Sequence record: MN648445
Direction: 5' to 3' (one strand)
DNA length: 64,000 nucleotides
Source of the DNA: Escherichia phage FP43
The notes under the pieces were generated by a model. It did not search any database. It was not told where the DNA came from and saw only the letters and a list, made by a program, of their open reading frames with translations. Shown piece by piece: positions 1 through 64,000 of the stretch; positions within the stretch are counted from its first letter, which is position 1; each line of letters begins with the position of its first letter. The position numbers were made by a program, and so were the translations under genes.

Positions 1-42
1 TGGTGGTAATGAAAAAGAACTTTACTCTGAGGACCTTTACTA

Positions 43-324
43 ATGAATCTTAAACAACTCCAGATTGATGCTATTGAAGCCCACATTAATCATATCAAAC
101 GCCTGAATGTTATGATGGAAGAAAATTATGGTATGTATGCTAATCAGCCTGGTTGGGATGCTTTAGATCATCCTTATTTGGTTAATTTATGTAAAGGTGA
201 TACGTTAGCAATTATTCGTGATGGGTTAAAACCTTTCTTGCGCGACATGTATATTAAAATGAACGAAGAAATTATTAGCTCGTTGCAATATCAATTAAGG
301 AAATTAGATGATGAGAATAATTGA
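43..324 (+). CDS. hypothetical small early protein (93 aa)
   Basis: ATG-initiated ORF upstream of asiA in the T4 arn/motA-side region; no motif recognised. Confidence 0.45.
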   Translation: MNLKQLQIDAIEAHINHIKRLNVMMEENYGMYANQPGWDALDHPYLVNLCKGDTLAIIRDGLKPFLRDMYIKMNEEIISSLQYQLRKLDDENN

Positions 325-535
325 TTCTAAAGCAGATTATTTTAATTCTGTTAATGATAAGAATAAAGCTTTAATTCGCCACTTTATTACTGAGATGGGT
401 TATACTGACTCTAAAGATTTGAAAGAGCACATTATCGAATGTTCTGTGGCTAAAAAGTTTTCTTTCACAGACAAATGTTTAAATGAGGTTATAAATCATT
501 ATGAACAATCTTGTAGCAAAACACGATTTCAATAA
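308..535 (+). CDS. hypothetical small early protein (75 aa)
   Basis: ORF overlapping the previous stop, same strand as neighbours. Confidence 0.35.
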   Translation: MMRIIDSKADYFNSVNDKNKALIRHFITEMGYTDSKDLKEHIIECSVAKKFSFTDKCLNEVINHYEQSCSKTRFQ

Positions 536-609
536 GGCTTCTGTCCATAAGGACAAGAAGAAATCAGAACTTCAATCTAAACGCAAACAAAAACATAAGG
601 GTAAAGACT

Positions 610-909
610 ATGCTTACTAAAATCAAAGAAAATCCTGCCACTGAACTTGTTATTCGTTGTGAAGAACTTGCAGAGCTTTATCAGGTTAACCGAGAAGTGT
701 GTCGTAGTGTTATCGTAGATATGGAAGACGAAGTATGTTCTCGTATTCCTTTTAGTGTCGATTTCAATCACATGAAGCCTGGTGAAATCACTATCGTCTT
801 TGGTTCTGACTATACTGAAGAACGGGCTCTTAATGCCCTAGAATATGAAATGTCATTCTTCGACATACAGGACTACATTGATAGTTATAAGGAACAATAT
901 GAGTCATAA
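610..909 (+). CDS. acidic hypothetical protein (99 aa), possible Arn-like
   Basis: ATG at 610; D/E-rich; sits where T4 carries arn-region genes; identity not confirmed. Confidence 0.4.
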   Translation: MLTKIKENPATELVIRCEELAELYQVNREVCRSVIVDMEDEVCSRIPFSVDFNHMKPGEITIVFGSDYTEERALNALEYEMSFFDIQDYIDSYKEQYES

Positions 910-1060
910 TCTTCAGAACGTAGTAGAGGCCGAACGTGAGCGTGAGGCTTTAGTCTATAATGAACTATTAGCTCCGTTCTTAGCCTTACACTCGTACGAA
1001 CAAGAAGACTACATTGATTATGTTAAAAGCGTAGAAAAAGCCGTTTACAATCAACACTGA
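899..1060 (+). CDS. hypothetical small protein (53 aa)
   Basis: ATG at 899 overlapping the upstream stop (ATGAGTCATAA); the track gives an alternative start at 845. Confidence 0.3.
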   Translation: MSHNLQNVVEAEREREALVYNELLAPFLALHSYEQEDYIDYVKSVEKAVYNQH

Positions 1061-1106
1061 TAATGGTACTATATCCATATCAACCAAGTGGAATGAATAA
1101 AACGTT

Positions 1107-1379
1107 ATGAATAAAGACATTGAAATCGTACGTGAAATTATTACTATTGCTTCTATTTTGATTAAATTCTCTAGGGAAGATATTGTTGAAGACCGAGCAA
1201 GTTTCATCGGATTCTTGAATGAGATTGGAATTAAAAAAGATGGTCGGCAGCTAAATCAGAATTCGTTCAGAAAACTAATTACAAATTTAACTGCCGAAGA
1301 AAAGAAAACACTGATTAGTGAATTCAATGAAGGTTTTGAAAATATTTATCGTCATTTAGCGATGTATTCTAACAACTAA
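1107..1379 (+). CDS. asiA: AsiA anti-sigma-70 factor
   Basis: 90 aa; N-terminus MNKDIEIVREIITIASILIKFSREDIVE matches T4 AsiA as recalled; adjacent to t. Confidence 0.9.
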   Translation: MNKDIEIVREIITIASILIKFSREDIVEDRASFIGFLNEIGIKKDGRQLNQNSFRKLITNLTAEEKKTLISEFNEGFENIYRHLAMYSNN

Positions 1380-2039
1380 TTATTTAGCCCTTCCTAGTAT
1401 TCGGACCGCTTGGTTGCATATAGCTGCTAAGCGATCTTCCTCAAGTATATTACTCCCCTTATACCAATACATCGTCACAGTTCCAGCATAGATGTTATCC
1501 AAATTAAAGTATGGACAACTATACATATAAGAAAGTTCAGCAGTCTTAGATTTTGTAGGCAAAAATGCAAATTCTGATTTAGATGAGAAATGACGGCCAC
1601 TTAAATGAATTATATATTCATTGGCCGTTTTATCCACCGGGAATCCGCCAAGGGACTTTTCAGAAATTGTGCTAGGTAGTTTGCCTTCATAAGCTATAAG
1701 GTCGACGAAATAATTTAAGTTTTTAGGTCTGAAAGAATACACAGCACTAAAATCTGCACCAGATGAGATATGAACTATTTGCAGTTGTTCTAGAGCCGCA
1801 GATTCAAAACGTAAAGCTCGTTCTTTTTGGATTATTTCAGTATAAGTATCATACTTAGCTCTTACATAATAATCCAGCAAAATACTTCCTTTGTACCATA
1901 TTAGTGCCATTAGGAACAAAAGAATAATTACCGCTACTCGGGACATTAAAACCTTTCCAGTAGCGTTATCTTTGAAAATACGATCTAGCAACCCAAATAG
2001 AATATCACTAAGCGAAAATGATACTTTTGGTGTTGCCAT
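1380..2039 (-). CDS. t: holin
   Basis: 219 aa; near-identical to T4 holin T as recalled (N-terminal TM, C-terminal CPYFNLDNIYAG... RILGRAK). Confidence 0.9.
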   Translation of the reverse strand: MATPKVSFSLSDILFGLLDRIFKDNATGKVLMSRVAVIILLFLMALIWYKGSILLDYYVRAKYDTYTEIIQKERALRFESAALEQLQIVHISSGADFSAVYSFRPKNLNYFVDLIAYEGKLPSTISEKSLGGFPVDKTANEYIIHLSGRHFSSKSEFAFLPTKSKTAELSYMYSCPYFNLDNIYAGTVTMYWYKGSNILEEDRLAAICNQAVRILGRAK

Positions 2040-2048
2040 AATACCTCC

Positions 2049-2600
2049 TTACTTAAAGATATTTATAATCGCTTTGATAATAGATTTGTTTTCAAGGTCA
2101 GGGAATTTAGGGAATTCGCCGCCAAGATGTTCATGTTTTTCTAAAAGGGCAAAGAATTTTTTGAGCTCTTTAAATTTTCGTTTTTCTTCTCTATTAGCAA
2201 CCTCTGCGTCAATAAGAGAACTTAAAACACTGAATAATTTATAGAGTTCATGAATTTTCTTATCACGTTGAACTACTCGTTTATATGCTTCATCTTCCTT
2301 CCACCCGTCGTCGGTCCAAATGTCAAATTCACCAGGTTCTTCTGTAGTAACATTTTGAAGAGCACCTGGAGTGTCAATAACAATTTTTTGCTTATCATAT
2401 GTCCATACTGTTTTTCCTCGATGGTCTTCAACATATACCCATTCTTGCTCGCGTTCGTCAAATATAACAGCATAGCCTTCTTTAGGGTCTAAAGGTTTTT
2501 TTGGTGTCGAATGAGCTGGAAATCCTACGCCTTTTAATGGTTTATAATTTTCTTCTTTGTAAAATTCTTTAGTGTCAAAATAATAGTGATAGAGTTTCAT
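2049..2600 (-). CDS. 38: gp38 long tail fiber assembly protein (T4-type chaperone)
   Basis: 183 aa, same length as T4 gp38; immediately downstream of gene 37. Confidence 0.85.
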   Translation of the reverse strand: MKLYHYYFDTKEFYKEENYKPLKGVGFPAHSTPKKPLDPKEGYAVIFDEREQEWVYVEDHRGKTVWTYDKQKIVIDTPGALQNVTTEEPGEFDIWTDDGWKEDEAYKRVVQRDKKIHELYKLFSVLSSLIDAEVANREEKRKFKELKKFFALLEKHEHLGGEFPKFPDLENKSIIKAIINIFK

Positions 2601-2603
2601 ATT

Positions 2604-2625
2604 ATAAAAAGGGACAGAAGTCCCT
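2604..2625 (-). terminator. hairpin + U-tract between genes 37 and 38
   Basis: GGGAC-AGAA-GTCCC (2611-2625) followed by a T-run on the minus strand. Confidence 0.5.
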
Positions 2626-2630
2626 TCTCC

Positions 2631-5600
2631 TTATGCTAAACGAACGATATAGTTAAAAGCAACGTTTTTAACAGTGTTTTCTGTATTTCCTGTGGCATTT
2701 ACAGTTATTGTATGGCCATGGGAACCAATTGCAACAGTATGAGAATGAGCACCAATACCCACCGAATGGGTATGAGCACCAATACCTACCGTATGAGCAT
2801 GGTTACCCGTAGAGCTAGTAGTTCCTGACCAACTATGGGTGTGGGCACCGTCATTTGATGTTTTACCGACCTTAGTTGCTAAAGTCGAACCAGTGATACC
2901 TGAGTTAATTTTAGCATATGAGTTTGCACCTATCGTAGTAACCCCGTCTCTAAACAAATCGTCTGCCCATGCAGCAGTGACCTGTGGACCTGAACGCGCG
3001 TGTTGGTGAGCTCCTGCGGAACTAGTATTACCACTCACTGTATGGTTATGGTTACCAGTGGTATTACTGGTCTTAGTACCATAATCAAAGCTTGAAGTCG
3101 TTTTGCTACCGTAATCAAAACTAGAAGTGGTCTTAGTACCCAAATCTGTGTTTGATGCACTTGCACTATGGCTATGTGACTTAACACCGTCTGCTTCTGT
3201 ACTTAATACAGCGCGCCCAGATGGTTTACCCTTGATAGTTTGACCACGCATATCAGGCAGAGCGCCAGAAGGATACACCGCAGCTAACTTAGGATACAAG
3301 CCAGTATCAAATGTTTGGCCTTCCATTATGGCATAACCTTCAGGAGGTGTATCGGTAGGCCAAGGAATCGGAGCACCAATTGGGTAACTCGAGACAATAT
3401 CCGTTTTAAGGTTATTTATTGTGGTATTCAAGTTAGCAAAGTTGCCAGAACCACCAGTAATATTACCATCAGTACCGAATTGAGCATTACCAACTTTTAA
3501 TGGTTTAGTAATATCGACAGAATCAGAGTTTAATGCAATACCATGTGAATATGTGTAGCTGTGCATACGAACGACGTTGCCGCCATCTCCAATACCTAAA
3601 TACCATTTCGGAACATCTGCTTTACGTCCTTGAATGAAGTTAGAAGACTCTTGTGTTGGAGCATTTATTCTAATAGCATCTGATGCCATATTTACTGTTA
3701 TGCGTTGACCAGCCGTAGTTCCAGCCGCTTCTACTTTAAATCTACCGCCGCCGATATCTACATCATGATCCATGGAAACTTTACCAGTACTTAATGTAAT
3801 ATAGAACGGACGTAAATTAGAAATACCACCTGATTCACCAACATTCTGTGGAGTTGGAATAATATAAAGCTTATCTTCAGAACGACGGAAAATAGCCCCG
3901 TATTCAGCATCGTAAATACGGAAAGCATCAGCAGTCCCGCCAATTTTAACCTGTCCAGTAATTGAGGCACCACCTTGAACAAACAATCCATTATTCATTG
4001 TAACGTTGCCAACTAGAGTGCTTAATCCGTTAACTCTAAGACTTCCGTCGGTTATTAAGCTTCCTCTAGCATTAACCTGTCCATTGAACTGAGTTACAAC
4101 AGGGCCTGTAGTTTCAGAACCGGTCGGAGCTACGCGTTGAGAATAGAAATAATAACCTTGGCCATCAGAAACCTCAAATACGGTTTCTCGAGCTTTATCA
4201 CCAGTAGCATTAAATGAGTTACCCCATGCTTTCACGGTCACATAACTTTTGTTCTGACCTGCACGAGTACCGCCTTCCCAAAGGATTTGTTTGGTGCCAT
4301 CAATACCTGAAGCCGCTTTAAAAACTAGAGAAGCATTAGTTCCATCACCATTAAAATATAATCCATTATTAAGTTTTAACGTTTGAACAGAAGCGATGGT
4401 ACCATCAGCACGCAAATTTAACGAATTTGAACCAGTTTTAATATCTAAAATGCCAGGCTCAACAAGAAGCCCATCACCCATACTAACGGACATACGACCA
4501 GTGCCACGGAAATAGTGATACATCTTGGCATTGCTGCTATAACCAATATGAGTCTGACCGTCACCGTTATTATTACCATCAACATCGGTACGCGCAGTAA
4601 ACATTGCTTGGTTGTTATTTGGGTAATCCCAAGTAGAACCAGAATCTCGACTATAACCAACCATCAATTTTTTAGTACTGTTAATACCGTTATTAAGAAT
4701 AGTGCCGGCAGAAATACCATTCGAAACTAAATCGATAACCCCGTCACGAACCCATTTAATACCAGTATCATTGTCACCAATTGCAATACCTTTACCAAAC
4801 GAAACCAATGGATAACGTCCTTGGTCACCAACATCAGCAAGACCTATACCTATCGAATTAGCAACAGACATACGCCCATCTGTGGTATAAGACCATTGAT
4901 AAACTTCAGCATTACGTCCCGTCCAATACGAAATATTCTGTGGTTTACCTGAACGAGCATCAGCAACTTCATGGAAAATAGCAGAAGAAACATGTCCGCG
5001 GAATTTACGAAGGTAGTTTATACCATTAGTATCCAAATCTGTTTCGGTTGGAGTATAGTGCCAAGTCGGTAATGAAACTAAATCATATGCAGTATCAATA
5101 TTAGTGTCCCAAGATTTAGTGCTCACATTGATATTTTTGGTAATAACTTTAGGACCAATTAAAGAACCAGCTTTAGTTTCAATATTACTTTGAGTAACTA
5201 AATATCCATTAGATACTAATAAACTTCCGGAATCAACTTGAAAATTACCGTTTCGATTAAAAGTCCAGTATTTTGAAGTCCCGGTTTCATCAATATAATG
5301 GAATTTAAAACTACCTTCGTTTACTAATGTACCAGCAGAAAAAGTTCCATCTTTATAGCGTTGTTTAATCAGTGGATGGTATTCTGAAACAGAAGTAGTT
5401 GAACTTAAATCTGTAAAGATAGGGGCTTTATTCGAATGTTGGTTAGCCCAAGCGCCATTTCCAGTGGTTTTAGGTAAAAATTCAATGTATTTTCCTGCAT
5501 AAACAAACTGATTTCCATTGAGATTATACGTGCCGTTTTGTAAATAATCGCCAGTTTGAGTTACATTACCGTTAATATCCCCACCCTTAGCAAAGCCTAG

Positions 5601-5747
5601 GCTAATAATATTACCGAGGTCATCTTTAGTAAAAAGAGTTCGATCTTTTAAGTTTATCGCTAATTCGCCTTCGGCTAATTGTGCTGCAGTAGGATTAACT
5701 CCTGCTACTTTGCTTCTTTTAAATTGTATCTGTTTTAATGTAGCCAT
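2631..5747 (-). CDS. 37: gp37 long tail fiber distal subunit (receptor-binding tip)
   Basis: 1038 aa; C-terminal His-x-His repeats (GAHTHS, GAHSHT, GSHGHT) typical of the T4 gp37 needle; position between 36 and 38. Confidence 0.9.
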
Positions 5748-5755
5748 AAGTCCTC

Positions 5756-6421
5756 TTAATAATAGCCGAAATCTTGAACAGAATCTTTAATTACAATCTG
5801 GTCGAAACGAGGAACATGATTAGCCTCAGACGCCGGATTCTGTGAGAAAAAGTTTGGTGCTGTTAAAGTACCAGTCATGGTATCGCCTTTACGCAATACA
5901 CGGGAATTTGCGTTATCCGTAACAATATTTATTCGTCCATCAACATAATCTTTTCTTGTGAGATCATTTGCTGCAACCGGCGCAGTAGCGTTAGAACGGA
6001 CAGGACCAGTTGCATAAATACCACCTTTAGTGCTGATATCACCAGTACGAGTGTTAACAACAACAGTTCTACCTGCAGATCCTTGTGATGATTTAAAACC
6101 AATGCCATACCATGAAACAATATCAATATTTGCTGTATCAAAAGTAGCAGCATCGCCATTGCCAGGATAAATACCACTTTGATTTGTGTTATTTACGGCA
6201 TAAGGTACTTGCACACCATTATTAAATGTTACTCGAGCGGCATACGTACCACCATTAGCTTTAGAAACGAAATCGTTATCAGCCGCTTGTGGTTTATTAT
6301 ATTCTGAATAGAGTTTAAACGTTTTATACAGGACGTCATCACCTGCTGGCATTAAAGGGAAATTACCTTGATGCCATATAACAGCACCGCCAGTTGTACT
6401 ACCAGCTTTTAAATCGGCCAT
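5756..6421 (-). CDS. 36: gp36 long tail fiber distal connector
   Basis: 221 aa; length and position as T4 gp36. Confidence 0.85.
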
Positions 6422-6445
6422 AGTTGTCTCCTTATATGTATACCA

Positions 6446-6453
6446 TATTTATA
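6446..6453 (-). promoter_or_regulatory. late promoter TATAAATA for gene 36
   Basis: Exact TATAAATA on the minus strand, after the terminator hairpin and before the gene 36 RBS. Confidence 0.7.
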
Positions 6454-6461
6454 CAAAAATA

Positions 6462-6477
6462 GGAGACCGAAGTCTCC
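6462..6477 (-). terminator. hairpin terminator after gene 35
   Basis: GGAGAC-CGAA-GTCTCC; on the minus strand followed by TATTTTTG, then the gene 36 late promoter. Confidence 0.6.
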
Positions 6478-6483
6478 CTAAAT

Positions 6484-7611
6484 TTATTCTGATGCTTCTT
6501 TAAATTCTTGTCCAAATACCTTACCAGTATCAGTTGAAGATTGAGTAGGTAGTGTCATTATGTCTGGGGCACTTAAAGATTCTGAAACATAATTTACACG
6601 AATACCATTTATACCAAACTCGGCCGGTTTTGAAACGCTTCCATTATATGATACTTCAGTGAATATAACGTTTCTTAATCCACCTTGCCCAACTGGAGCT
6701 GTACGATAACAATAAATCGTGAACCCGTCAGCACCAGCAGGAATTTCTATGTAGTCTTCATATATCTTCCATTCACCTGCACCCCCATCAAAGTTTATAT
6801 CCTTAAATGAAATAGGTGAAGTAGAAGGAGATTTAAAGAAACGAATAGAAAGTCGTGTCGTCCCTTGTGCTAACAAATCAGCATCGGCCATTAGTTGGAA
6901 TTTCATATAAAGGAAATCTCCAGGCTTCAATTTATACCCGGCGAGAGGTGTAATAACGGATGTTGTAGGCATCCTTTTAATTTCATTATTAGTACCTCCA
7001 ACAGCAGATAAAAATGTGTCTGTCGATTCGTACGTACGTCTAGGGAAGCCGGTAGCACCAATATCATCGATCGTGTCGTACACAACATCAAGTGGTGTAC
7101 TATAGTCGGTTGAAGTTTTCTTATTACTATACTTAATATGTTCTAGCGCTATAGCATTCTTACCAGAAATATAAAATGCAGAATAAGAAATGTCCACTAT
7201 ATTTAAAACTTGTTGAGCTAATGGAATAGCAGAACTCCCAGCTTTAGTAAACCATGCAAGAACTTCAGGTGGAAAGTTTGTTTTAGCGTTAGTAACAAGA
7301 GCAAATATAAAATTTGAAGCATACGCGTCCATGAAAGTAACAAATGCACTTGACGTGGCGTCGTTTTCAGTAGAGAAATTATATGTCTTAGATTCAACTA
7401 CTGCACCTGTTGTAGGATTTATTACACGAACGTTTAATCCAACGGAAAAAACCTGGGACCCAAGTGGATTATCTTGGAACTTAATATAAGCAGGAGATGT
7501 TGATAGCGGACAAGAGCCCGCTATGCTTAATTTAAATCGTACTGAATTGCTTTCCGATAAAAATGGCGTTTGGACGTATCCTTGTCCAAACTTAGCCATA
7601 AATTTTTCCAT
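6484..7611 (-). CDS. 35: gp35 long tail fiber hinge protein
   Basis: 375 aa; position between 34 and 36. Confidence 0.85.
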   Translation of the reverse strand: MEKFMAKFGQGYVQTPFLSESNSVRFKLSIAGSCPLSTSPAYIKFQDNPLGSQVFSVGLNVRVINPTTGAVVESKTYNFSTENDATSSAFVTFMDAYASNFIFALVTNAKTNFPPEVLAWFTKAGSSAIPLAQQVLNIVDISYSAFYISGKNAIALEHIKYSNKKTSTDYSTPLDVVYDTIDDIGATGFPRRTYESTDTFLSAVGGTNNEIKRMPTTSVITPLAGYKLKPGDFLYMKFQLMADADLLAQGTTRLSIRFFKSPSTSPISFKDINFDGGAGEWKIYEDYIEIPAGADGFTIYCYRTAPVGQGGLRNVIFTEVSYNGSVSKPAEFGINGIRVNYVSESLSAPDIMTLPTQSSTDTGKVFGQEFKEASE

Positions 7612-7619
7612 AATACCTC

Positions 7620-10600
7620 TTATTCAATCCACTCAAATTTAACAGATTTATTCACAGGGTCTGGAATAACGCGGACATTACCAATCCTTAAGAAATCCCT
7701 TATTGTCAAGTTTCCGATTGTTGCATTATCAGAAGGTAAAGCACCAATATCAGAAGGTTGAGGAGGGTTTCCACCATCAAATACCTGAACAAAACTTGAC
7801 CAAGAATTTTTAGTTTTCTGCCATGTACGTGTCCAACGGGTTGTACGTGCCTCTGGAGTTGTTGGATAAGTAATCCAATCTTGGTAAAGCGAATCAAGTG
7901 TATTACCAAACTGAGTCAATGTACCAGGAGATTTAACTTCTTCGCCACGTTCTAAGTATGGAAGCCCAGTCACTTCATTAGTTTTTTCAACCATTTTAAA
8001 ATAACCCGGGAACTGGTTATAAGTGGCTGAATCATTAATATCGATTGACCAGAATCCTACGGTATCAGATGTTGGCGCGCGGGTATATAAATCAGATGCT
8101 TTAGTACCCTGAGAACGAATTCTCGAGTTAACAGTTAAACCACCTGAATTTATAGTAGCACCTTTGGCAATGATTAAGCCTTCACCAATCGTTACTTGGC
8201 CAGATGCATTATTAATAGCCAAAGGACGTAATCCATTAAATCCACCGGTCTGATCACCGGATGCAGTAAGCATAAAATAGGTATTAGCAGCATCATTACG
8301 AATAAAGAATCCGTAATTACCACTAATTGCTCTGAATGCGTTTGCACTATAGGTTATAAATTCACCCTGTGCTGTCACCGAACGTCCAAATGTTGCCGCA
8401 CCATTAGCATTCAATGTTCCGGATGCATTAACATTAATCGGCCGAACTGTACCGTTGATGCTGAAAGTAATATTACCAAGGTTATCCCGTTGTGAATAAA
8501 AGTGGTTAGATGTTTCATCACCAACTTCAAATATCGTAGCACGAGATGTATCAGAACCGCCGGCGAATTGGTTACCCCATACACGGATATTCATCGCCTG
8601 AGCAGGGTTGTTTCCAGTTTGTGGACCTTTTTCAAATATTAAGCGAGTTGAAGCACCTGTATTAGAAATAGTTAATGTACTATTAGCAGATACCGAACCA
8701 CCAAACGTAGCAGTACTAGATGATACAAGAGGGGCACTCAGATTCGTTTGTTGGGTTAAGGTTAGTGAACCATTAACCGTCTGCGCAATGTCCCTACGAA
8801 TGAACTGAGATGAATCTAGGCCATCTAATAAATTTGCATCAGCAGCTTTAGCTTTCAATGGCAAATAGTTAGCAAGTACACGGTTTAATTCATATGGAGA
8901 TATAGCATAGCTATTTTTTTCATACGATTCTAAAGGTTGTGTTGAACCAACTGTATCATTACCAACAAATGTAATAGAACCAGATGAAGTTTTAACGAAT
9001 CCGCGAATTGCTGTAGTAGCAGCCCATGTTGGTTCATTCTGGACAATCCATTTTAAATTCTTAGGAGATACAGCAGTATTAGCAGAAGTTCCTGTTACAG
9101 TTTCAGCCTGAGTAGCAACCTTAATTACGCCTTCAGACGTTTCAGTGGACTTAGTCCCTAAAAGCTTTTTAGGAGTAATAAGAACATCATCTAAAGTTCC
9201 TGCATTAGATTCTGCCTGGGTCGCTACGCGAAGTGTACCACGTTGTGTTTCATTTGCTTTATAAATATCAAGAGTATAATGGTTCCACAAGGTTCCTTCT
9301 TCAATAAGTCCGGAATCAGAATTAACACTGGTACGGTCAGAAGAATCAAAATGAGTTTTAATTTTCAGTGGAGTCGAGATACGAGTATCATCAGTTCCAG
9401 TATCAAATTCAACTTGCGTAGCAATTTCGGCTATGCCGGATAATCCTTCCGTAGCTTTCCTATCATTTAACGTCTTAGGCGTTACTGCACGTGTATAATC
9501 AGTCCCAGCATTAGTTTCTGCTTGCGTAGCAATTTCAATTAAACCAATACGTCCATCAGTAGAAGTTTTCTTATGTAGTGTTTCAGGAGTTACTACAGCG
9601 TGAGAATAACCTGCTTGTGATTGACCAGCAATTACTTCACTATCAACAGCTAAAATTACTGCACCTTGTTGAGCATAAGTTGCTTTATATTGGTCAAGGG
9701 CTTTAGGAGAAATAGTTAAATTATTTACGGTTTTATTATAAACGTTAGTGCCTGCAGCCCCACGAGTTTCAGCAGGAGTAGCAGAAGTAGTTGATACATA
9801 TTTAACTATACCAGACAGTGTTTCAGAACCCTGACGTGCCTGTAATTTCTTAGGTGTAATAATCGTTGTGTCATCAAGACCAGCATCGGTTTCAACCTGA
9901 GTAGCAATTTCAGCAAGACCACGACGAGTTTCAGTTGCTGTACGCTCATTTAATTTTTTAGGCGTAACAATAGTATCGTCCACAAATGCTGCTGTGGAAT
10001 TCTGGTTAACTTGTGCTGTTGTAGCAATTTTAGCGATACCACGTCGAGCTTCAGTTGCTGTACGATTTGCCAACGTTTCAGGAGTAATAGCCACTTCTTT
10101 AGCTGGAGTATTCTCTAAATCAACATTTGCTTGCGCTTGAGTAGCAAGAGCAATAACACCTAAACGAGCTCGTGTAGCATCAGTTCCAGCATCGACACGT
10201 TCTACGGTTGGGACGTTTTGTTGAACAACCCAATAACGTGTACCAGCAACGGTGTCTTCGATATACGCTAATTCTAATACAGGAACATATGAAGTAGTGC
10301 CATTGAATTCTAGTTCAGTAACAGAGACCCATTGAGCATCAGGTGGATATTCAGAACGTTTAGGGAACTGAAGCAATGCAACAGTGGAAGCAATTGTATC
10401 ACCTTCGGCAGCTTTAATTTTTACTGTTTGGCCTTTACGCATGTAGTTCATTGAAATTTTAACAGTGTCACCACTCAAAATTCCGGTAGGCAGCGTAAGA
10501 TTAATAGTTCCGGTTGTAGCGTTATTTGTGCCAAAGATAAGAACTTCTTCATTTGGACGAATATTTGAATCCGCACGGATAATACGAAGACGCGATTTCT

Positions 10601-11495
10601 GGTCGCCTTCCCATATACGCCATAAACTATTTGCAGCATCAAAAACAAAAAACGCGTCAGAGTCATTTCTGCCTTCAGCAATATGAGTCCCGACTTCACC
10701 AATAGACGTTGTATCATCAAATGTTTTAACAATTGTATGATACAGTGGGTTTAATCTATCTAAATCGACTAGGCTGATTATATCACCATTGTTAGCATTA
10801 CGTGGAAGTGTAATGTTGATTGGTGCTGCACTAGTAAAACGACGAACGATAAAATCATTTGCTTGTGCTTGATATGGTGTCGCAGGTGTAACAGTGATTG
10901 ATTCTTTACCATAATCGGTAATATACATCTGCCACAAACGATTACTAAACACAAACAATAGTTGTGAACGTGGGCGCGTCATTAAAACCGTACGAACTTG
11001 TTCACCTCTAAAGTTTAAAATACTCTGTACAGACGCGTTAATCTGTACTTTAACTGTCCCGGTTCGTCCACCAATATCAGCCAAAACAACAGTATCACCA
11101 TCAACTGGAGTATTTGGCAATGTAAAAACCATATCATTGCCGGCCCCAGTGTTAACCGAAATCGATTCACCTGAAGAAAGTTGATAAGTCCCAGAAGCGA
11201 CAGTTATCCATTGTGCATCAGTACGAACTGCACGCCATTGTAAAAGGTTAAATGCCCCGGAAGGAGACACGATATCATTTATTGCTTGATATAAACGGTT
11301 GTCATAAAGAACAACAAATCCTTTGTTGTATCCACGCGTAGAATCATATACTTGAACGGTGTTTTCTTGTACCAGGAAGTCAACGTTTACGCCATCAGTA
11401 CCTACTGTACGGTCGGCTAATGCTACGTTAACAATCTTGTCGCCACCGGCGTCCAGACCGTCTTCGGCTCTGAACTTACGTTTGATGTCGGCCAT
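7620..11495 (-). CDS. 34: gp34 long tail fiber proximal subunit
   Basis: 1291 aa (T4 about 1289); internal repeated ~30-aa motifs (...IATQAET..GTDDT.I.TPKKL). Confidence 0.9.
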   Translation of the reverse strand: MADIKRKFRAEDGLDAGGDKIVNVALADRTVGTDGVNVDFLVQENTVQVYDSTRGYNKGFVVLYDNRLYQAINDIVSPSGAFNLLQWRAVRTDAQWITVASGTYQLSSGESISVNTGAGNDMVFTLPNTPVDGDTVVLADIGGRTGTVKVQINASVQSILNFRGEQVRTVLMTRPRSQLLFVFSNRLWQMYITDYGKESITVTPATPYQAQANDFIVRRFTSAAPINITLPRNANNGDIISLVDLDRLNPLYHTIVKTFDDTTSIGEVGTHIAEGRNDSDAFFVFDAANSLWRIWEGDQKSRLRIIRADSNIRPNEEVLIFGTNNATTGTINLTLPTGILSGDTVKISMNYMRKGQTVKIKAAEGDTIASTVALLQFPKRSEYPPDAQWVSVTELEFNGTTSYVPVLELAYIEDTVAGTRYWVVQQNVPTVERVDAGTDATRARLGVIALATQAQANVDLENTPAKEVAITPETLANRTATEARRGIAKIATTAQVNQNSTAAFVDDTIVTPKKLNERTATETRRGLAEIATQVETDAGLDDTTIITPKKLQARQGSETLSGIVKYVSTTSATPAETRGAAGTNVYNKTVNNLTISPKALDQYKATYAQQGAVILAVDSEVIAGQSQAGYSHAVVTPETLHKKTSTDGRIGLIEIATQAETNAGTDYTRAVTPKTLNDRKATEGLSGIAEIATQVEFDTGTDDTRISTPLKIKTHFDSSDRTSVNSDSGLIEEGTLWNHYTLDIYKANETQRGTLRVATQAESNAGTLDDVLITPKKLLGTKSTETSEGVIKVATQAETVTGTSANTAVSPKNLKWIVQNEPTWAATTAIRGFVKTSSGSITFVGNDTVGSTQPLESYEKNSYAISPYELNRVLANYLPLKAKAADANLLDGLDSSQFIRRDIAQTVNGSLTLTQQTNLSAPLVSSSTATFGGSVSANSTLTISNTGASTRLIFEKGPQTGNNPAQAMNIRVWGNQFAGGSDTSRATIFEVGDETSNHFYSQRDNLGNITFSINGTVRPINVNASGTLNANGAATFGRSVTAQGEFITYSANAFRAISGNYGFFIRNDAANTYFMLTASGDQTGGFNGLRPLAINNASGQVTIGEGLIIAKGATINSGGLTVNSRIRSQGTKASDLYTRAPTSDTVGFWSIDINDSATYNQFPGYFKMVEKTNEVTGLPYLERGEEVKSPGTLTQFGNTLDSLYQDWITYPTTPEARTTRWTRTWQKTKNSWSSFVQVFDGGNPPQPSDIGALPSDNATIGNLTIRDFLRIGNVRVIPDPVNKSVKFEWIE

Positions 11496-11525
11496 TCGTT
11501 TTTCCTTTATTGTTTCAATAATACT

Positions 11526-11533
11526 TATTTATA
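11526..11533 (-). promoter_or_regulatory. late promoter TATAAATA for gene 34
   Basis: Exact TATAAATA on the minus strand about 30 nt upstream of the gene 34 ATG. Confidence 0.7.
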
Positions 11534-11536
11534 CCA

Positions 11537-11566
11537 GTTTACGCTTTCAAATGAGTGTGTTACTAT
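11537..11566 (+). promoter_or_regulatory. early promoter GTTTAC-N18-TACTAT upstream of rnh
   Basis: -35 GTTTAC 11537-11542, -10 TACTAT 11561-11566. Confidence 0.6.
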
Positions 11567-11598
11567 AGACAAGTTGACTAACTGAACAAGAGGTTCAT

Positions 11599-12516
11599 AT
11601 GGATTTAGAAATGATGTTGGATGAAGATTACAAAGAAGGTATTGCACTTGCCGACTTTAGTAACATTGCGTTGGCAGCCGCATTAAACAACTTTGAAGAT
11701 GGCGATAAAATTACTGTTCCAATGGTTCGCCATGTAATATTGAATTCAATTCGTAAAAACGTAGTGATGTTCCGTAAGCAAGGCTATACAAAATTTGTAT
11801 TGTGTATGGATAATGCTACTTCAGGTTATTGGCGACGTGACTTTGCTTACTATTACAAGAAAAATCGCAAAACCGATCGTGAAGCTTCAAAGTGGGATTG
11901 GGAAGGATATTTTACTGCACTCCATCAAGTTGTTGATGAGATTAAGAAATACATGCCATACGTTGTAATGGATATTGACAAGTATGAAGCGGATGACCAT
12001 ATCGGTGTATTAACTAAATATTTGTCATTAGCTGGTCATAAGGTATGTATTGTTGCATCAGATGGTGACTTTACACAATTACACAAATATCCTAACGTTA
12101 AACAGTGGTCGCCACCACAGAAAAAATGGGTTAAAATTAAGAATGGTTCTGCTGAAATTGATTGCATGACTAAAATTCTTAAAGGCGACCGTAAGGATGG
12201 TGTTGCATCTGTTCGAGTTCGTGGTGACTTCTGGTTTACTCGAGTTGAAGGTGAACGAACTCCAAGCATGAAAACATCAATTATTGAAGCAATTGCTAAC
12301 GACCGTTCTCAAGCTGAAGTATTATTAAGTGCAGAAGAATATAAACGGTATCAAGAAAATTTGGTTCTCATTGATTTTGATTATATCCCTGATAATATTG
12401 CTTCAACCATTATAGAGTATTATAACTCGTATAAACAACAACCTAAAGGCAAGATTTATTCATACTTTGTAAAATCTGGTCTTTCTAAATTAACAAGTGT
12501 AATTAATGAATTCTGA
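11599..12516 (+). CDS. rnh: RNase H / 5'-3' flap exonuclease
   Basis: 305 aa as in T4; position between gene 34 and dsbA. Confidence 0.9.
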   Translation: MDLEMMLDEDYKEGIALADFSNIALAAALNNFEDGDKITVPMVRHVILNSIRKNVVMFRKQGYTKFVLCMDNATSGYWRRDFAYYYKKNRKTDREASKWDWEGYFTALHQVVDEIKKYMPYVVMDIDKYEADDHIGVLTKYLSLAGHKVCIVASDGDFTQLHKYPNVKQWSPPQKKWVKIKNGSAEIDCMTKILKGDRKDGVASVRVRGDFWFTRVEGERTPSMKTSIIEAIANDRSQAEVLLSAEEYKRYQENLVLIDFDYIPDNIASTIIEYYNSYKQQPKGKIYSYFVKSGLSKLTSVINEF

Positions 12517-12523
12517 GGTAAAC

Positions 12524-12793
12524 ATGGCTAAGAAAGAAGCAGTTGAATTTAATCAAGATGTGCATGGTGAAGAACTGGCTAAACTAGTCAAGGAAGCTTC
12601 CGATAACAAACTTAAAATTTCTGGTTATAATGAACTGATTAAAGACATTCGTACTCGTGCTAAAGAAGAGCTTGGTGTCGATGGAAAAATGTTTAATCGT
12701 TTGTTAGCTCTTTATCATAAAGATGCTCGTGACCAATTTGAAGCTGAAAACGAAGAGGTAGTCGAGCTTTATGACACAGTTTTCACTAAGTGA
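12524..12793 (+). CDS. dsbA: DsbA double-stranded DNA-binding protein
   Basis: 89 aa from ATG 12524 (SD GAGG); MAKKEAVEF... matches T4 DsbA; track start 12506 is probably too early. Confidence 0.8.
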   Translation: MAKKEAVEFNQDVHGEELAKLVKEASDNKLKISGYNELIKDIRTRAKEELGVDGKMFNRLLALYHKDARDQFEAENEEVVELYDTVFTK

Positions 12794-13109
12794 TATTAAA
12801 CCGGTTGATGAGGCCGGTTTATCTGAACAAGAATTAGCAGTAAAACATGATAAAGATGATATCGCTAAATTGCTTGACCGCCAAGAAAACGGATTCATTA
12901 TCGAATCTATGGTTGAACAATTTGGTATGTCTTATTTAGAAGCAACAACTGCTTTCTTGGAAGAAAATTCTATTCCAGAAACACAATTTGCTAAATTTAT
13001 TCCTACAGGAATTGTTGAAAAAATTACAAGCGAAGCAATTGACGAAAACATGCTTCGCCCATCAGTTGCTCGTGGTGAAAAAACTAATACGTTAGATTTC
13101 TTATTATGA
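12771..13109 (+). CDS. 33: gp33 late transcription co-activator
   Basis: 112 aa; MTQFSLSDIKPVDE... matches T4 gp33. Confidence 0.85.
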   Translation: MTQFSLSDIKPVDEAGLSEQELAVKHDKDDIAKLLDRQENGFIIESMVEQFGMSYLEATTAFLEENSIPETQFAKFIPTGIVEKITSEAIDENMLRPSVARGEKTNTLDFLL

Positions 13110-13759
13110 TTAAAATACGCATGCCTCCTGATGGAGAACGTTATATTAACGGAAAATCGGTATACAAACTATACTTGATGTGCAAACAACATTTTAATGG
13201 TCGGTATGACGTAATCAAATATAACTGGTGCATGCGTGTTTCGGATAATGCGTATCAAAAACGCCGAGATAAATATTTCTTTGAAAAACTAGCAGAGAAA
13301 TATAAATTGAAGGAACTCACCTTGATATTCATAAGCAACTTAGTTGCTAACCAAGACGCATGGATTGGTGAGATATCAGACGCTGATGCATTAGTTTTCT
13401 ATAGGGAATATATTGGACGTCTCAAACAAGCTAAAGAGACGTTTGCCGAAGACGTACGTAACATCTACTATTTCAGTAAGAAAGTTGAAGTTAGTGCGCT
13501 TCAAGAGATATTTGATTATAATAACAACGTTCAGTCGAGCTACATATTCAAATTGCTACAAAGCAATATAATTTCATTTGAAACCTTCTTGTTGTTGGAT
13601 TCATTCTTGAATATTATAGATAAGCATGACGAACTTACTGACAATTTAGTCTGGCAAAATTATTCTACAAAATTAAAGGCATATCGAAAAATACTTCAAA
13701 TCGATGGAAATGCTGCTAAGAAATTGTTCATAGAAACAATCAAATCATGTAAGTATTAA
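13106..13759 (+). CDS. 59: gp59 helicase loader
   Basis: 217 aa as in T4; position between 33 and 32. Confidence 0.85.
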   Translation: MIKIRMPPDGERYINGKSVYKLYLMCKQHFNGRYDVIKYNWCMRVSDNAYQKRRDKYFFEKLAEKYKLKELTLIFISNLVANQDAWIGEISDADALVFYREYIGRLKQAKETFAEDVRNIYYFSKKVEVSALQEIFDYNNNVQSSYIFKLLQSNIISFETFLLLDSFLNIIDKHDELTDNLVWQNYSTKLKAYRKILQIDGNAAKKLFIETIKSCKY

Positions 13760-13788
13760 GCTTTATTTCTTGTGTGTTAAAATTACTT

Positions 13789-13796
13789 TATAAATA
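13789..13796 (+). promoter_or_regulatory. possible late promoter TATAAATA upstream of gene 32
   Basis: Exact TATAAATA on the plus strand about 80 nt upstream of the gene 32 ATG. Confidence 0.4.
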
Positions 13797-13804
13797 AATC
13801 ATAC

Positions 13805-13875
13805 CAGCTACGAGGTATAAGTGTCGTAGCAACCAACTGTAAATAAATTAAATAATCTAAATAAAGGTAAATATA
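13805..13875 (+). promoter_or_regulatory. gene 32 translational operator (pseudoknot-like stem + A/U-rich tract)
   Basis: GCTACGAGG (13807-13815) pairs with TCGTAGC (13824-13830); then AAATAAATTAAATAATCTAAATAAAGG leading into the RBS, as in the T4 gp32 autoregulatory site. Confidence 0.6.
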
Positions 13876-14775
13876 ATGTTTAAACGTAAATCTACTGCTG
13901 ACCTCGCTGCTCAAATGGCTAAACTGAACGGTAACAAAGGTTTCTCTTCAGAAGATAAAGGCGAATGGAAGCTGAAGCTAGATGCATCAGGTAATGGTCA
14001 AGCGGTAATTCGTTTCCTGCCAGCAAAAACTGATGACGCACTACCATTTGCAATTCTTGTTAACCACGGTTTCAAGAAAAATGGTAAATGGTATATTGAA
14101 AATTGCTCTTCTACACATGGTGATTACGACTCTTGTCCTGTATGTCAGTACATTATTAAAAATGACCTGTACAATACCAACAAAACTGAATATTCTCAAC
14201 TGAAACGTAAAACTTCTTATTGGGCTAATATTCTGGTTGTTAAAGACCCTCAAGCTCCAGATAACGAAGGTAAAGTATTTAAATATCGTTTCGGTAAAAA
14301 GATTTGGGACAAAATCAATGCAATGATTGCAGTTGATACCGAAATGGGTGAAACTCCGGTTGATGTTACTTGCCCGTTTGAAGGTGCCAACTTCGTTCTG
14401 AAAGCTAAGCAGGTTTCCGGTTTTAGCAACTATGACGAATCTAAATTCTTGGGTCAATCTGAAATTCCTCGTATTAATGACGAAGCATTCCAGAAAGAAC
14501 TATATGACCAGATGGTAGACCTTACTACTTTGACGGCTAAAGACCAGTTCAAATCCTTTGAAAAATTAAATGAATCTTTCGCTAAGGTTCTTGGTACTGC
14601 CGCTCTTGGTGGTGCAGCAGCTGCCGCAGCTTCTGTTGCAGATAAAGTTGCTTCTGACCTCGACGATTTTGATAAAGACATGGAAGCCTTTAGTTCTGCA
14701 AAAACTGAAGATGACTTCATGAGTTCCTCGTCTTCTGACGATGGCGACCTCGATGACCTGTTAGCTGGTCTATAA
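13876..14775 (+). CDS. 32: gp32 single-stranded DNA-binding protein
   Basis: 299 aa; [36 protein letters not shown]... matches T4 gp32; acidic C-terminus. Confidence 0.95.
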
Positions 14776-14781
14776 TAAATT

Positions 14782-14804
14782 GGGAGACTTCGGTCTCCCT
14801 TTTG
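14782..14804 (+). terminator. rho-independent terminator after gene 32
   Basis: GGGAGAC-TTCG-GTCTCCC + TTTT. Confidence 0.8.
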
Positions 14805-14831
14805 GGCATCTGTAACTTACCTAAAAAAGTT

Positions 14832-14860
14832 GTTTACTTCCTCCAAGGACATGATACTAT
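14832..14860 (+). promoter_or_regulatory. early promoter cassette (PeSL-like)
   Basis: GTTTAC 14832-14837, N17, TACTAT 14855-14860; then CAACAACATGAGGAAA RBS block. Confidence 0.65.
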
Positions 14861-14889
14861 AGACCTATCAACAACATGAGGAAATCAAG

Positions 14890-15276
14890 ATGGAAATCGG
14901 AAAAACTTATATCATTAACCCTTTATTTAAAGATGACTTTGTCCAAGAAGCTCCACGCAATAACAGCCGGATGCTAGATTTGATCGAGAAACATGGCCCA
15001 AGTTTTGTTGTGGAAGAAGATGAATATGATGGCGACGGCTACAACGTAGTATGTGTAACCATGGAAGATGGCACAGAATGTTCTGCTGGCGGTCCGGCAG
15101 AAACTTATTTTGAAATTTATCCTGACGAGTTCAAATACTTCAACGAGGTGACTTTAGAAAAGCCTCAACCTATTGACGAAGGTATAGTTTTAGGTGTAAC
15201 AAAAATTCATTGTGTCGTGGATGAAACTAACGTTGACGAAATCATCGAACTTTTGCAAAAAACTTTTAAAAAGTAG
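14890..15276 (+). CDS. hypothetical protein (128 aa), paralog of 15338..15700
   Basis: Shared IGKTYIINP...HGPSFVV...DEFK.F.EV blocks with the next ORF; own promoter cassette. Confidence 0.6.
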   Translation: MEIGKTYIINPLFKDDFVQEAPRNNSRMLDLIEKHGPSFVVEEDEYDGDGYNVVCVTMEDGTECSAGGPAETYFEIYPDEFKYFNEVTLEKPQPIDEGIVLGVTKIHCVVDETNVDEIIELLQKTFKK

Positions 15277-15314
15277 TATACAAAAAGATAGGACTATGTT
15301 ATAGTAGTCCTATC
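15276..15314 (+). promoter_or_regulatory. early promoter cassette (GTATAC variant) with 10-bp hairpin around the -10
   Basis: GTATAC 15276-15281, -10 TATAGT 15300-15305; inverted repeat GATAGGACTA (15287-15296) / TAGTCCTATC (15305-15314). Confidence 0.55.
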
Positions 15315-15337
15315 AAAACAAATGAGAGGAAATCAAA

Positions 15338-15700
15338 ATGAAAATTGGAAAAACTTATATCATCAATCCAGAATGTAAAGCTATCTTCGCCAATGAATGC
15401 CCACAAAACGCCGATATGCTGGCTTTGATTGAGCTTCATGGTCCTAGTTTTGTTGTAAAAGACATGAACACAGATTATGATGATGATAAATGTGTAACCC
15501 GTGTAACTATGCGAGACGGTACTGAATTCGGTTTTGATGGTAAGCCAGGTTCATATTTTGAGCTTTATGATGATGAGTTTAAACACTTCATCGAGGTATC
15601 TCCAGAGTCTATTTCTAAACAATCACTCATCTTTGAAGTGACTACGGAAAATGCTCGAGATGTGATTGCAGAAATTAAAGAAATTTTTGGAATAAAATAG
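15338..15700 (+). CDS. hypothetical protein (120 aa), paralog of 14890..15276
   Basis: Clear similarity to the upstream ORF; own promoter cassette. Confidence 0.6.
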   Translation: MKIGKTYIINPECKAIFANECPQNADMLALIELHGPSFVVKDMNTDYDDDKCVTRVTMRDGTEFGFDGKPGSYFELYDDEFKHFIEVSPESISKQSLIFEVTTENARDVIAEIKEIFGIK

Positions 15701-15736
15701 TATACAACAGAGTAATGGTGTGATACTATTACTCTG
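15700..15736 (+). promoter_or_regulatory. early promoter cassette (GTATAC variant) with 9-bp hairpin around the -10
   Basis: GTATAC 15700-15705, TACTAT 15724-15729; inverted repeat CAGAGTAAT (15708-15716) / ATTACTCTG (15728-15736). Confidence 0.55.
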
Positions 15737-15765
15737 TCAAAACAAATGAAGCAACGGAGAATAAA

Positions 15766-16014
15766 ATGAAATTACAACGCCAAAGCATTAACGATTCTGA
15801 AGTTAAAGGCAAATGGTACTTCAACATCCTTGATAAAGATGCTGAACTCCTTGAACAAGCTGAAGCAGCTTTACGTGAAATGGGCTGGAATGAAGAATGT
15901 GATGGATGTCCACTTTATGAAGACGGCGAAAGCGCAGGATTCTGGATTCACCACTCCGACGTTGAAATGTTCAAAGCTGATTGGAAAGTTGTTAAAGCAA
16001 ATCTGAGGAAATAA
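15766..16014 (+). CDS. hypothetical protein (82 aa)
   Basis: ATG ORF with its own upstream promoter cassette. Confidence 0.5.
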   Translation: MKLQRQSINDSEVKGKWYFNILDKDAELLEQAEAALREMGWNEECDGCPLYEDGESAGFWIHHSDVEMFKADWKVVKANLRK

Positions 16015-16016
16015 AA

Positions 16017-17792
<1,776 letters not shown>

Positions 17793-17793
17793 A

Positions 17794-18048
17794 ATGATTT
17801 TACGTTTTATTAATTCATATGGCACCACAATTTTTGAAATGAAAAATCCAAGTGAACTGGATATCCCTTCACCGAATAGTGAAATCACAGTTAAAGGTGA
17901 ACGATTCATTTGCCATTCACATGAACGAATTTATGAATATCGTGAATTTTGTGGTGGATTCGGTATGGAAAAAGAGCCTCTGGTTTATTTCGATATTACA
18001 GTCTTGACTCCTAAAGAATATGAAGAAATTATTGCTGAGGATAATTAA
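17794..18048 (+). CDS. hypothetical protein (84 aa)
   Basis: ATG 17794, 1 nt after the td stop; track start 17731 overlaps td. Confidence 0.45.
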   Translation: MILRFINSYGTTIFEMKNPSELDIPSPNSEITVKGERFICHSHERIYEYREFCGGFGMEKEPLVYFDITVLTPKEYEEIIAEDN

Positions 18049-18072
18049 CGCTTCAGTTTAAAAGTGTATAAT
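18047..18072 (+). promoter_or_regulatory. possible middle (MotA-type) promoter upstream of nrdA
   Basis: CGCTTCA MotA-box-like element about 12 nt upstream of TATAAT 18067-18072. Confidence 0.35.
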
Positions 18073-18079
18073 AAATTAA

Positions 18080-18098
18080 CGGGATAAATACTATCCCG
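18080..18098 (+). terminator. hairpin in the nrdA leader
   Basis: CGGGATA-AATAC-TATCCCG then TTTGG; after the ORF ending at 18048. Confidence 0.35.
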
Positions 18099-18135
18099 TT
18101 TGGAGTAATGATTACTAACCTATGCTGAGGAATAT

Positions 18136-20391
18136 ATGCAAGTAACTAAGAGTAGTGGTGTAAGCCAGAATTTTGATGCACAAAAAATTATCCAAGTCTT
18201 AACTTGGCAATGTGAAGGAACACAAATCGACCCATATGAATTGTACGAAGAAATTAAGACCCATCTTGTCGATGGGATGAGCACCAAAGATATCCAGAAG
18301 ATTTGTATTAAAGTTGCAGCTAACTTGATTTCTGTCGAAGAACCTGACTATCAATATGTTGCCGCTAAAGGATTAATGTTTGCACTTCGTAAAGATGTAT
18401 ATGGGCAGTTTGAACCGCCTGCTTTTATCGACCATATTTCTTACTGTGTTAATGAAGGCAAATATGACCCTGAGCTGTTGTCTCAATATTCAGCAGAAGA
18501 AATCATTTATCTCGATTCACAGATTAAACATGAACGAGACTTTGATCTGACTTATGCTGGTGCTATGCAGCTTAAAGAAAAATATCTAGTTAAAGATAAA
18601 ACAACTGGGAAGATTTATGAAACTCCACAGTTTGCTATCATGGCTATTGGCATGGCCTTACATCAAGACGAAACTCATGACCGTTTGAAACATATTATTC
18701 GTTTTTATGATGCCGTTTCTACTCATCAAGTTTCATTGCCAACCCCAATTATGGCAGGTGCTCGTACTCCAACTCGCCAGTTCTCTAGTTGTGTAGTTAT
18801 TGAAGCCGGTGATTCGTTAAAATCTATTAACAAAACTTCAGCATCAATTATTGAATATATTTCTAAACGAGCTGGTATCGGTATCAACGTTGGTATGCTT
18901 CGTGCAGAAGGTTCTAAGATCGGTACGGGTGAAGTTCGACATACAGGTGTTATTCCATTCTGGAAACATTTCCAAACTGCAGTAAAATCTTGTTCTCAAG
19001 GTGGTATTCGTGGTGGTGCTGCTACAGCGTATTATCCGATGTGGCACTTAGAAGTAGAGAACCTGTTAGTTCTGAAAAATAACAAAGGCGTGGATGAAAA
19101 CCGTATTCGACATATGGACTACGGAATTCAGATTAATGACCTTATGATGGAACGCCTTGGTAAAAATGATTATATTACTTTATTTAGCCCTCACGAAATG
19201 TCAGGCGAACTATACTACTCGTTCTTTGAAGATCAAGATAAATTCCGTGAGCTTTATGAGAAAGCTGAAAAAGACCCAACAATCAGAAAGAAAAGAATCA
19301 AAGCACTAGAACTCTTTGAATTGTTCATGACTGAACGTTCTGGCACTGCTCGAATTTATCCACAGTTTGTTGATAACACGAATAACTACACTCCATTTAT
19401 TCGTGAAAAAGCTCCAATTCGACAGAGTAACTTATGTTGTGAAATCGCTATTCCAACTAATGATGTGAATGGTCCTGATGCTGAAATTGGATTGTGCACA
19501 TTATCTGCTTTTGTATTAGATAAATTTGATTGGCAAGACCAAGATAAAATTAATGAACTTGCTGAAGTACAAGTACGTGCACTTGATAACCTGTTAGACT
19601 ATCAAGATTATCCGGTTCCAGAAGCTTTAAAAGCTAAAAAGCGTCGAAACCTAGGTGTCGGTGTTACGAACTATGCCGCATGGTTAGCTTCTAACTTCGC
19701 TTCATATGAAGACGCTAACGATTTGACTCATGAATTGTTTGAGAGATTGCAATATGGCCTTATCAAAGCATCAATCAAACTCGCCAAAGAAAAAGGATGT
19801 TGCGAGTATTATTCAGACACTAAATGGTCTAGAGGCGAATTACCTATCGACTGGTACAATAAAAAGATTGACCAAATCGCAGCCCCGAACTACGTCTGTG
19901 ACTGGGAAGAACTTCGAGCTGAACTCAAAGAACATGGAATTCGTAACTCAACGTTGTCTGCACTCATGCCTTGTGAGTCAAGCAGTCAAGTATCGAACTC
20001 TACAAACGGGATTGAGCCACCACGCGGCCCAGTAAGTATTAAAGAATCTAAAGAAGGCAACTTCCGACAGGTTGTTCCTAATATCGAACATAACATGAGT
20101 CTTTACGACTATGCGTGGAAACTTGCTAAGAAAGGTAATAAACCTTATTTGACTCAAGTTGCTATCATGTTGAAATGGGTGTGCCAATCTGCTTCTGCTA
20201 ATACTTACTATGACCCTGCAGTATTTGAGAAAGGTAAAGTGCCAATGTCAGTAATGCTTGACGATCTGCTTTACTTCTGGTACTTTGGTGGAAAAAACCT
20301 CTACTATCATAACACTCGTGATGGGTCAGGTACAGATGACTATGAATTAGAAACACCTAAAGCTGAAGATTGTTCTGCTTGTAAGCTTTAA
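18136..20391 (+). CDS. nrdA: ribonucleotide reductase large subunit
   Basis: 751 aa; class Ia RNR alpha; C-terminal CSACKL-type tail. Confidence 0.95.
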   Translation: MQVTKSSGVSQNFDAQKIIQVLTWQCEGTQIDPYELYEEIKTHLVDGMSTKDIQKICIKVAANLISVEEPDYQYVAAKGLMFALRKDVYGQFEPPAFIDHISYCVNEGKYDPELLSQYSAEEIIYLDSQIKHERDFDLTYAGAMQLKEKYLVKDKTTGKIYETPQFAIMAIGMALHQDETHDRLKHIIRFYDAVSTHQVSLPTPIMAGARTPTRQFSSCVVIEAGDSLKSINKTSASIIEYISKRAGIGINVGMLRAEGSKIGTGEVRHTGVIPFWKHFQTAVKSCSQGGIRGGAATAYYPMWHLEVENLLVLKNNKGVDENRIRHMDYGIQINDLMMERLGKNDYITLFSPHEMSGELYYSFFEDQDKFRELYEKAEKDPTIRKKRIKALELFELFMTERSGTARIYPQFVDNTNNYTPFIREKAPIRQSNLCCEIAIPTNDVNGPDAEIGLCTLSAFVLDKFDWQDQDKINELAEVQVRALDNLLDYQDYPVPEALKAKKRRNLGVGVTNYAAWLASNFASYEDANDLTHELFERLQYGLIKASIKLAKEKGCCEYYSDTKWSRGELPIDWYNKKIDQIAAPNYVCDWEELRAELKEHGIRNSTLSALMPCESSSQVSNSTNGIEPPRGPVSIKESKEGNFRQVVPNIEHNMSLYDYAWKLAKKGNKPYLTQVAIMLKWVCQSASANTYYDPAVFEKGKVPMSVMLDDLLYFWYFGGKNLYYHNTRDGSGTDDYELETPKAEDCSACKL

Positions 20392-20444
20392 GACTTTTGA
20401 TTATAATTTACTCATGGATGAGTTAAAACTAAGTGAGAAATATA

Positions 20445-21623
20445 ATGAGTACAGTTTTTAACACACAACAAGTCGATGTTTTGAATGAACCGATGTTCTT
20501 TGGTTCTGGTCTTGGTATTGCGCGTTATGATATTCAACGCCATAAAGTTTTTGAAGATTTGACCGAAAAGCAATTGTCATTTTTCTGGCGCCCCGAAGAG
20601 GTAAACTTGATGTTGGACTCTGCGCAGTTCAATAAGCTTCCTCAGTTCCAACAGGACATCTTTACAAACAATCTTAAGTATCAATCATTATTAGATTCTA
20701 TCCAAGGCAGGGCCCCATCTGCGGTACTTATGGCACTGATTTCTGACCCTTCATTAGATACATGGGTTGCAACATGGACATTCAGTGAAACTATTCACTC
20801 TCGTTCGTATACTCATATTATGCGAAATCTTTATACAGACCCATCTAAGGTATTTGATGAGATTGTATTAGACGAAGCAATCATGAAACGAGCTGAATCA
20901 ATAGGTAAATATTACGATGATGTTCTGGTTAAAACTCGTTATTGGGAAAACGCTAAAGCTGATATCGAATACCAAAAAGAAATTAATGCAGACGAAGACG
21001 TTATTGAAGATGCTATTGAGCATGAGACATATTGGAAGCGTGAGCTAATGAAATCTCTTTACCTCTGCCTCCATGTAATCAACGCGTTGGAAGCTATTCG
21101 TTTTTACGTATCATTTGCATGTACTTTCAACTTCCATAAAAATATGGAAATTATGGAAGGTAATGCAAAGATTATGAAGTTCATTGCTCGTGACGAACAA
21201 CTCCACCTCAAGGGTACTCAGTACATTATCCGTCAACTTCAATCTGGTACTGATGGTGATGAGTGGGTTCAAATTGCTAAAGAATGCGAACAAGAAGCAG
21301 TTGATATTTTTATGGAAGTAAATAGACAAGAGAAGGAATGGGCTGCACACCTCTTTAAAGACGGTACATGTCCAGGTATCAATACGCAGAGTATGTGTGC
21401 TTTTGTCGATTACTTGACTGTGTCTCGTATGAAACAGTGTGGTTTGCCATGCCCAATCACTGATGCTCCGACCAAGCATCCGTATCCTTGGATTCGTGAA
21501 TATCTGAACTCCGATTTAGTTCAAGCAGCTCCTCAGGAAGTTGAAATCAGTTCTTATCTTGTCGCACAAATTGATAATGATGTAGACCAAAATGTAATCA
21601 ATTCATACAAAAAATATTTCTAA
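20445..21623 (+). CDS. nrdB: ribonucleotide reductase small subunit (continuous, no intron)
   Basis: ATG 20445 gives MSTVFNTQQVDVLNEPMFFGSG... as in T4 NrdB; the track start 20433 is a GTG. Confidence 0.95.
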   Translation: MSTVFNTQQVDVLNEPMFFGSGLGIARYDIQRHKVFEDLTEKQLSFFWRPEEVNLMLDSAQFNKLPQFQQDIFTNNLKYQSLLDSIQGRAPSAVLMALISDPSLDTWVATWTFSETIHSRSYTHIMRNLYTDPSKVFDEIVLDEAIMKRAESIGKYYDDVLVKTRYWENAKADIEYQKEINADEDVIEDAIEHETYWKRELMKSLYLCLHVINALEAIRFYVSFACTFNFHKNMEIMEGNAKIMKFIARDEQLHLKGTQYIIRQLQSGTDGDEWVQIAKECEQEAVDIFMEVNRQEKEWAAHLFKDGTCPGINTQSMCAFVDYLTVSRMKQCGLPCPITDAPTKHPYPWIREYLNSDLVQAAPQEVEISSYLVAQIDNDVDQNVINSYKKYF

Positions 21624-21627
21624 GGAC

Positions 21628-21648
21628 GGGACTTCGGTCCCACTTTAT
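21628..21648 (+). terminator. hairpin after nrdB
   Basis: GGGAC-TTCG-GTCCC then ACTTTATT (weak U-tract). Confidence 0.5.
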
Positions 21649-21649
21649 T

Positions 21650-22060
21650 ATGAAAGATATTGCCGCCGAATATTCCTTTATTAAATATACAGAATTGGAG
21701 CTATTAGAAGATGCAACAATTAAAACAGTTGATGTCCCTAATAAGAAAAATGTCATATACGCTATTGCTATAGATGACGAACTTGTGTATATTGGTAAAA
21801 CCAAGAATTTAAAGAAACGCATTAACTATTATCGAACAGCCATAAATCGAAAAGACCAGACTTCAGATTCAAGAAAATCACTTATGATTTTGGATGCCTT
21901 AATGCAAGGCAAAAAGGTTGAATTCTGGGCCCGCCAATGTTTTGACCTTTCAGTCACCAACGAACTTGGTTCAATGACCATCGCAACAATGGACCTTGAA
22001 GAACCGCTTTTTATCAAAAAGTTCAACCCGCCTTGGAATATCCAACATAAGAAAAAGTAG
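21650..22060 (+). CDS. denA: endonuclease II (GIY-YIG family)
   Basis: 136 aa; VIYAIAIDDELVYIGKT...KKRINYY GIY-YIG motif; matches T4 DenA. Confidence 0.9.
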   Translation: MKDIAAEYSFIKYTELELLEDATIKTVDVPNKKNVIYAIAIDDELVYIGKTKNLKKRINYYRTAINRKDQTSDSRKSLMILDALMQGKKVEFWARQCFDLSVTNELGSMTIATMDLEEPLFIKKFNPPWNIQHKKK

Positions 22061-22089
22061 TTTACACACCACAAGGATTGTGGTATAAT
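22060..22089 (+). promoter_or_regulatory. early promoter upstream of rnlA
   Basis: GTTTAC 22060-22065, N18, TATAAT 22084-22089. Confidence 0.65.
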
Positions 22090-22106
22090 TTAAAAAAACT
22101 AACTGA

Positions 22107-23240
<1,134 letters not shown>

Positions 23241-23242
23241 TG

Positions 23243-23272
23243 GTTTACAAACACCAAGGAAGGTGTTACTAT
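23243..23272 (+). promoter_or_regulatory. early promoter upstream of alc
   Basis: GTTTAC 23243-23248, N18, TACTAT 23267-23272. Confidence 0.6.
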
Positions 23273-23302
23273 GGCTTTTATCAATAACACGAGGAGAAAA
23301 TT

Positions 23303-23803
23303 ATGAATATGCAATTGATTACTAATGATATGGTCGTAACCGCTTTTGGAGACACAACTGACGGAATCCGAGTCTTTAAGAAAGGACGTCCAGTTGGTTA
23401 TCTTACTGACCTACGTGTTACACTGGCCAAAAATCTTAAAAAGAAAGTAAAACAAAAAGAGTATTCCACCCGATACGCTGAAGAGAAACGTGAAGCAATG
23501 CCGGAAGCAGTTAATGCCATGGTAGAATTTCTTCAAAACAATTTGACTAAATATGACGCTAATGTTTTCGTTAATATTAGTCAACCAAACGTACATATCG
23601 CAGGTATAAAATTCTACATTATTTGCGACCCTCTTACCGACAAATTCAACCGCCTCGGAATTTCAAGTCCATATCATACAGCAGAAGAGTTGTGTGTATT
23701 GTTTGAATCGTACAAAATCCAGTGTGATGGTTTGAAAACCGTTCTTATCAATGGATTATCCCGAGATGAAATCATTGAGATTATTAAAACATGCTTAAAG
23801 TAA
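23303..23803 (+). CDS. alc: Alc inhibitor of host transcription
   Basis: 166 aa (T4 167); position after rnlA. Confidence 0.8.
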   Translation: MNMQLITNDMVVTAFGDTTDGIRVFKKGRPVGYLTDLRVTLAKNLKKKVKQKEYSTRYAEEKREAMPEAVNAMVEFLQNNLTKYDANVFVNISQPNVHIAGIKFYIICDPLTDKFNRLGISSPYHTAEELCVLFESYKIQCDGLKTVLINGLSRDEIIEIIKTCLK

Positions 23804-24147
23804 ATCCAATTTATGCTATAGTAGCAGCTTTTGCTCTAGTTTCTACGGTAACAATAGTTGTCTTAAACAACAAAGTTGATTCGTTGAATACTGAATTAGC
23901 TTCTGTTAAAAAGACCGCTAAAAACAATGCTAAAGTATTAGACGACTTCAAAGCTCAATATCAGTCAATCGAAGAAATGACTTACAAGAATCGTGTTTTA
24001 GTTGACCAACTTAAGGCCGAAAATGAAAAGCTCCGTAAGGATTCGAAGAAGAAGAACGTGGTGGCAAGTAAACCAGGATTGGTCGAAAAACAAATCAACA
24101 AGTCCTTCGATTCCTTTGCAGAAGACCTCAGGAAGCTCTCAGAATGA
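23791..24147 (+). CDS. pseT.3: i-spanin (Rz-like)
   Basis: 118 aa; N-terminal TM helix (IYAIVAAFALVSTVTIVVL) then coiled coil; overlaps the next ORF; T4 pseT.3 position. Confidence 0.7.
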   Translation: MLKVNPIYAIVAAFALVSTVTIVVLNNKVDSLNTELASVKKTAKNNAKVLDDFKAQYQSIEEMTYKNRVLVDQLKAENEKLRKDSKKKNVVASKPGLVEKQINKSFDSFAEDLRKLSE

Positions 24148-24434
24148 TTAAATTAACCGCAGTTGTATTATCTATTGGTATTTTGGCTGGATGTGCCCAG
24201 GATGTGCCCTTAAGCCCTAAAGAAACTTTACATCCGCCATGGCCTGAATCTATTGTTGAATATAACCAGAAATGGCAAGTAAAGGTTATTGATGGTAATC
24301 CATGGGTTGGAATGCCATTTGAAGACTCTCAAGAATTTCGTATCTGGTTAAACGACGTAAAAAGATATGTACATGACCAGAAGACTATGATATGTTATTA
24401 TCGTAGTGGTTTAAAAGAGGAAAAATGCCAATGA
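24144..24434 (+). CDS. pseT.2: o-spanin lipoprotein (Rz1-like)
   Basis: 96 aa; lipoprotein signal with lipobox ILAGC; directly follows the i-spanin. Confidence 0.7.
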   Translation: MIKLTAVVLSIGILAGCAQDVPLSPKETLHPPWPESIVEYNQKWQVKVIDGNPWVGMPFEDSQEFRIWLNDVKRYVHDQKTMICYYRSGLKEEKCQ

Positions 24435-24649
24435 CTAAAGAACAGCATGAATACATTAAAGGGCTTATCTATGAATCTGAAATGGCGGCTATGATTTATG
24501 GGCGCCAGATTCAACGATTAGAATCTTTGCCTCCGACTAATGACCGCTTGTTAGTTCAGTCTCGTGCTAATCTGAAAAATGAATATCAGAATAAGTGGGC
24601 AGTAGCGACTAAAGCTCTTCACGAGTATATTGAATCTTTAGTAAAATAG
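24425..24649 (+). CDS. hypothetical protein (74 aa)
   Basis: ATG ORF overlapping the upstream stop. Confidence 0.45.
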   Translation: MPMTKEQHEYIKGLIYESEMAAMIYGRQIQRLESLPPTNDRLLVQSRANLKNEYQNKWAVATKALHEYIESLVK

Positions 24650-24678
24650 TTTACAAACTCTCAGGAGCAGAGTATAAT
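24649..24678 (+). promoter_or_regulatory. early promoter cassette
   Basis: GTTTAC 24649-24654, N18, TATAAT 24673-24678; flanking AGGAGC/GCTCCT inverted repeat. Confidence 0.6.
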
Positions 24679-24706
24679 GCTCCTATGGATAATTGAGGAA
24701 ATCTAA

Positions 24707-25005
24707 ATGAAAACATTACTAGAGAATTACATCAAACGGTCTGATGAGTATATTGATATCTGCCGTGGAATGTCACTTGGCAATTATGACAAAGATGCAG
24801 CAAAGGCACTAGATGAAGCAGGTAAAGCTCTTCGTAAAGCTGCTAAAGAAAAAGGGTTGGATTTGCAACAACTCAAAAGTCATATGATTAAATTTATTTC
24901 TTCAAACGTTAGAAGTACGTCAATTAATAAAAACGTTGCTGAAATTAATAAAGACCGGCGCGAGCATAACATTCGTATTCTTGAAATTTTCTTAGGAATA
25001 AAATA

Positions 25006-25006
<1 letters not shown>
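24707..25006 (+). CDS. hypothetical protein (99 aa)
   Basis: ATG ORF preceded by promoter cassette and RBS GAGGAAA. Confidence 0.5.
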
Positions 25007-26092
<1,086 letters not shown>

Positions 26093-26093
<1 letters not shown>

Positions 26094-26284
26094 TGAAACG
26101 ATTATATGAAGTGATTGAGGCCATCGAACAGCATAAAGAATATTTGTTTGTAGCCTGGCCTTTAGTAAATGGACAGTTCGGTATTGATGTGCTGGACTAT
26201 GAGCATGAAGAACGTTTGGACGGTGGTATATTTGATAACGTCGACCAGGCAATTGAATGGTTAAATGAAAACTATGTACGATAA
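26093..26284 (+). CDS. hypothetical protein (63 aa)
   Basis: ATG overlapping the pseT stop. Confidence 0.4.
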
Positions 26285-26489
26285 ACATCATGAAATCGAA
26301 GATGAAGCATACAAAATGCTTCGTAAACTAGTGGGACTTAATATGAGTCCTACATTAATCAACAAACTCGCAGGAATTCGTAATGATCTGAATACTCGTT
26401 ACAAAGGCGAATATCATGTAGAGTTTGTTCCTGTAGGTGAACCGACCGAGCGATTTGTTGTTCGAGTTAAAGTAAATACTGTACACTGA
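26265..26489 (+). CDS. hypothetical protein (74 aa)
   Basis: ATG ORF in the cd.x-like region. Confidence 0.4.
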   Translation: MKTMYDKHHEIEDEAYKMLRKLVGLNMSPTLINKLAGIRNDLNTRYKGEYHVEFVPVGEPTERFVVRVKVNTVH

Positions 26490-26496
26490 GGTAATT

Positions 26497-26772
26497 ATGT
26501 TCCCAACTTATTCTGAAATTGTAAAGGTAGTCTTCAGTCAGATTATTGCTAATAATATGTTTGAAGTGCTTGATAATGCAGCCGAACTCAGAGTTCATGC
26601 TCAACTAACTCATGTACTCAATGCTTTGCTCCCAGACCAAGTAGATTCTATTGCTATTACTCTTCTCCCTGGGTCTGCACACGTCATAGTGGTATTTGAT
26701 CTTGACGGCGATTTAGTTATCCAATGTGATATCAATTTCGGTACACAAAAAATTGAATGCAAAGCAATTTAA
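26497..26772 (+). CDS. hypothetical protein (91 aa)
   Basis: ATG ORF with short spacing to neighbours. Confidence 0.45.
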   Translation: MFPTYSEIVKVVFSQIIANNMFEVLDNAAELRVHAQLTHVLNALLPDQVDSIAITLLPGSAHVIVVFDLDGDLVIQCDINFGTQKIECKAI

Positions 26773-26774
26773 TG

Positions 26775-26813
26775 GTTTACAACATGGTGGAGTTGTGATA
26801 CTATAACTCTACC
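26775..26813 (+). promoter_or_regulatory. early promoter cassette (PeSL-like)
   Basis: GTTTAC 26775-26780, N18, TACTAT 26799-26804; imperfect 9-bp inverted repeat 26786-26794 / 26805-26813. Confidence 0.6.
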
Positions 26814-26832
26814 AACAAATGAGGAAATAGAA

Positions 26833-27069
26833 ATGCTAAGTGAAAACCCAATTACAGTACACGAATTTCAGATTAAAGTAAAAGAATTTGCTCAAGCACT
26901 CATCAATAAAGTGTCTGAACGTTTCCAAGATGCAACATTACGAGTTATTCAAGAATCTCCACGTTCTTTTCTCATAATCGTTAATCCTAAAGATGGTGAC
27001 CAAATTACTAATCTTAAATTAGGCAGTGATGGTCTTGTTGAAGCAACTCGAGTATATGGAACACTATAA
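26833..27069 (+). CDS. hypothetical protein (78 aa)
   Basis: ATG ORF preceded by promoter cassette and RBS GAGGAAA. Confidence 0.5.
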   Translation: MLSENPITVHEFQIKVKEFAQALINKVSERFQDATLRVIQESPRSFLIIVNPKDGDQITNLKLGSDGLVEATRVYGTL

Positions 27070-27187
27070 TGAGAGCTATCTCATTACTATCGAGAATGGT
27101 CATAAATCTGAGCACTACCAACTTAGCCTATCTAATCCGGTTAAAGGTATTGTTGAATCAGAATCTGTTTATATCTCCTAAGGATTG
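27056..27187 (+). CDS. possible small ORF (43 aa)
   Basis: ATG 27056 overlapping the upstream stop; fills the 120-nt gap before the DAHP synthase gene; below the ORF-track size cutoff; weak RBS. Confidence 0.2.
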
Positions 27188-27189
27188 TT

Positions 27190-28182
27190 ATGTTACCTGT
27201 CATCAGAAAACTTATTTCTCCAAAAGAACTGGCTGAGATTATTCCTTTGTCGGAAGCTTACGCATCACAAGTGGCTTCTCATCGCGAACAAGTTAATTCG
27301 ATTATGAACGGTGAAGACCCACGCAAACTTATTGTTGTAGGTCCTTGTTCAATTCATGACCCTATTGCTGCTGTTGAATACGGCAAACGTCTGGCTGAAC
27401 TTCAAACTCGTCTTCCTAATGTTCTGTTAGTGATGCGCGTTTATTTTGAAAAGCCTCGAACTACCGTAGGTTGGAAAGGTCTTGTAAATGATCCATATCT
27501 TGACGGAAGTTTTGATATGAACCACGGTCTTATAGTTGCACGAACATTGTGTCGTAAACTTCTACGTATGGGACTTCCATTAGCAACTGAAGTATTAGAC
27601 CCATTCACGATTAAGTATCTTTCTGGTATTTTCTCATGGGTTGCTATTGGCGCCCGTACGACTGAAAGTCAGACACATCGTGAAATTGCTTCGGGTCTAC
27701 CGATGTGCGTAGGCTTCAAGAACGCAACCAATGGTTCTATTAAAGTAGCTACAGACGCGATGTATAGTGCCGCCTGGCCTCATCGGTATATGGGTATGGA
27801 CGTCGATGGTACTGTAGGCATTGTTGAAGCTGAAGGTAATCAGAATACGCATATCGTATTGCGTGGCGGGACCAACGGCCCGAACTATCATTCTTCTGAT
27901 ATTCAAGAAGCTTCTAACAAAGCAAGGGCAGTAGGTCTGAATCATTATGTAATGGTTGACTGTAGCCATGCAAACGCTGATGGGCATTATAGCAATCAAA
28001 TTGGTATTGGTAAAAATTTAGCAGCTAATGATTTGGTCAAAGGAATTATGATAGAATCATTCCTACATGAAGGAAATCAAAAAATTTCCGATAATATGTC
28101 CTATGGCGTTTCCGTTACCGATGCGTGCATCAGTTGGGAACAAACTAAAGAGCTGTTAACTTATATTAATAAGGTTCAATAA
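27190..28182 (+). CDS. 3-deoxy-D-arabino-heptulosonate-7-phosphate (DAHP) synthase, class I (AroG/F/H-like)
   Basis: 330 aa; VVGPCSIHD and VYFEKPRTTVGWKGL and AIGARTTESQTHRE motifs align with E. coli AroG as recalled. Confidence 0.85.
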   Translation: MLPVIRKLISPKELAEIIPLSEAYASQVASHREQVNSIMNGEDPRKLIVVGPCSIHDPIAAVEYGKRLAELQTRLPNVLLVMRVYFEKPRTTVGWKGLVNDPYLDGSFDMNHGLIVARTLCRKLLRMGLPLATEVLDPFTIKYLSGIFSWVAIGARTTESQTHREIASGLPMCVGFKNATNGSIKVATDAMYSAAWPHRYMGMDVDGTVGIVEAEGNQNTHIVLRGGTNGPNYHSSDIQEASNKARAVGLNHYVMVDCSHANADGHYSNQIGIGKNLAANDLVKGIMIESFLHEGNQKISDNMSYGVSVTDACISWEQTKELLTYINKVQ

Positions 28183-28763
28183 TGAAAGCTAGCACATACC
28201 TTCAGATTGCATATCTGATTTCTCAAGAATCAAAATGTTGTTCATGGAAAGTTGGCGCAGTCATTGAAAAAGATGGGCGCATTATTTCTACTGGGTATAA
28301 CGGTTCACCTGCAGGTGGCGTTAACTGTTGCGAACATGCATCTGAAAATGGTTGGTTGAAGAATAAACCAATCCCAGTCATCGTTGCTGGGCATAAAGAA
28401 GGCACTACAGCATTTGGACGGGCCGATAATTTTGTTTTGGCTAAAGAACATCGGGCTGCTCATAGTGCATGGTCTGCCAATAACGAAATCCATGCGGAAC
28501 TGAATGCAATTTTGTTTGCAGCTCGTAAAGGTAATTCTATTGAAGGTGCTACGTTGTATACGACACTTTCTCCATGTCCTGATTGCACTAAAGCTATTAC
28601 ACAGTCAGGTATTAAAAAGGTTGTATATGCAGAATTATATGACCGATCTCCTGAAAATTGGGCAGACATTCTTAAACAAGCTGGTATTGAAGTAATTCAG
28701 TACTCTCGTAATAATCTTCGTTCTCTGAATTGGGAACAAATCCGAAACTTTTGTGGTGAATAA
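28182..28763 (+). CDS. cd: dCMP deaminase
   Basis: 193 aa as in T4 Cd; HAELNA and PCPDC zinc motifs. Confidence 0.9.
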   Translation: MKASTYLQIAYLISQESKCCSWKVGAVIEKDGRIISTGYNGSPAGGVNCCEHASENGWLKNKPIPVIVAGHKEGTTAFGRADNFVLAKEHRAAHSAWSANNEIHAELNAILFAARKGNSIEGATLYTTLSPCPDCTKAITQSGIKKVVYAELYDRSPENWADILKQAGIEVIQYSRNNLRSLNWEQIRNFCGE

Positions 28764-28764
28764 T

Positions 28765-29061
28765 ATGATTTTAACTGAACAAGAAACTATGGTTCTTCGT
28801 GAACGTATTAAAACTATTCTGTCTGTAGGCGTTCATTGTGTTGTATTTGAAAAGGCTAACGGTGATGTTCGTACGATGTTTGCCTCCCGTGATGAACTTG
28901 AAGTCAAATACGAAAATAACAATCCGGCAACAGAAGTTCGTTATGAACCTCGTGAATCAGTTCGAGCATTCGATACCAAGTTAGGCCAGTGGCGTTCTTT
29001 CCGCCTTGATAAAGTAATTTCGGTTGATGGTACTCCGGTAGAACGTTTGCTTCTTATGTAA
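28765..29061 (+). CDS. hypothetical protein (98 aa)
   Basis: ATG 28765 just after the cd stop; the track start 28753 is a GTG. Confidence 0.5.
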   Translation: MILTEQETMVLRERIKTILSVGVHCVVFEKANGDVRTMFASRDELEVKYENNNPATEVRYEPRESVRAFDTKLGQWRSFRLDKVISVDGTPVERLLLM

Positions 29062-29063
29062 TA

Positions 29064-29088
29064 TGCTTTACGAATAGTATGGTATTAT
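29064..29088 (+). promoter_or_regulatory. middle promoter (MotA box + -10) upstream of gene 31
   Basis: TGCTTTA 29064-29070, 12-nt gap, TATTAT 29083-29088. Confidence 0.55.
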
Positions 29089-29118
29089 TAATCTATCGAC
29101 AAACAACAAGGAAATAAG

Positions 29119-29451
29119 ATGTCTGAAGTACAACTCCCAATTCGTGCTGTTGGTGAATATGTCATTCTGGTTTCTGAACCCGCTCAAGCAGGTGATGAAG
29201 AAGTTACCGAATCAGGACTTGTGATTGGTAAACGTGTTCAAGGTGAAGTTCCTGAACTATGCGTAGTTCATTCTGTAGGTCCTGATGTTCCTGAAGGTTT
29301 TGTTGAAGTCGGTGATTTGACTCCACTACCAGTTGGACAAATTCGAAATGTTCCACATCCATTTGTGGCTTTGGGACTTAAACAACCTAAAGAAATTAAA
29401 CAGAAATTCGTAACATGCCACTATAAAGCTATTCCGTGTCTTTATAAGTGA
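29119..29451 (+). CDS. 31: gp31 co-chaperonin (GroES-like)
   Basis: 110 aa; matches T4 gp31 as recalled. Confidence 0.9.
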
Positions 29452-29459
29452 TATAAATA
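29452..29459 (+). promoter_or_regulatory. possible late promoter TATAAATA upstream of rIII
   Basis: Exact TATAAATA on the plus strand right after the gene 31 stop. Confidence 0.35.
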
Positions 29460-29575
29460 ACTATATGAAGAGAACACTCTTCTAAGCGGTAGCCTACAAC
29501 TGAGAGACTTGTCGAAAGAAGGTGAAATTCAGACGAACGTGGCTACTAAATATTATCTCGAATTGAGAATTTAAA

Positions 29576-29824
29576 ATGATTAAACAATTACAACACGCTC
29601 TTGAACTGCAACGCAACGCATGGAATAACGGTCACGAAAACTACGGCGCGTCAATTGATGTTGAAGCCGAAGCACTGGAAATCCTGCGTTATTTCAAACA
29701 CCTGAATCCTGCTCAGGCTACTCTGGCTTCTGAACTGGAAGCTAAAGATGAATTGAAATATGCTAAGCCTCTGGCTTCTGCAGCACGCAAAGCAGTTCGT
29801 CATTTTGTTATTACCCTTAAATAA
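29576..29824 (+). CDS. rIII: rIII lysis inhibition accessory protein
   Basis: 82 aa as in T4 RIII; position after gene 31. Confidence 0.8.
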   Translation: MIKQLQHALELQRNAWNNGHENYGASIDVEAEALEILRYFKHLNPAQATLASELEAKDELKYAKPLASAARKAVRHFVITLK

Positions 29825-30118
29825 GTTTTAGGTGATTCGCTACCTTAGTGCGGCTAGAAAATCGAGGAGCCGTCGAACTGTCTGATTAATGATTTGCGAA
29901 TCATTATAGTTTTAAGACCCCGGCAGTTTTACGGTGTACCTCTTGAATGTATTTTATACTATCACGCGTCAGAAAAAGGTTATCTGTCTAAGTCGTGGTT
30001 GGTATGATGACGGGTTTATGGTTATCCTGTCGTTAAATATCCAAAACCTATGTTCCCCTTGAGGGCTTGCGCAGGCAATGTCAATAAGTCCTGCATTTTC
30101 ATTTAAAGAGAATTTATA

Positions 30119-30298
30119 ATGGCAAAACAAGCTAAAGCAAAGAAAGCAGTTGAAAAGAAAGTTGATGGTACCTCTAAACGCGCTGGATACAAGCGTGGGT
30201 CGAACTCTCGTATTAATCAAACAGTTGAGAAGATCATGCGCAGAGCACGTGCAGTTCTTCGAGATGATGCTTCTCGTTTTGGAAAGGTTGTTGCATAA
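30119..30298 (+). CDS. small lysine/arginine-rich protein (59 aa)
   Basis: ATG 30119 to TAA 30296-30298; sequence MAKQAKAKKAVEKKVDGTSKRAGYKRGSNSRINQTVEKIMRRARAVLRDDASRFGKVVA; followed 5 nt later by a strong terminator; missing from the track (under 60 aa). Confidence 0.45.
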   Translation: MAKQAKAKKAVEKKVDGTSKRAGYKRGSNSRINQTVEKIMRRARAVLRDDASRFGKVVA

Positions 30299-30303
30299 TT
30301 TTA

Positions 30304-30326
30304 GGGAGACTTCGGTCTCCCTTTTG
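30304..30326 (+). terminator. rho-independent terminator after the small basic ORF
   Basis: GGGAGAC-TTCG-GTCTCCC + TTTTG. Confidence 0.8.
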
Positions 30327-30357
30327 TGCGTTTAGGGCAGAAAAAGTTTAAAAAGAT

Positions 30358-30386
30358 GTTTACTCTCCTGTAGGATGTGTTACTAT
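30358..30386 (+). promoter_or_regulatory. early promoter cassette
   Basis: GTTTAC 30358-30363, N17, TACTAT 30381-30386. Confidence 0.6.
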
Positions 30387-30428
30387 AGACTTGTACCATC
30401 TAATCAATAAAACAACCTGGAGAACAAA

Positions 30429-30797
30429 ATGAAAATCAATCTGAACTCATACATCAAATGTAAAGACCACGACGGTTATAAAGCTATCGAAATTAAAGAA
30501 TTCCAGTGGATGTTATACAAAGAGCAATTTGAGATCGTAAGTTGTATGACCCCTGAAGGTCCTTCAAATGATTTCTCTTGGAAAATTGTGTTAGCAAACT
30601 TTTTCACAGGTGACACATACGAATTAAAAACTATTATTACAGGTAAAATTCGCTCAGAAACATATGTTGACGAAGAAACTGGTTACTCTGAAGATGTCAC
30701 ATGGTATCAAAATGGACGCATTACAGCAGATAACCTGATCGAAAAAATGAAAGCCAAAGGTGTTTTAAATTTAGACAATTGGATTAAAGTTGCATAA
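30429..30797 (+). CDS. hypothetical protein (122 aa)
   Basis: ATG ORF with own promoter cassette and RBS. Confidence 0.55.
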   Translation: MKINLNSYIKCKDHDGYKAIEIKEFQWMLYKEQFEIVSCMTPEGPSNDFSWKIVLANFFTGDTYELKTIITGKIRSETYVDEETGYSEDVTWYQNGRITADNLIEKMKAKGVLNLDNWIKVA

Positions 30798-30801
30798 AAC
30801 A

Positions 30802-30841
30802 GTTTACTTTGGTACAGGTTATGTTATTATAGACCTGTACC
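30802..30841 (+). promoter_or_regulatory. early promoter cassette with 9-bp hairpin around the -10 (PeSL-like)
   Basis: GTTTAC 30802-30807, TATTAT 30825-30830; inverted repeat GGTACAGGT (30811-30819) / ACCTGTACC (30833-30841). Confidence 0.6.
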
Positions 30842-30871
30842 AACAAACAACTTAAACATCTGGAGAATAAA

Positions 30872-31237
30872 ATGAACTACATCAACTTCGAACGCAAATA
30901 TGTTTCTAACGGTATCGCTGGTTCTTCTGAAGTTATTTGCTTATGGAAACATAAAAATGGTTCAGTATGTGAAATTGAGCAGTATATGACTCCTAATTAC
31001 GTTTATATGCGATTTGAAAATGGCATCACGGTTTCAATCACGATGGAAGGTTCCAACTTCAAAATTGCATTAGATGACGATTTCCGTCAGCGTGATTTAG
31101 GTACTCATCCTTGCTGGAATGGTGATAATCGTAAACTTCTGGTTAAAACTTGGATTCGTCATATCCTGAGTAACCGAGCTAAACCTGAACATCTCGAAGC
31201 AATCTTTGATGTAGTTCTTAATGAATTCGATATCTAA
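30872..31237 (+). CDS. hypothetical protein (121 aa)
   Basis: ATG ORF with own promoter cassette and RBS GGAGAA. Confidence 0.55.
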   Translation: MNYINFERKYVSNGIAGSSEVICLWKHKNGSVCEIEQYMTPNYVYMRFENGITVSITMEGSNFKIALDDDFRQRDLGTHPCWNGDNRKLLVKTWIRHILSNRAKPEHLEAIFDVVLNEFDI

Positions 31238-31244
31238 TTTAACT

Positions 31245-31259
31245 GGGAGCTTCGGCTCC
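31245..31259 (+). terminator. hairpin after ORF 30872..31237
   Basis: GGGAGC-TTCG-GCTCC; no clear U-tract. Confidence 0.35.
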
Positions 31260-31272
31260 TACTGAGGAAATT

Positions 31273-31887
31273 ATGTTTAAAGTTAATACTTTTTATAAAA
31301 TGAATTTTAAAAATGGGGATATTACTCCACGCCTTAAAAACATGTTCTCATATGACCTTATCGAGCCTTTTGAAGTTTTAGAAGTTACTGATGCCGGCTC
31401 AGTTTGTGAAATTAGAACTTCTGAAGGTAAAATTTATCAGGCAGGTGTCGGTAAATTCAGTAATTGTTTTACTTTAATATTCTCGACTGATTTAGATGAG
31501 CATTTTATTGAATGTCCTAACCCTAAGGTCTATGAAGTTCCACATCAAGAAATTAAGAAAAATGGACCGCACGAATATACGAAGGTTGAAACTCCTCACG
31601 GCGTGATGTGGCGTCATAACTCTCCTTTTGGAAGTAAAGGAACATTTGCTCAACTGGCTAAGCCCTACGACGATGAAAAATATGTAGTAGTCCTTTTATC
31701 TGAACAGGGTACTCAAGACCGTGGATGTCAACGAAGTGGTTTACTAAGTGAACTCGAAGCTCATAACCGAGCACGTGAATTCGTTGAGAAAAATCCTGGT
31801 TCTGAAGCTCTAGTCATGAAAGCAATTACTCAATATATCACTGCTCAACCTGTTGTTCATCCGGTAGAAATTAATTTCATTAAGTAG
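31273..31887 (+). CDS. hypothetical protein (204 aa)
   Basis: ATG ORF with RBS GAGGAAA. Confidence 0.55.
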   Translation: MFKVNTFYKMNFKNGDITPRLKNMFSYDLIEPFEVLEVTDAGSVCEIRTSEGKIYQAGVGKFSNCFTLIFSTDLDEHFIECPNPKVYEVPHQEIKKNGPHEYTKVETPHGVMWRHNSPFGSKGTFAQLAKPYDDEKYVVVLLSEQGTQDRGCQRSGLLSELEAHNRAREFVEKNPGSEALVMKAITQYITAQPVVHPVEINFIK

Positions 31888-31917
31888 TTTACATCCAAGG
31901 ACGGATTAGAGTATAAT
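31887..31917 (+). promoter_or_regulatory. early promoter
   Basis: GTTTAC 31887-31892, TATAAT 31912-31917 (19-nt spacer). Confidence 0.5.
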
Positions 31918-31943
31918 GATTTCTTTACTAAGTGGAAAAAAAT

Positions 31944-32141
31944 ATGAAATTTTTAATAGCACAAACAGTCCAATTAAAAGGTGTTGGAATTCCTGGGGTG
32001 ATTTTTAAAGTTCTCCCTGAATTTAAAACCAGCGCTGGAATTATCAATGAAGCGTATGCTGTTCAATGGGTTGATTGGACTTCTGACATACGTATGGGTA
32101 AAGAGTTATCTCCTATTAAAGGGTTGAAACATGTTGAATAA
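31944..32141 (+). CDS. hypothetical protein (65 aa)
   Basis: ATG 31944; the track start 31932 is a GTG. Confidence 0.4.
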   Translation: MKFLIAQTVQLKGVGIPGVIFKVLPEFKTSAGIINEAYAVQWVDWTSDIRMGKELSPIKGLKHVE

Positions 32142-32343
32142 ATTAATCCAGAAATTGTTAGGTACAGAAATGGTTGAAGTTACGTATCGTGTGACTGATG
32201 TAAGCCCATGGACCCGAAAAGTTGAACCATATACTAAAACAATTAAAATGCTGAAATATGACAGTGGATTATCTATCAAAGACCGTCTACCGGCTTATGG
32301 TCATTGGGCTGATGTTGAAATTATAAGTGTTAAAGATGTCTGA
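32131..32343 (+). CDS. hypothetical protein (70 aa)
   Basis: ATG overlapping the upstream stop (ATGTTGAATAA). Confidence 0.4.
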   Translation: MLNKLIQKLLGTEMVEVTYRVTDVSPWTRKVEPYTKTIKMLKYDSGLSIKDRLPAYGHWADVEIISVKDV

Positions 32344-32794
32344 GTTAGAGATAAGAAGCAATTTCAAGTGGCCGTCATGTGCATTAAGTAACTTTGCTCA
32401 ATGGCCTTTTGTTATGGATGGTATTCAATTCGGAGGTCTTGAAGGATTTCTCCAAGGATGTAAGGTGAAAAATGTTGAACAACAAAGACGTATATTTGGG
32501 TTGTCTGGATTGGCCGCACAGCAAGCTGGAAGGTCTTATGCAAGAGCTCAGGACCGTGGGACTCTCTTCTGGTTAGGAGTTCCATTTTCAAGATACTCCG
32601 AAGCGTGGAAAGAATTATACACAAATGCATATTTTGAAGCCGCGATCCAAAACAAGGGGTTTCGTGATGCCTTACAAGCCTCTAAAGGAAAAATTTTGAA
32701 GCACAGCATGGCCAGCCACCTAACAAAAGATGATACAATACTAACTGAAGATGAATTTATTGACGTGTTAAACCTATTAAGAGACTCTTTATGA
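32336..32794 (+). CDS. NADAR-like (YbiA/DUF1768-like) protein
   Basis: ATG 32336; ALSNFAQWPF..DGIQF...EGFLQGCKV resembles the NADAR signature of E. coli YbiA as recalled. Confidence 0.55.
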   Translation: MSELEIRSNFKWPSCALSNFAQWPFVMDGIQFGGLEGFLQGCKVKNVEQQRRIFGLSGLAAQQAGRSYARAQDRGTLFWLGVPFSRYSEAWKELYTNAYFEAAIQNKGFRDALQASKGKILKHSMASHLTKDDTILTEDEFIDVLNLLRDSL

Positions 32795-33606
32795 AGCCTA
32801 CTATTTTGACTGATATTGATGGTGTATGTTTAAGTTGGCAATCTGGACTTCCTTATTTTGCCCAAAAATATAATCTTCCATTAGAACATATTTTAAAAAT
32901 GATTCAGGACGAAAAATTTATTTCTCCTGGTAAACTGTTCAATACCGATGATAACCTCGGTAAACAATTAATAGAAAAATATAATCGCTCTGATTTTATT
33001 CGTTACTTAGCGCCTTATTCGGATGCTCTTCGAGTTATCAATAAACTAAAAGAAGACTATAATTTTGTAGCCGTGACGGCGCTAGGTGATTCAATTGATG
33101 CTCGATTGAATAGACAATTTAATTTGAATGCTTTGTTCCCAGGCGCTTTTTCTGAAGTAATGATGTGTGGTCATGATTCGTCAAAGGAACAATTATTCGA
33201 ACTAGCTAAAACAAAATATAACGTGATTTGTTACGTTGACGATTTAGCTCATCACTGTGACCATGCGGCAGAAATTCTTAATGTACCGATTTATTGGTTG
33301 GCCCGTGGTGAACGTGATGATATTCCTCGCACTGCACAACGTGTACACACGTGGGATGATATTGAATCTCGTTTGGTTCCACCCGAGCATAATTCAGATT
33401 CAGATCGTGAAGACCTTTTAAAACGATTGGCGGATTTGCTTAAAGAATCAGGTGCAACAAGCCCAGGTGCATGGCCTAATCAAATTGGCGCTCCGTCGAA
33501 TCCGTATACTTGGCGAACTCCAGGACCAACCGATATGCAGCCATGGTGGACGATTCAAAACTTTCCTTTAGATTCGTCCAAATGGACTTGGTCTATAAAT
33601 TGTTAA
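32791..33606 (+). CDS. HAD-superfamily phosphatase / nucleotidase-like protein
   Basis: 271 aa; N-terminal motif ILTDIDGVCL (DxDG nucleophile) and later YVDDL. Confidence 0.55.
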   Translation: MKPTILTDIDGVCLSWQSGLPYFAQKYNLPLEHILKMIQDEKFISPGKLFNTDDNLGKQLIEKYNRSDFIRYLAPYSDALRVINKLKEDYNFVAVTALGDSIDARLNRQFNLNALFPGAFSEVMMCGHDSSKEQLFELAKTKYNVICYVDDLAHHCDHAAEILNVPIYWLARGERDDIPRTAQRVHTWDDIESRLVPPEHNSDSDREDLLKRLADLLKESGATSPGAWPNQIGAPSNPYTWRTPGPTDMQPWWTIQNFPLDSSKWTWSINC

Positions 33607-33615
33607 GGGCTAATT

Positions 33616-33885
33616 ATGTTTGTAGTTCATGATATTACAGATGGCAAAAACACCACACGTGACTACGGTCATGTTAACATGTTCTTTCGAGACTGGCCGG
33701 TGTTTCGTTCAGTAAAAGACGCAGAAATATTTAAAGAGTGTGTTGAACAAGGGTTCATCTACATTTCAGAATATTATGTTGAAGGACTCGGTAAATGGAT
33801 TACCACTTATCAGAAAACGCTGAAATCGCTTCTAGATGAAGTGGCTTATAATAGAACCGTAACCAAAATCGAGGACATCAAATGA
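33616..33885 (+). CDS. hypothetical protein (89 aa)
   Basis: ATG ORF overlapping the ligase start. Confidence 0.45.
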   Translation: MFVVHDITDGKNTTRDYGHVNMFFRDWPVFRSVKDAEIFKECVEQGFIYISEYYVEGLGKWITTYQKTLKSLLDEVAYNRTVTKIEDIK

Positions 33886-35375
33886 TTTTAGATATTTTAA
33901 ACCAAATAGCTGCGATCGGTTCTACTAAAACAAAACAAGAAATCCTTAAGAAAAATAAGGACAACAAATTACTTGAACGTGTGTATCGTTTAACATATGC
34001 ACGTGGTATCCAGTATTATATTAAGAAATGGCCAGGACCAGGTGAAAGGTCTCAAGCGTATGGTCTTCTTGAATTAGATGACATGTTGGATTTTATTGAG
34101 TTCACATTAGCCACTCGTAAACTCACTGGTAATGCTGCAATTAAAGAGCTCATGGGTTATATCGCTGACGGTAAACCTGATGATGTAGAAGTCCTTCGTC
34201 GTGTAATGATGCGAGACCTTGAAGTAGGTGCTTCAGTGTCTATCGCGAATAAGGTGTGGCCTGGACTTATTCAATTGCAGCCACAGATGTTAGCATCTGC
34301 ATATGATGAGAAATTGATTACTAAAAATATTAAATGGCCTGCATTTGCCCAATTAAAGGCAGATGGTGCTCGTTGTTTCGCTGAAGTTCGCGATGATGGC
34401 GTTCAATTCTTTTCTCGTGCCGGTAACGAATACCATGGTCTTACTCTATTAGCAGATGAACTAATGGAAATGACTAAAGAAGCTCGTGAAAGACACCCTA
34501 ATGGGGTTTTAATCGACGGTGAATTAGTTTATCATTCATTTGATATTAAAAAGGCTGTGAGCTCAGGAAATGACCTGTCGTTCTTATTTGGCGATAATGA
34601 AGAATCCGAAGAAGTACAAGTTGCAGACCGTAGCACTTCAAATGGTTTAGCAAATAAATCTCTTCAAGGGACTATTTCTCCTAAAGAAGCGGAAGGTATG
34701 GTTCTTCAAGCCTGGGACTATGTTCCTTTAGATGAAGTCTACTCTGATGGCAAAATTAAAGGTCAGAAATACGATGTTCGTTTTGCTGCTCTTGAAAATA
34801 TGGCTGAAGGCTTTAAGCGAATTGAGCCAATTGAAAATCAGTTAGTTCGTAATCTTGACGAAGCTAAAGTGGTTTATAAAAAATATGTTGACCAAGGTCT
34901 TGAAGGTATTATCCTTAAAAACCGTGATTCATATTGGGAAAACAAACGCTCTAAGAACCTAATTAAATTTAAAGAAGTTATTGATATCGCTTTAGAAGTT
35001 GTAGGATACTACGAACACTCTAAAGACCCTAACAAATTAGGTGGTGTCGAACTCGTATCACGTTGTCGTCGTATTACAACCGATTGTGGTTCAGGGTTTA
35101 AAGATACAACTCATAAAACAGTTGATGGTGTAAAGGTTCTTATTCCTTTAGATGAGCGTCATGATTTAGACCGTGAACGATTAATGGCTGAAGCTCGTGA
35201 AGGTAAATTGATTGGACGTATTGCTGATTGCGAATGTAATGGTTGGGTTCATTCTAAAGGACGTGAAGGCACTGTAGGTATTTTCCTTCCAATTATTAAA
35301 GGGTTCCGTTTTGATAAAACAGAAGCGGATTCATTTGAAGACGTATTTGGACCGTGGTCCCAGACAGGTTTATAA
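33882..35375 (+). CDS. 30: ATP-dependent DNA ligase
   Basis: 497 aa; KADGAR adenylation motif; strong match to T4 gp30 as recalled. Confidence 0.95.
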   Translation: MILDILNQIAAIGSTKTKQEILKKNKDNKLLERVYRLTYARGIQYYIKKWPGPGERSQAYGLLELDDMLDFIEFTLATRKLTGNAAIKELMGYIADGKPDDVEVLRRVMMRDLEVGASVSIANKVWPGLIQLQPQMLASAYDEKLITKNIKWPAFAQLKADGARCFAEVRDDGVQFFSRAGNEYHGLTLLADELMEMTKEARERHPNGVLIDGELVYHSFDIKKAVSSGNDLSFLFGDNEESEEVQVADRSTSNGLANKSLQGTISPKEAEGMVLQAWDYVPLDEVYSDGKIKGQKYDVRFAALENMAEGFKRIEPIENQLVRNLDEAKVVYKKYVDQGLEGIILKNRDSYWENKRSKNLIKFKEVIDIALEVVGYYEHSKDPNKLGGVELVSRCRRITTDCGSGFKDTTHKTVDGVKVLIPLDERHDLDRERLMAEAREGKLIGRIADCECNGWVHSKGREGTVGIFLPIIKGFRFDKTEADSFEDVFGPWSQTGL

Positions 35376-35563
35376 TGAAAGCTTATTTAGAAACAGTTAT
35401 TGTAGCTAAGAAGGATGGTGGAGATGTTTCCACCTCTTGCTCTCAGATTATATTAGATTTTCCTAATAACGATTCCTATCATATTTTTATGGACAATTTC
35501 GATAAGTACGAAAAAGGCTCTAATTTTGAAGTTTATCGTACTTTGCTTCCGATTGTGGATTAA
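35375..35563 (+). CDS. hypothetical protein (62 aa)
   Basis: ATG 35375 overlapping the ligase stop; the track start 35354 is a GTG; followed by a terminator. Confidence 0.4.
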   Translation: MKAYLETVIVAKKDGGDVSTSCSQIILDFPNNDSYHIFMDNFDKYEKGSNFEVYRTLLPIVD

Positions 35564-35584
35564 GAGCCTTCGGGCTCTTTTTGG
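35563..35584 (+). terminator. rho-independent terminator upstream of alt
   Basis: AGAGCC-TTCG-GGCTCT + TTTTGG. Confidence 0.75.
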
Positions 35585-35618
35585 CATAAATATAAATTAT
35601 TACTAAAAGGAAAACACT

Positions 35619-37706
35619 ATGTCTGAACAATTAAATGAAGTGTTTGAATCTGAAGGCAGTCTTCCTGTCGTCAATTTGAACCCTAAAGCTAAAGTTCCAC
35701 AAGTCTGGAAAATTGGTGATATCGATACAAATATTGTAGTTCGTTTATTCTCTTACCTTTCCGAAGGCGACGCTGTAAAACAAGTTAAACTTGGCGACAA
35801 ATACGCTCATGTTGTTATTATGAGTCTGTCTGAAAAGGGTAATCTCGCTGAATTGAAAAATGGCCTTGGTCCTGCTCCTATTGATGCAATCAACACCATT
35901 TTCAATACAGTGTATGAACAGGTTAAAGCTCTTCGTATGGATGCAGTTCTGTTCCGATTCCCTACCAAGAAATTGAAAGGACGTGGACAACAACTTCAAA
36001 CTCTTCTTGCTCGTCTAGTTTCTACTAAAACCGGTGGTCGTTTTAAAGTATTGTCTGCAATGTATCAATTCACAGGTAAACACACCTATGTGATGATGGT
36101 TCGTAAAAATGCCAACATTGAAGATATTAAAGGCATCCCTAACATTAACACAGAGTTGTACACGAAAGTAGATTCTGATGTTGGCGAAGTTTATGTGAGT
36201 AAAAAGACTGGTGAAAAGGTCACCAAAGAAACGGCTATCGCTGGTTCTATTGCTGCTGTAGAAGAAAAACGTAAAGATAAGCCTGTTATTGCTCGTACTA
36301 AAATTTCTCGTCGTGCTATTGCAGCAAGTCAATCTTTAGAAGCTGACCGACAAGAAGGTGAGTTATTCCAGAAATACGAAAATTCTGCTAAAGAAGTTAG
36401 TGGCCCGGCTACAGCTGAATTACTTCCTGAAGCATATGAAATTGTACTAGCCCAAGCATCGTCCACAGCAAAAGGCACTTTAGTTGCTGATATCGAAAAT
36501 AAGATTTATAATCGTATTGATGAATCCTTTAAATTTGCCGATGAAGTTTCTTATGGTAGTGTTATTAAGCCGACTTTAGAAAAGTTTGCTAAGAAAATTA
36601 AAACTGAAAAAACAACATCTGTTAAAGCATTATCTGCTTTTGTTGAAGCTGCAAATGAAATTGCAGACTCTATTAAAGACGAATGGTTTGAAGATTTTAG
36701 ACGTGATAATTTCCAACTGCCTGACGACGTTTTAGCTGAAGTATCTGAAAGAACTTGGAAACAACGTAAATCAGCGTTCTTGTCTAATGTGATGTATACT
36801 TATGCCCGAGAATCGGCTAGAGGCACCTTTAATATAACAATGAATCGGGACCCTAAACAATACTCTGTTGCTGAAAAACGAGCTATTCGTGAATATGCCT
36901 CTTCTGCGTATACCGATATCAATAATATGTTGTTAGGTCGTTATAAACCGGATTTTTATGATGTTGCGGATGAAGATGAAGTTAAACGCGCTATTGATGG
37001 TCTTGATTCGGCGTTTTTAAATGGAGACCGTTTACCTGAAGGACTAACGTTATATAGAGCTCAGTCTATCAGAATGCCTATTTACGAAGCAATGGTTAAA
37101 AATAAGGTATTCTACTTCAGAAACTATGTTTCCACTTCACTAGCTCCTATTATTTTCGGTGGGTTTAAAGAGAACGTTGCCCTTGGACTTGCTCCTGAAG
37201 AAGTTCGCAAAGAGCTTAACATTGACAATAATGACGAAGGTGTTACTATTTCTCCTAGTCAAGTAAGAACAGCTATGCATGCACCAGAACAAATCCGTGT
37301 TAACGTTGGATGGGCTATTGATGGCGCCCATAAAGTTAACGTGATTTATCCAGGACAGTTGAGTAATCACCCTAATGAGCAAGAAATTATTTTGCCTAGA
37401 GGCATTCTCTTGCAGATAAATAAAATTACAGATGCGTCATCTGATACTGGTGCAGGTTTAGAATCCAACCTTAAATTTATTCAAGCTGAAGTTATGTCCT
37501 CAGACCAGTTGGATGAAGCCGTCATTTATGATGGTGATGTTCTCATGGAAACAGGCGAGGTGGTTGCTATGACGGGTGAAATCGAATCAGATGAGCCGGT
37601 ATCGTTCTCCTCATTTGTAGAAAAAACTAGTGCACCTAAAGGTTTGAAATTGTTAGCATCTTTAATGGATTTAGAATCAGTTCCGTTTAAATTTGTCCAA
37701 GGATAG
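35619..37706 (+). CDS. alt: Alt ADP-ribosyltransferase (packaged)
   Basis: 695 aa (T4 about 682); position after ligase, before gene 54. Confidence 0.8.
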   Translation: MSEQLNEVFESEGSLPVVNLNPKAKVPQVWKIGDIDTNIVVRLFSYLSEGDAVKQVKLGDKYAHVVIMSLSEKGNLAELKNGLGPAPIDAINTIFNTVYEQVKALRMDAVLFRFPTKKLKGRGQQLQTLLARLVSTKTGGRFKVLSAMYQFTGKHTYVMMVRKNANIEDIKGIPNINTELYTKVDSDVGEVYVSKKTGEKVTKETAIAGSIAAVEEKRKDKPVIARTKISRRAIAASQSLEADRQEGELFQKYENSAKEVSGPATAELLPEAYEIVLAQASSTAKGTLVADIENKIYNRIDESFKFADEVSYGSVIKPTLEKFAKKIKTEKTTSVKALSAFVEAANEIADSIKDEWFEDFRRDNFQLPDDVLAEVSERTWKQRKSAFLSNVMYTYARESARGTFNITMNRDPKQYSVAEKRAIREYASSAYTDINNMLLGRYKPDFYDVADEDEVKRAIDGLDSAFLNGDRLPEGLTLYRAQSIRMPIYEAMVKNKVFYFRNYVSTSLAPIIFGGFKENVALGLAPEEVRKELNIDNNDEGVTISPSQVRTAMHAPEQIRVNVGWAIDGAHKVNVIYPGQLSNHPNEQEIILPRGILLQINKITDASSDTGAGLESNLKFIQAEVMSSDQLDEAVIYDGDVLMETGEVVAMTGEIESDEPVSFSSFVEKTSAPKGLKLLASLMDLESVPFKFVQG

Positions 37707-37740
37707 TTTACAAACACATGGATGTGTGATACTATCATCC
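37706..37740 (+). promoter_or_regulatory. early promoter cassette (PeSL-like)
   Basis: GTTTAC 37706-37711, N18, TACTAT 37730-37735; GGATG/CATCC inverted repeat flanks the -10; then CAACAACATGAGGAAA. Confidence 0.6.
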
Positions 37741-37764
37741 CATCAACAACATGAGGAAAACGTT

Positions 37765-38058
37765 ATGAAATCTATGCTTCGCTTTAATGGTCAAGAACTA
37801 GTAGTTGAAGATGCTATCCCAGCGGATGATGTTTTTAACGAAGCTGTGATTGACGAATTGAATCGAGTATTCCCGGGTGCATTCCATATTGCTATGGAAC
37901 CTCTTAAAAACTTTCGTGACCCTGAGCACACTGATCAAATTTTTATCGGTGTACTGACAGGTCATTTAGAAACAGAGGTACCAATGGTCGTATTAGTTAA
38001 ATACTCTAAAGATGATACTCCATTCCGAGCACCAGCATTTCTTTCATTCCGTAAATAA
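37765..38058 (+). CDS. hypothetical protein (97 aa)
   Basis: ATG 37765 with promoter cassette and RBS; the track start 37693 overlaps alt. Confidence 0.5.
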   Translation: MKSMLRFNGQELVVEDAIPADDVFNEAVIDELNRVFPGAFHIAMEPLKNFRDPEHTDQIFIGVLTGHLETEVPMVVLVKYSKDDTPFRAPAFLSFRK

Positions 38059-38062
38059 ACCC

Positions 38063-38090
38063 CTAAAGGGAGACAACGTCTCCCTTTTTT
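38063..38090. terminator. bidirectional terminator between ORF 37765..38058 (+) and gene 54 (-)
   Basis: AAAGGGAGAC-AACG-TCTCCCTTT flanked by A-run and T-run. Confidence 0.75.
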
Positions 38091-38091
38091 C

Positions 38092-39054
38092 TTATAGACC
38101 TAAAACTCTTGAGGTAGAATTCACCATACCTGTCATTGTGTTTATATTAGACACACCTCCAGCGGTCCCACCTAATCTAGAAAGTCTTGATACTGCACTT
38201 CCTAGCCCAGAATCATTTTGATTATTCCCAAACATTCCTGAAACGCTACTAATAAGTCCTGATTCCAGCCATTCTAAAGCAGCCTGTCTATTTACAGCAC
38301 CTGATTGCATAACGCGATAAGCAAATGTTACATCAAAAACTGTTATCTGATTATCACCATCATACGTTAACTCAGGAGAAGAGACACTAACAGGAATACA
38401 TCCAGTGAACATGACAGCGGTATGTGGTAAACCATTTCGCGCATGTAAATTAACCTGAATATCTGCTTCGACGTCTTGTGGTAAAGCGCGAAGACCTGTT
38501 ACAGGGTCTTGGACCGAGTTTACCCAGTCTTGCATTGCTCTAAAGTTAGATGCTTCGGAATCCATTCTAAAGCTTATTACTAATGGGTCCATTTCTCTGC
38601 CGGTAATTCGGATGTTCGGGGAGTTATAGTTGAAATCCGTTTCATAAGATAATCGGTTCTCAGGCATTTTTACAGAATAAATCATTAAACCTGTATTATT
38701 ATACGCCATATTGAAGAAGTCTATCAGATAAGATCCTACCGTGAACTCACCTAACAAGCTTTGTACCGTACGTTGGCTCATTGCTCCAATCAGATATTTA
38801 CTTATACCTGATTTTCGAATTAATTTCTGTGTTCCTGCTGTAATCAGGGTTGTTACGCCCTGATTGATATCACCTTGAGTTAATCCTAACCAATCAGAAT
38901 CCAACCCTAAGTTATTATAAGCAAAACTACCAATTGACGAAATTAGTGAAGATGATTTGGTCGATGGCGTAGTAGCAAATACACAACTAAACATATTGTT
39001 TCGTTGGAAATCTGCATTTATAGCTTGGTTATTAAATTCTTCTAAAGAGTACAT
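38092..39054 (-). CDS. 54: gp54 baseplate tail tube initiator
   Basis: 320 aa as in T4; gene order. Confidence 0.85.
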   Translation of the reverse strand: MYSLEEFNNQAINADFQRNNMFSCVFATTPSTKSSSLISSIGSFAYNNLGLDSDWLGLTQGDINQGVTTLITAGTQKLIRKSGISKYLIGAMSQRTVQSLLGEFTVGSYLIDFFNMAYNNTGLMIYSVKMPENRLSYETDFNYNSPNIRITGREMDPLVISFRMDSEASNFRAMQDWVNSVQDPVTGLRALPQDVEADIQVNLHARNGLPHTAVMFTGCIPVSVSSPELTYDGDNQITVFDVTFAYRVMQSGAVNRQAALEWLESGLISSVSGMFGNNQNDSGLGSAVSRLSRLGGTAGGVSNINTMTGMVNSTSRVLGL

Positions 39055-40163
39055 TAGAAAGTCCCCGCATAAAGTGAAGAACGGTTTAATGTAATAATTT
39101 CTCGCATTGTTATCTCTAACGTAAATGTTGACGGTAAGTTAGGAGCAACAGCGAGACCATTAAATTGTCCATTTGGAGTTTTATCAAAACGTACACTTTG
39201 AATTTGACATGGGCCAAATACATCAGTTAACCCGTCAAATTTAGATGTATAACCAAAGTTTTTAACCATCCAAATTGTAGGGTTGCTTACAACTAATACA
39301 TTTGTTAATGACGCAGTAATCTTTTCAAACAATGTCTTATTTTTTACTGCATCATCTGGCGTCATAGGCTCAATAAACGTTGAACGGTACCATTCGTCTA
39401 AATAACTTTTAATCTCTTGGGCGTACTGTGATTTACCGGTCTCACCATATGAGAAATAGTTAAAATACTGGTAAATGTTTATAATAGCCATAAGGTCTTC
39501 AGTTGAACGTGGAGTTAAATCCCATGTAAAGACTTTAGTACGGTTCTCAGCACCGCCATACATACTACGAGAAGTCGTATAAATCTGTTCGTTATTATCG
39601 GCCATAAGCCCTTGAGTAATAGAATCTAATGCACCAAAGACTGCAGTGGAAGCAATGTTACTTAAAACACCTGTAGCAGTACCTCCACCTTTAGTAATAA
39701 GGCTATCACCGATATCATTAAAACGATGCGAAGTTGTATCAACGTCAGATTTGGAACGTGGCAAAAGTATATTAGCAACAGGAGTTTTATTTATAGTAGA
39801 CTTATTAGCTCCGGCAGGAAGCAATCCATTTGAGAATTTAGTCACTGCATCTTTCACGTTATCAGTTAAATCTGATATGATACCATTAGATGAAGTCCCG
39901 GCGTATGCCGGACGTAAATTCCTGAGGGATCCTGAATCGCGTGCAGACATATTGTACGCGGTAAATAATAATCCATTCTTATAAAGGTCTGTTACCTGGA
40001 AGTCTCCTGTGGAGTCATTTCCGGCTGCTCTTCCTGTAGGAAATTGAGCAACATAAGTTTTAGTAGTTGTTTCGGTTTTAGTGCTTTGCCCAGCACTTTC
40101 TGAGACTGGGATTGCTTTATTTAAATCCTTTGCATCTACTACTATTTCTTTTACACTAATCAT
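39054..40163 (-). CDS. 48: gp48 baseplate tail tube cap
   Basis: 369 aa (T4 364); gene order. Confidence 0.85.
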   Translation of the reverse strand: MISVKEIVVDAKDLNKAIPVSESAGQSTKTETTTKTYVAQFPTGRAAGNDSTGDFQVTDLYKNGLLFTAYNMSARDSGSLRNLRPAYAGTSSNGIISDLTDNVKDAVTKFSNGLLPAGANKSTINKTPVANILLPRSKSDVDTTSHRFNDIGDSLITKGGGTATGVLSNIASTAVFGALDSITQGLMADNNEQIYTTSRSMYGGAENRTKVFTWDLTPRSTEDLMAIINIYQYFNYFSYGETGKSQYAQEIKSYLDEWYRSTFIEPMTPDDAVKNKTLFEKITASLTNVLVVSNPTIWMVKNFGYTSKFDGLTDVFGPCQIQSVRFDKTPNGQFNGLAVAPNLPSTFTLEITMREIITLNRSSLYAGTF

Positions 40164-40171
40164 AATAATCC

Positions 40172-41944
40172 TTAATTAACACCGGTGGCATGGAAAATTC
40201 CAGGAGCCGTTGTACTTGTTACAGGGGTCATATTCTGGACTACGGTATTCTTTTTGACGACATTATTTGTGTTACTAATCGCCGCTACCGGTTGCTGTTG
40301 TTTAGATTCAGAAGCACGTCCTTTCTCTATTGACTGAACTTGTTTTGCTTCCGGAGATTTAGTCGAAGATTCAGGCTTAACTGTTGTCTGAGCCTTTTTG
40401 GCTTCAGCCATTTTATTATTTAGCTTTTCAAATCTAGCATCTATTTCCTTTTTAACAACAGGAGTTTTATTAAGTTCAGGGTCTTTAATAAGTTTACTTA
40501 AATCAGCATAAGACTTCTCGACGTTTTTAGCATTTTCCGGATTAGTCATATCGATTTTATCGATATAATCCTCAAATCTAACCAGTGCAGCACGAGTTTC
40601 ATTCGCTTTTATATACGCCTCTTTACGTTCCTCTTCAGGTAACTCTTTTAATTTTGCTGATTCCGCAGCGCGCTCATCACTTGTACTAAACTCTTCTTTA
40701 TTGTCGTTACCACGAACCCAGTTAGTAACGAATGTTTTGCCGCGTTGTAACATATCAAGACCTTTAGAAACGGTTCCTAATTCCCCGTCGTCACGCTTCA
40801 TTTGATATTTAGCGACTTTCTCTTGGTCTTCTTTCTTTAATTTGTTCCCAGTAGTTTCTTGGAATCCTTCTAAAGCACGTCCTTCTATTTCGTCTGCGGT
40901 ATCACCAAAACCTATAGCACGCAATATAGACGCGGAGAGTTTAGCCATTCCTAATTGAATTAGTTCACCTAAGTTCATTAATGCTGTTCCTACACCTTTG
41001 ACAATAGCAACGGTTAAACCACCCCAGTCTCCGGCTTCCCACAATTGTTTTATCGAGTCAATAGAAGTGAATATATCGCTTAAGAATTTACCCCACTCTT
41101 TAGCTTCATCGGAGAATTTAGTAAAGTTTTCATCAAATAAATCCCAGGCAGAAGTGAACTTGTCAGTCCAATATTTGAAATGGACTATCAATAAATCAAT
41201 ACCGATAACAATACCAAGAATAAGCGCGGCCATTTTTGCTGCTTCAATAGCGGCCGTTATAGTGTATTTGAAAAGCATTCCAGCAATTCTGTCTGAAATT
41301 GATATTGATTTATTAAACCCGGTTTGAACTGTTTTGGTGAGCATTGCGATTTTATCGCTCAATTTAAAGCTAATTCCGCCTTTAGAATCGGAAGTAGAAT
41401 TAGCACTTTCTTGAACCGGGGTTGGGAAGAAATCTTCGTCTGGCTTATTATCAATCTTTTCAGGTGTAGGTAATGCTTTAAACAACTCATCAGAAGTTTC
41501 ATTCTCAACCACTTTAACAGGTATTGCGTTCTCAATTACTTCAAGAGAGGTGCCTCCTGTATTTTGAATAGCGGTAGATGCTTGTAATTTTTGCTCTAAC
41601 AATGTAGCTAATCGGTCTAACTTAGAGCTTATTGCACTAGAAACTTCGTTTATACTTTTAGTGACTTCAGTTTGTTTTTCAATAACTTCTGCGATAAGCT
41701 CTGTGCCTTCAGCAGTATTATCTGTCGAATTCTTTAAGTCTCCAATTGATTCAATAATTCCATTGCCTTTATCTTCTACACTTTGTGATGTGAGTTCAGA
41801 CGCGGCTTGGACATCGTCTAGTTTTGATGAAATGTCATTCAATGCTTCTAATGAATCGGTAGCTGCTGTTGCAGCTACTTTTTGTGGTTTATTATCGGCA
41901 ATGACCTTATTTCTACGCATGGATTTCATTTCTTCAGGTTTCAT
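40172..41944 (-). CDS. 29: gp29 baseplate hub / tail length determinator
   Basis: 590 aa as in T4; coiled-coil rich. Confidence 0.85.
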   Translation of the reverse strand: MKPEEMKSMRRNKVIADNKPQKVAATAATDSLEALNDISSKLDDVQAASELTSQSVEDKGNGIIESIGDLKNSTDNTAEGTELIAEVIEKQTEVTKSINEVSSAISSKLDRLATLLEQKLQASTAIQNTGGTSLEVIENAIPVKVVENETSDELFKALPTPEKIDNKPDEDFFPTPVQESANSTSDSKGGISFKLSDKIAMLTKTVQTGFNKSISISDRIAGMLFKYTITAAIEAAKMAALILGIVIGIDLLIVHFKYWTDKFTSAWDLFDENFTKFSDEAKEWGKFLSDIFTSIDSIKQLWEAGDWGGLTVAIVKGVGTALMNLGELIQLGMAKLSASILRAIGFGDTADEIEGRALEGFQETTGNKLKKEDQEKVAKYQMKRDDGELGTVSKGLDMLQRGKTFVTNWVRGNDNKEEFSTSDERAAESAKLKELPEEERKEAYIKANETRAALVRFEDYIDKIDMTNPENAKNVEKSYADLSKLIKDPELNKTPVVKKEIDARFEKLNNKMAEAKKAQTTVKPESSTKSPEAKQVQSIEKGRASESKQQQPVAAISNTNNVVKKNTVVQNMTPVTSTTAPGIFHATGVN

Positions 41945-42474
41945 TCAAGCAATCCAATAATTTCTGCTATACCCTTAATAGGGCCATTAGGGCCTGGAAT
42001 AGCAATGGTTGTCGAAAGGTCTTCTGCCCATTTGATTACAAAAGCAGGCATCTCAAGGAAAGAAATTTCTTTCTCTTCGTCATTAACTTTTATTAAGCAA
42101 TTTGATAGCATTTCACTGATTGTAGCGAATTGTTCAAATTTGCCTGGGGGTCTAAAATAAAAAGTATTACCTTGAAATTGGAATTCTGTTCGTTGGCATA
42201 CATAGACGTCATCTAGTTTATAAGTGAATCCATCTTTTTCAACTTCAGACTTAAGTTTGTTATTAAATTCCAATATGTGTAGACATGCAAAATCAAAATC
42301 TGCCGGACTCATATTTTTACAAATAGAATCAGCTAAGATTTTCATGTTTTCGTCAGGACCTTTAACGTCCTTTAAAAGATTATAATGTTTGAGCCCCAAT
42401 TTGGGAATCATTACCTTTTTATTAGACTGTGGTAGAATTATTTTCTTTAGAGGTAGAATCAGATTTAAGTTCAT
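41941..42474 (-). CDS. 28: gp28 baseplate hub distal subunit
   Basis: 177 aa as in T4. Confidence 0.85.
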
Positions 42475-43594
42475 TTTTAACCTTAACTGGGTTAACAGGT
42501 TCTAACACCATTGAGTTGGTAAACATGTACAGATGAGTTTGTGAGTTGTTATTTGATAACTCATGAATAACTTCATCCACGTAAAATTCGGATTTGAATT
42601 GGTTCTTTTGGTCAACAAATATAATTTTAGTAGCAGGCGTTATGTTAAAATTGCCTGTAGTAGTGCATTTAGCATAACCGTCGTATTGAGCCATTGTCTG
42701 AAGACGACTTGCTTCTTCAAATCCATTACGATAGGTCATTTCAGAATATCCACCAGATCTTGACACAAGAATAGCATTATCACCATCACCTGTAACAATA
42801 ACCGGAATAGATGTATCTAAAAATGAATGGGCGAATATTGTGGCGTTTTTAATAGGGTCTCTTGTAAATTGGTTGGCTTTAGTCATCCAGGTGAAATCCC
42901 ATACTAATGGATACTCAAGCTCTTGAATATACTGACCTACGGTATTTGGCTCACCTACAATCATCTTAATGCCTTCCTGACCAATAAGAGTATCATAGTC
43001 AATCATGTTTACGCCTAAAATATCTTGCCATACGAATACGAACTTATCACTCGCTGTAGCAAGTCCTAATTCTCTGACATATGCCAAATAATCATCAAAT
43101 GTGCTTGTCCAAGGAATATCAGGAACATAAGCATTAATAGTGTTTATTGGCGGAGTAATTAACGTACGGTCTTTGTATATGACACCTAGCATTTCACGTA
43201 TAGATTCGCCTGCGTCTGGGAAGAATGGTCGCCCAAATTTAAGGTTCTCTATAGAATGTATTGTTCCAAGCTCAATTGCAATAATATTGTCACCTTTTGA
43301 GTCCACAGACACAGAATAATGTCTACATCCGTAAATTCGAGTTCTAACTTGGAGAGGTGTGTTTGAATTTGAAACAGAGATTTGGACTATCTGTCTACCA
43401 TCCATTTTAGTGTGGATGTTTTTAGTGTCATAAAATTGAAGAATCCCTTCATTTCTTCCATATAGTGAATCTCGCATGGTTAAAGTTGTTATTGTTGCTG
43501 CGAGTTCAACGTATCTATTTTCTTGCCAAGCCGAATAATCTTGGTATAATTTAACGCTTAAGTTAGGATATCCTGGACGTTGGAATACTGTCAT
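42422..43594 (-). CDS. 27: gp27 baseplate hub subunit
   Basis: 390 aa (T4 391). Confidence 0.85.
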
Positions 43595-44343
43595 TTTTTA
43601 TGGTCCTTTTCTACTAATGTTAAAGCAATACCACGTTCAACAGGAATCATTTGCATAATAGAATCCAATGTGTATTGACTCTTTACTAGTGAATGGTTTA
43701 TCTGATAGAATGTAAAAATCTCATCAGGGTTAACTAACAATTTAAAAACCTCTAAGATATCAGTATATGTTTTAACATGGCGTTCACAACAACCTAATCT
43801 AAGGGTCAAATTAATAGGGTTCATAGAAGCAATAACCTTCTCGAGAGAGTCAATGTCTATTGCTTCTATTACTTGGATTTGGTTCTCTTCAGTCAAATCA
43901 TTCCATGGGTACCATTCATCATTATAATATATTTCTTTTATGTTTTCACTTATCATTAATGCTTTATTGTCATAAAACTTTTCAGGGAAAGAAAAACGTA
44001 TTTTTATACCAGCAACATCAAGTTCAGGTTCGACTAGTTCTTTTTGATATATCTCAAATGGTGCAGTTTTTTCTTTAGAGCATTTAGGGCAAGTGAAAAT
44101 AACGGGAACTTTTGTTTTGCCTATAGATCCTGCAAAAACTTGCAGGAATATAAATGGTTGCCATGTTTTAGGGTACTCGCCAAAATAATCATCAATCAGA
44201 TCGGCAATTATTTCTTTTTGTTCTTGCGGCGAACGATGTTCGATATCATTTCTAACTAGTAAAAAGTCTCTATAATCCGCCACAGTGAACGGCTTAAAAC
44301 GATGAACACCATCCGGTAATTTACAACGAATTATATTAGCCAT
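43591..44343 (-). CDS. 51: gp51 baseplate hub assembly catalyst
   Basis: 250 aa (T4 249); CPKC...C..C Cys cluster. Confidence 0.8.
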
Positions 44344-44360
44344 AATTACTCCTTTTCTAT

Positions 44361-44368
44361 TATTTATA
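44361..44368 (-). promoter_or_regulatory. late promoter for gene 51
   Basis: Minus-strand TATAAATA inside the palindrome TATTTATAAATA. Confidence 0.55.
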
Positions 44369-44372
44369 AATA
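44365..44372 (+). promoter_or_regulatory. late promoter for gene 26
   Basis: Plus-strand TATAAATA inside the same palindrome, 19 nt upstream of the gene 26 ATG. Confidence 0.6.
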
Positions 44373-44390
44373 CACAATAAAGGAGTTAAC

Positions 44391-45017
44391 ATGTACAAAT
44401 ATACGTTTACCGTACGTTTAGGTGATAAAGAAGTGAATTGTAGGGCCTTTACTTTAAAAGAATATTTAGGGCTCATAGGTGCTCGGGCTACTGGTACTAT
44501 TGAATCAGCAGTGAACAATATTATCACTAATTGCTCTAACGCTAAAAACTTGACTAAACAAGAAGCCGAGTTATTGTTGGTAAATCTGTGGGCACATTCA
44601 TTAGGTGAAGTGAATCAAGAACACACCTGGAATTGTTCCTGTGGGCATTCATTTCAAGTCTATATGAATTTATTGCACACTCAATTAGATGAACAGGCCG
44701 ATCCCTGGTATTCGTTCAGCGGTATTAAAATTAAGTTCCGTCAACCTAAATTATTTGATGATAAAAATATCGCATTAATGATTGCTTCATGTATTGAGGC
44801 CGTTTTTGTCAATGGAGAGTCCATCCCTGTTGAAGATTTAACTGAAGCAGAAATAAACGACCTTTATGGCCTTATAACGGAAGATGACATGATCAATATT
44901 AAAAATCTTTTAGTATCACCATCAATTTATCTAGCAACCCCTATTAAATGTCCCAAATGTGGGGCGTCACACGTTCACACAATACGAGGCCTCAAAGAAT
45001 TCTTTGAGTTACTATAA
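44391..45017 (+). CDS. 26: gp26 baseplate hub subunit
   Basis: 208 aa as in T4; divergent from 51. Confidence 0.8.
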   Translation: MYKYTFTVRLGDKEVNCRAFTLKEYLGLIGARATGTIESAVNNIITNCSNAKNLTKQEAELLLVNLWAHSLGEVNQEHTWNCSCGHSFQVYMNLLHTQLDEQADPWYSFSGIKIKFRQPKLFDDKNIALMIASCIEAVFVNGESIPVEDLTEAEINDLYGLITEDDMINIKNLLVSPSIYLATPIKCPKCGASHVHTIRGLKEFFELL

Positions 45018-45415
45018 TGTCTAATATCAATAAACTTTATTCAGATATCGACCCAGAAATGCGTATGGATTGGAACAAGGACGTTGCTCGTTCTGTAGGA
45101 CTTCGTTCTATTAAAAATAGTCTTCTTGGCATAGTGACAACTAGAAAAGGCTCACGCCCCTTCGACCCTGAATTTGGATGCGATTTGGTTGATGAACTTT
45201 TCGAGAACATGACACCACTTACAGCCGATACTATTGAGCGTAATATCCAGGCAGCTGTTCGTAACTATGAGCCACGCATCGACAAACTTTCTGTAAGTGT
45301 AACGCCAGTATATGATGACTATACAGTTATAGTAGAGATTAGATTTTCAGTCGTAGACAACCCTGATGATATCGAACAAATCAAACTTCAGTTAGCATCA
45401 AGCAATAGAGTGTAA
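45017..45415 (+). CDS. 25: gp25 baseplate wedge subunit
   Basis: 132 aa; near-identical to T4 gp25 as recalled. Confidence 0.9.
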   Translation: MSNINKLYSDIDPEMRMDWNKDVARSVGLRSIKNSLLGIVTTRKGSRPFDPEFGCDLVDELFENMTPLTADTIERNIQAAVRNYEPRIDKLSVSVTPVYDDYTVIVEIRFSVVDNPDDIEQIKLQLASSNRV

Positions 45416-45440
45416 TGCTTCAAGGCAACCTATGTATAAT
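45416..45440 (+). promoter_or_regulatory. middle promoter upstream of uvsY
   Basis: TGCTTCA 45416-45422, 12-nt gap, TATAAT 45435-45440. Confidence 0.6.
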
Positions 45441-45495
45441 GGTTTTAGGTCCTTCCGATACAGCCGGGAGATTATTAGTTAAAAGAGAGAACATT

Positions 45496-45909
45496 ATGAA
45501 GCTGGAAGATTTACAGGAAGAGTTAGACGCAGACTTAGCTATTGATACGACAAAGTTGCAATATGAGACGGCGAATAATGTTAAGTTATACAGCAAATGG
45601 CTACGTAAGCACTCATTTATTCGTAAAGAAATGTTGCGTATAGAGACTCAGAAGAAAACTGCTCTAAAAGCAAGATTAGACTACTACTCGGGACGAGGTG
45701 ATGGTGATGAATTCAGTATGGACCGATACGAAAAATCTGAAATGAAAACTGTCCTGGCCGCAGATAAAGATGTGCTTAAAATAGAGACTACTTTACAATA
45801 CTGGGGAATTTTACTTGAGTTCTGTAGTGGTGCACTTGACGCAGTTAAGTCTCGTAGTTTTGCACTTAAACATATCCAGGATATGCGAGAATTTGAAGCG
45901 GGGCAATAA
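45496..45909 (+). CDS. uvsY: UvsY recombination mediator
   Basis: 137 aa from ATG 45496 (MKLEDLQEEL...); the track start 45415 is further upstream. Confidence 0.9.
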   Translation: MKLEDLQEELDADLAIDTTKLQYETANNVKLYSKWLRKHSFIRKEMLRIETQKKTALKARLDYYSGRGDGDEFSMDRYEKSEMKTVLAADKDVLKIETTLQYWGILLEFCSGALDAVKSRSFALKHIQDMREFEAGQ

Positions 45910-46133
45910 TGCGTTATTCAATTGAAGATGCCTTTAATAATGATGAAGAATTTGAAACAGAAATTAAATTCTTAATGGAAAAGTATCGTCTACGACGTCA
46001 GGATATTCGTATCCTGGCAGACCACCCTTGTGGTGAAGACGTCCTTTATATTAAAGGGAAGTTTGCTGGGTATATCGACGAGTATTTTTATACAAAAGAT
46101 ATGGGTATCGATATGTGCATGCGAGTGGTATAA
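45909..46133 (+). CDS. hypothetical protein (74 aa)
   Basis: ATG overlapping the uvsY stop. Confidence 0.45.
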   Translation: MRYSIEDAFNNDEEFETEIKFLMEKYRLRRQDIRILADHPCGEDVLYIKGKFAGYIDEYFYTKDMGIDMCMRVV

Positions 46134-46165
46134 ATAGATATGTAATTTCAACTTAGGAGGCAATC

Positions 46166-46333
46166 ATGTCAGATAAGATTTGTGTTGTCTGTAAAACTCC
46201 AATCGATTCTGCATTGGTTGTTGAAACAGACAAAGGTCCAGCACATCCTGGTCCTTGTTATAATTATGTCCAACAATTGCCGGTTTCAGAAAGTTCAGAA
46301 GAGCAATTGAACGAAACCCAACTTTTACTATAG
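46166..46333 (+). CDS. small Cys-containing protein (55 aa)
   Basis: Strong SD AGGAGG 8 nt upstream of ATG 46166; CVVC...C; the antisense track ORF 46164..46370 has no comparable signal. Confidence 0.4.
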   Translation: MSDKICVVCKTPIDSALVVETDKGPAHPGPCYNYVQQLPVSESSEEQLNETQLLL

Positions 46334-46359
46334 TGTTACCTTTTTTGCCTATGGTTTTT

Positions 46360-46388
46360 GGCCCTTCCAAAAAGGTCGGGCCTTTTTT
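46360..46388. terminator. convergent terminator between the small + ORF and uvsW.1
   Basis: GGCCC...GGGCC stem flanked by T-runs on both sides. Confidence 0.45.
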
Positions 46389-46390
46389 AA

Positions 46391-46624
46391 TTAGAAGTCT
46401 TCTTCCTCATCCTCATCATCGTCGCCTTCAAGTTCGGCACGCTTACCTGCTAAGGCATCCCTGACAGAAATATCATCTGTATCTTTTAATTCCGTTTCTT
46501 TTATACGTTTCTTATAATAAGCTTCCAATTCTTCAAGCCCTTCTAAGGTATGACAACTAGCAATTTTACCCATGAATTCGTCAATAGATGCTTCGTATAA
46601 AAATTGTTTAAATTCAAGTACCAT
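46391..46624 (-). CDS. uvsW.1: UvsW.1 small acidic protein
   Basis: 77 aa, acidic C-terminus; directly downstream of uvsW. Confidence 0.7.
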   Translation of the reverse strand: MVLEFKQFLYEASIDEFMGKIASCHTLEGLEELEAYYKKRIKETELKDTDDISVRDALAGKRAELEGDDDEDEEEDF

Positions 46625-46636
46625 TTTTATCTCCTA

Positions 46637-46650
46637 AGGGCCGAAGCCCT
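46637..46650 (-). terminator. hairpin between uvsW and uvsW.1
   Basis: AGGGC-CGAA-GCCCT; no U-tract; may be an RNA structure rather than a terminator. Confidence 0.3.
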
Positions 46651-48164
46651 TATAAATTAATTGTTTTCATTACATAGTTAAATTTCTCATCAGCGTAACG
46701 CTGGATACGATCAATACCGTGTTTTAACAAGTAATTAAGATGAGTATACTTCTTTTTAGTATTTAATGATTTAGGTTTTACACCTGCGTCATCGATGAGA
46801 TCCCAAACTGTAGCAACGGCTTTAGAACCATGCTTACGAAGCACACGACCTACTGTTTGAAGTACGATAATTTTTGATTTAACACCATGGGCAAAAATAA
46901 CATGATGAAGATTCTTGACTGAAATACCAGTAGAGAATACTCCATATGATGCGACAATAATAATGCCTTTACCATTTTCTGCCATGACTTTAAGCGCGTT
47001 ACGTGTTTCGGTATCAACTTCACCTGATACGTAATAAACTTTTTCGTATCCAAGCTCTTTAATAGCTTCAAATATTTCTTTACCATGTGTAACATGTTTA
47101 AACATTACAAAGGCGTTCTCGTCTTTCTTAGCCAATTTGACTGAAAGTTGAGCAATCCACTTTGTACGACGTTTTAGTCCGGTAATAATTTTAACTTCTT
47201 CTTGGTATGTTTTACCTTTTAATTTAACAGTGAATTCGTCCGGATAACGAAGGAAAATACTATTAATCTTAAGCTCAGTTACTTGACCGTCTTCCGTTAA
47301 TTTAGACGTGCTAACAGGACGGAAGATTTCGCCGAACATACCTACGTACTGCATTACATTGGCTTTTCCGTCTCTTAATGAGCCGGATAAACCGAATTTA
47401 AACATGCAATTATTTAATCCTGAGATGATTGAAGAAATACTTTTGCCTGTTGCTAAGTGGCATTCATCGTTCATCATCATACCGAACTGAGAGAACCATT
47501 CTTTAGGCTGCTTAACTACCGTTTGCCATGTGCCAACAATAATTAGAGCGTCGTTTTTAGATTTGTCAGCTTTATCAGCACCACCACCAATTTTCTTAAT
47601 CATCGAATGACTAAACAAGCGATAATCAACAAAATCATTAGCCATCTGGGTTGTCAATGCTGTTGTAGGGACGATAATGAGAATTTTACCTTCATAGTTC
47701 TCTAAATAATACCGAGCTAAAAGTGCTTGGATTAGTGATTTACCTGCTGATGTCGGAAGGTTTAAAATTCGACGACGATTAACTAGACCTTCATATACTG
47801 CATCTTTTTGATACCAATGTGGTTCGATTTTGGCGTTGCCTGAATAAATTTCTTGTTTAGAAAGCCATGCGTCAAAATCTTCCCTGGTAAGGTCTTCAGT
47901 CTCAAAGATTTTAGGGTCAATCCATACAGAATAACTCATATTGTTACAGAACTTTTTTATTTGTCCTACAAGTCCATACGGTAACAAACGATTGTAATCT
48001 AAAAGTCGAATTCTACCATCCCATTGCCCATAGCGATATTTTGGGTTAAATTTATACCCGTCAGCTTCAAAGCTAAAAAAGTCACGAAGTTCGTAAAACG
48101 TACTTTCGTCGCATTCAATGCGAACGTGACTAAAATCATGAAAATGTACTTTAATGTCAGTCAT
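46650..48164 (-). CDS. uvsW: UvsW DNA helicase
   Basis: 504 aa; SF2 helicase motifs (PTSAGKS, DECH). Confidence 0.9.
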   Translation of the reverse strand: MTDIKVHFHDFSHVRIECDESTFYELRDFFSFEADGYKFNPKYRYGQWDGRIRLLDYNRLLPYGLVGQIKKFCNNMSYSVWIDPKIFETEDLTREDFDAWLSKQEIYSGNAKIEPHWYQKDAVYEGLVNRRRILNLPTSAGKSLIQALLARYYLENYEGKILIIVPTTALTTQMANDFVDYRLFSHSMIKKIGGGADKADKSKNDALIIVGTWQTVVKQPKEWFSQFGMMMNDECHLATGKSISSIISGLNNCMFKFGLSGSLRDGKANVMQYVGMFGEIFRPVSTSKLTEDGQVTELKINSIFLRYPDEFTVKLKGKTYQEEVKIITGLKRRTKWIAQLSVKLAKKDENAFVMFKHVTHGKEIFEAIKELGYEKVYYVSGEVDTETRNALKVMAENGKGIIIVASYGVFSTGISVKNLHHVIFAHGVKSKIIVLQTVGRVLRKHGSKAVATVWDLIDDAGVKPKSLNTKKKYTHLNYLLKHGIDRIQRYADEKFNYVMKTINL

Positions 48165-48193
48165 GTCAAATTACCATGTAATAAATATAGTTA

Positions 48194-48201
48194 TATTTAT
48201 A
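48194..48201 (-). promoter_or_regulatory. late promoter for uvsW
   Basis: Minus-strand TATAAATA about 30 nt upstream of the uvsW ATG. Confidence 0.55.
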
Positions 48202-48214
48202 ATGAGGAAATACT

Positions 48215-48883
48215 ATGATCGATAAAGACTATATTGAAGAGTTACGTGCTCTTTCTGATAAAAAGGAAGCCAAAGCTAAACTGTTTGAATATGCGGAACA
48301 ATTTGGCATTAGTGTTAAGAAAACAAAATCATTCGATAATATTGTTATTGATATCGAAGAAGCTCTTAACGCACTGGCTGATGAACCATTACCTGAAACT
48401 GATGGATTATCTATCACCGATTTAATTACTGCAGCAGATGATGTGGACGGTGTTAATTTCACCAACGAAGAGGTTAAAGAAGAAGCTATTCTGTTGTTTG
48501 ATTCTCCAACAGAACAAGTTGAAGTATTAGAAGTTGTCGAACAAGAAAAAGAATTCGACCATGATAAATTCGAAGAAGCAATTACTCAGGTTGTTGAATC
48601 TGAAAAAGAGCCTGAGTCAGAGGTAAATAAAGAAGTAAAATTTGTTCTGCCTGAAAATTTTAGTCCTACACTCATTAAATTAGGCAAAGGCCCAGGGTAT
48701 GTTACTGTTCCTTGGTGGATTTATCAATGGATAGCCGAAACCCCAGATTGGAAATCTCGCCCAACTAGTTTTGTACACGCTTCTGCTCACCAAACATTAT
48801 TTAGCTTAATTTATTATATTAATCGCGATGGATCAGTTCTAATTCGTGAAACTCGTAATTCTTCTTTCGTAACATTAAAATAA
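48215..48883 (+). CDS. inh: Inh-like inhibitor of prohead protease
   Basis: 222 aa (T4 about 226); position between uvsW and hoc. Confidence 0.6.
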   Translation: MIDKDYIEELRALSDKKEAKAKLFEYAEQFGISVKKTKSFDNIVIDIEEALNALADEPLPETDGLSITDLITAADDVDGVNFTNEEVKEEAILLFDSPTEQVEVLEVVEQEKEFDHDKFEEAITQVVESEKEPESEVNKEVKFVLPENFSPTLIKLGKGPGYVTVPWWIYQWIAETPDWKSRPTSFVHASAHQTLFSLIYYINRDGSVLIRETRNSSFVTLK

Positions 48884-48892
48884 GGATAACTT

Positions 48893-50311
48893 ATGGCTTT
48901 TACAGTTAATATAAATCCTAAAACACCTACTGGAGTTATAGGACAGACCCAGCAGTTTACTGCCACACCTAGTGGTCAGGCTGAAGGTGGAACTATTACA
49001 TATGCTTGGACTTTGGATGGTGTTCCGCAAGATGGAGCTGAAGCAACTTTTAGTTATGTACTAAAAGGACCTGCCGGTCAAAAGACTATTAAAGTAGTTG
49101 CAACAAATACAGTTCCAGAAGCTGAAGCTGAAACAGCAGAAACTACTGCAACTATCACAGTTAAAAATAAAACTCAGACAACTACTCTGGCTATAACTCC
49201 TGATAGCCCTGCTGCTGGAGTAATCGGAACAGCTGTTAAATTTACTGCGGCTTTAGCTTCTCAACCGTCAGGCGCATCTGCTACGTATCAATGGCACGTT
49301 GACGGTTCTCCTGTGAGCGAAGCAACTTCTGCTACATTCAATTACACTCCTACCACAAGCGGAGTTAAAAAAATTAAATGTGTAGCCCAAGTGACGGCAA
49401 CAGACTATGACACAAAAGAAGTTACTTCTAATGAAGTATCACTGACTGTTAATAAAAAGACACAGACAACTACCTTGGCAGTAACTCCTGATAGTCCTTC
49501 AGCTGGAGTAATTGGAACCCCAGTTCAATTTACTGCTGCCTTAGCTTCTCAACCGGCTGGAGCGTCTGCTACGTATCAGTGGTATGTAGATGATTCACAA
49601 GTTGGTGGAGAAACTAACTCTACATTTAATTATACTCCAACTACAAGTGGAGTAAAAAGAATTAAATGCGTAGCCCAAGTAACTGCTGAAAATTACAATG
49701 AAAAGGAAGTTACTTCTAATGAAGTATCATTAACGGTTAATAAGAAGTCAATGAATCCACAGGTTACATTGACTCCTCCTTCTATTAACGTTCAGCAAGA
49801 TGCTTCAGCTACATTTACCGCTAATGTCACTGATGCTCCAGAAGAAGCGCAAATTGAATATTCATGGAAGAAAGATTCTTCTCCTGTAGAAGGGTCAACT
49901 AATGTATATACCGTTGATACTTCATCTGTTGGAAGTCAAACTATTGAAGTGACTGCCATCGTTACTGCAGATGACTATGATAGCAAAACTATTACAGCAG
50001 AAGGTCAAGTTCAAGTGACTGATAAAGTTGCTCCGGAACCAGAAGGTGAATTACCTTATGTTCATCCTCTTCCACATCGTACTTCAGCTTACATCTGGTG
50101 CGGTTGGTGGGTTATGGATGAAATCCAAAAAATGACTGAAGAAGGTAAAGATTGGAAAATTGACGATCCAGATAGTAAATACTACCTGCATCGTTATACG
50201 CTTCAGAAGATGATGAAAGACTATCCGGAAGTTGATGTTCAAGAATCACGTAATGGATACGTCATCAATAAAACTGCTTTAGAAACTGGTATCATCTATA
50301 CATATCCATAA
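48893..50311 (+). CDS. hoc: Hoc outer capsid protein with four Ig-like domains
   Basis: 472 aa; four ~95-aa Ig-like repeats plus a C-terminal domain. Confidence 0.8.
   Translation: MAFTVNINPKTPTGVIGQTQQFTATPSGQAEGGTITYAWTLDGVPQDGAEATFSYVLKGPAGQKTIKVVATNTVPEAEAETAETTATITVKNKTQTTTLAITPDSPAAGVIGTAVKFTAALASQPSGASATYQWHVDGSPVSEATSATFNYTPTTSGVKKIKCVAQVTATDYDTKEVTSNEVSLTVNKKTQTTTLAVTPDSPSAGVIGTPVQFTAALASQPAGASATYQWYVDDSQVGGETNSTFNYTPTTSGVKRIKCVAQVTAENYNEKEVTSNEVSLTVNKKSMNPQVTLTPPSINVQQDASATFTANVTDAPEEAQIEYSWKKDSSPVEGSTNVYTVDTSSVGSQTIEVTAIVTADDYDSKTITAEGQVQVTDKVAPEPEGELPYVHPLPHRTSAYIWCGWWVMDEIQKMTEEGKDWKIDDPDSKYYLHRYTLQKMMKDYPEVDVQESRNGYVINKTALETGIIYTYP
49163..49738 (+). repeat. tandem duplication of ~288 bp within hoc (two adjacent Ig-like domain units)
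   Basis: Units about 49163-49450 and 49451-49738 align over long stretches (roughly 80 percent identity by eye); the encoded 96-aa domains are near-identical. Confidence 0.7.
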
Positions 50312-50317
50312 TCGTAA

Positions 50318-50340
50318 GGGGCTTCGGCCCCTTTCTTCGT
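50318..50340 (+). terminator. rho-independent terminator after hoc
   Basis: GGGGC-TTCG-GCCCC + TTTCTTCGTTTTT. Confidence 0.75.
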
Positions 50341-50412
50341 TTTTAAAGCATACAAAACACAACTTGAGATTGATGTATATAATGGCACAAACCAAATAAT
50401 ACGGGATCGATT

Positions 50413-50607
50413 ATGAGAGCTGAAGTTGAAGTTTATACATTACATGAGGCGGGATTTTCATTCGTAGAAATTGCTCAAAAAATTGGTTTACAACCTAAAG
50501 AAGTTGGATTACTATGGACTAAAGCCGAGACAGCTCGGTCAAAGTTTAAAGCAAAAGAAAAAGTTGTATACCGTAAACGTTTGATTAACAAAAAGGTGAA
50601 GAAATGA
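50413..50607 (+). CDS. hypothetical small basic protein with HTH-like segment (64 aa)
   Basis: GFSFVEIAQKIGLQPKEVG resembles a helix-turn-helix; basic C-terminus. Confidence 0.45.
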   Translation: MRAEVEVYTLHEAGFSFVEIAQKIGLQPKEVGLLWTKAETARSKFKAKEKVVYRKRLINKKVKK

Positions 50608-50855
50608 GTTTTGCACAGGAATTAAGAGAAAGGGCTCTGGCCACTAAGGCCAATTTGTTGAGTGATTTTATTACTAACTTCTCTGTGATGGCAGAGAAAG
50701 CCGCTGACAAAGGCCAGACACAATTCACGTACTATCCGTCAAAGAATGATTTAACTATCACCGAGCAAATCGGTCAATGGCTTCGTGATAACGGCTTTCA
50801 GTACAAAATTAATCACGACCAACGTGATGGACATTGGATAGAAATCAAGTTCTAA
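50604..50855 (+). CDS. hypothetical protein (83 aa)
   Basis: ATG overlapping the upstream stop. Confidence 0.45.
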   Translation: MSFAQELRERALATKANLLSDFITNFSVMAEKAADKGQTQFTYYPSKNDLTITEQIGQWLRDNGFQYKINHDQRDGHWIEIKF

Positions 50856-50857
50856 TA

Positions 50858-50883
50858 TGCTTTACATTTTTTGATGGTATAAT
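50858..50883 (+). promoter_or_regulatory. middle promoter upstream of rnlB
   Basis: TGCTTTA 50858-50864, 13-nt gap, TATAAT 50878-50883. Confidence 0.5.
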
Positions 50884-50974
50884 GAATCTAGGTTCTATCC
50901 ATTCAAATTAAACATCGGGTCGGAGATAGAGTCTCTGCTAATTATTTTGATATTATTATTTATAATGGTGATTT

Positions 50975-51973
50975 ATGTTTAAGAAATACAGCAGTCTTGA
51001 AAACCACTACAACTCTAAGTTTATTGAAAAACTCTACACTAATGGTTTGACTACTGGTGTTTGGGTAGCACGTGAGAAAATCCACGGGACCAACTTCTCG
51101 TTAATAATTGAACGTGACAATGTCACATGCGCCAAGCGCACAGGCCCTATTCTTCCAGCAGAAGATTTTTATGGTTATGAAATCGTACTCAAGAAGTATG
51201 ATAAAGCTATTAAAGCCGTTCAGGAATTCATGTACACAGCTCGAGCCGTATCATATCAAGTATTCGGTGAATTCGCTGGTGGTGGAATCCAGAAAGGTGT
51301 TGACTACGGTGAAAAAGATTTTTATGTGTTCGATATCCTTATCAATACAGAAAGTGGTGATAATACGTATTTGACCGATTACGAAATGCAAGATTTCTGT
51401 AATGAATTCGGTTTTAAAATGGCACCAATGCTTGGTCGTGGAACATTTGATTCTCTTATCATGATTCCAAATGACCTTGATTCCGTCTTAGCCGCTTATA
51501 ACGCTACGGCATCGGAAGACCTTGTCGAAGCAAATAATTGCGTATTTGATGCTAATGTTATTGGTGATAATACTGCAGAAGGTTATGTTCTGAAGCCTTG
51601 TTTCCCTAAATGGCTGCCAAACGGTACTCGTGTAGCGATTAAGTGCAAGAACTCTAAATTCAGTGAAAAGAAAAAGTCTGATAAGCCTATTAAAACTCAG
51701 GTTCAATTAACTGAAATTGACAAAAACTTGCTTGATGTTCTAGCTTGTTATGTTACACTAAATCGTGTTAACAATGTGATTTCTAAGATTGGGACAGTAA
51801 CGCCAAAAGATTTCGGTAAAGTGACTGGATTGACTGTTAAAGATATTCTAGAAGAAACTTCTCGTGAAGGTATTGTATTAACATCATCCGATGACCCGAG
51901 TCTTGTTAAGAAAGAATTAATTAGAATGGTGCAAGATGTTCTGCGTCCTGCATGGATTGAATTAGTATCATAA
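50975..51973 (+). CDS. rnlB: RNA ligase 2
   Basis: 332 aa (T4 334); KIHGTN adenylation motif. Confidence 0.85.
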
Positions 51974-51975
51974 CA

Positions 51976-52002
51976 AAAAAAGGGACCTTACGGTCCCTTT
52001 TT
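51976..52002. terminator. bidirectional terminator between rnlB (+) and gene 24 (-)
   Basis: AAAAAGGGACC-TTAC-GGTCCCTTTTT. Confidence 0.8.
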
Positions 52003-52005
52003 CGT

Positions 52006-53289
52006 TTATTCATCTATAATAATTTTAGGCAATTTAACACCGAGTAAAACAGACAAGTCTGAACGTCCTGCCATTTTATCCATGTCCCCGCCATCAATTA
52101 CTCTCGCTTCTTTTTCATCTTTTGCTACTGTGTAAGGATTTGCTGATAAAGCATATCTAACCAATAAACCTATAGACGGTTGTAAGCTTTCCGGATCAAC
52201 TACAACTTTAAATGCACCGACATGTTCCGGGTCGTCTAAATCCATTCCTTCAGTGTATGGAGCATAAAAGATGGACCCTACAATCTCTTTTTCGCCGATA
52301 TTTTCTACAACACCCACAATAACATAATCTAACGGACTGTTGGTATCGCAGTAAAGAGGTAATCCATTTGCCAAGAATCCATAAGCATTTTGTGAAAGAT
52401 ACTTATCATCTTCCGGCTTATGTTTTAACCAACCAGAAGCAGCAAGAATAGCAGCTGCACGAGCTGAAGCTACGCAAAACGTTGCAGTATAAGTTGACTC
52501 TTTTTGGATATGCGAAACCATTTCACACACCATTCGATATAACGAACGACCTGCTTCCGGAGCAGATGCATAACTCAAGTCAATAAATCCGGTGTCAGTA
52601 ATTCCAGTAACTTTATAACGTTTAGATACAGTAATTAAAGACTGAAGAATATCTTTATTAATTTCATCAGCCATTTCAGTAGCAAGCAAATCTTCTAAGA
52701 AGTTAGGGGCATCAAATCCATTCGCTTCTAAATCTTGCGCTAATTCAACCGTGAGGCCGGTTTTAAGTTTACGAGATTTGACTGAAGTTTGCCATTTATT
52801 AATCTGGAATCTTGCATCAGAAATTTCGCTACCAGAGCTTTCAAATTTGCTTGTTACCGCTGCATCTGAAAATAGCCGTACCTTTAAATGAACGACCGCA
52901 ATCTGAAGAGCTAATTCTAGATCACTTTCCTGAATATCTGCAAACGGCGTATCTTCTAACACTTTATAGACGATATTATTATATTTGAAAAAATCACCTT
53001 TATTTAGTGTGACTTTTGATTCTTCTGTGAGCTCAGTAATTTTTTCTCGGTCTACATATCCAGCTTCGCCTGCATAAGTAGCACCAGTTTTAAATGTTAA
53101 TTCGTTGTCTGGGTTAAGATATTTAATACCATAAAAAGCAGCAACAGGTTGATTAGTTCTTTGTGTTGCCACAATGTCAGAATATATTAATTTAGTCGTA
53201 GCGCGAGTCAAAGCAACGAGATTTGGGCGACCGATTGAGTTGCTAGTAGACGTTGTAGATTCACGCAATAATTTTTGGATTTTACTCAT
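52006..53289 (-). CDS. 24: gp24 head vertex protein
   Basis: 427 aa as in T4; similar to gp23. Confidence 0.9.
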   Translation of the reverse strand: MSKIQKLLRESTTSTSNSIGRPNLVALTRATTKLIYSDIVATQRTNQPVAAFYGIKYLNPDNELTFKTGATYAGEAGYVDREKITELTEESKVTLNKGDFFKYNNIVYKVLEDTPFADIQESDLELALQIAVVHLKVRLFSDAAVTSKFESSGSEISDARFQINKWQTSVKSRKLKTGLTVELAQDLEANGFDAPNFLEDLLATEMADEINKDILQSLITVSKRYKVTGITDTGFIDLSYASAPEAGRSLYRMVCEMVSHIQKESTYTATFCVASARAAAILAASGWLKHKPEDDKYLSQNAYGFLANGLPLYCDTNSPLDYVIVGVVENIGEKEIVGSIFYAPYTEGMDLDDPEHVGAFKVVVDPESLQPSIGLLVRYALSANPYTVAKDEKEARVIDGGDMDKMAGRSDLSVLLGVKLPKIIIDE

Positions 53290-53315
53290 TGCATTTTTCC
53301 TTATGTGATATAGAT

Positions 53316-53323
53316 TATTTATA
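53316..53323 (-). promoter_or_regulatory. late promoter for gene 24
   Basis: Minus-strand TATAAATA about 27 nt upstream of the gene 24 ATG. Confidence 0.65.
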
Positions 53324-53329
53324 AAGATT

Positions 53330-53359
53330 GTTTACAACGTATTTGGTATGTGATACTAT
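53330..53359 (+). promoter_or_regulatory. early promoter cassette between genes 24 and 23
   Basis: GTTTAC 53330-53335, N18, TACTAT 53354-53359. Confidence 0.6.
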
Positions 53360-53389
53360 AGACTTATCAACTACAGAGGAGTAAACAAA

Positions 53390-53659
53390 ATGACTAAAGC
53401 ACGTTTCTTACGAGATACTTTAAAAGTTCTGGAAGCTGAAGCAGTTAAGTTAGTAGAAAAATATGGTGCAAAAGTTAATGGTAATGCCTTCAACAAAGTA
53501 TGGATGAAAGTTGATTCTGAAGCTCGAGCTAAAGGTTATTGGGCCACTGATAAACTTGCATCATTCAAAAACAAAGACGGTTCTCCAGCATATGTCCAAG
53601 AAGGTATGCCTAATTGGCAAAATATTTTGAAAACTTACATCGAAATTGCACAGAAATAA
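53390..53659 (+). CDS. hypothetical protein (89 aa)
   Basis: ATG ORF with promoter cassette and RBS GAGGAG, between late genes 24 and 23. Confidence 0.5.
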   Translation: MTKARFLRDTLKVLEAEAVKLVEKYGAKVNGNAFNKVWMKVDSEARAKGYWATDKLASFKNKDGSPAYVQEGMPNWQNILKTYIEIAQK

Positions 53660-53669
53660 AACCAAAAAT

Positions 53670-53687
53670 GGGAGACCGAAGTCTCCC
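53670..53687. terminator. bidirectional terminator between ORF 53390..53659 (+) and gene 23 (-)
   Basis: GGGAGAC-CGAA-GTCTCCC flanked by A/T runs. Confidence 0.75.
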
Positions 53688-53711
53688 AAAATAAGATTTA
53701 ATCAATTAAGA

Positions 53712-55280
53712 TTAGATGCCTTTTACATATACACGGCGGAAGTAAGCGTTCTTACCAAGGCTGTTCAGGATAGACGGCATACCGGACTGGATGCGAGCAC
53801 CTGGAGCCTGCAGGGAACTTTCAGCAAACGGGTTAACACCGATACCGTAACGAGTTTTAAAGCCCATTACCGGCTGGAAGTTCTTAGGATCGGAACCACG
53901 CAGTGGGGTAAGTGCAACGTAAGGAGCATAGTAGATACCTGCATCCATTTCGTTAGCGCCTTTGTAACCAACGGTGAAGTAATCCTGTTTAGCATACTGG
54001 TCGATGTATACGCGGTATTTACCACCAAGTACACCGGCAAATACAGACTTAGTAGTGTCGGTATTAAAACCAGAAGCCAGACCCTGTGCAGCGTAAGAAA
54101 TACCAGTATCAACTGAAGCCAGTACGTTAACTACGTTACGGGAAGCGATAATGAAGTTACCTTCACCACGACCGGTTTGACGAGCAATTTCAACTGCTTC
54201 TTTATCAATCTGGAACAACAGAGATTTAAAGCTTTCACCGGCCCAACGAGCACCACGGATATCAATCGGGTCCTGGAAGTCAAATACACCAGCTTTAGAA
54301 CCCGGAGTCAGGGTCATACCGGATTTACCAACCTGTGCTGAGTAGTTAATCCAATCAACAACTTCACGGTTGATTTCTAGCATAATTTCTGTAGCCAGAA
54401 TACCGCTCAGTTCAGCATCAGCATCCATACCGTGTACTGCACGGAGGTCTTGTGCTAATTCGATAGAGTAAGCAGCTTTCAGCTGGCGAGATTTAGCTTC
54501 GATAACTTGTTTATCGATACGGAAGCCCATTTCATTCCATGGGTTATCGGTAGAACCGTTGAAACCTTCCTGGAGTTCAGCGATAGAAGTAGCCATACCT
54601 TCAGCGATTTCTACCAGTGCACCGGCTTCCATTTGTTTCTTAACTTCTGCATCTAATTTAGCTGCATCAGTTGCACCAGAATCAAGTGTTACGACAGCAG
54701 AAGCTTGCAAATATACAGTACCAGTTTCTTGGAAGAAGTGAGTATAGATATCACCTACAACAGTAGTAGTGTCAGCAGCCAGAGCTGGGAATTTCTTAGC
54801 AGCACCCTGACCAGAGAACATCGCGTCTGGGGCATACATCGGATGGAAAGCTTCTTTAGCGCCAGCAGCGATAGGGTCTTTACCATATACTGCACGGAGA
54901 GCAAATACCTGACCGGTCGGGCTGTTCATAGGCTGAACACCACAAATATCAAAAGCGATCAGATTAGGAATAGCACGACGAACCATACCCATAACTGCCG
55001 GCCCAATTTGGGTTACTGCACCAGAGGTTTGACCTGCTGCGATGTTCTGAGCATTATAACCATGGTCACCACCAATTTCAGCTTCGGTCAAGAAAGAACC
55101 AAATGCCTGAGCGATTTTCTCGTCTTTATATTCAGGGGATACTTCGAAATCTTTTTCCTGGTTTTCGAAGATTTTAGCGATAATAGCCTGCTTGCTATTA
55201 GCGATTTCCGGCAGGCCTTCACCTTCCAGCAGTTCTTTCCATTTGTCTACGAGCTGAGCTTTAGTTTTGATAGTAGTCAT
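53712..55280 (-). CDS. 23: gp23 major capsid protein
   Basis: 522 aa (T4 521); gene order. Confidence 0.95.
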   Translation of the reverse strand: MTTIKTKAQLVDKWKELLEGEGLPEIANSKQAIIAKIFENQEKDFEVSPEYKDEKIAQAFGSFLTEAEIGGDHGYNAQNIAAGQTSGAVTQIGPAVMGMVRRAIPNLIAFDICGVQPMNSPTGQVFALRAVYGKDPIAAGAKEAFHPMYAPDAMFSGQGAAKKFPALAADTTTVVGDIYTHFFQETGTVYLQASAVVTLDSGATDAAKLDAEVKKQMEAGALVEIAEGMATSIAELQEGFNGSTDNPWNEMGFRIDKQVIEAKSRQLKAAYSIELAQDLRAVHGMDADAELSGILATEIMLEINREVVDWINYSAQVGKSGMTLTPGSKAGVFDFQDPIDIRGARWAGESFKSLLFQIDKEAVEIARQTGRGEGNFIIASRNVVNVLASVDTGISYAAQGLASGFNTDTTKSVFAGVLGGKYRVYIDQYAKQDYFTVGYKGANEMDAGIYYAPYVALTPLRGSDPKNFQPVMGFKTRYGIGVNPFAESSLQAPGARIQSGMPSILNSLGKNAYFRRVYVKGI

Positions 55281-55297
55281 TTGTGTTAACCTTTAAA

Positions 55298-56110
55298 TTA
55301 GAAACGAGATGCGACTTTCGCATATAAACTTACATTAGAATTCTGTTCTACCTGAGTTGTGGTAGTGTCAACTGCTTCGGCAACAAAATTAAGACCGGCA
55401 GCGTCATTGTCAACTGTATTTATACTTTCGGTAATAGCGGCTTCTTCTTTAGTAGAACCTTTAACCATTTCTACAATAGCAGTTAACTTAGTACCAAATG
55501 CGTCAGAATAATCCATACCTTCAACCAGGCCAATAACTTTTTCTTTCTGAGATTCAGTCAGGTCTTTTACGCTTTCATTAATAGCGGTTTCACGCTGAAC
55601 GTAATTGATATATGCATCACGTTTGGTAACTTCTTCGAACAAACGAGCGGTTTCTTCTTTATGTTCGGCCAGCTCTTCTTCCATTTCTGCTACAACATCT
55701 ACAGATTCTTCTGGAACAACAACGTTATGTTCAACAAACAGTTCTTTCAGACCACCAAGCATGGATTCGAACAAATCAGCTTTAATGCCTTTATCAACTG
55801 CGATTTGGTTTTCTGCGAGCCATTCTTTTGCAAGATGGTCCAGGAATTTAGAAGCTTGTTCAGCCAATTTTTTATCAGCTTTCTCTTCAGCATCTTCTTT
55901 AGCCTTTTCAACTTCTTCTTCGGCTTTTTCGGCGATAGCTTTGATATGAGATTCAGCTAGTTTGACTGCTTCCTGCTTAACGGTGGCTTCGAATACAGTG
56001 CTGAAATTAGCTTTAACGTCCGGAGACAGTTCTACTGATTCGAAAACACTATTAAGAGCAACTGAAGTCTCGATATTCTGAGCTTCTTTCAAAAGTTGTT
56101 CTTTGATCAT
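55298..56110 (-). CDS. 22: gp22 prohead core scaffold protein
   Basis: 270 aa; acidic, helical. Confidence 0.85.
   Translation of the reverse strand: MIKEQLLKEAQNIETSVALNSVFESVELSPDVKANFSTVFEATVKQEAVKLAESHIKAIAEKAEEEVEKAKEDAEEKADKKLAEQASKFLDHLAKEWLAENQIAVDKGIKADLFESMLGGLKELFVEHNVVVPEESVDVVAEMEEELAEHKEETARLFEEVTKRDAYINYVQRETAINESVKDLTESQKEKVIGLVEGMDYSDAFGTKLTAIVEMVKGSTKEEAAITESINTVDNDAAGLNFVAEAVDTTTTQVEQNSNVSLYAKVASRF
55417..55424 (-). promoter_or_regulatory. late promoter for gene 23 (inside the gene 22 3' end)
   Basis: Minus-strand TATAAATA about 137 nt upstream of the gene 23 ATG. Confidence 0.5.
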
Positions 56111-56140
56111 TTTAGTGTCCTGTGGTTTAGATTACATTAT

Positions 56141-56148
56141 TATTTATA
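56141..56148 (-). promoter_or_regulatory. late promoter for gene 22
   Basis: Minus-strand TATAAATA about 31 nt upstream of the gene 22 ATG. Confidence 0.65.
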
Positions 56149-56785
56149 ATGCTTTTAAACTCTCTGCGAGAGCTTTAAATGCTTCATCAGCACTGTTTTT
56201 GGTGATTTCCACCGAATTTTCTGATTCTGATATTTGTTTAGGAGTAACCCAAGCATCTGGAGCAGAAGGTCCCCATACGGCATCTACACCGACGGTTAAT
56301 TTAAATCCTTCGTTCACGATACGGTACCCTTTATTGGTGTCGGTTAAAGAACCAAGACCACGAGAGGAAACACCTGGAATCCAACCAGCTCGTATATTAG
56401 CAGCTAATTTATCGCCGGGACCATGGTCACCTTCAATAATTCTAGCACGTCCATATACATCGTTTCCTTTCCACCACATATCTTCAATAATGATAGCGGC
56501 TTGCATAGGGTCAACATTTGCACGAGGTGGATGATTTAATTCTCCAAGGGCTTGTTTGGTTGCGACTTGTTCTTTAATATAGTCGCTTACGGCTTTTTCC
56601 AAAACATGTTTAGGATATAAACGTTTATTTCGGTTAACAACCTCTGCCTGAAGAAAAATACCTTCTATATAAAGCCCTGGTTTTAAGCCAGAATCTTTTC
56701 CATCATGAGATTCCAACATTGGAACGCCATCAATAATCTCACCGGGTTGACCCCAAGTTTCAATAAGTAACTCGGGTTTATTCAT
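56144..56785 (-). CDS. 21: gp21 prohead protease
   Basis: 213 aa (T4 212). Confidence 0.9.
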   Translation of the reverse strand: MNKPELLIETWGQPGEIIDGVPMLESHDGKDSGLKPGLYIEGIFLQAEVVNRNKRLYPKHVLEKAVSDYIKEQVATKQALGELNHPPRANVDPMQAAIIIEDMWWKGNDVYGRARIIEGDHGPGDKLAANIRAGWIPGVSSRGLGSLTDTNKGYRIVNEGFKLTVGVDAVWGPSAPDAWVTPKQISESENSVEITKNSADEAFKALAESLKAL

Positions 56786-57210
56786 TAGCTTAATCCTAAT
56801 GCTTTACGACGTTTAAGAGCTTTTTTACGCTTACGCATGCCTTTAACTTGGCCTGAAGGGTTAGCTTTTTTAGCTTTAACGACCTTACGAGCGATTTGTC
56901 TACGTTTTGCTTTAGAAAGACCGGTTGTTTGGAACGCGTTACGTTCACGAGTTTTACGGTCTTTAGTGCGGGTGACTTCACCACGAGAAGAAACATGTTT
57001 AACGATAAACTCATTTAACTGTTCTTCATTAATAATGGAAGCCATTGCAACAGCTAAATCCGTTTCAGTTTCAAGCATGTTCTCGATAATAGTATTTATA
57101 TCGTCAATATCGAGAGCAGAAGACAATGCATCGATTCGGCCCTGTGCTTCAGGAATAAGTGCTTCGACATTTTCGAGTACCAATTCATAAGATTCAGGGA
57201 TAAGATACAT
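56785..57210 (-). CDS. 68: gp68 prohead core protein
   Basis: 141 aa as in T4; basic C-terminus. Confidence 0.75.
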
Positions 57211-57446
57211 TATTCATCGTCCTCATCATCTTCGTCTTCGTCGTCATCGCCTTCATCAGCGTCGTCTTCCGAAGCTTTAGCTTTCTTTTCTTCTTCAGGT
57301 TCTTCGCCTTCAATCAAAAATTGAGAAGCGATTTCTGCTTTGCGTGCTTCAATCAAACGAACCGTTTTTTCTGCCATTGCACTTTCAAAAAACTTTCGAG
57401 TAGCAACGAGGTCGTTTGATTTAATAGCTTGAATTAAATCGTCCAT
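57210..57446 (-). CDS. 67: gp67 prohead core protein
   Basis: 78 aa; poly-acidic C-terminus. Confidence 0.75.
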
Positions 57447-59017
57447 TAAAAATCCTCTTGTTCTTGGTCGGGGTCTTGGAAACGAGCCTCTTTCGACTCT
57501 TCTTCAATTTGCTTAGCCTCTTGTTCAATTTCCTCGTCAGACATCTGAAGAATATCTTTCATAGCTGTTCTGTGAGAAATATATTTACCAATAAATGGTT
57601 CGGCCATCTGAAGCATATTAATTCGACGCTCCAGAATCTCAGCATCCTTTAATTCAGAGAAATAACTATCCCGATGAAATTTTATCTTAATATTATTTAT
57701 TTCATCATTCCACTCATCTTCTGTAATAATTCCTTTAAGAATTAAATTAGTTTTAAGCGGGTCTAGGAATATCTCTTCAAATTTATGTTGCAGCTCACGA
57801 ATAAATTTACCAAATGATAATTCATCTCGTGTAATAGAAGTACCAGCATCAAACTGTATACCACCTTGGTCACTTGGAATACGGGTAATAGGAATACGTA
57901 AAGCCATATAAAGCGCATTACGGAACCAACGTACATCTTCCATATTTCCAGTATTATCTGCACCTGGTAATGTGTCAACTTCTGTTACTGCTTTACCATC
58001 ACGTCGTTGTAACCAATAATCTTCGGTCATCGACATAATATGCTGCTGGTTTTTAATCTTGCCTGTAGTAGCATCATATGCAATACGGTTTTTCATCGTG
58101 TTCATAACATGTTGCATATGTTCTGCTGCTTTTCTTGAAGGCATATTACCTGTATCAACGTACCATACACGACGATCGGGAGCGCGAGTAATACGATAAA
58201 TTACGACGGCATCTTCAAGAAGTTTTAATTGGTTCGCCGGCTTAATAGCCCGATGCAAATAACCAATGATATTTTTACCACAACAATCAACTAAACCAGA
58301 ATGGGCATAAACAATCGCGGCTTTAGGGATTTTTATTTTTGTGCCAGCTTCATATATGCGACCATCACAAGCATAAGATTCGTGTGATGTGTCATAAATG
58401 AAATATTCTTTATAACCCTTGACTATTTTAACACCGGCTTCAGTGGTTGTAATAACTTCACGGACATATTGAACTTGACGTGGGTCTAAACGACGAAGCT
58501 CTTTAATACCTTCTTTAGGGCGTTTAGGGTCAATAATTTTATGGAAGAAAATTCGAGAATCCACATACCAACGTCTAAAATGATCTGAACCTTTACGTTG
58601 GAAAGATAAATGATTCAACACTTCGTTAAATTCATCCAACATCATTGATTTGATATTTGGACTAAATTTTGTGTTGTCTAAATTTATAGAAACGACTTCT
58701 GTATCATCTTCATATACGATAGCATCGGAAACTATTTCAGAGACCGCGTTATCCACTTCATAGTTCGTCATCAGATTTCGATACGTATCGATTAATTCAC
58801 GGGTTGATTTGAGCCCTGGTTCTTGACTACCGAACATTCTCTGAAACATAGCATTATATGTTTGCTGTGCTTCATTTTCAGATACTTCGTATTCTTTCGC
58901 ACCGTCGTCCAATTTTGGTGTGGTGATCGATTCTAAATTTTCTTTTTCTTGGTCTTTGTAATCACGTTCGTCCATTTTTGCCCATGGAGCAAACAAACTT
59001 AAGATATTAAATTTCAT
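57446..59017 (-). CDS. 20: gp20 portal vertex protein
   Basis: 523 aa (T4 524). Confidence 0.9.
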
Positions 59018-59045
59018 TGTATTCTCCGAATGGGAATTATAGTTA

Positions 59046-59053
59046 TATTTATA
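59046..59053 (-). promoter_or_regulatory. late promoter for gene 20
   Basis: Minus-strand TATAAATA about 29 nt upstream of the gene 20 ATG. Confidence 0.65.
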
Positions 59054-59101
59054 TGGACTTCTCCGTCATCACGGGAAGCTGGGGATTTCTCCCCAACCAG
59101 A

Positions 59102-59593
59102 TTATTCCCACCAATCAAGAGCAAGAGTTACTTCGAACGTTTCAATCTCGTTATTGCTGTCCCAATCAAGAGATACTTCGCCAACGTTAGTAGGCCACAA
59201 GCCGACAATTTCGACTTCTTTAGTGACCGTTTTAGCATCGCGAGCAAATTGGCGAACAATAGCAGACTTTTTATATTCAGCAGGTTTACCACCGGTAATT
59301 TCATTACCTTGTCCTGCTGCAATACCTTGCCAATCAACAAATTTCTGACGAATGCTATGAGCATCATCGTTCATTACTGTAATAGTCCAATCATCAAATG
59401 TACGATCACCGGCCACATTAATTTTACGGTTCATATAAGAAACAGGAACCTTTTCAACGATCGCAGCTGGAAGAGCCGTAGCACGACACTGGAAGCTAAA
59501 GTTTTGCCCAAGATAAGAGATTTCTACTTCGAACAGGTTAGGGCGAGCGAAATCACCTGATTCGAAGGCACGAGTTACGTCATCTACAAACAT
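59102..59593 (-). CDS. 19: gp19 tail tube protein
   Basis: 163 aa as in T4. Confidence 0.9.
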   Translation of the reverse strand: MFVDDVTRAFESGDFARPNLFEVEISYLGQNFSFQCRATALPAAIVEKVPVSYMNRKINVAGDRTFDDWTITVMNDDAHSIRQKFVDWQGIAAGQGNEITGGKPAEYKKSAIVRQFARDAKTVTKEVEIVGLWPTNVGEVSLDWDSNNEIETFEVTLALDWWE

Positions 59594-59665
59594 ATTAGCC
59601 TCTGTAGTAATATGGGCTTAGGATTAACCAGACGCCCATAGAATTAATTTTTAAACGATATAGTA

Positions 59666-59673
59666 TATTTATA
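59666..59673 (-). promoter_or_regulatory. late promoter for gene 19
   Basis: Minus-strand TATAAATA, abutting the hairpin 59673-59694. Confidence 0.55.
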
Positions 59674-59694
59674 TGGGCTACCGAAATAGCCCAT
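59673..59694 (-). terminator. hairpin after gene 18
   Basis: ATGGGCTA-CCGAAA-TAGCCCAT, 8-bp stem, abutting the gene 19 late promoter. Confidence 0.5.
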
Positions 59695-59705
59695 CAGGCG
59701 TCTTA

Positions 59706-61688
59706 TTAACCACCTACAGCACCAATCAGTTCGTCGAAATCGGCACCAGTTGCTGTTGCTACAAAGTTCAACGTAATATAATTTATCGAGCGGGCCGGTT
59801 GTAAGTAGAAAGTAGCTACAAATTCATTACGGTCGATAACTGCTGGGGTGTTATTGGTAGTATCACAAACAACTTTAAAGTTATATACACCACCGAGAGC
59901 TTTAATACCCTGTAGATATTGAGAAGTCTCTGTACGGAAAGAAGAACGGGTAAATGCGTTGTTCAATTCAAACAGGCGATATTTAGATGCTGAACCAATG
60001 TTCGTTTTAACCATATTGAACAAACGACGAACGTTAATACGGTCAAATGGTGAAGGAACAGAAGTGGCAGTTTTATCACCGTACAGAACATACCCATCAC
60101 CACCGGTACCAGTAACAGGGTTAATAGCTTCCTGATACAAACGATCACGTTGTGCTTGGCGAGTTTCAATTGCAAGCTTAATAACGTTAAGAATTTGTCC
60201 ACGGTTATAACCGGCAGGAGACATCCAAGGCTGAGAAATATTGTCTGTGCGAGCACAAAGACCAGCAATATCAGCAGCTAATGGAACCCAACGATTCACA
60301 TCATTATATTTATCATATTGATATTTATAGTTACCGTCAATAGCGGCATAAGTAGAACTTACATTAAAGTTATTATCAGTGTAAGTTCCTGACGCAGTAC
60401 GCCAATCAACCAGATTATCAACTGCACGATTAACAGGAATACCGACTATAGTTGCACGTGGCGGTGAGCAAAGAACCAAGCAATCTTGGCGAGAATCACC
60501 AATTGCTACAACATGTTTCTGAACTGTAGAAGCAACTTCTAAAGATTCACCTGCACAAGAACCTGCAATAAACAACTGCGCATTAACAGATTCGCGGTCA
60601 GCAAACAAATCCCAAGCTTCCATTAAATCGCCAGCGTCAACCGTTTCATTAGATGATAAGCCACCGCCAAGTTTGATTACGCCAGAGAAACCTTTTGGCC
60701 AACCTTGTGCTGTAGCGAAAATATAATTGCTTGCGCCTTTAGCAAAGAAATCATCAATAAAGATATTACTACCATAAATATCGCGTTCACCACGTTTAGT
60801 AGAAAGAACTACACTCTGGACTACAGCATCGTTACGACGAACGATAATTGCATATTGGTCATCAGTTTGTGGGCCATACCCAAAGATTGCTTTAGCAGTA
60901 GATGCGCGAGTACCACCATCAGGATAAATTTTTAACTGGGCTGAAGCACCTTTGTCGTAGTCTGCTTTAGATACGATTTCAATTTCGAGCTGGTCGCCAA
61001 GTTCACCAGGATAAAGAGCAACTACGCCTGGGACACCATATTTTTTAATAGATTCTTGGAAAGTTAGAGAAGTAATAGCTTCTTCAGAAGTTTCAACTTC
61101 AGTTAACAGAATACCCGAATCGGTTACGATAGAACCAATTGTAATAACGCCAGAGAGTCCAGAAGAAGAACTGGCAACTTCGGCGGTCCAGTTAGAACCC
61201 AATGCCGGATATTCATTAATTTCTTTTGCACGAGCAATAATTTTACCGGTTGGGATATAAATGTTAAGAATTTTACCATCGACATCAACTGAAGTGACAT
61301 AACCATCTGCTTCAACAGTTTCGGTCAAATACTTAACGATAATTTTATCACCAACTGCATAGTTACTACCAGCAGCAGAGATTGTGAATTCAATATTGCC
61401 TGCTACAGGAGATGAGTTCTTAGCAGTATCACGGTCAACTGCGCGTACAACACGAAGGTCATTACCATATTGAAGGAAGTTCATAGCAGACATGAAATAA
61501 TCTGCTGTATCCGTATTAGGAGTACCAAACATATCAACCAATGCAACTTCATCAGTGATTTGTTTAATCTGGAATGCAGGTCCCCATTGGAATTTTCCAG
61601 CCAAGGCAGCAGTACCAGTGGAGTTATTAACTACAGTACTCTGTACGGTAGTTTCTTTGAGCTCAACGCCCGGAGAGAGAAGTGACAT
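59706..61688 (-). CDS. 18: gp18 tail sheath protein
   Basis: 660 aa (T4 659). Confidence 0.95.
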   Translation of the reverse strand: MSLLSPGVELKETTVQSTVVNNSTGTAALAGKFQWGPAFQIKQITDEVALVDMFGTPNTDTADYFMSAMNFLQYGNDLRVVRAVDRDTAKNSSPVAGNIEFTISAAGSNYAVGDKIIVKYLTETVEADGYVTSVDVDGKILNIYIPTGKIIARAKEINEYPALGSNWTAEVASSSSGLSGVITIGSIVTDSGILLTEVETSEEAITSLTFQESIKKYGVPGVVALYPGELGDQLEIEIVSKADYDKGASAQLKIYPDGGTRASTAKAIFGYGPQTDDQYAIIVRRNDAVVQSVVLSTKRGERDIYGSNIFIDDFFAKGASNYIFATAQGWPKGFSGVIKLGGGLSSNETVDAGDLMEAWDLFADRESVNAQLFIAGSCAGESLEVASTVQKHVVAIGDSRQDCLVLCSPPRATIVGIPVNRAVDNLVDWRTASGTYTDNNFNVSSTYAAIDGNYKYQYDKYNDVNRWVPLAADIAGLCARTDNISQPWMSPAGYNRGQILNVIKLAIETRQAQRDRLYQEAINPVTGTGGDGYVLYGDKTATSVPSPFDRINVRRLFNMVKTNIGSASKYRLFELNNAFTRSSFRTETSQYLQGIKALGGVYNFKVVCDTTNNTPAVIDRNEFVATFYLQPARSINYITLNFVATATGADFDELIGAVGG

Positions 61689-61715
61689 TTTAATTCCTCT
61701 TAATTTGCTTTATTT

Positions 61716-64000
<2,285 letters not shown>

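What the first reader, a model, noticed from the sequence alone, without database searches (positions are those of the whole stretch)
53316..53687. Early-promoter-driven 89-aa ORF between late capsid genes 24 and 23, in place of a homing-endonuclease gene
Between the minus-strand genes 24 and 23 there is a plus-strand ORF (53390..53659) with a GTTTAC-N18-TACTAT cassette and GAGGAG RBS, closed by a bidirectional terminator. To my recollection T4 carries a seg-family homing endonuclease in this interval. Here the slot holds an unrelated small early gene, so the locus appears to be a recombination hot spot. The ORF is transcribed antisense to the surrounding late operon.
Basis: partly seen in the sequence, partly recalled or inferred. 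Interest (0 to 1): 0.45.

Follow-up and report, generated by a model that had tools for sequence, protein, structure and literature searches.

The report
Small early gene between capsid genes
Between the two capsid genes of this RB69-like phage lies a real, already-annotated small gene of unknown function with an early-type promoter, occupying a swappable slot that in other T4-like phages is empty, holds the homing-endonuclease gene segD, or holds both.

Summary
The window comes from a Mosigvirus (99.8% identical to PhAPEC2). ORF 53390..53659(+) is a genuine 89-aa gene. It matches phrog_6003 and is annotated 'hypothetical' in about 240 phage records. dN/dS is 0.07-0.15. The GTTTAC-N18-TACTAT motif is the phage's early-promoter consensus: 9 copies, all on the + strand, 0.03 expected. 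It lies back-to-back with the gene-24 late promoter. The hairpin has its UUCG loop and T-run on the minus strand. It is therefore gene 23's terminator and is not truly bidirectional.

T4 does carry segD here, in the same antisense orientation. The ORF is not a recent replacement. Homologs at 33-36% identity fill the same slot in Dhakavirus and Gaprivervirus. The slot is polymorphic:
- empty in most Tequatrovirus, Jiaodavirus and Kanagawavirus;
- ORF alone;
- ORF plus segD (IME08, ATK47);
- segD alone (T4, MHG19).

Two cross-genus transfers of the cassette are visible, Dhaka to Tequatrovirus G28 and Dhaka to Mosigvirus ATK47.

The protein is basic (pI 9.6). Its predicted structure is three helices plus a beta-hairpin, with no known relatives. 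Its function is unknown. I infer an early accessory protein that interacts with the host. The RB69 promoter was predicted in 2006. Interest is modest.

The parts
52006..53289 (-). Gene 24 (capsid vertex protein), left border of the slot
   Evidence: ORF list. PhAPEC2 annotation. 95% aa identity to T4 gp24.
53316..53323 (-). Late promoter TATAAATA of gene 24 (the + strand reads TATTTATA)
   Evidence: Read from the sequence. The same element is present in T4, ime09, WG01, VR20 and MHG19. A late promoter Pl:109573 was predicted at the orthologous RB69 site (PMC1524935 supplement).
53330..53359 (+). Sigma-70 early-type promoter: -35 GTTTAC (53330-53335), extended -10 TG (53351-53352), -10 TACTAT (53354-53359). 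The inferred start site is near A53366.
   Evidence: 9 copies, all on the + strand, 0.03 expected. Conserved upstream of the ORF or of segD in L001, L003, L004, L007, L009, L010 and L019-21. RB69 Pe:109605 was predicted by Nolan 2006.
53376..53381 (+). Shine-Dalgarno sequence GAGGAG, 8 nt upstream of the ATG
   Evidence: Read from the sequence.
53390..53659 (+). 89-aa gene (phrog_6003; RB69ORF188c/189c, JS98 gp173 and VR7 ORF190c family). It encodes a basic 10-kDa protein with a predicted helix-helix-beta hairpin-helix structure.
   Evidence: dN/dS is 0.07-0.15. AlphaFold pLDDT is 86.6. pI is 9.6.
53326..53664 (+). The cassette (early promoter plus ORF) that distinguishes the filled slot from the empty one
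   Evidence: A query made from the window with 53326..53664 removed aligns as one gap-free 572-nt piece to T2, RB14, RB32, RB51 and others.
53669..53688 (-). UUCG-tetraloop hairpin followed by a T-run (53668..53659). This is the intrinsic terminator of the gene 23 late mRNA. Its T-run overlaps the stop codon of the ORF.
   Evidence: The terminator scan calls it on the minus strand only. The identical 18-mer recurs at 6461(-), 14782(+) and 30304(+). ARNold and G28 annotations place the terminator on the gene 23 strand.
53712..55280 (-). Gene 23 (major capsid protein), right border of the slot
   Evidence: 94.6% aa identity to T4 gp23.

Best explanation
The feature is a genuine, non-essential accessory gene in a polymorphic slot between the late head genes 23 and 24.

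Shown:
- A 339-nt cassette (early promoter plus ORF, 53326..53664) lies between two elements that all T4-like phages have here. These are the gene-24 late promoter and the UUCG hairpin that terminates gene-23 mRNA.
- The ORF is protein-coding and under purifying selection.
- It has occupied this slot, in this antisense orientation, in Mosig-, Dhaka- and Gapriverviruses. There it has diverged much faster than its neighbours.
- The slot's content is exchanged between genera. Exchange happens by recombination in the conserved ends of genes 23 and 24. It is also associated with insertion of a segD-type homing-endonuclease gene directly behind the ORF.

Inferred:
- Host RNA polymerase transcribes the gene in the first minutes of infection, from about A53366.
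- The transcript ends or is stabilised at the hairpin inefficiently, because there is no U-tract on that strand.
- The 10-kDa basic cytoplasmic product binds a host macromolecule, either a nucleic acid or an acidic protein. It would act as a host-takeover or counter-defence factor that matters in natural hosts but not in laboratory strains.

My confidence is about 0.9 in the anatomy and evolutionary account, about 0.7 in early transcription, and about 0.35 in the host-interaction role.
For: Gene reality:
- phrog_6003, E = 2e-45 over the full length.
- About 240 phage records carry it.
- The start codon and the NGNxxN and Q70 motifs are invariant.
- dN/dS is 0.07-0.15 between close alleles.

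Synteny:
- The same slot and orientation are seen in PhAPEC2, VR20, WG01, 04086 and the metagenomic loci L015 and L019.

Promoter:
- 9 copies, all on the + strand, against 0.03 expected.
- It is conserved upstream of the cargo in other phages.
- It was independently predicted in RB69.

Hairpin belongs to gene 23:
- The terminator is called on the minus strand only.
- Empty-slot phages keep the late promoter and the hairpin with only 17 nt between them.

Cassette limits:
- The ORF-deleted query aligns without a gap to T2, RB14 and RB32.

Exchange between genera:
- HZ_ZJUN4 and G28 (Tequatrovirus) have flanks 97-100% identical to T4/ime09 and a core 93-100% identical to Dhakavirus.
- ATK47 (Mosigvirus) has flanks 93-100% identical to the window and a core 95-100% identical to IME08/04086, including a SegD-like gene.

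Fast divergence:
- The ORF is 33-36% identical between genera, against 83% for gp23 and 69% for gp24.

Dispensability:
- The copy in the RB69 reference is frameshifted, as is the copy in phage mogra.

Not tied to T4 heads:
- Distant members lie in an array of small same-strand genes that includes a T7 gene-0.6-like ORF, in an unrelated phage contig (L017).
- Another lies just after a GpJ-type tail gene in a different phage contig (L018).

Protein properties:
- The basic pI of 9.6 is conserved across lineages.
Against: - No transcript data exist for any member.
- No homolog has a known function, and there is no Pfam, NCBIfam or PDB match.
- Fold searches return only generic helical bundles.
- Only one of the five AlphaFold models was confident, and the alignment behind it is shallow.
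- The host-interaction role rests only on timing class, size, charge, rapid divergence and horizontal spread.
- The frameshifts in RB69 and mogra could be sequencing errors rather than proof of dispensability.
- How the plus-strand transcript ends is unclear.
Confidence: 0.65

Rival explanations
1. The slot ancestrally held a seg-type homing-endonuclease gene, as in T4, and in this phage an unrelated small gene has recently replaced it.
For: - T4, PST and ECML-134 (53 records in all) and MHG19 hold segD alone in the same orientation. They share the same late/early promoter pair and hairpin frame.
Against: - The ORF family fills the slot in three genera and has diverged to 33-36% identity there.
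- Most Tequatroviruses, and the Jiaoda- and Kanagawaviruses examined, have an empty slot.
- In IME08, 04086 and ATK47, segD sits 3 nt after an intact ORF. This looks like insertion next to a resident gene.
- No segD remnant is present in the window.
Confidence: 0.07
2. The element acts mainly at the RNA level. The early plus-strand transcript reads through the weak hairpin and is antisense to the 3' end of gene 23 and to 23-to-24 read-through mRNA. It would tune late head-gene expression, and the ORF would be secondary.
For: - The plus strand has no U-tract after the hairpin.
- The early and late promoters lie 6 nt apart and must compete for the same DNA.
- The promoter is kept whatever the cargo is.
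Against: - There is strong purifying selection on the protein sequence.
- Protein motifs are conserved across 33%-identical lineages.
- Family members occur in unrelated phages with no gene 23 nearby.
- Most Tequatroviruses do well with no promoter here.
- In VR20 the hairpin has its T-run on the ORF strand, so read-through is not conserved.
Confidence: 0.1
3. The product is a head-assembly or virion accessory protein, placed between genes 23 and 24 because it works with them.
For: - Its position inside the head-gene cluster is conserved in three genera.
Against: - It has the opposite orientation and an early rather than late promoter.
- It is absent from T4, T2 and most Tequatroviruses, whose gp23 and gp24 are about 95% identical to those here.
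- It can be swapped for, or joined by, a homing endonuclease.
- A distant homolog lies in a non-structural gene array.
- Copies are disrupted in RB69 and mogra.
Confidence: 0.06
4. The ORF is a chance open frame in an intergenic spacer and encodes nothing.
For: - No functional annotation exists anywhere.
- The RB69 reference splits it into two small ORFs.
Against: - dN/dS is 0.07-0.15.
- The length and start codon are conserved at 33% identity across genera.
- It has a strong RBS and promoter.
- A confident fold prediction is matched independently by the BFVD model of a 31%-identical homolog, with TM 0.77.
Confidence: 0.02

Closest known systems
phrog_6003 / RB69ORF188c+189c / JS98 gp173 / VR7 ORF190c (hypothetical proteins of Tevenvirinae)
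   Same: It is the same gene family. The PHROG match is full-length at E = 2e-45. Database copies are 99-100% identical in about 120 Mosigvirus records and 30-38% identical in Dhaka- and Gapriverviruses, in the same slot.
   Different: Nothing differs; this is a member. The family has no assigned function. The RB69 reference copy is frameshifted into two annotated fragments.
T4 segD locus (free-standing GIY-YIG homing-endonuclease gene between genes 23 and 24)
   Same: - It uses the same slot and the same antisense orientation.
- It has the same frame: the late promoter of gene 24 back-to-back with an early-type promoter (ATTTAC-N17-TATTAT in T4, GTTTAC-N-TATAAT in MHG19).
- It ends at the same kind of UUCG hairpin after gene 23.
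   Different: - The cargo is unrelated: 89 aa with no GIY-YIG domain.
- Edgell et al. 2010 (PMC2988022) state that no segD-specific promoter was found. The comparison here suggests that T4 retains a one-mismatch copy of the slot's early promoter.
PeSL cassettes (promoter-early stem-loop) of T4-type phages, Arbiol et al. 2010 (PMC2839356) and Comeau et al. 2014 (PMC4122927)
   Same: - The building blocks are the same. The 18-nt stem-loop and the GTTTAC...TACTATAGAC promoter also form canonical stem-loop-then-promoter units at 14782-14860 and 30304-30386 in this window.
- The association with small variable ORFs and modular exchange is the same.
   Different: - Here the promoter lies upstream of the ORF and the stem-loop lies downstream and inverted, serving the opposing late gene. 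It is therefore not a composite PeSL.
- The two observed exchanges have breakpoints at the ends of genes 23 and 24, not in the promoter or stem-loop.
C(UUCG)G hairpins of T4 intercistronic regions (Tuerk et al. 1988; recalled from memory, not retrieved)
   Same: It is a GC stem closed by a UUCG tetraloop and followed by a U-run at the end of a highly expressed late gene.
   Different: None of note. This supports assigning the hairpin to gene 23 and not to the small ORF.

Membership tests
phrog_6003 (RB69ORF188c-like hypothetical proteins) | Significant full-length sequence similarity to the family profile | tested here: met
   E = 2.1e-45, residues 1-89 against profile positions 1-90 of 90. 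Database members are 99-100% identical.
phrog_6003 (RB69ORF188c-like hypothetical proteins) | Conserved genomic position between genes 24 and 23, on the opposite strand | tested here: met
   Seen in PhAPEC2, VR20, WG01, 04086, L015, L019, G28 and ATK47. Two distant members (P0009, P0011) lie elsewhere, in other phage types.
seg-type GIY-YIG homing endonuclease (as in T4 segD) | GIY-YIG catalytic domain or similarity to SegD | tested here: not met
   There is no Pfam hit other than a sub-threshold DUF4859. BLASTP against T4 SegD gives only a 17-residue chance match, E = 0.022.
T4-type early (sigma-70) promoter | -35 GTTTAC, 17±1 nt spacer, -10 TAnnnT, AT-rich upstream region, placed 5' of a gene on the early strand | tested here: met
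   Under the scanner's TTGACA-type -35 hexamer (TTTACA, 53331-53336) the spacer is 17 nt; counted from GTTTAC (53330-53335) it is 18 nt. There is a TG extended -10. There are 9 genome copies, all on the + strand. The RB69 ortholog was predicted as Pe:109605.
T4-type early (sigma-70) promoter | Transcription within the first minutes of infection, shut off later | not testable with these tools
   No Mosigvirus transcriptome was found.
Bidirectional intrinsic terminator | GC-rich hairpin followed by a U-tract on both strands | tested here: not met
   On the minus strand there are 8 bp, a UUCG loop and ATTTTTGGTTT. On the plus strand the tail is AAAATAAGATTT and no terminator is called. In Gaprivervirus VR20 the T-run is on the ORF strand.
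PeSL composite cassette (Arbiol 2010) | Stem-loop terminator immediately followed (tens of nt) by an early promoter on the same strand, between early genes | tested here: not met
   At this locus the promoter (53330) and the stem-loop (53669, inverted) are separated by the ORF. Canonical units do exist at 14782-14860 and 30304-30386.
PeSL composite cassette (Arbiol 2010) | Component sequences repeated around the genome and associated with variable ORFs | tested here: met
   The 18-mer stem-loop occurs 4 times and the promoter 9 times. The slot content varies between phages.

The most novel reading that the evidence does not exclude
The 89-aa protein would found an uncharacterised, fast-evolving family of early host-takeover or counter-defence factors with a fold unlike any solved structure. 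Its alleles would be carried between T4-like genera as passengers of segD homing. The ATK47 and IME08 arrangement (ORF plus segD, apparently one early-promoter unit) would be the vehicle for this. A corollary is that T4 segD, reported to lack a promoter, is driven by a degenerate copy of this slot's early promoter (ATTTAC-N17-TATTAT).
Probability: 0.3. Interest if true: 0.5.

Novelty: already known. Interest (0 to 1): 0.27.

Why it matters
The gene is already catalogued as a hypothetical protein, and its promoter was predicted in RB69 in 2006. The finding therefore adds no new kind of element.

What the follow-up adds is a clean, well-sampled example of how T4-like genomes vary inside an otherwise rigid late-gene block. 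A fixed regulatory frame (late promoter, early promoter, UUCG terminator) accepts alternative cargo. Whole-slot exchange is visible between genera, in one case together with a homing-endonuclease gene.

This gives three practical leads:
1. An easily testable candidate early accessory protein. It is dispensable in the laboratory, conserved in nature, and present in BASEL-collection Mosigviruses.
2. A natural system for measuring segD-linked co-conversion.
3. A candidate promoter for T4 segD.

Tried and rejected
1. Function by sequence.
- Pfam gave only DUF4859 below threshold.
- NCBIfam gave nothing.
- A PDB profile search gave nothing below E = 0.5.
- A Pfam scan of 11 family members gave no consistent family.

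2. Function by fold.
- Foldseek against PDB gave no hit below E = 0.39.
- BFVD returned only its own family.

3. Exhaustive profile search of 1.84 billion representatives.
- It found 7 clusters.
- The 655-aa hit P0013 is a repeated protein whose repeats recall cytochrome-b5-like domains (my recollection; not tested against a domain library). It matches only the Mosig-type beta-hairpin motif (W-T-x-K-L-A...K-x-G-x-P-A-Y) and is scored up by five repeats.
- Dhaka-type homologs lack that motif, so I rejected the hit as chance or convergent similarity.

4. The 'curcumin reductase' name on P0006 is a source mislabel. That protein is a 90-aa slot homolog.

5. PeSL-mediated insertion as the exchange mechanism. 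I considered it because the same stem-loop and promoter recur in the window. However, both mosaics have breakpoints at the gene 23 and 24 ends, so it is not needed for the observed events.

6. Literature.
- No paper mentions RB69ORF188c.
- No Mosigvirus transcriptome was found.
- The T4 omics paper does not mention segD in its main text; its supplements were not searched.
- The Sokolov 2018 SegD paper is not held.

7. A middle (MotA-box) promoter. I saw no TGCTT box upstream when reading the sequence.

Full report
**What is there.**
The window is from a Mosigvirus (RB69-like T4 relative). The 501 nt around the finding are 99.8% identical to phage PhAPEC2 and to more than 100 other records. Gene 24 (52006..53289) and gene 23 (53712..55280) are on the minus strand. 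Between them lies a plus-strand ORF, 53390..53659, of 89 aa.

It has a TG extended -10 element, and a GAGGAG ribosome-binding site lies 8 nt before the ATG. The promoter pattern occurs nine times in the window, always on the plus strand, against 0.03 expected by chance. It is therefore the phage's early-promoter consensus. Nolan et al. 2006 predicted an early promoter (Pe:109605) and a late promoter (Pl:109573) at the orthologous RB69 position (PMC1524935 supplements).

This is the late promoter of gene 24. It lies 6 nt from the early -35 element, so the two promoters are back-to-back.

**The terminator.**
The hairpin at 53669..53688 is called as an intrinsic terminator only on the minus strand. 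There it reads GGGAGAC-UUCG-GUCUCCC followed by AUUUUUGGUUU. On the plus strand the loop is CGAA and the tail is AAAAUAAGAUUU, although the stem still folds at -13.5 kcal/mol.

Phages with an empty slot keep this hairpin directly after gene 23. The PhAPEC2 and G28 annotators also place the terminator on the gene-23 strand. It is therefore gene 23's terminator, physically shared with the ORF but not bidirectional by sequence criteria. In Gaprivervirus VR20 a different hairpin has its T-run on the ORF strand, so this detail is not conserved.

**The gene is real.**
- It matches phrog_6003 over its full length, E = 2e-45, with function unknown.
- tblastn finds it in about 240 phage records. About 120 are Mosig-type at ≥80% identity and about 119 are at 30-38% identity. 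A reciprocal search with the Dhakavirus protein returns a set of almost the same size and organism make-up.
- In every T4-like genome inspected it lies between genes 24 and 23 on the opposite strand. These are PhAPEC2, VR20 (Gaprivervirus), WG01 and 04086 (Dhakavirus), and the metagenomic genomes L015 and L019.
- Invariant residues are M1, K3, F6, G31, N32, N35 and Q70.
- dN/dS between close alleles is 0.07-0.15.
- Between genera the ORF is 33-36% identical, against 83% for gp23 and 69% for gp24. It evolves much faster than its neighbours but under constraint.

The RB69 reference copy carries a +1 and a -1 indel and is annotated as two fragments, ORF188c and ORF189c. Phage mogra also has a split copy. 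If these changes are real, the gene is dispensable in the laboratory.

**The slot.**
T4 does carry segD here, also antisense to genes 23 and 24. The T4 sequence has the same frame. This is a TATAAATA late promoter, then ATTTAC-N17-TATTAT (one mismatch from the early consensus), then segD, then a GGGAACC-UUCG-GGUUCCC hairpin. Edgell et al. 2010 wrote that no segD-specific promoter could be identified (PMC2988022). The comparison here suggests a degenerate copy of the slot's early promoter.

Across Straboviridae I found five states:
1. **Empty.** This holds for most Tequatroviruses, and for the Jiaoda- and Kanagawaviruses examined. A query made from the window with 53326..53664 deleted aligns as one gap-free 572-nt piece to T2, RB14, RB32, RB51 and many others. 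This defines the cassette as early promoter plus ORF.
2. **ORF alone.** This is the state in Mosig-, Dhaka- and Gapriverviruses.
3. **ORF plus segD.** segD starts 3 nt after the ORF's stop codon. The two genes are apparently one unit behind the same early promoter, with no promoter motif evident between them. Examples are IME08, IME341, 04086 and ATK47.
4. **segD alone.** Examples are T4, PST and ECML-134 (53 records). The unclassified MHG19 also has this state, with a perfect GTTTAC...TATAAT promoter and the identical GGGAGAC hairpin.
5. **A seg-like gene in the sense orientation.** This occurs in Pseudotevenvirus GAP161.

**Exchange between genera.**
A group of records including HZ_ZJUN4, G28, EP01, KIT06, JE01, W143 and GEP001 carries a Dhakavirus-type cassette. 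HZ_ZJUN4 and G28 are classified as Tequatrovirus; the taxonomy of the others was not checked. In HZ_ZJUN4 the gene 24 and 23 flanks are 97-100% identical to T4 and ime09. The intergenic core is 93-100% identical to WG01 and IME08.

Mosigvirus ATK47 has flanks 93-100% identical to this window. Its core is 95-100% identical to Dhakavirus IME08 and 04086, comprising a Dhaka-type ORF plus an unannotated 219-aa SegD-like gene. LF82-3 and NRG-P0074 show the same half-match pattern.

In both mosaics the breakpoints lie at the ends of genes 24 and 23. This points to homologous recombination in the conserved flanks. In the ATK47 case it is plausibly initiated by the endonuclease, with co-conversion of the neighbouring ORF allele (inference).

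The ORF is the long-standing, common occupant, and segD is the rarer addition.

**The protein.**
The product is 10.1 kDa and hydrophilic, with pI 9.6. The pI is conserved in lineages that are only 33% identical. AlphaFold predicts helix 3-25, helix 31-48, a beta-hairpin at 56-70 and helix 76-88. The best model has pLDDT 86.6, but the other four models are weaker. The BFVD model of a 31%-identical homolog superposes at TM 0.77.

No solved structure or known family resembles it specifically. An exhaustive profile search of 1.84 billion representatives finds only seven clusters. Two of these lie outside T4-like phages:
- P0009 lies in an array of small same-strand genes that includes a T7 gene-0.6-like ORF (L017).
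- P0011 lies just after a GpJ-type tail gene in another phage type (L018).

The family is therefore a horizontally mobile accessory gene and not a T4 head component.

**How it most likely works.**
The anatomy, coding status, conservation and exchange are shown. The following steps are inferred:
- Unmodified host RNA polymerase starts at about A53366 in the first minutes of infection.
- The short monocistronic mRNA is translated from a strong RBS.
- Transcription is poorly terminated at the hairpin and may run antisense into the 3' end of gene 23.
- Later, when early promoters are shut off (an established T4 property, recalled and not tested here), the overlapping late promoter fires leftward into gene 24.

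The protein's role is inferred only from class properties. These are its early timing, small size, basic charge, rapid but constrained divergence, dispensability in laboratory strains and spread across phage types. Together they point to a host-takeover or counter-defence factor that binds a nucleic acid or an acidic host protein. I put this at about 0.35.

**Rivals.**
- Recent replacement of a homing-endonuclease gene: 0.07.
- RNA-level antisense regulator: 0.10.
- Head-assembly accessory protein: 0.06.
- Non-coding ORF: 0.02.

**Novelty and score.**
The gene is annotated in hundreds of records and belongs to a PHROG. Its promoter was predicted in 2006, and segD at this T4 site is textbook knowledge. 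I found no description of the slot's state series, the two cross-genus mosaics or the candidate segD promoter. They fit known paradigms (homing-endonuclease co-conversion and modular shuffling; PMC2839356, PMC4122927, PMC2988022). My verdict is that the feature is already known, and its interest is modest at 0.27.

Noticed in passing
window 14782-14860 and 30304-30386 (+): There are two canonical PeSL-like units. Each has the identical stem-loop GGGAGACTTCGGTCTCCC plus a T-run, followed 33-37 nt later by GTTTAC-N17-TACTATAGAC. Each lies between the end of one plus-strand ORF (14775; 30298) and the start of the next (14890; 30429).
   Followed up: partly
window 6446-6478 (-): A fourth copy of the stem-loop, with one mismatch, lies on the minus strand. 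It is followed by a T-run and then at once by a late promoter TATAAATA and a minus-strand gene start near 6421. This is a terminator plus late-promoter unit built from the same hairpin.
   Followed up: no
L023 (RB69 NC_004928) 4211-4633; record 109291-109531: The RB69 reference sequence has a +1 and a -1 indel and a cluster of substitutions in this gene. It is therefore annotated as two fragments, RB69ORF188c (41 aa) and RB69ORF189c (29 aa). This is either a pseudogene in the laboratory strain or old sequencing errors.
   Followed up: partly
L025 (Mosigvirus ATK47 NC_055708.1) 2536-3480: The 1087-nt interval between genes 24 and 23 has no annotated gene. It contains a Dhakavirus-type copy of the small ORF plus a 219-aa SegD-like GIY-YIG gene. 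Dhakavirus 04086 (L004, about 3770-4500) likewise has an unannotated segD.
   Followed up: yes
L006 (T4 NC_000866) about 3740-3790, minus strand: Upstream of T4 segD lies ATTTAC-N17-TATTAT with a TG extended -10, positionally homologous to the early promoter here. The 2010 review (PMC2988022) states that no segD-specific promoter was found.
   Followed up: partly
window 50486-50515 (+): One of the nine early-promoter matches lies inside the gene 24.3 homolog (50413..50607), just upstream of the 24.2 homolog (50604..50855).
   Followed up: no
L002, L003, L015, L019: Dhaka- and Gapriverviruses and two metagenomic relatives carry two tandem gp24 paralogs, whereas this window and T4 have one. L015 combines a Mosig-type ORF allele (61% identity) with the two-gp24 arrangement.
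   Followed up: no
window 48893-50311 (+): The Hoc homolog is 472 aa, against 376 aa for the annotated T4 hoc CDS. It contains visibly repeated sequence modules. That these are Ig-like is my recollection of Hoc and was not tested.
   Followed up: no
P0013 (655 aa, metagenomic): This protein has repeats that resemble cytochrome-b5-like domains (recalled, not tested). It matches residues 40-70 of the Mosig-type protein five times (W-T-x-K-L-A...G-x-P-A-Y). Dhaka-type homologs lack the motif, so I judged the match to be chance or convergent.
   Followed up: partly
L017 4657-4749: An approximately 80-nt stretch next to the distant homolog P0009 matches unannotated DNA of 84-kb Erwinia phages (vB_Eam-MM7 group) at 85-89% identity. 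It may be a tRNA or another small RNA.
   Followed up: no
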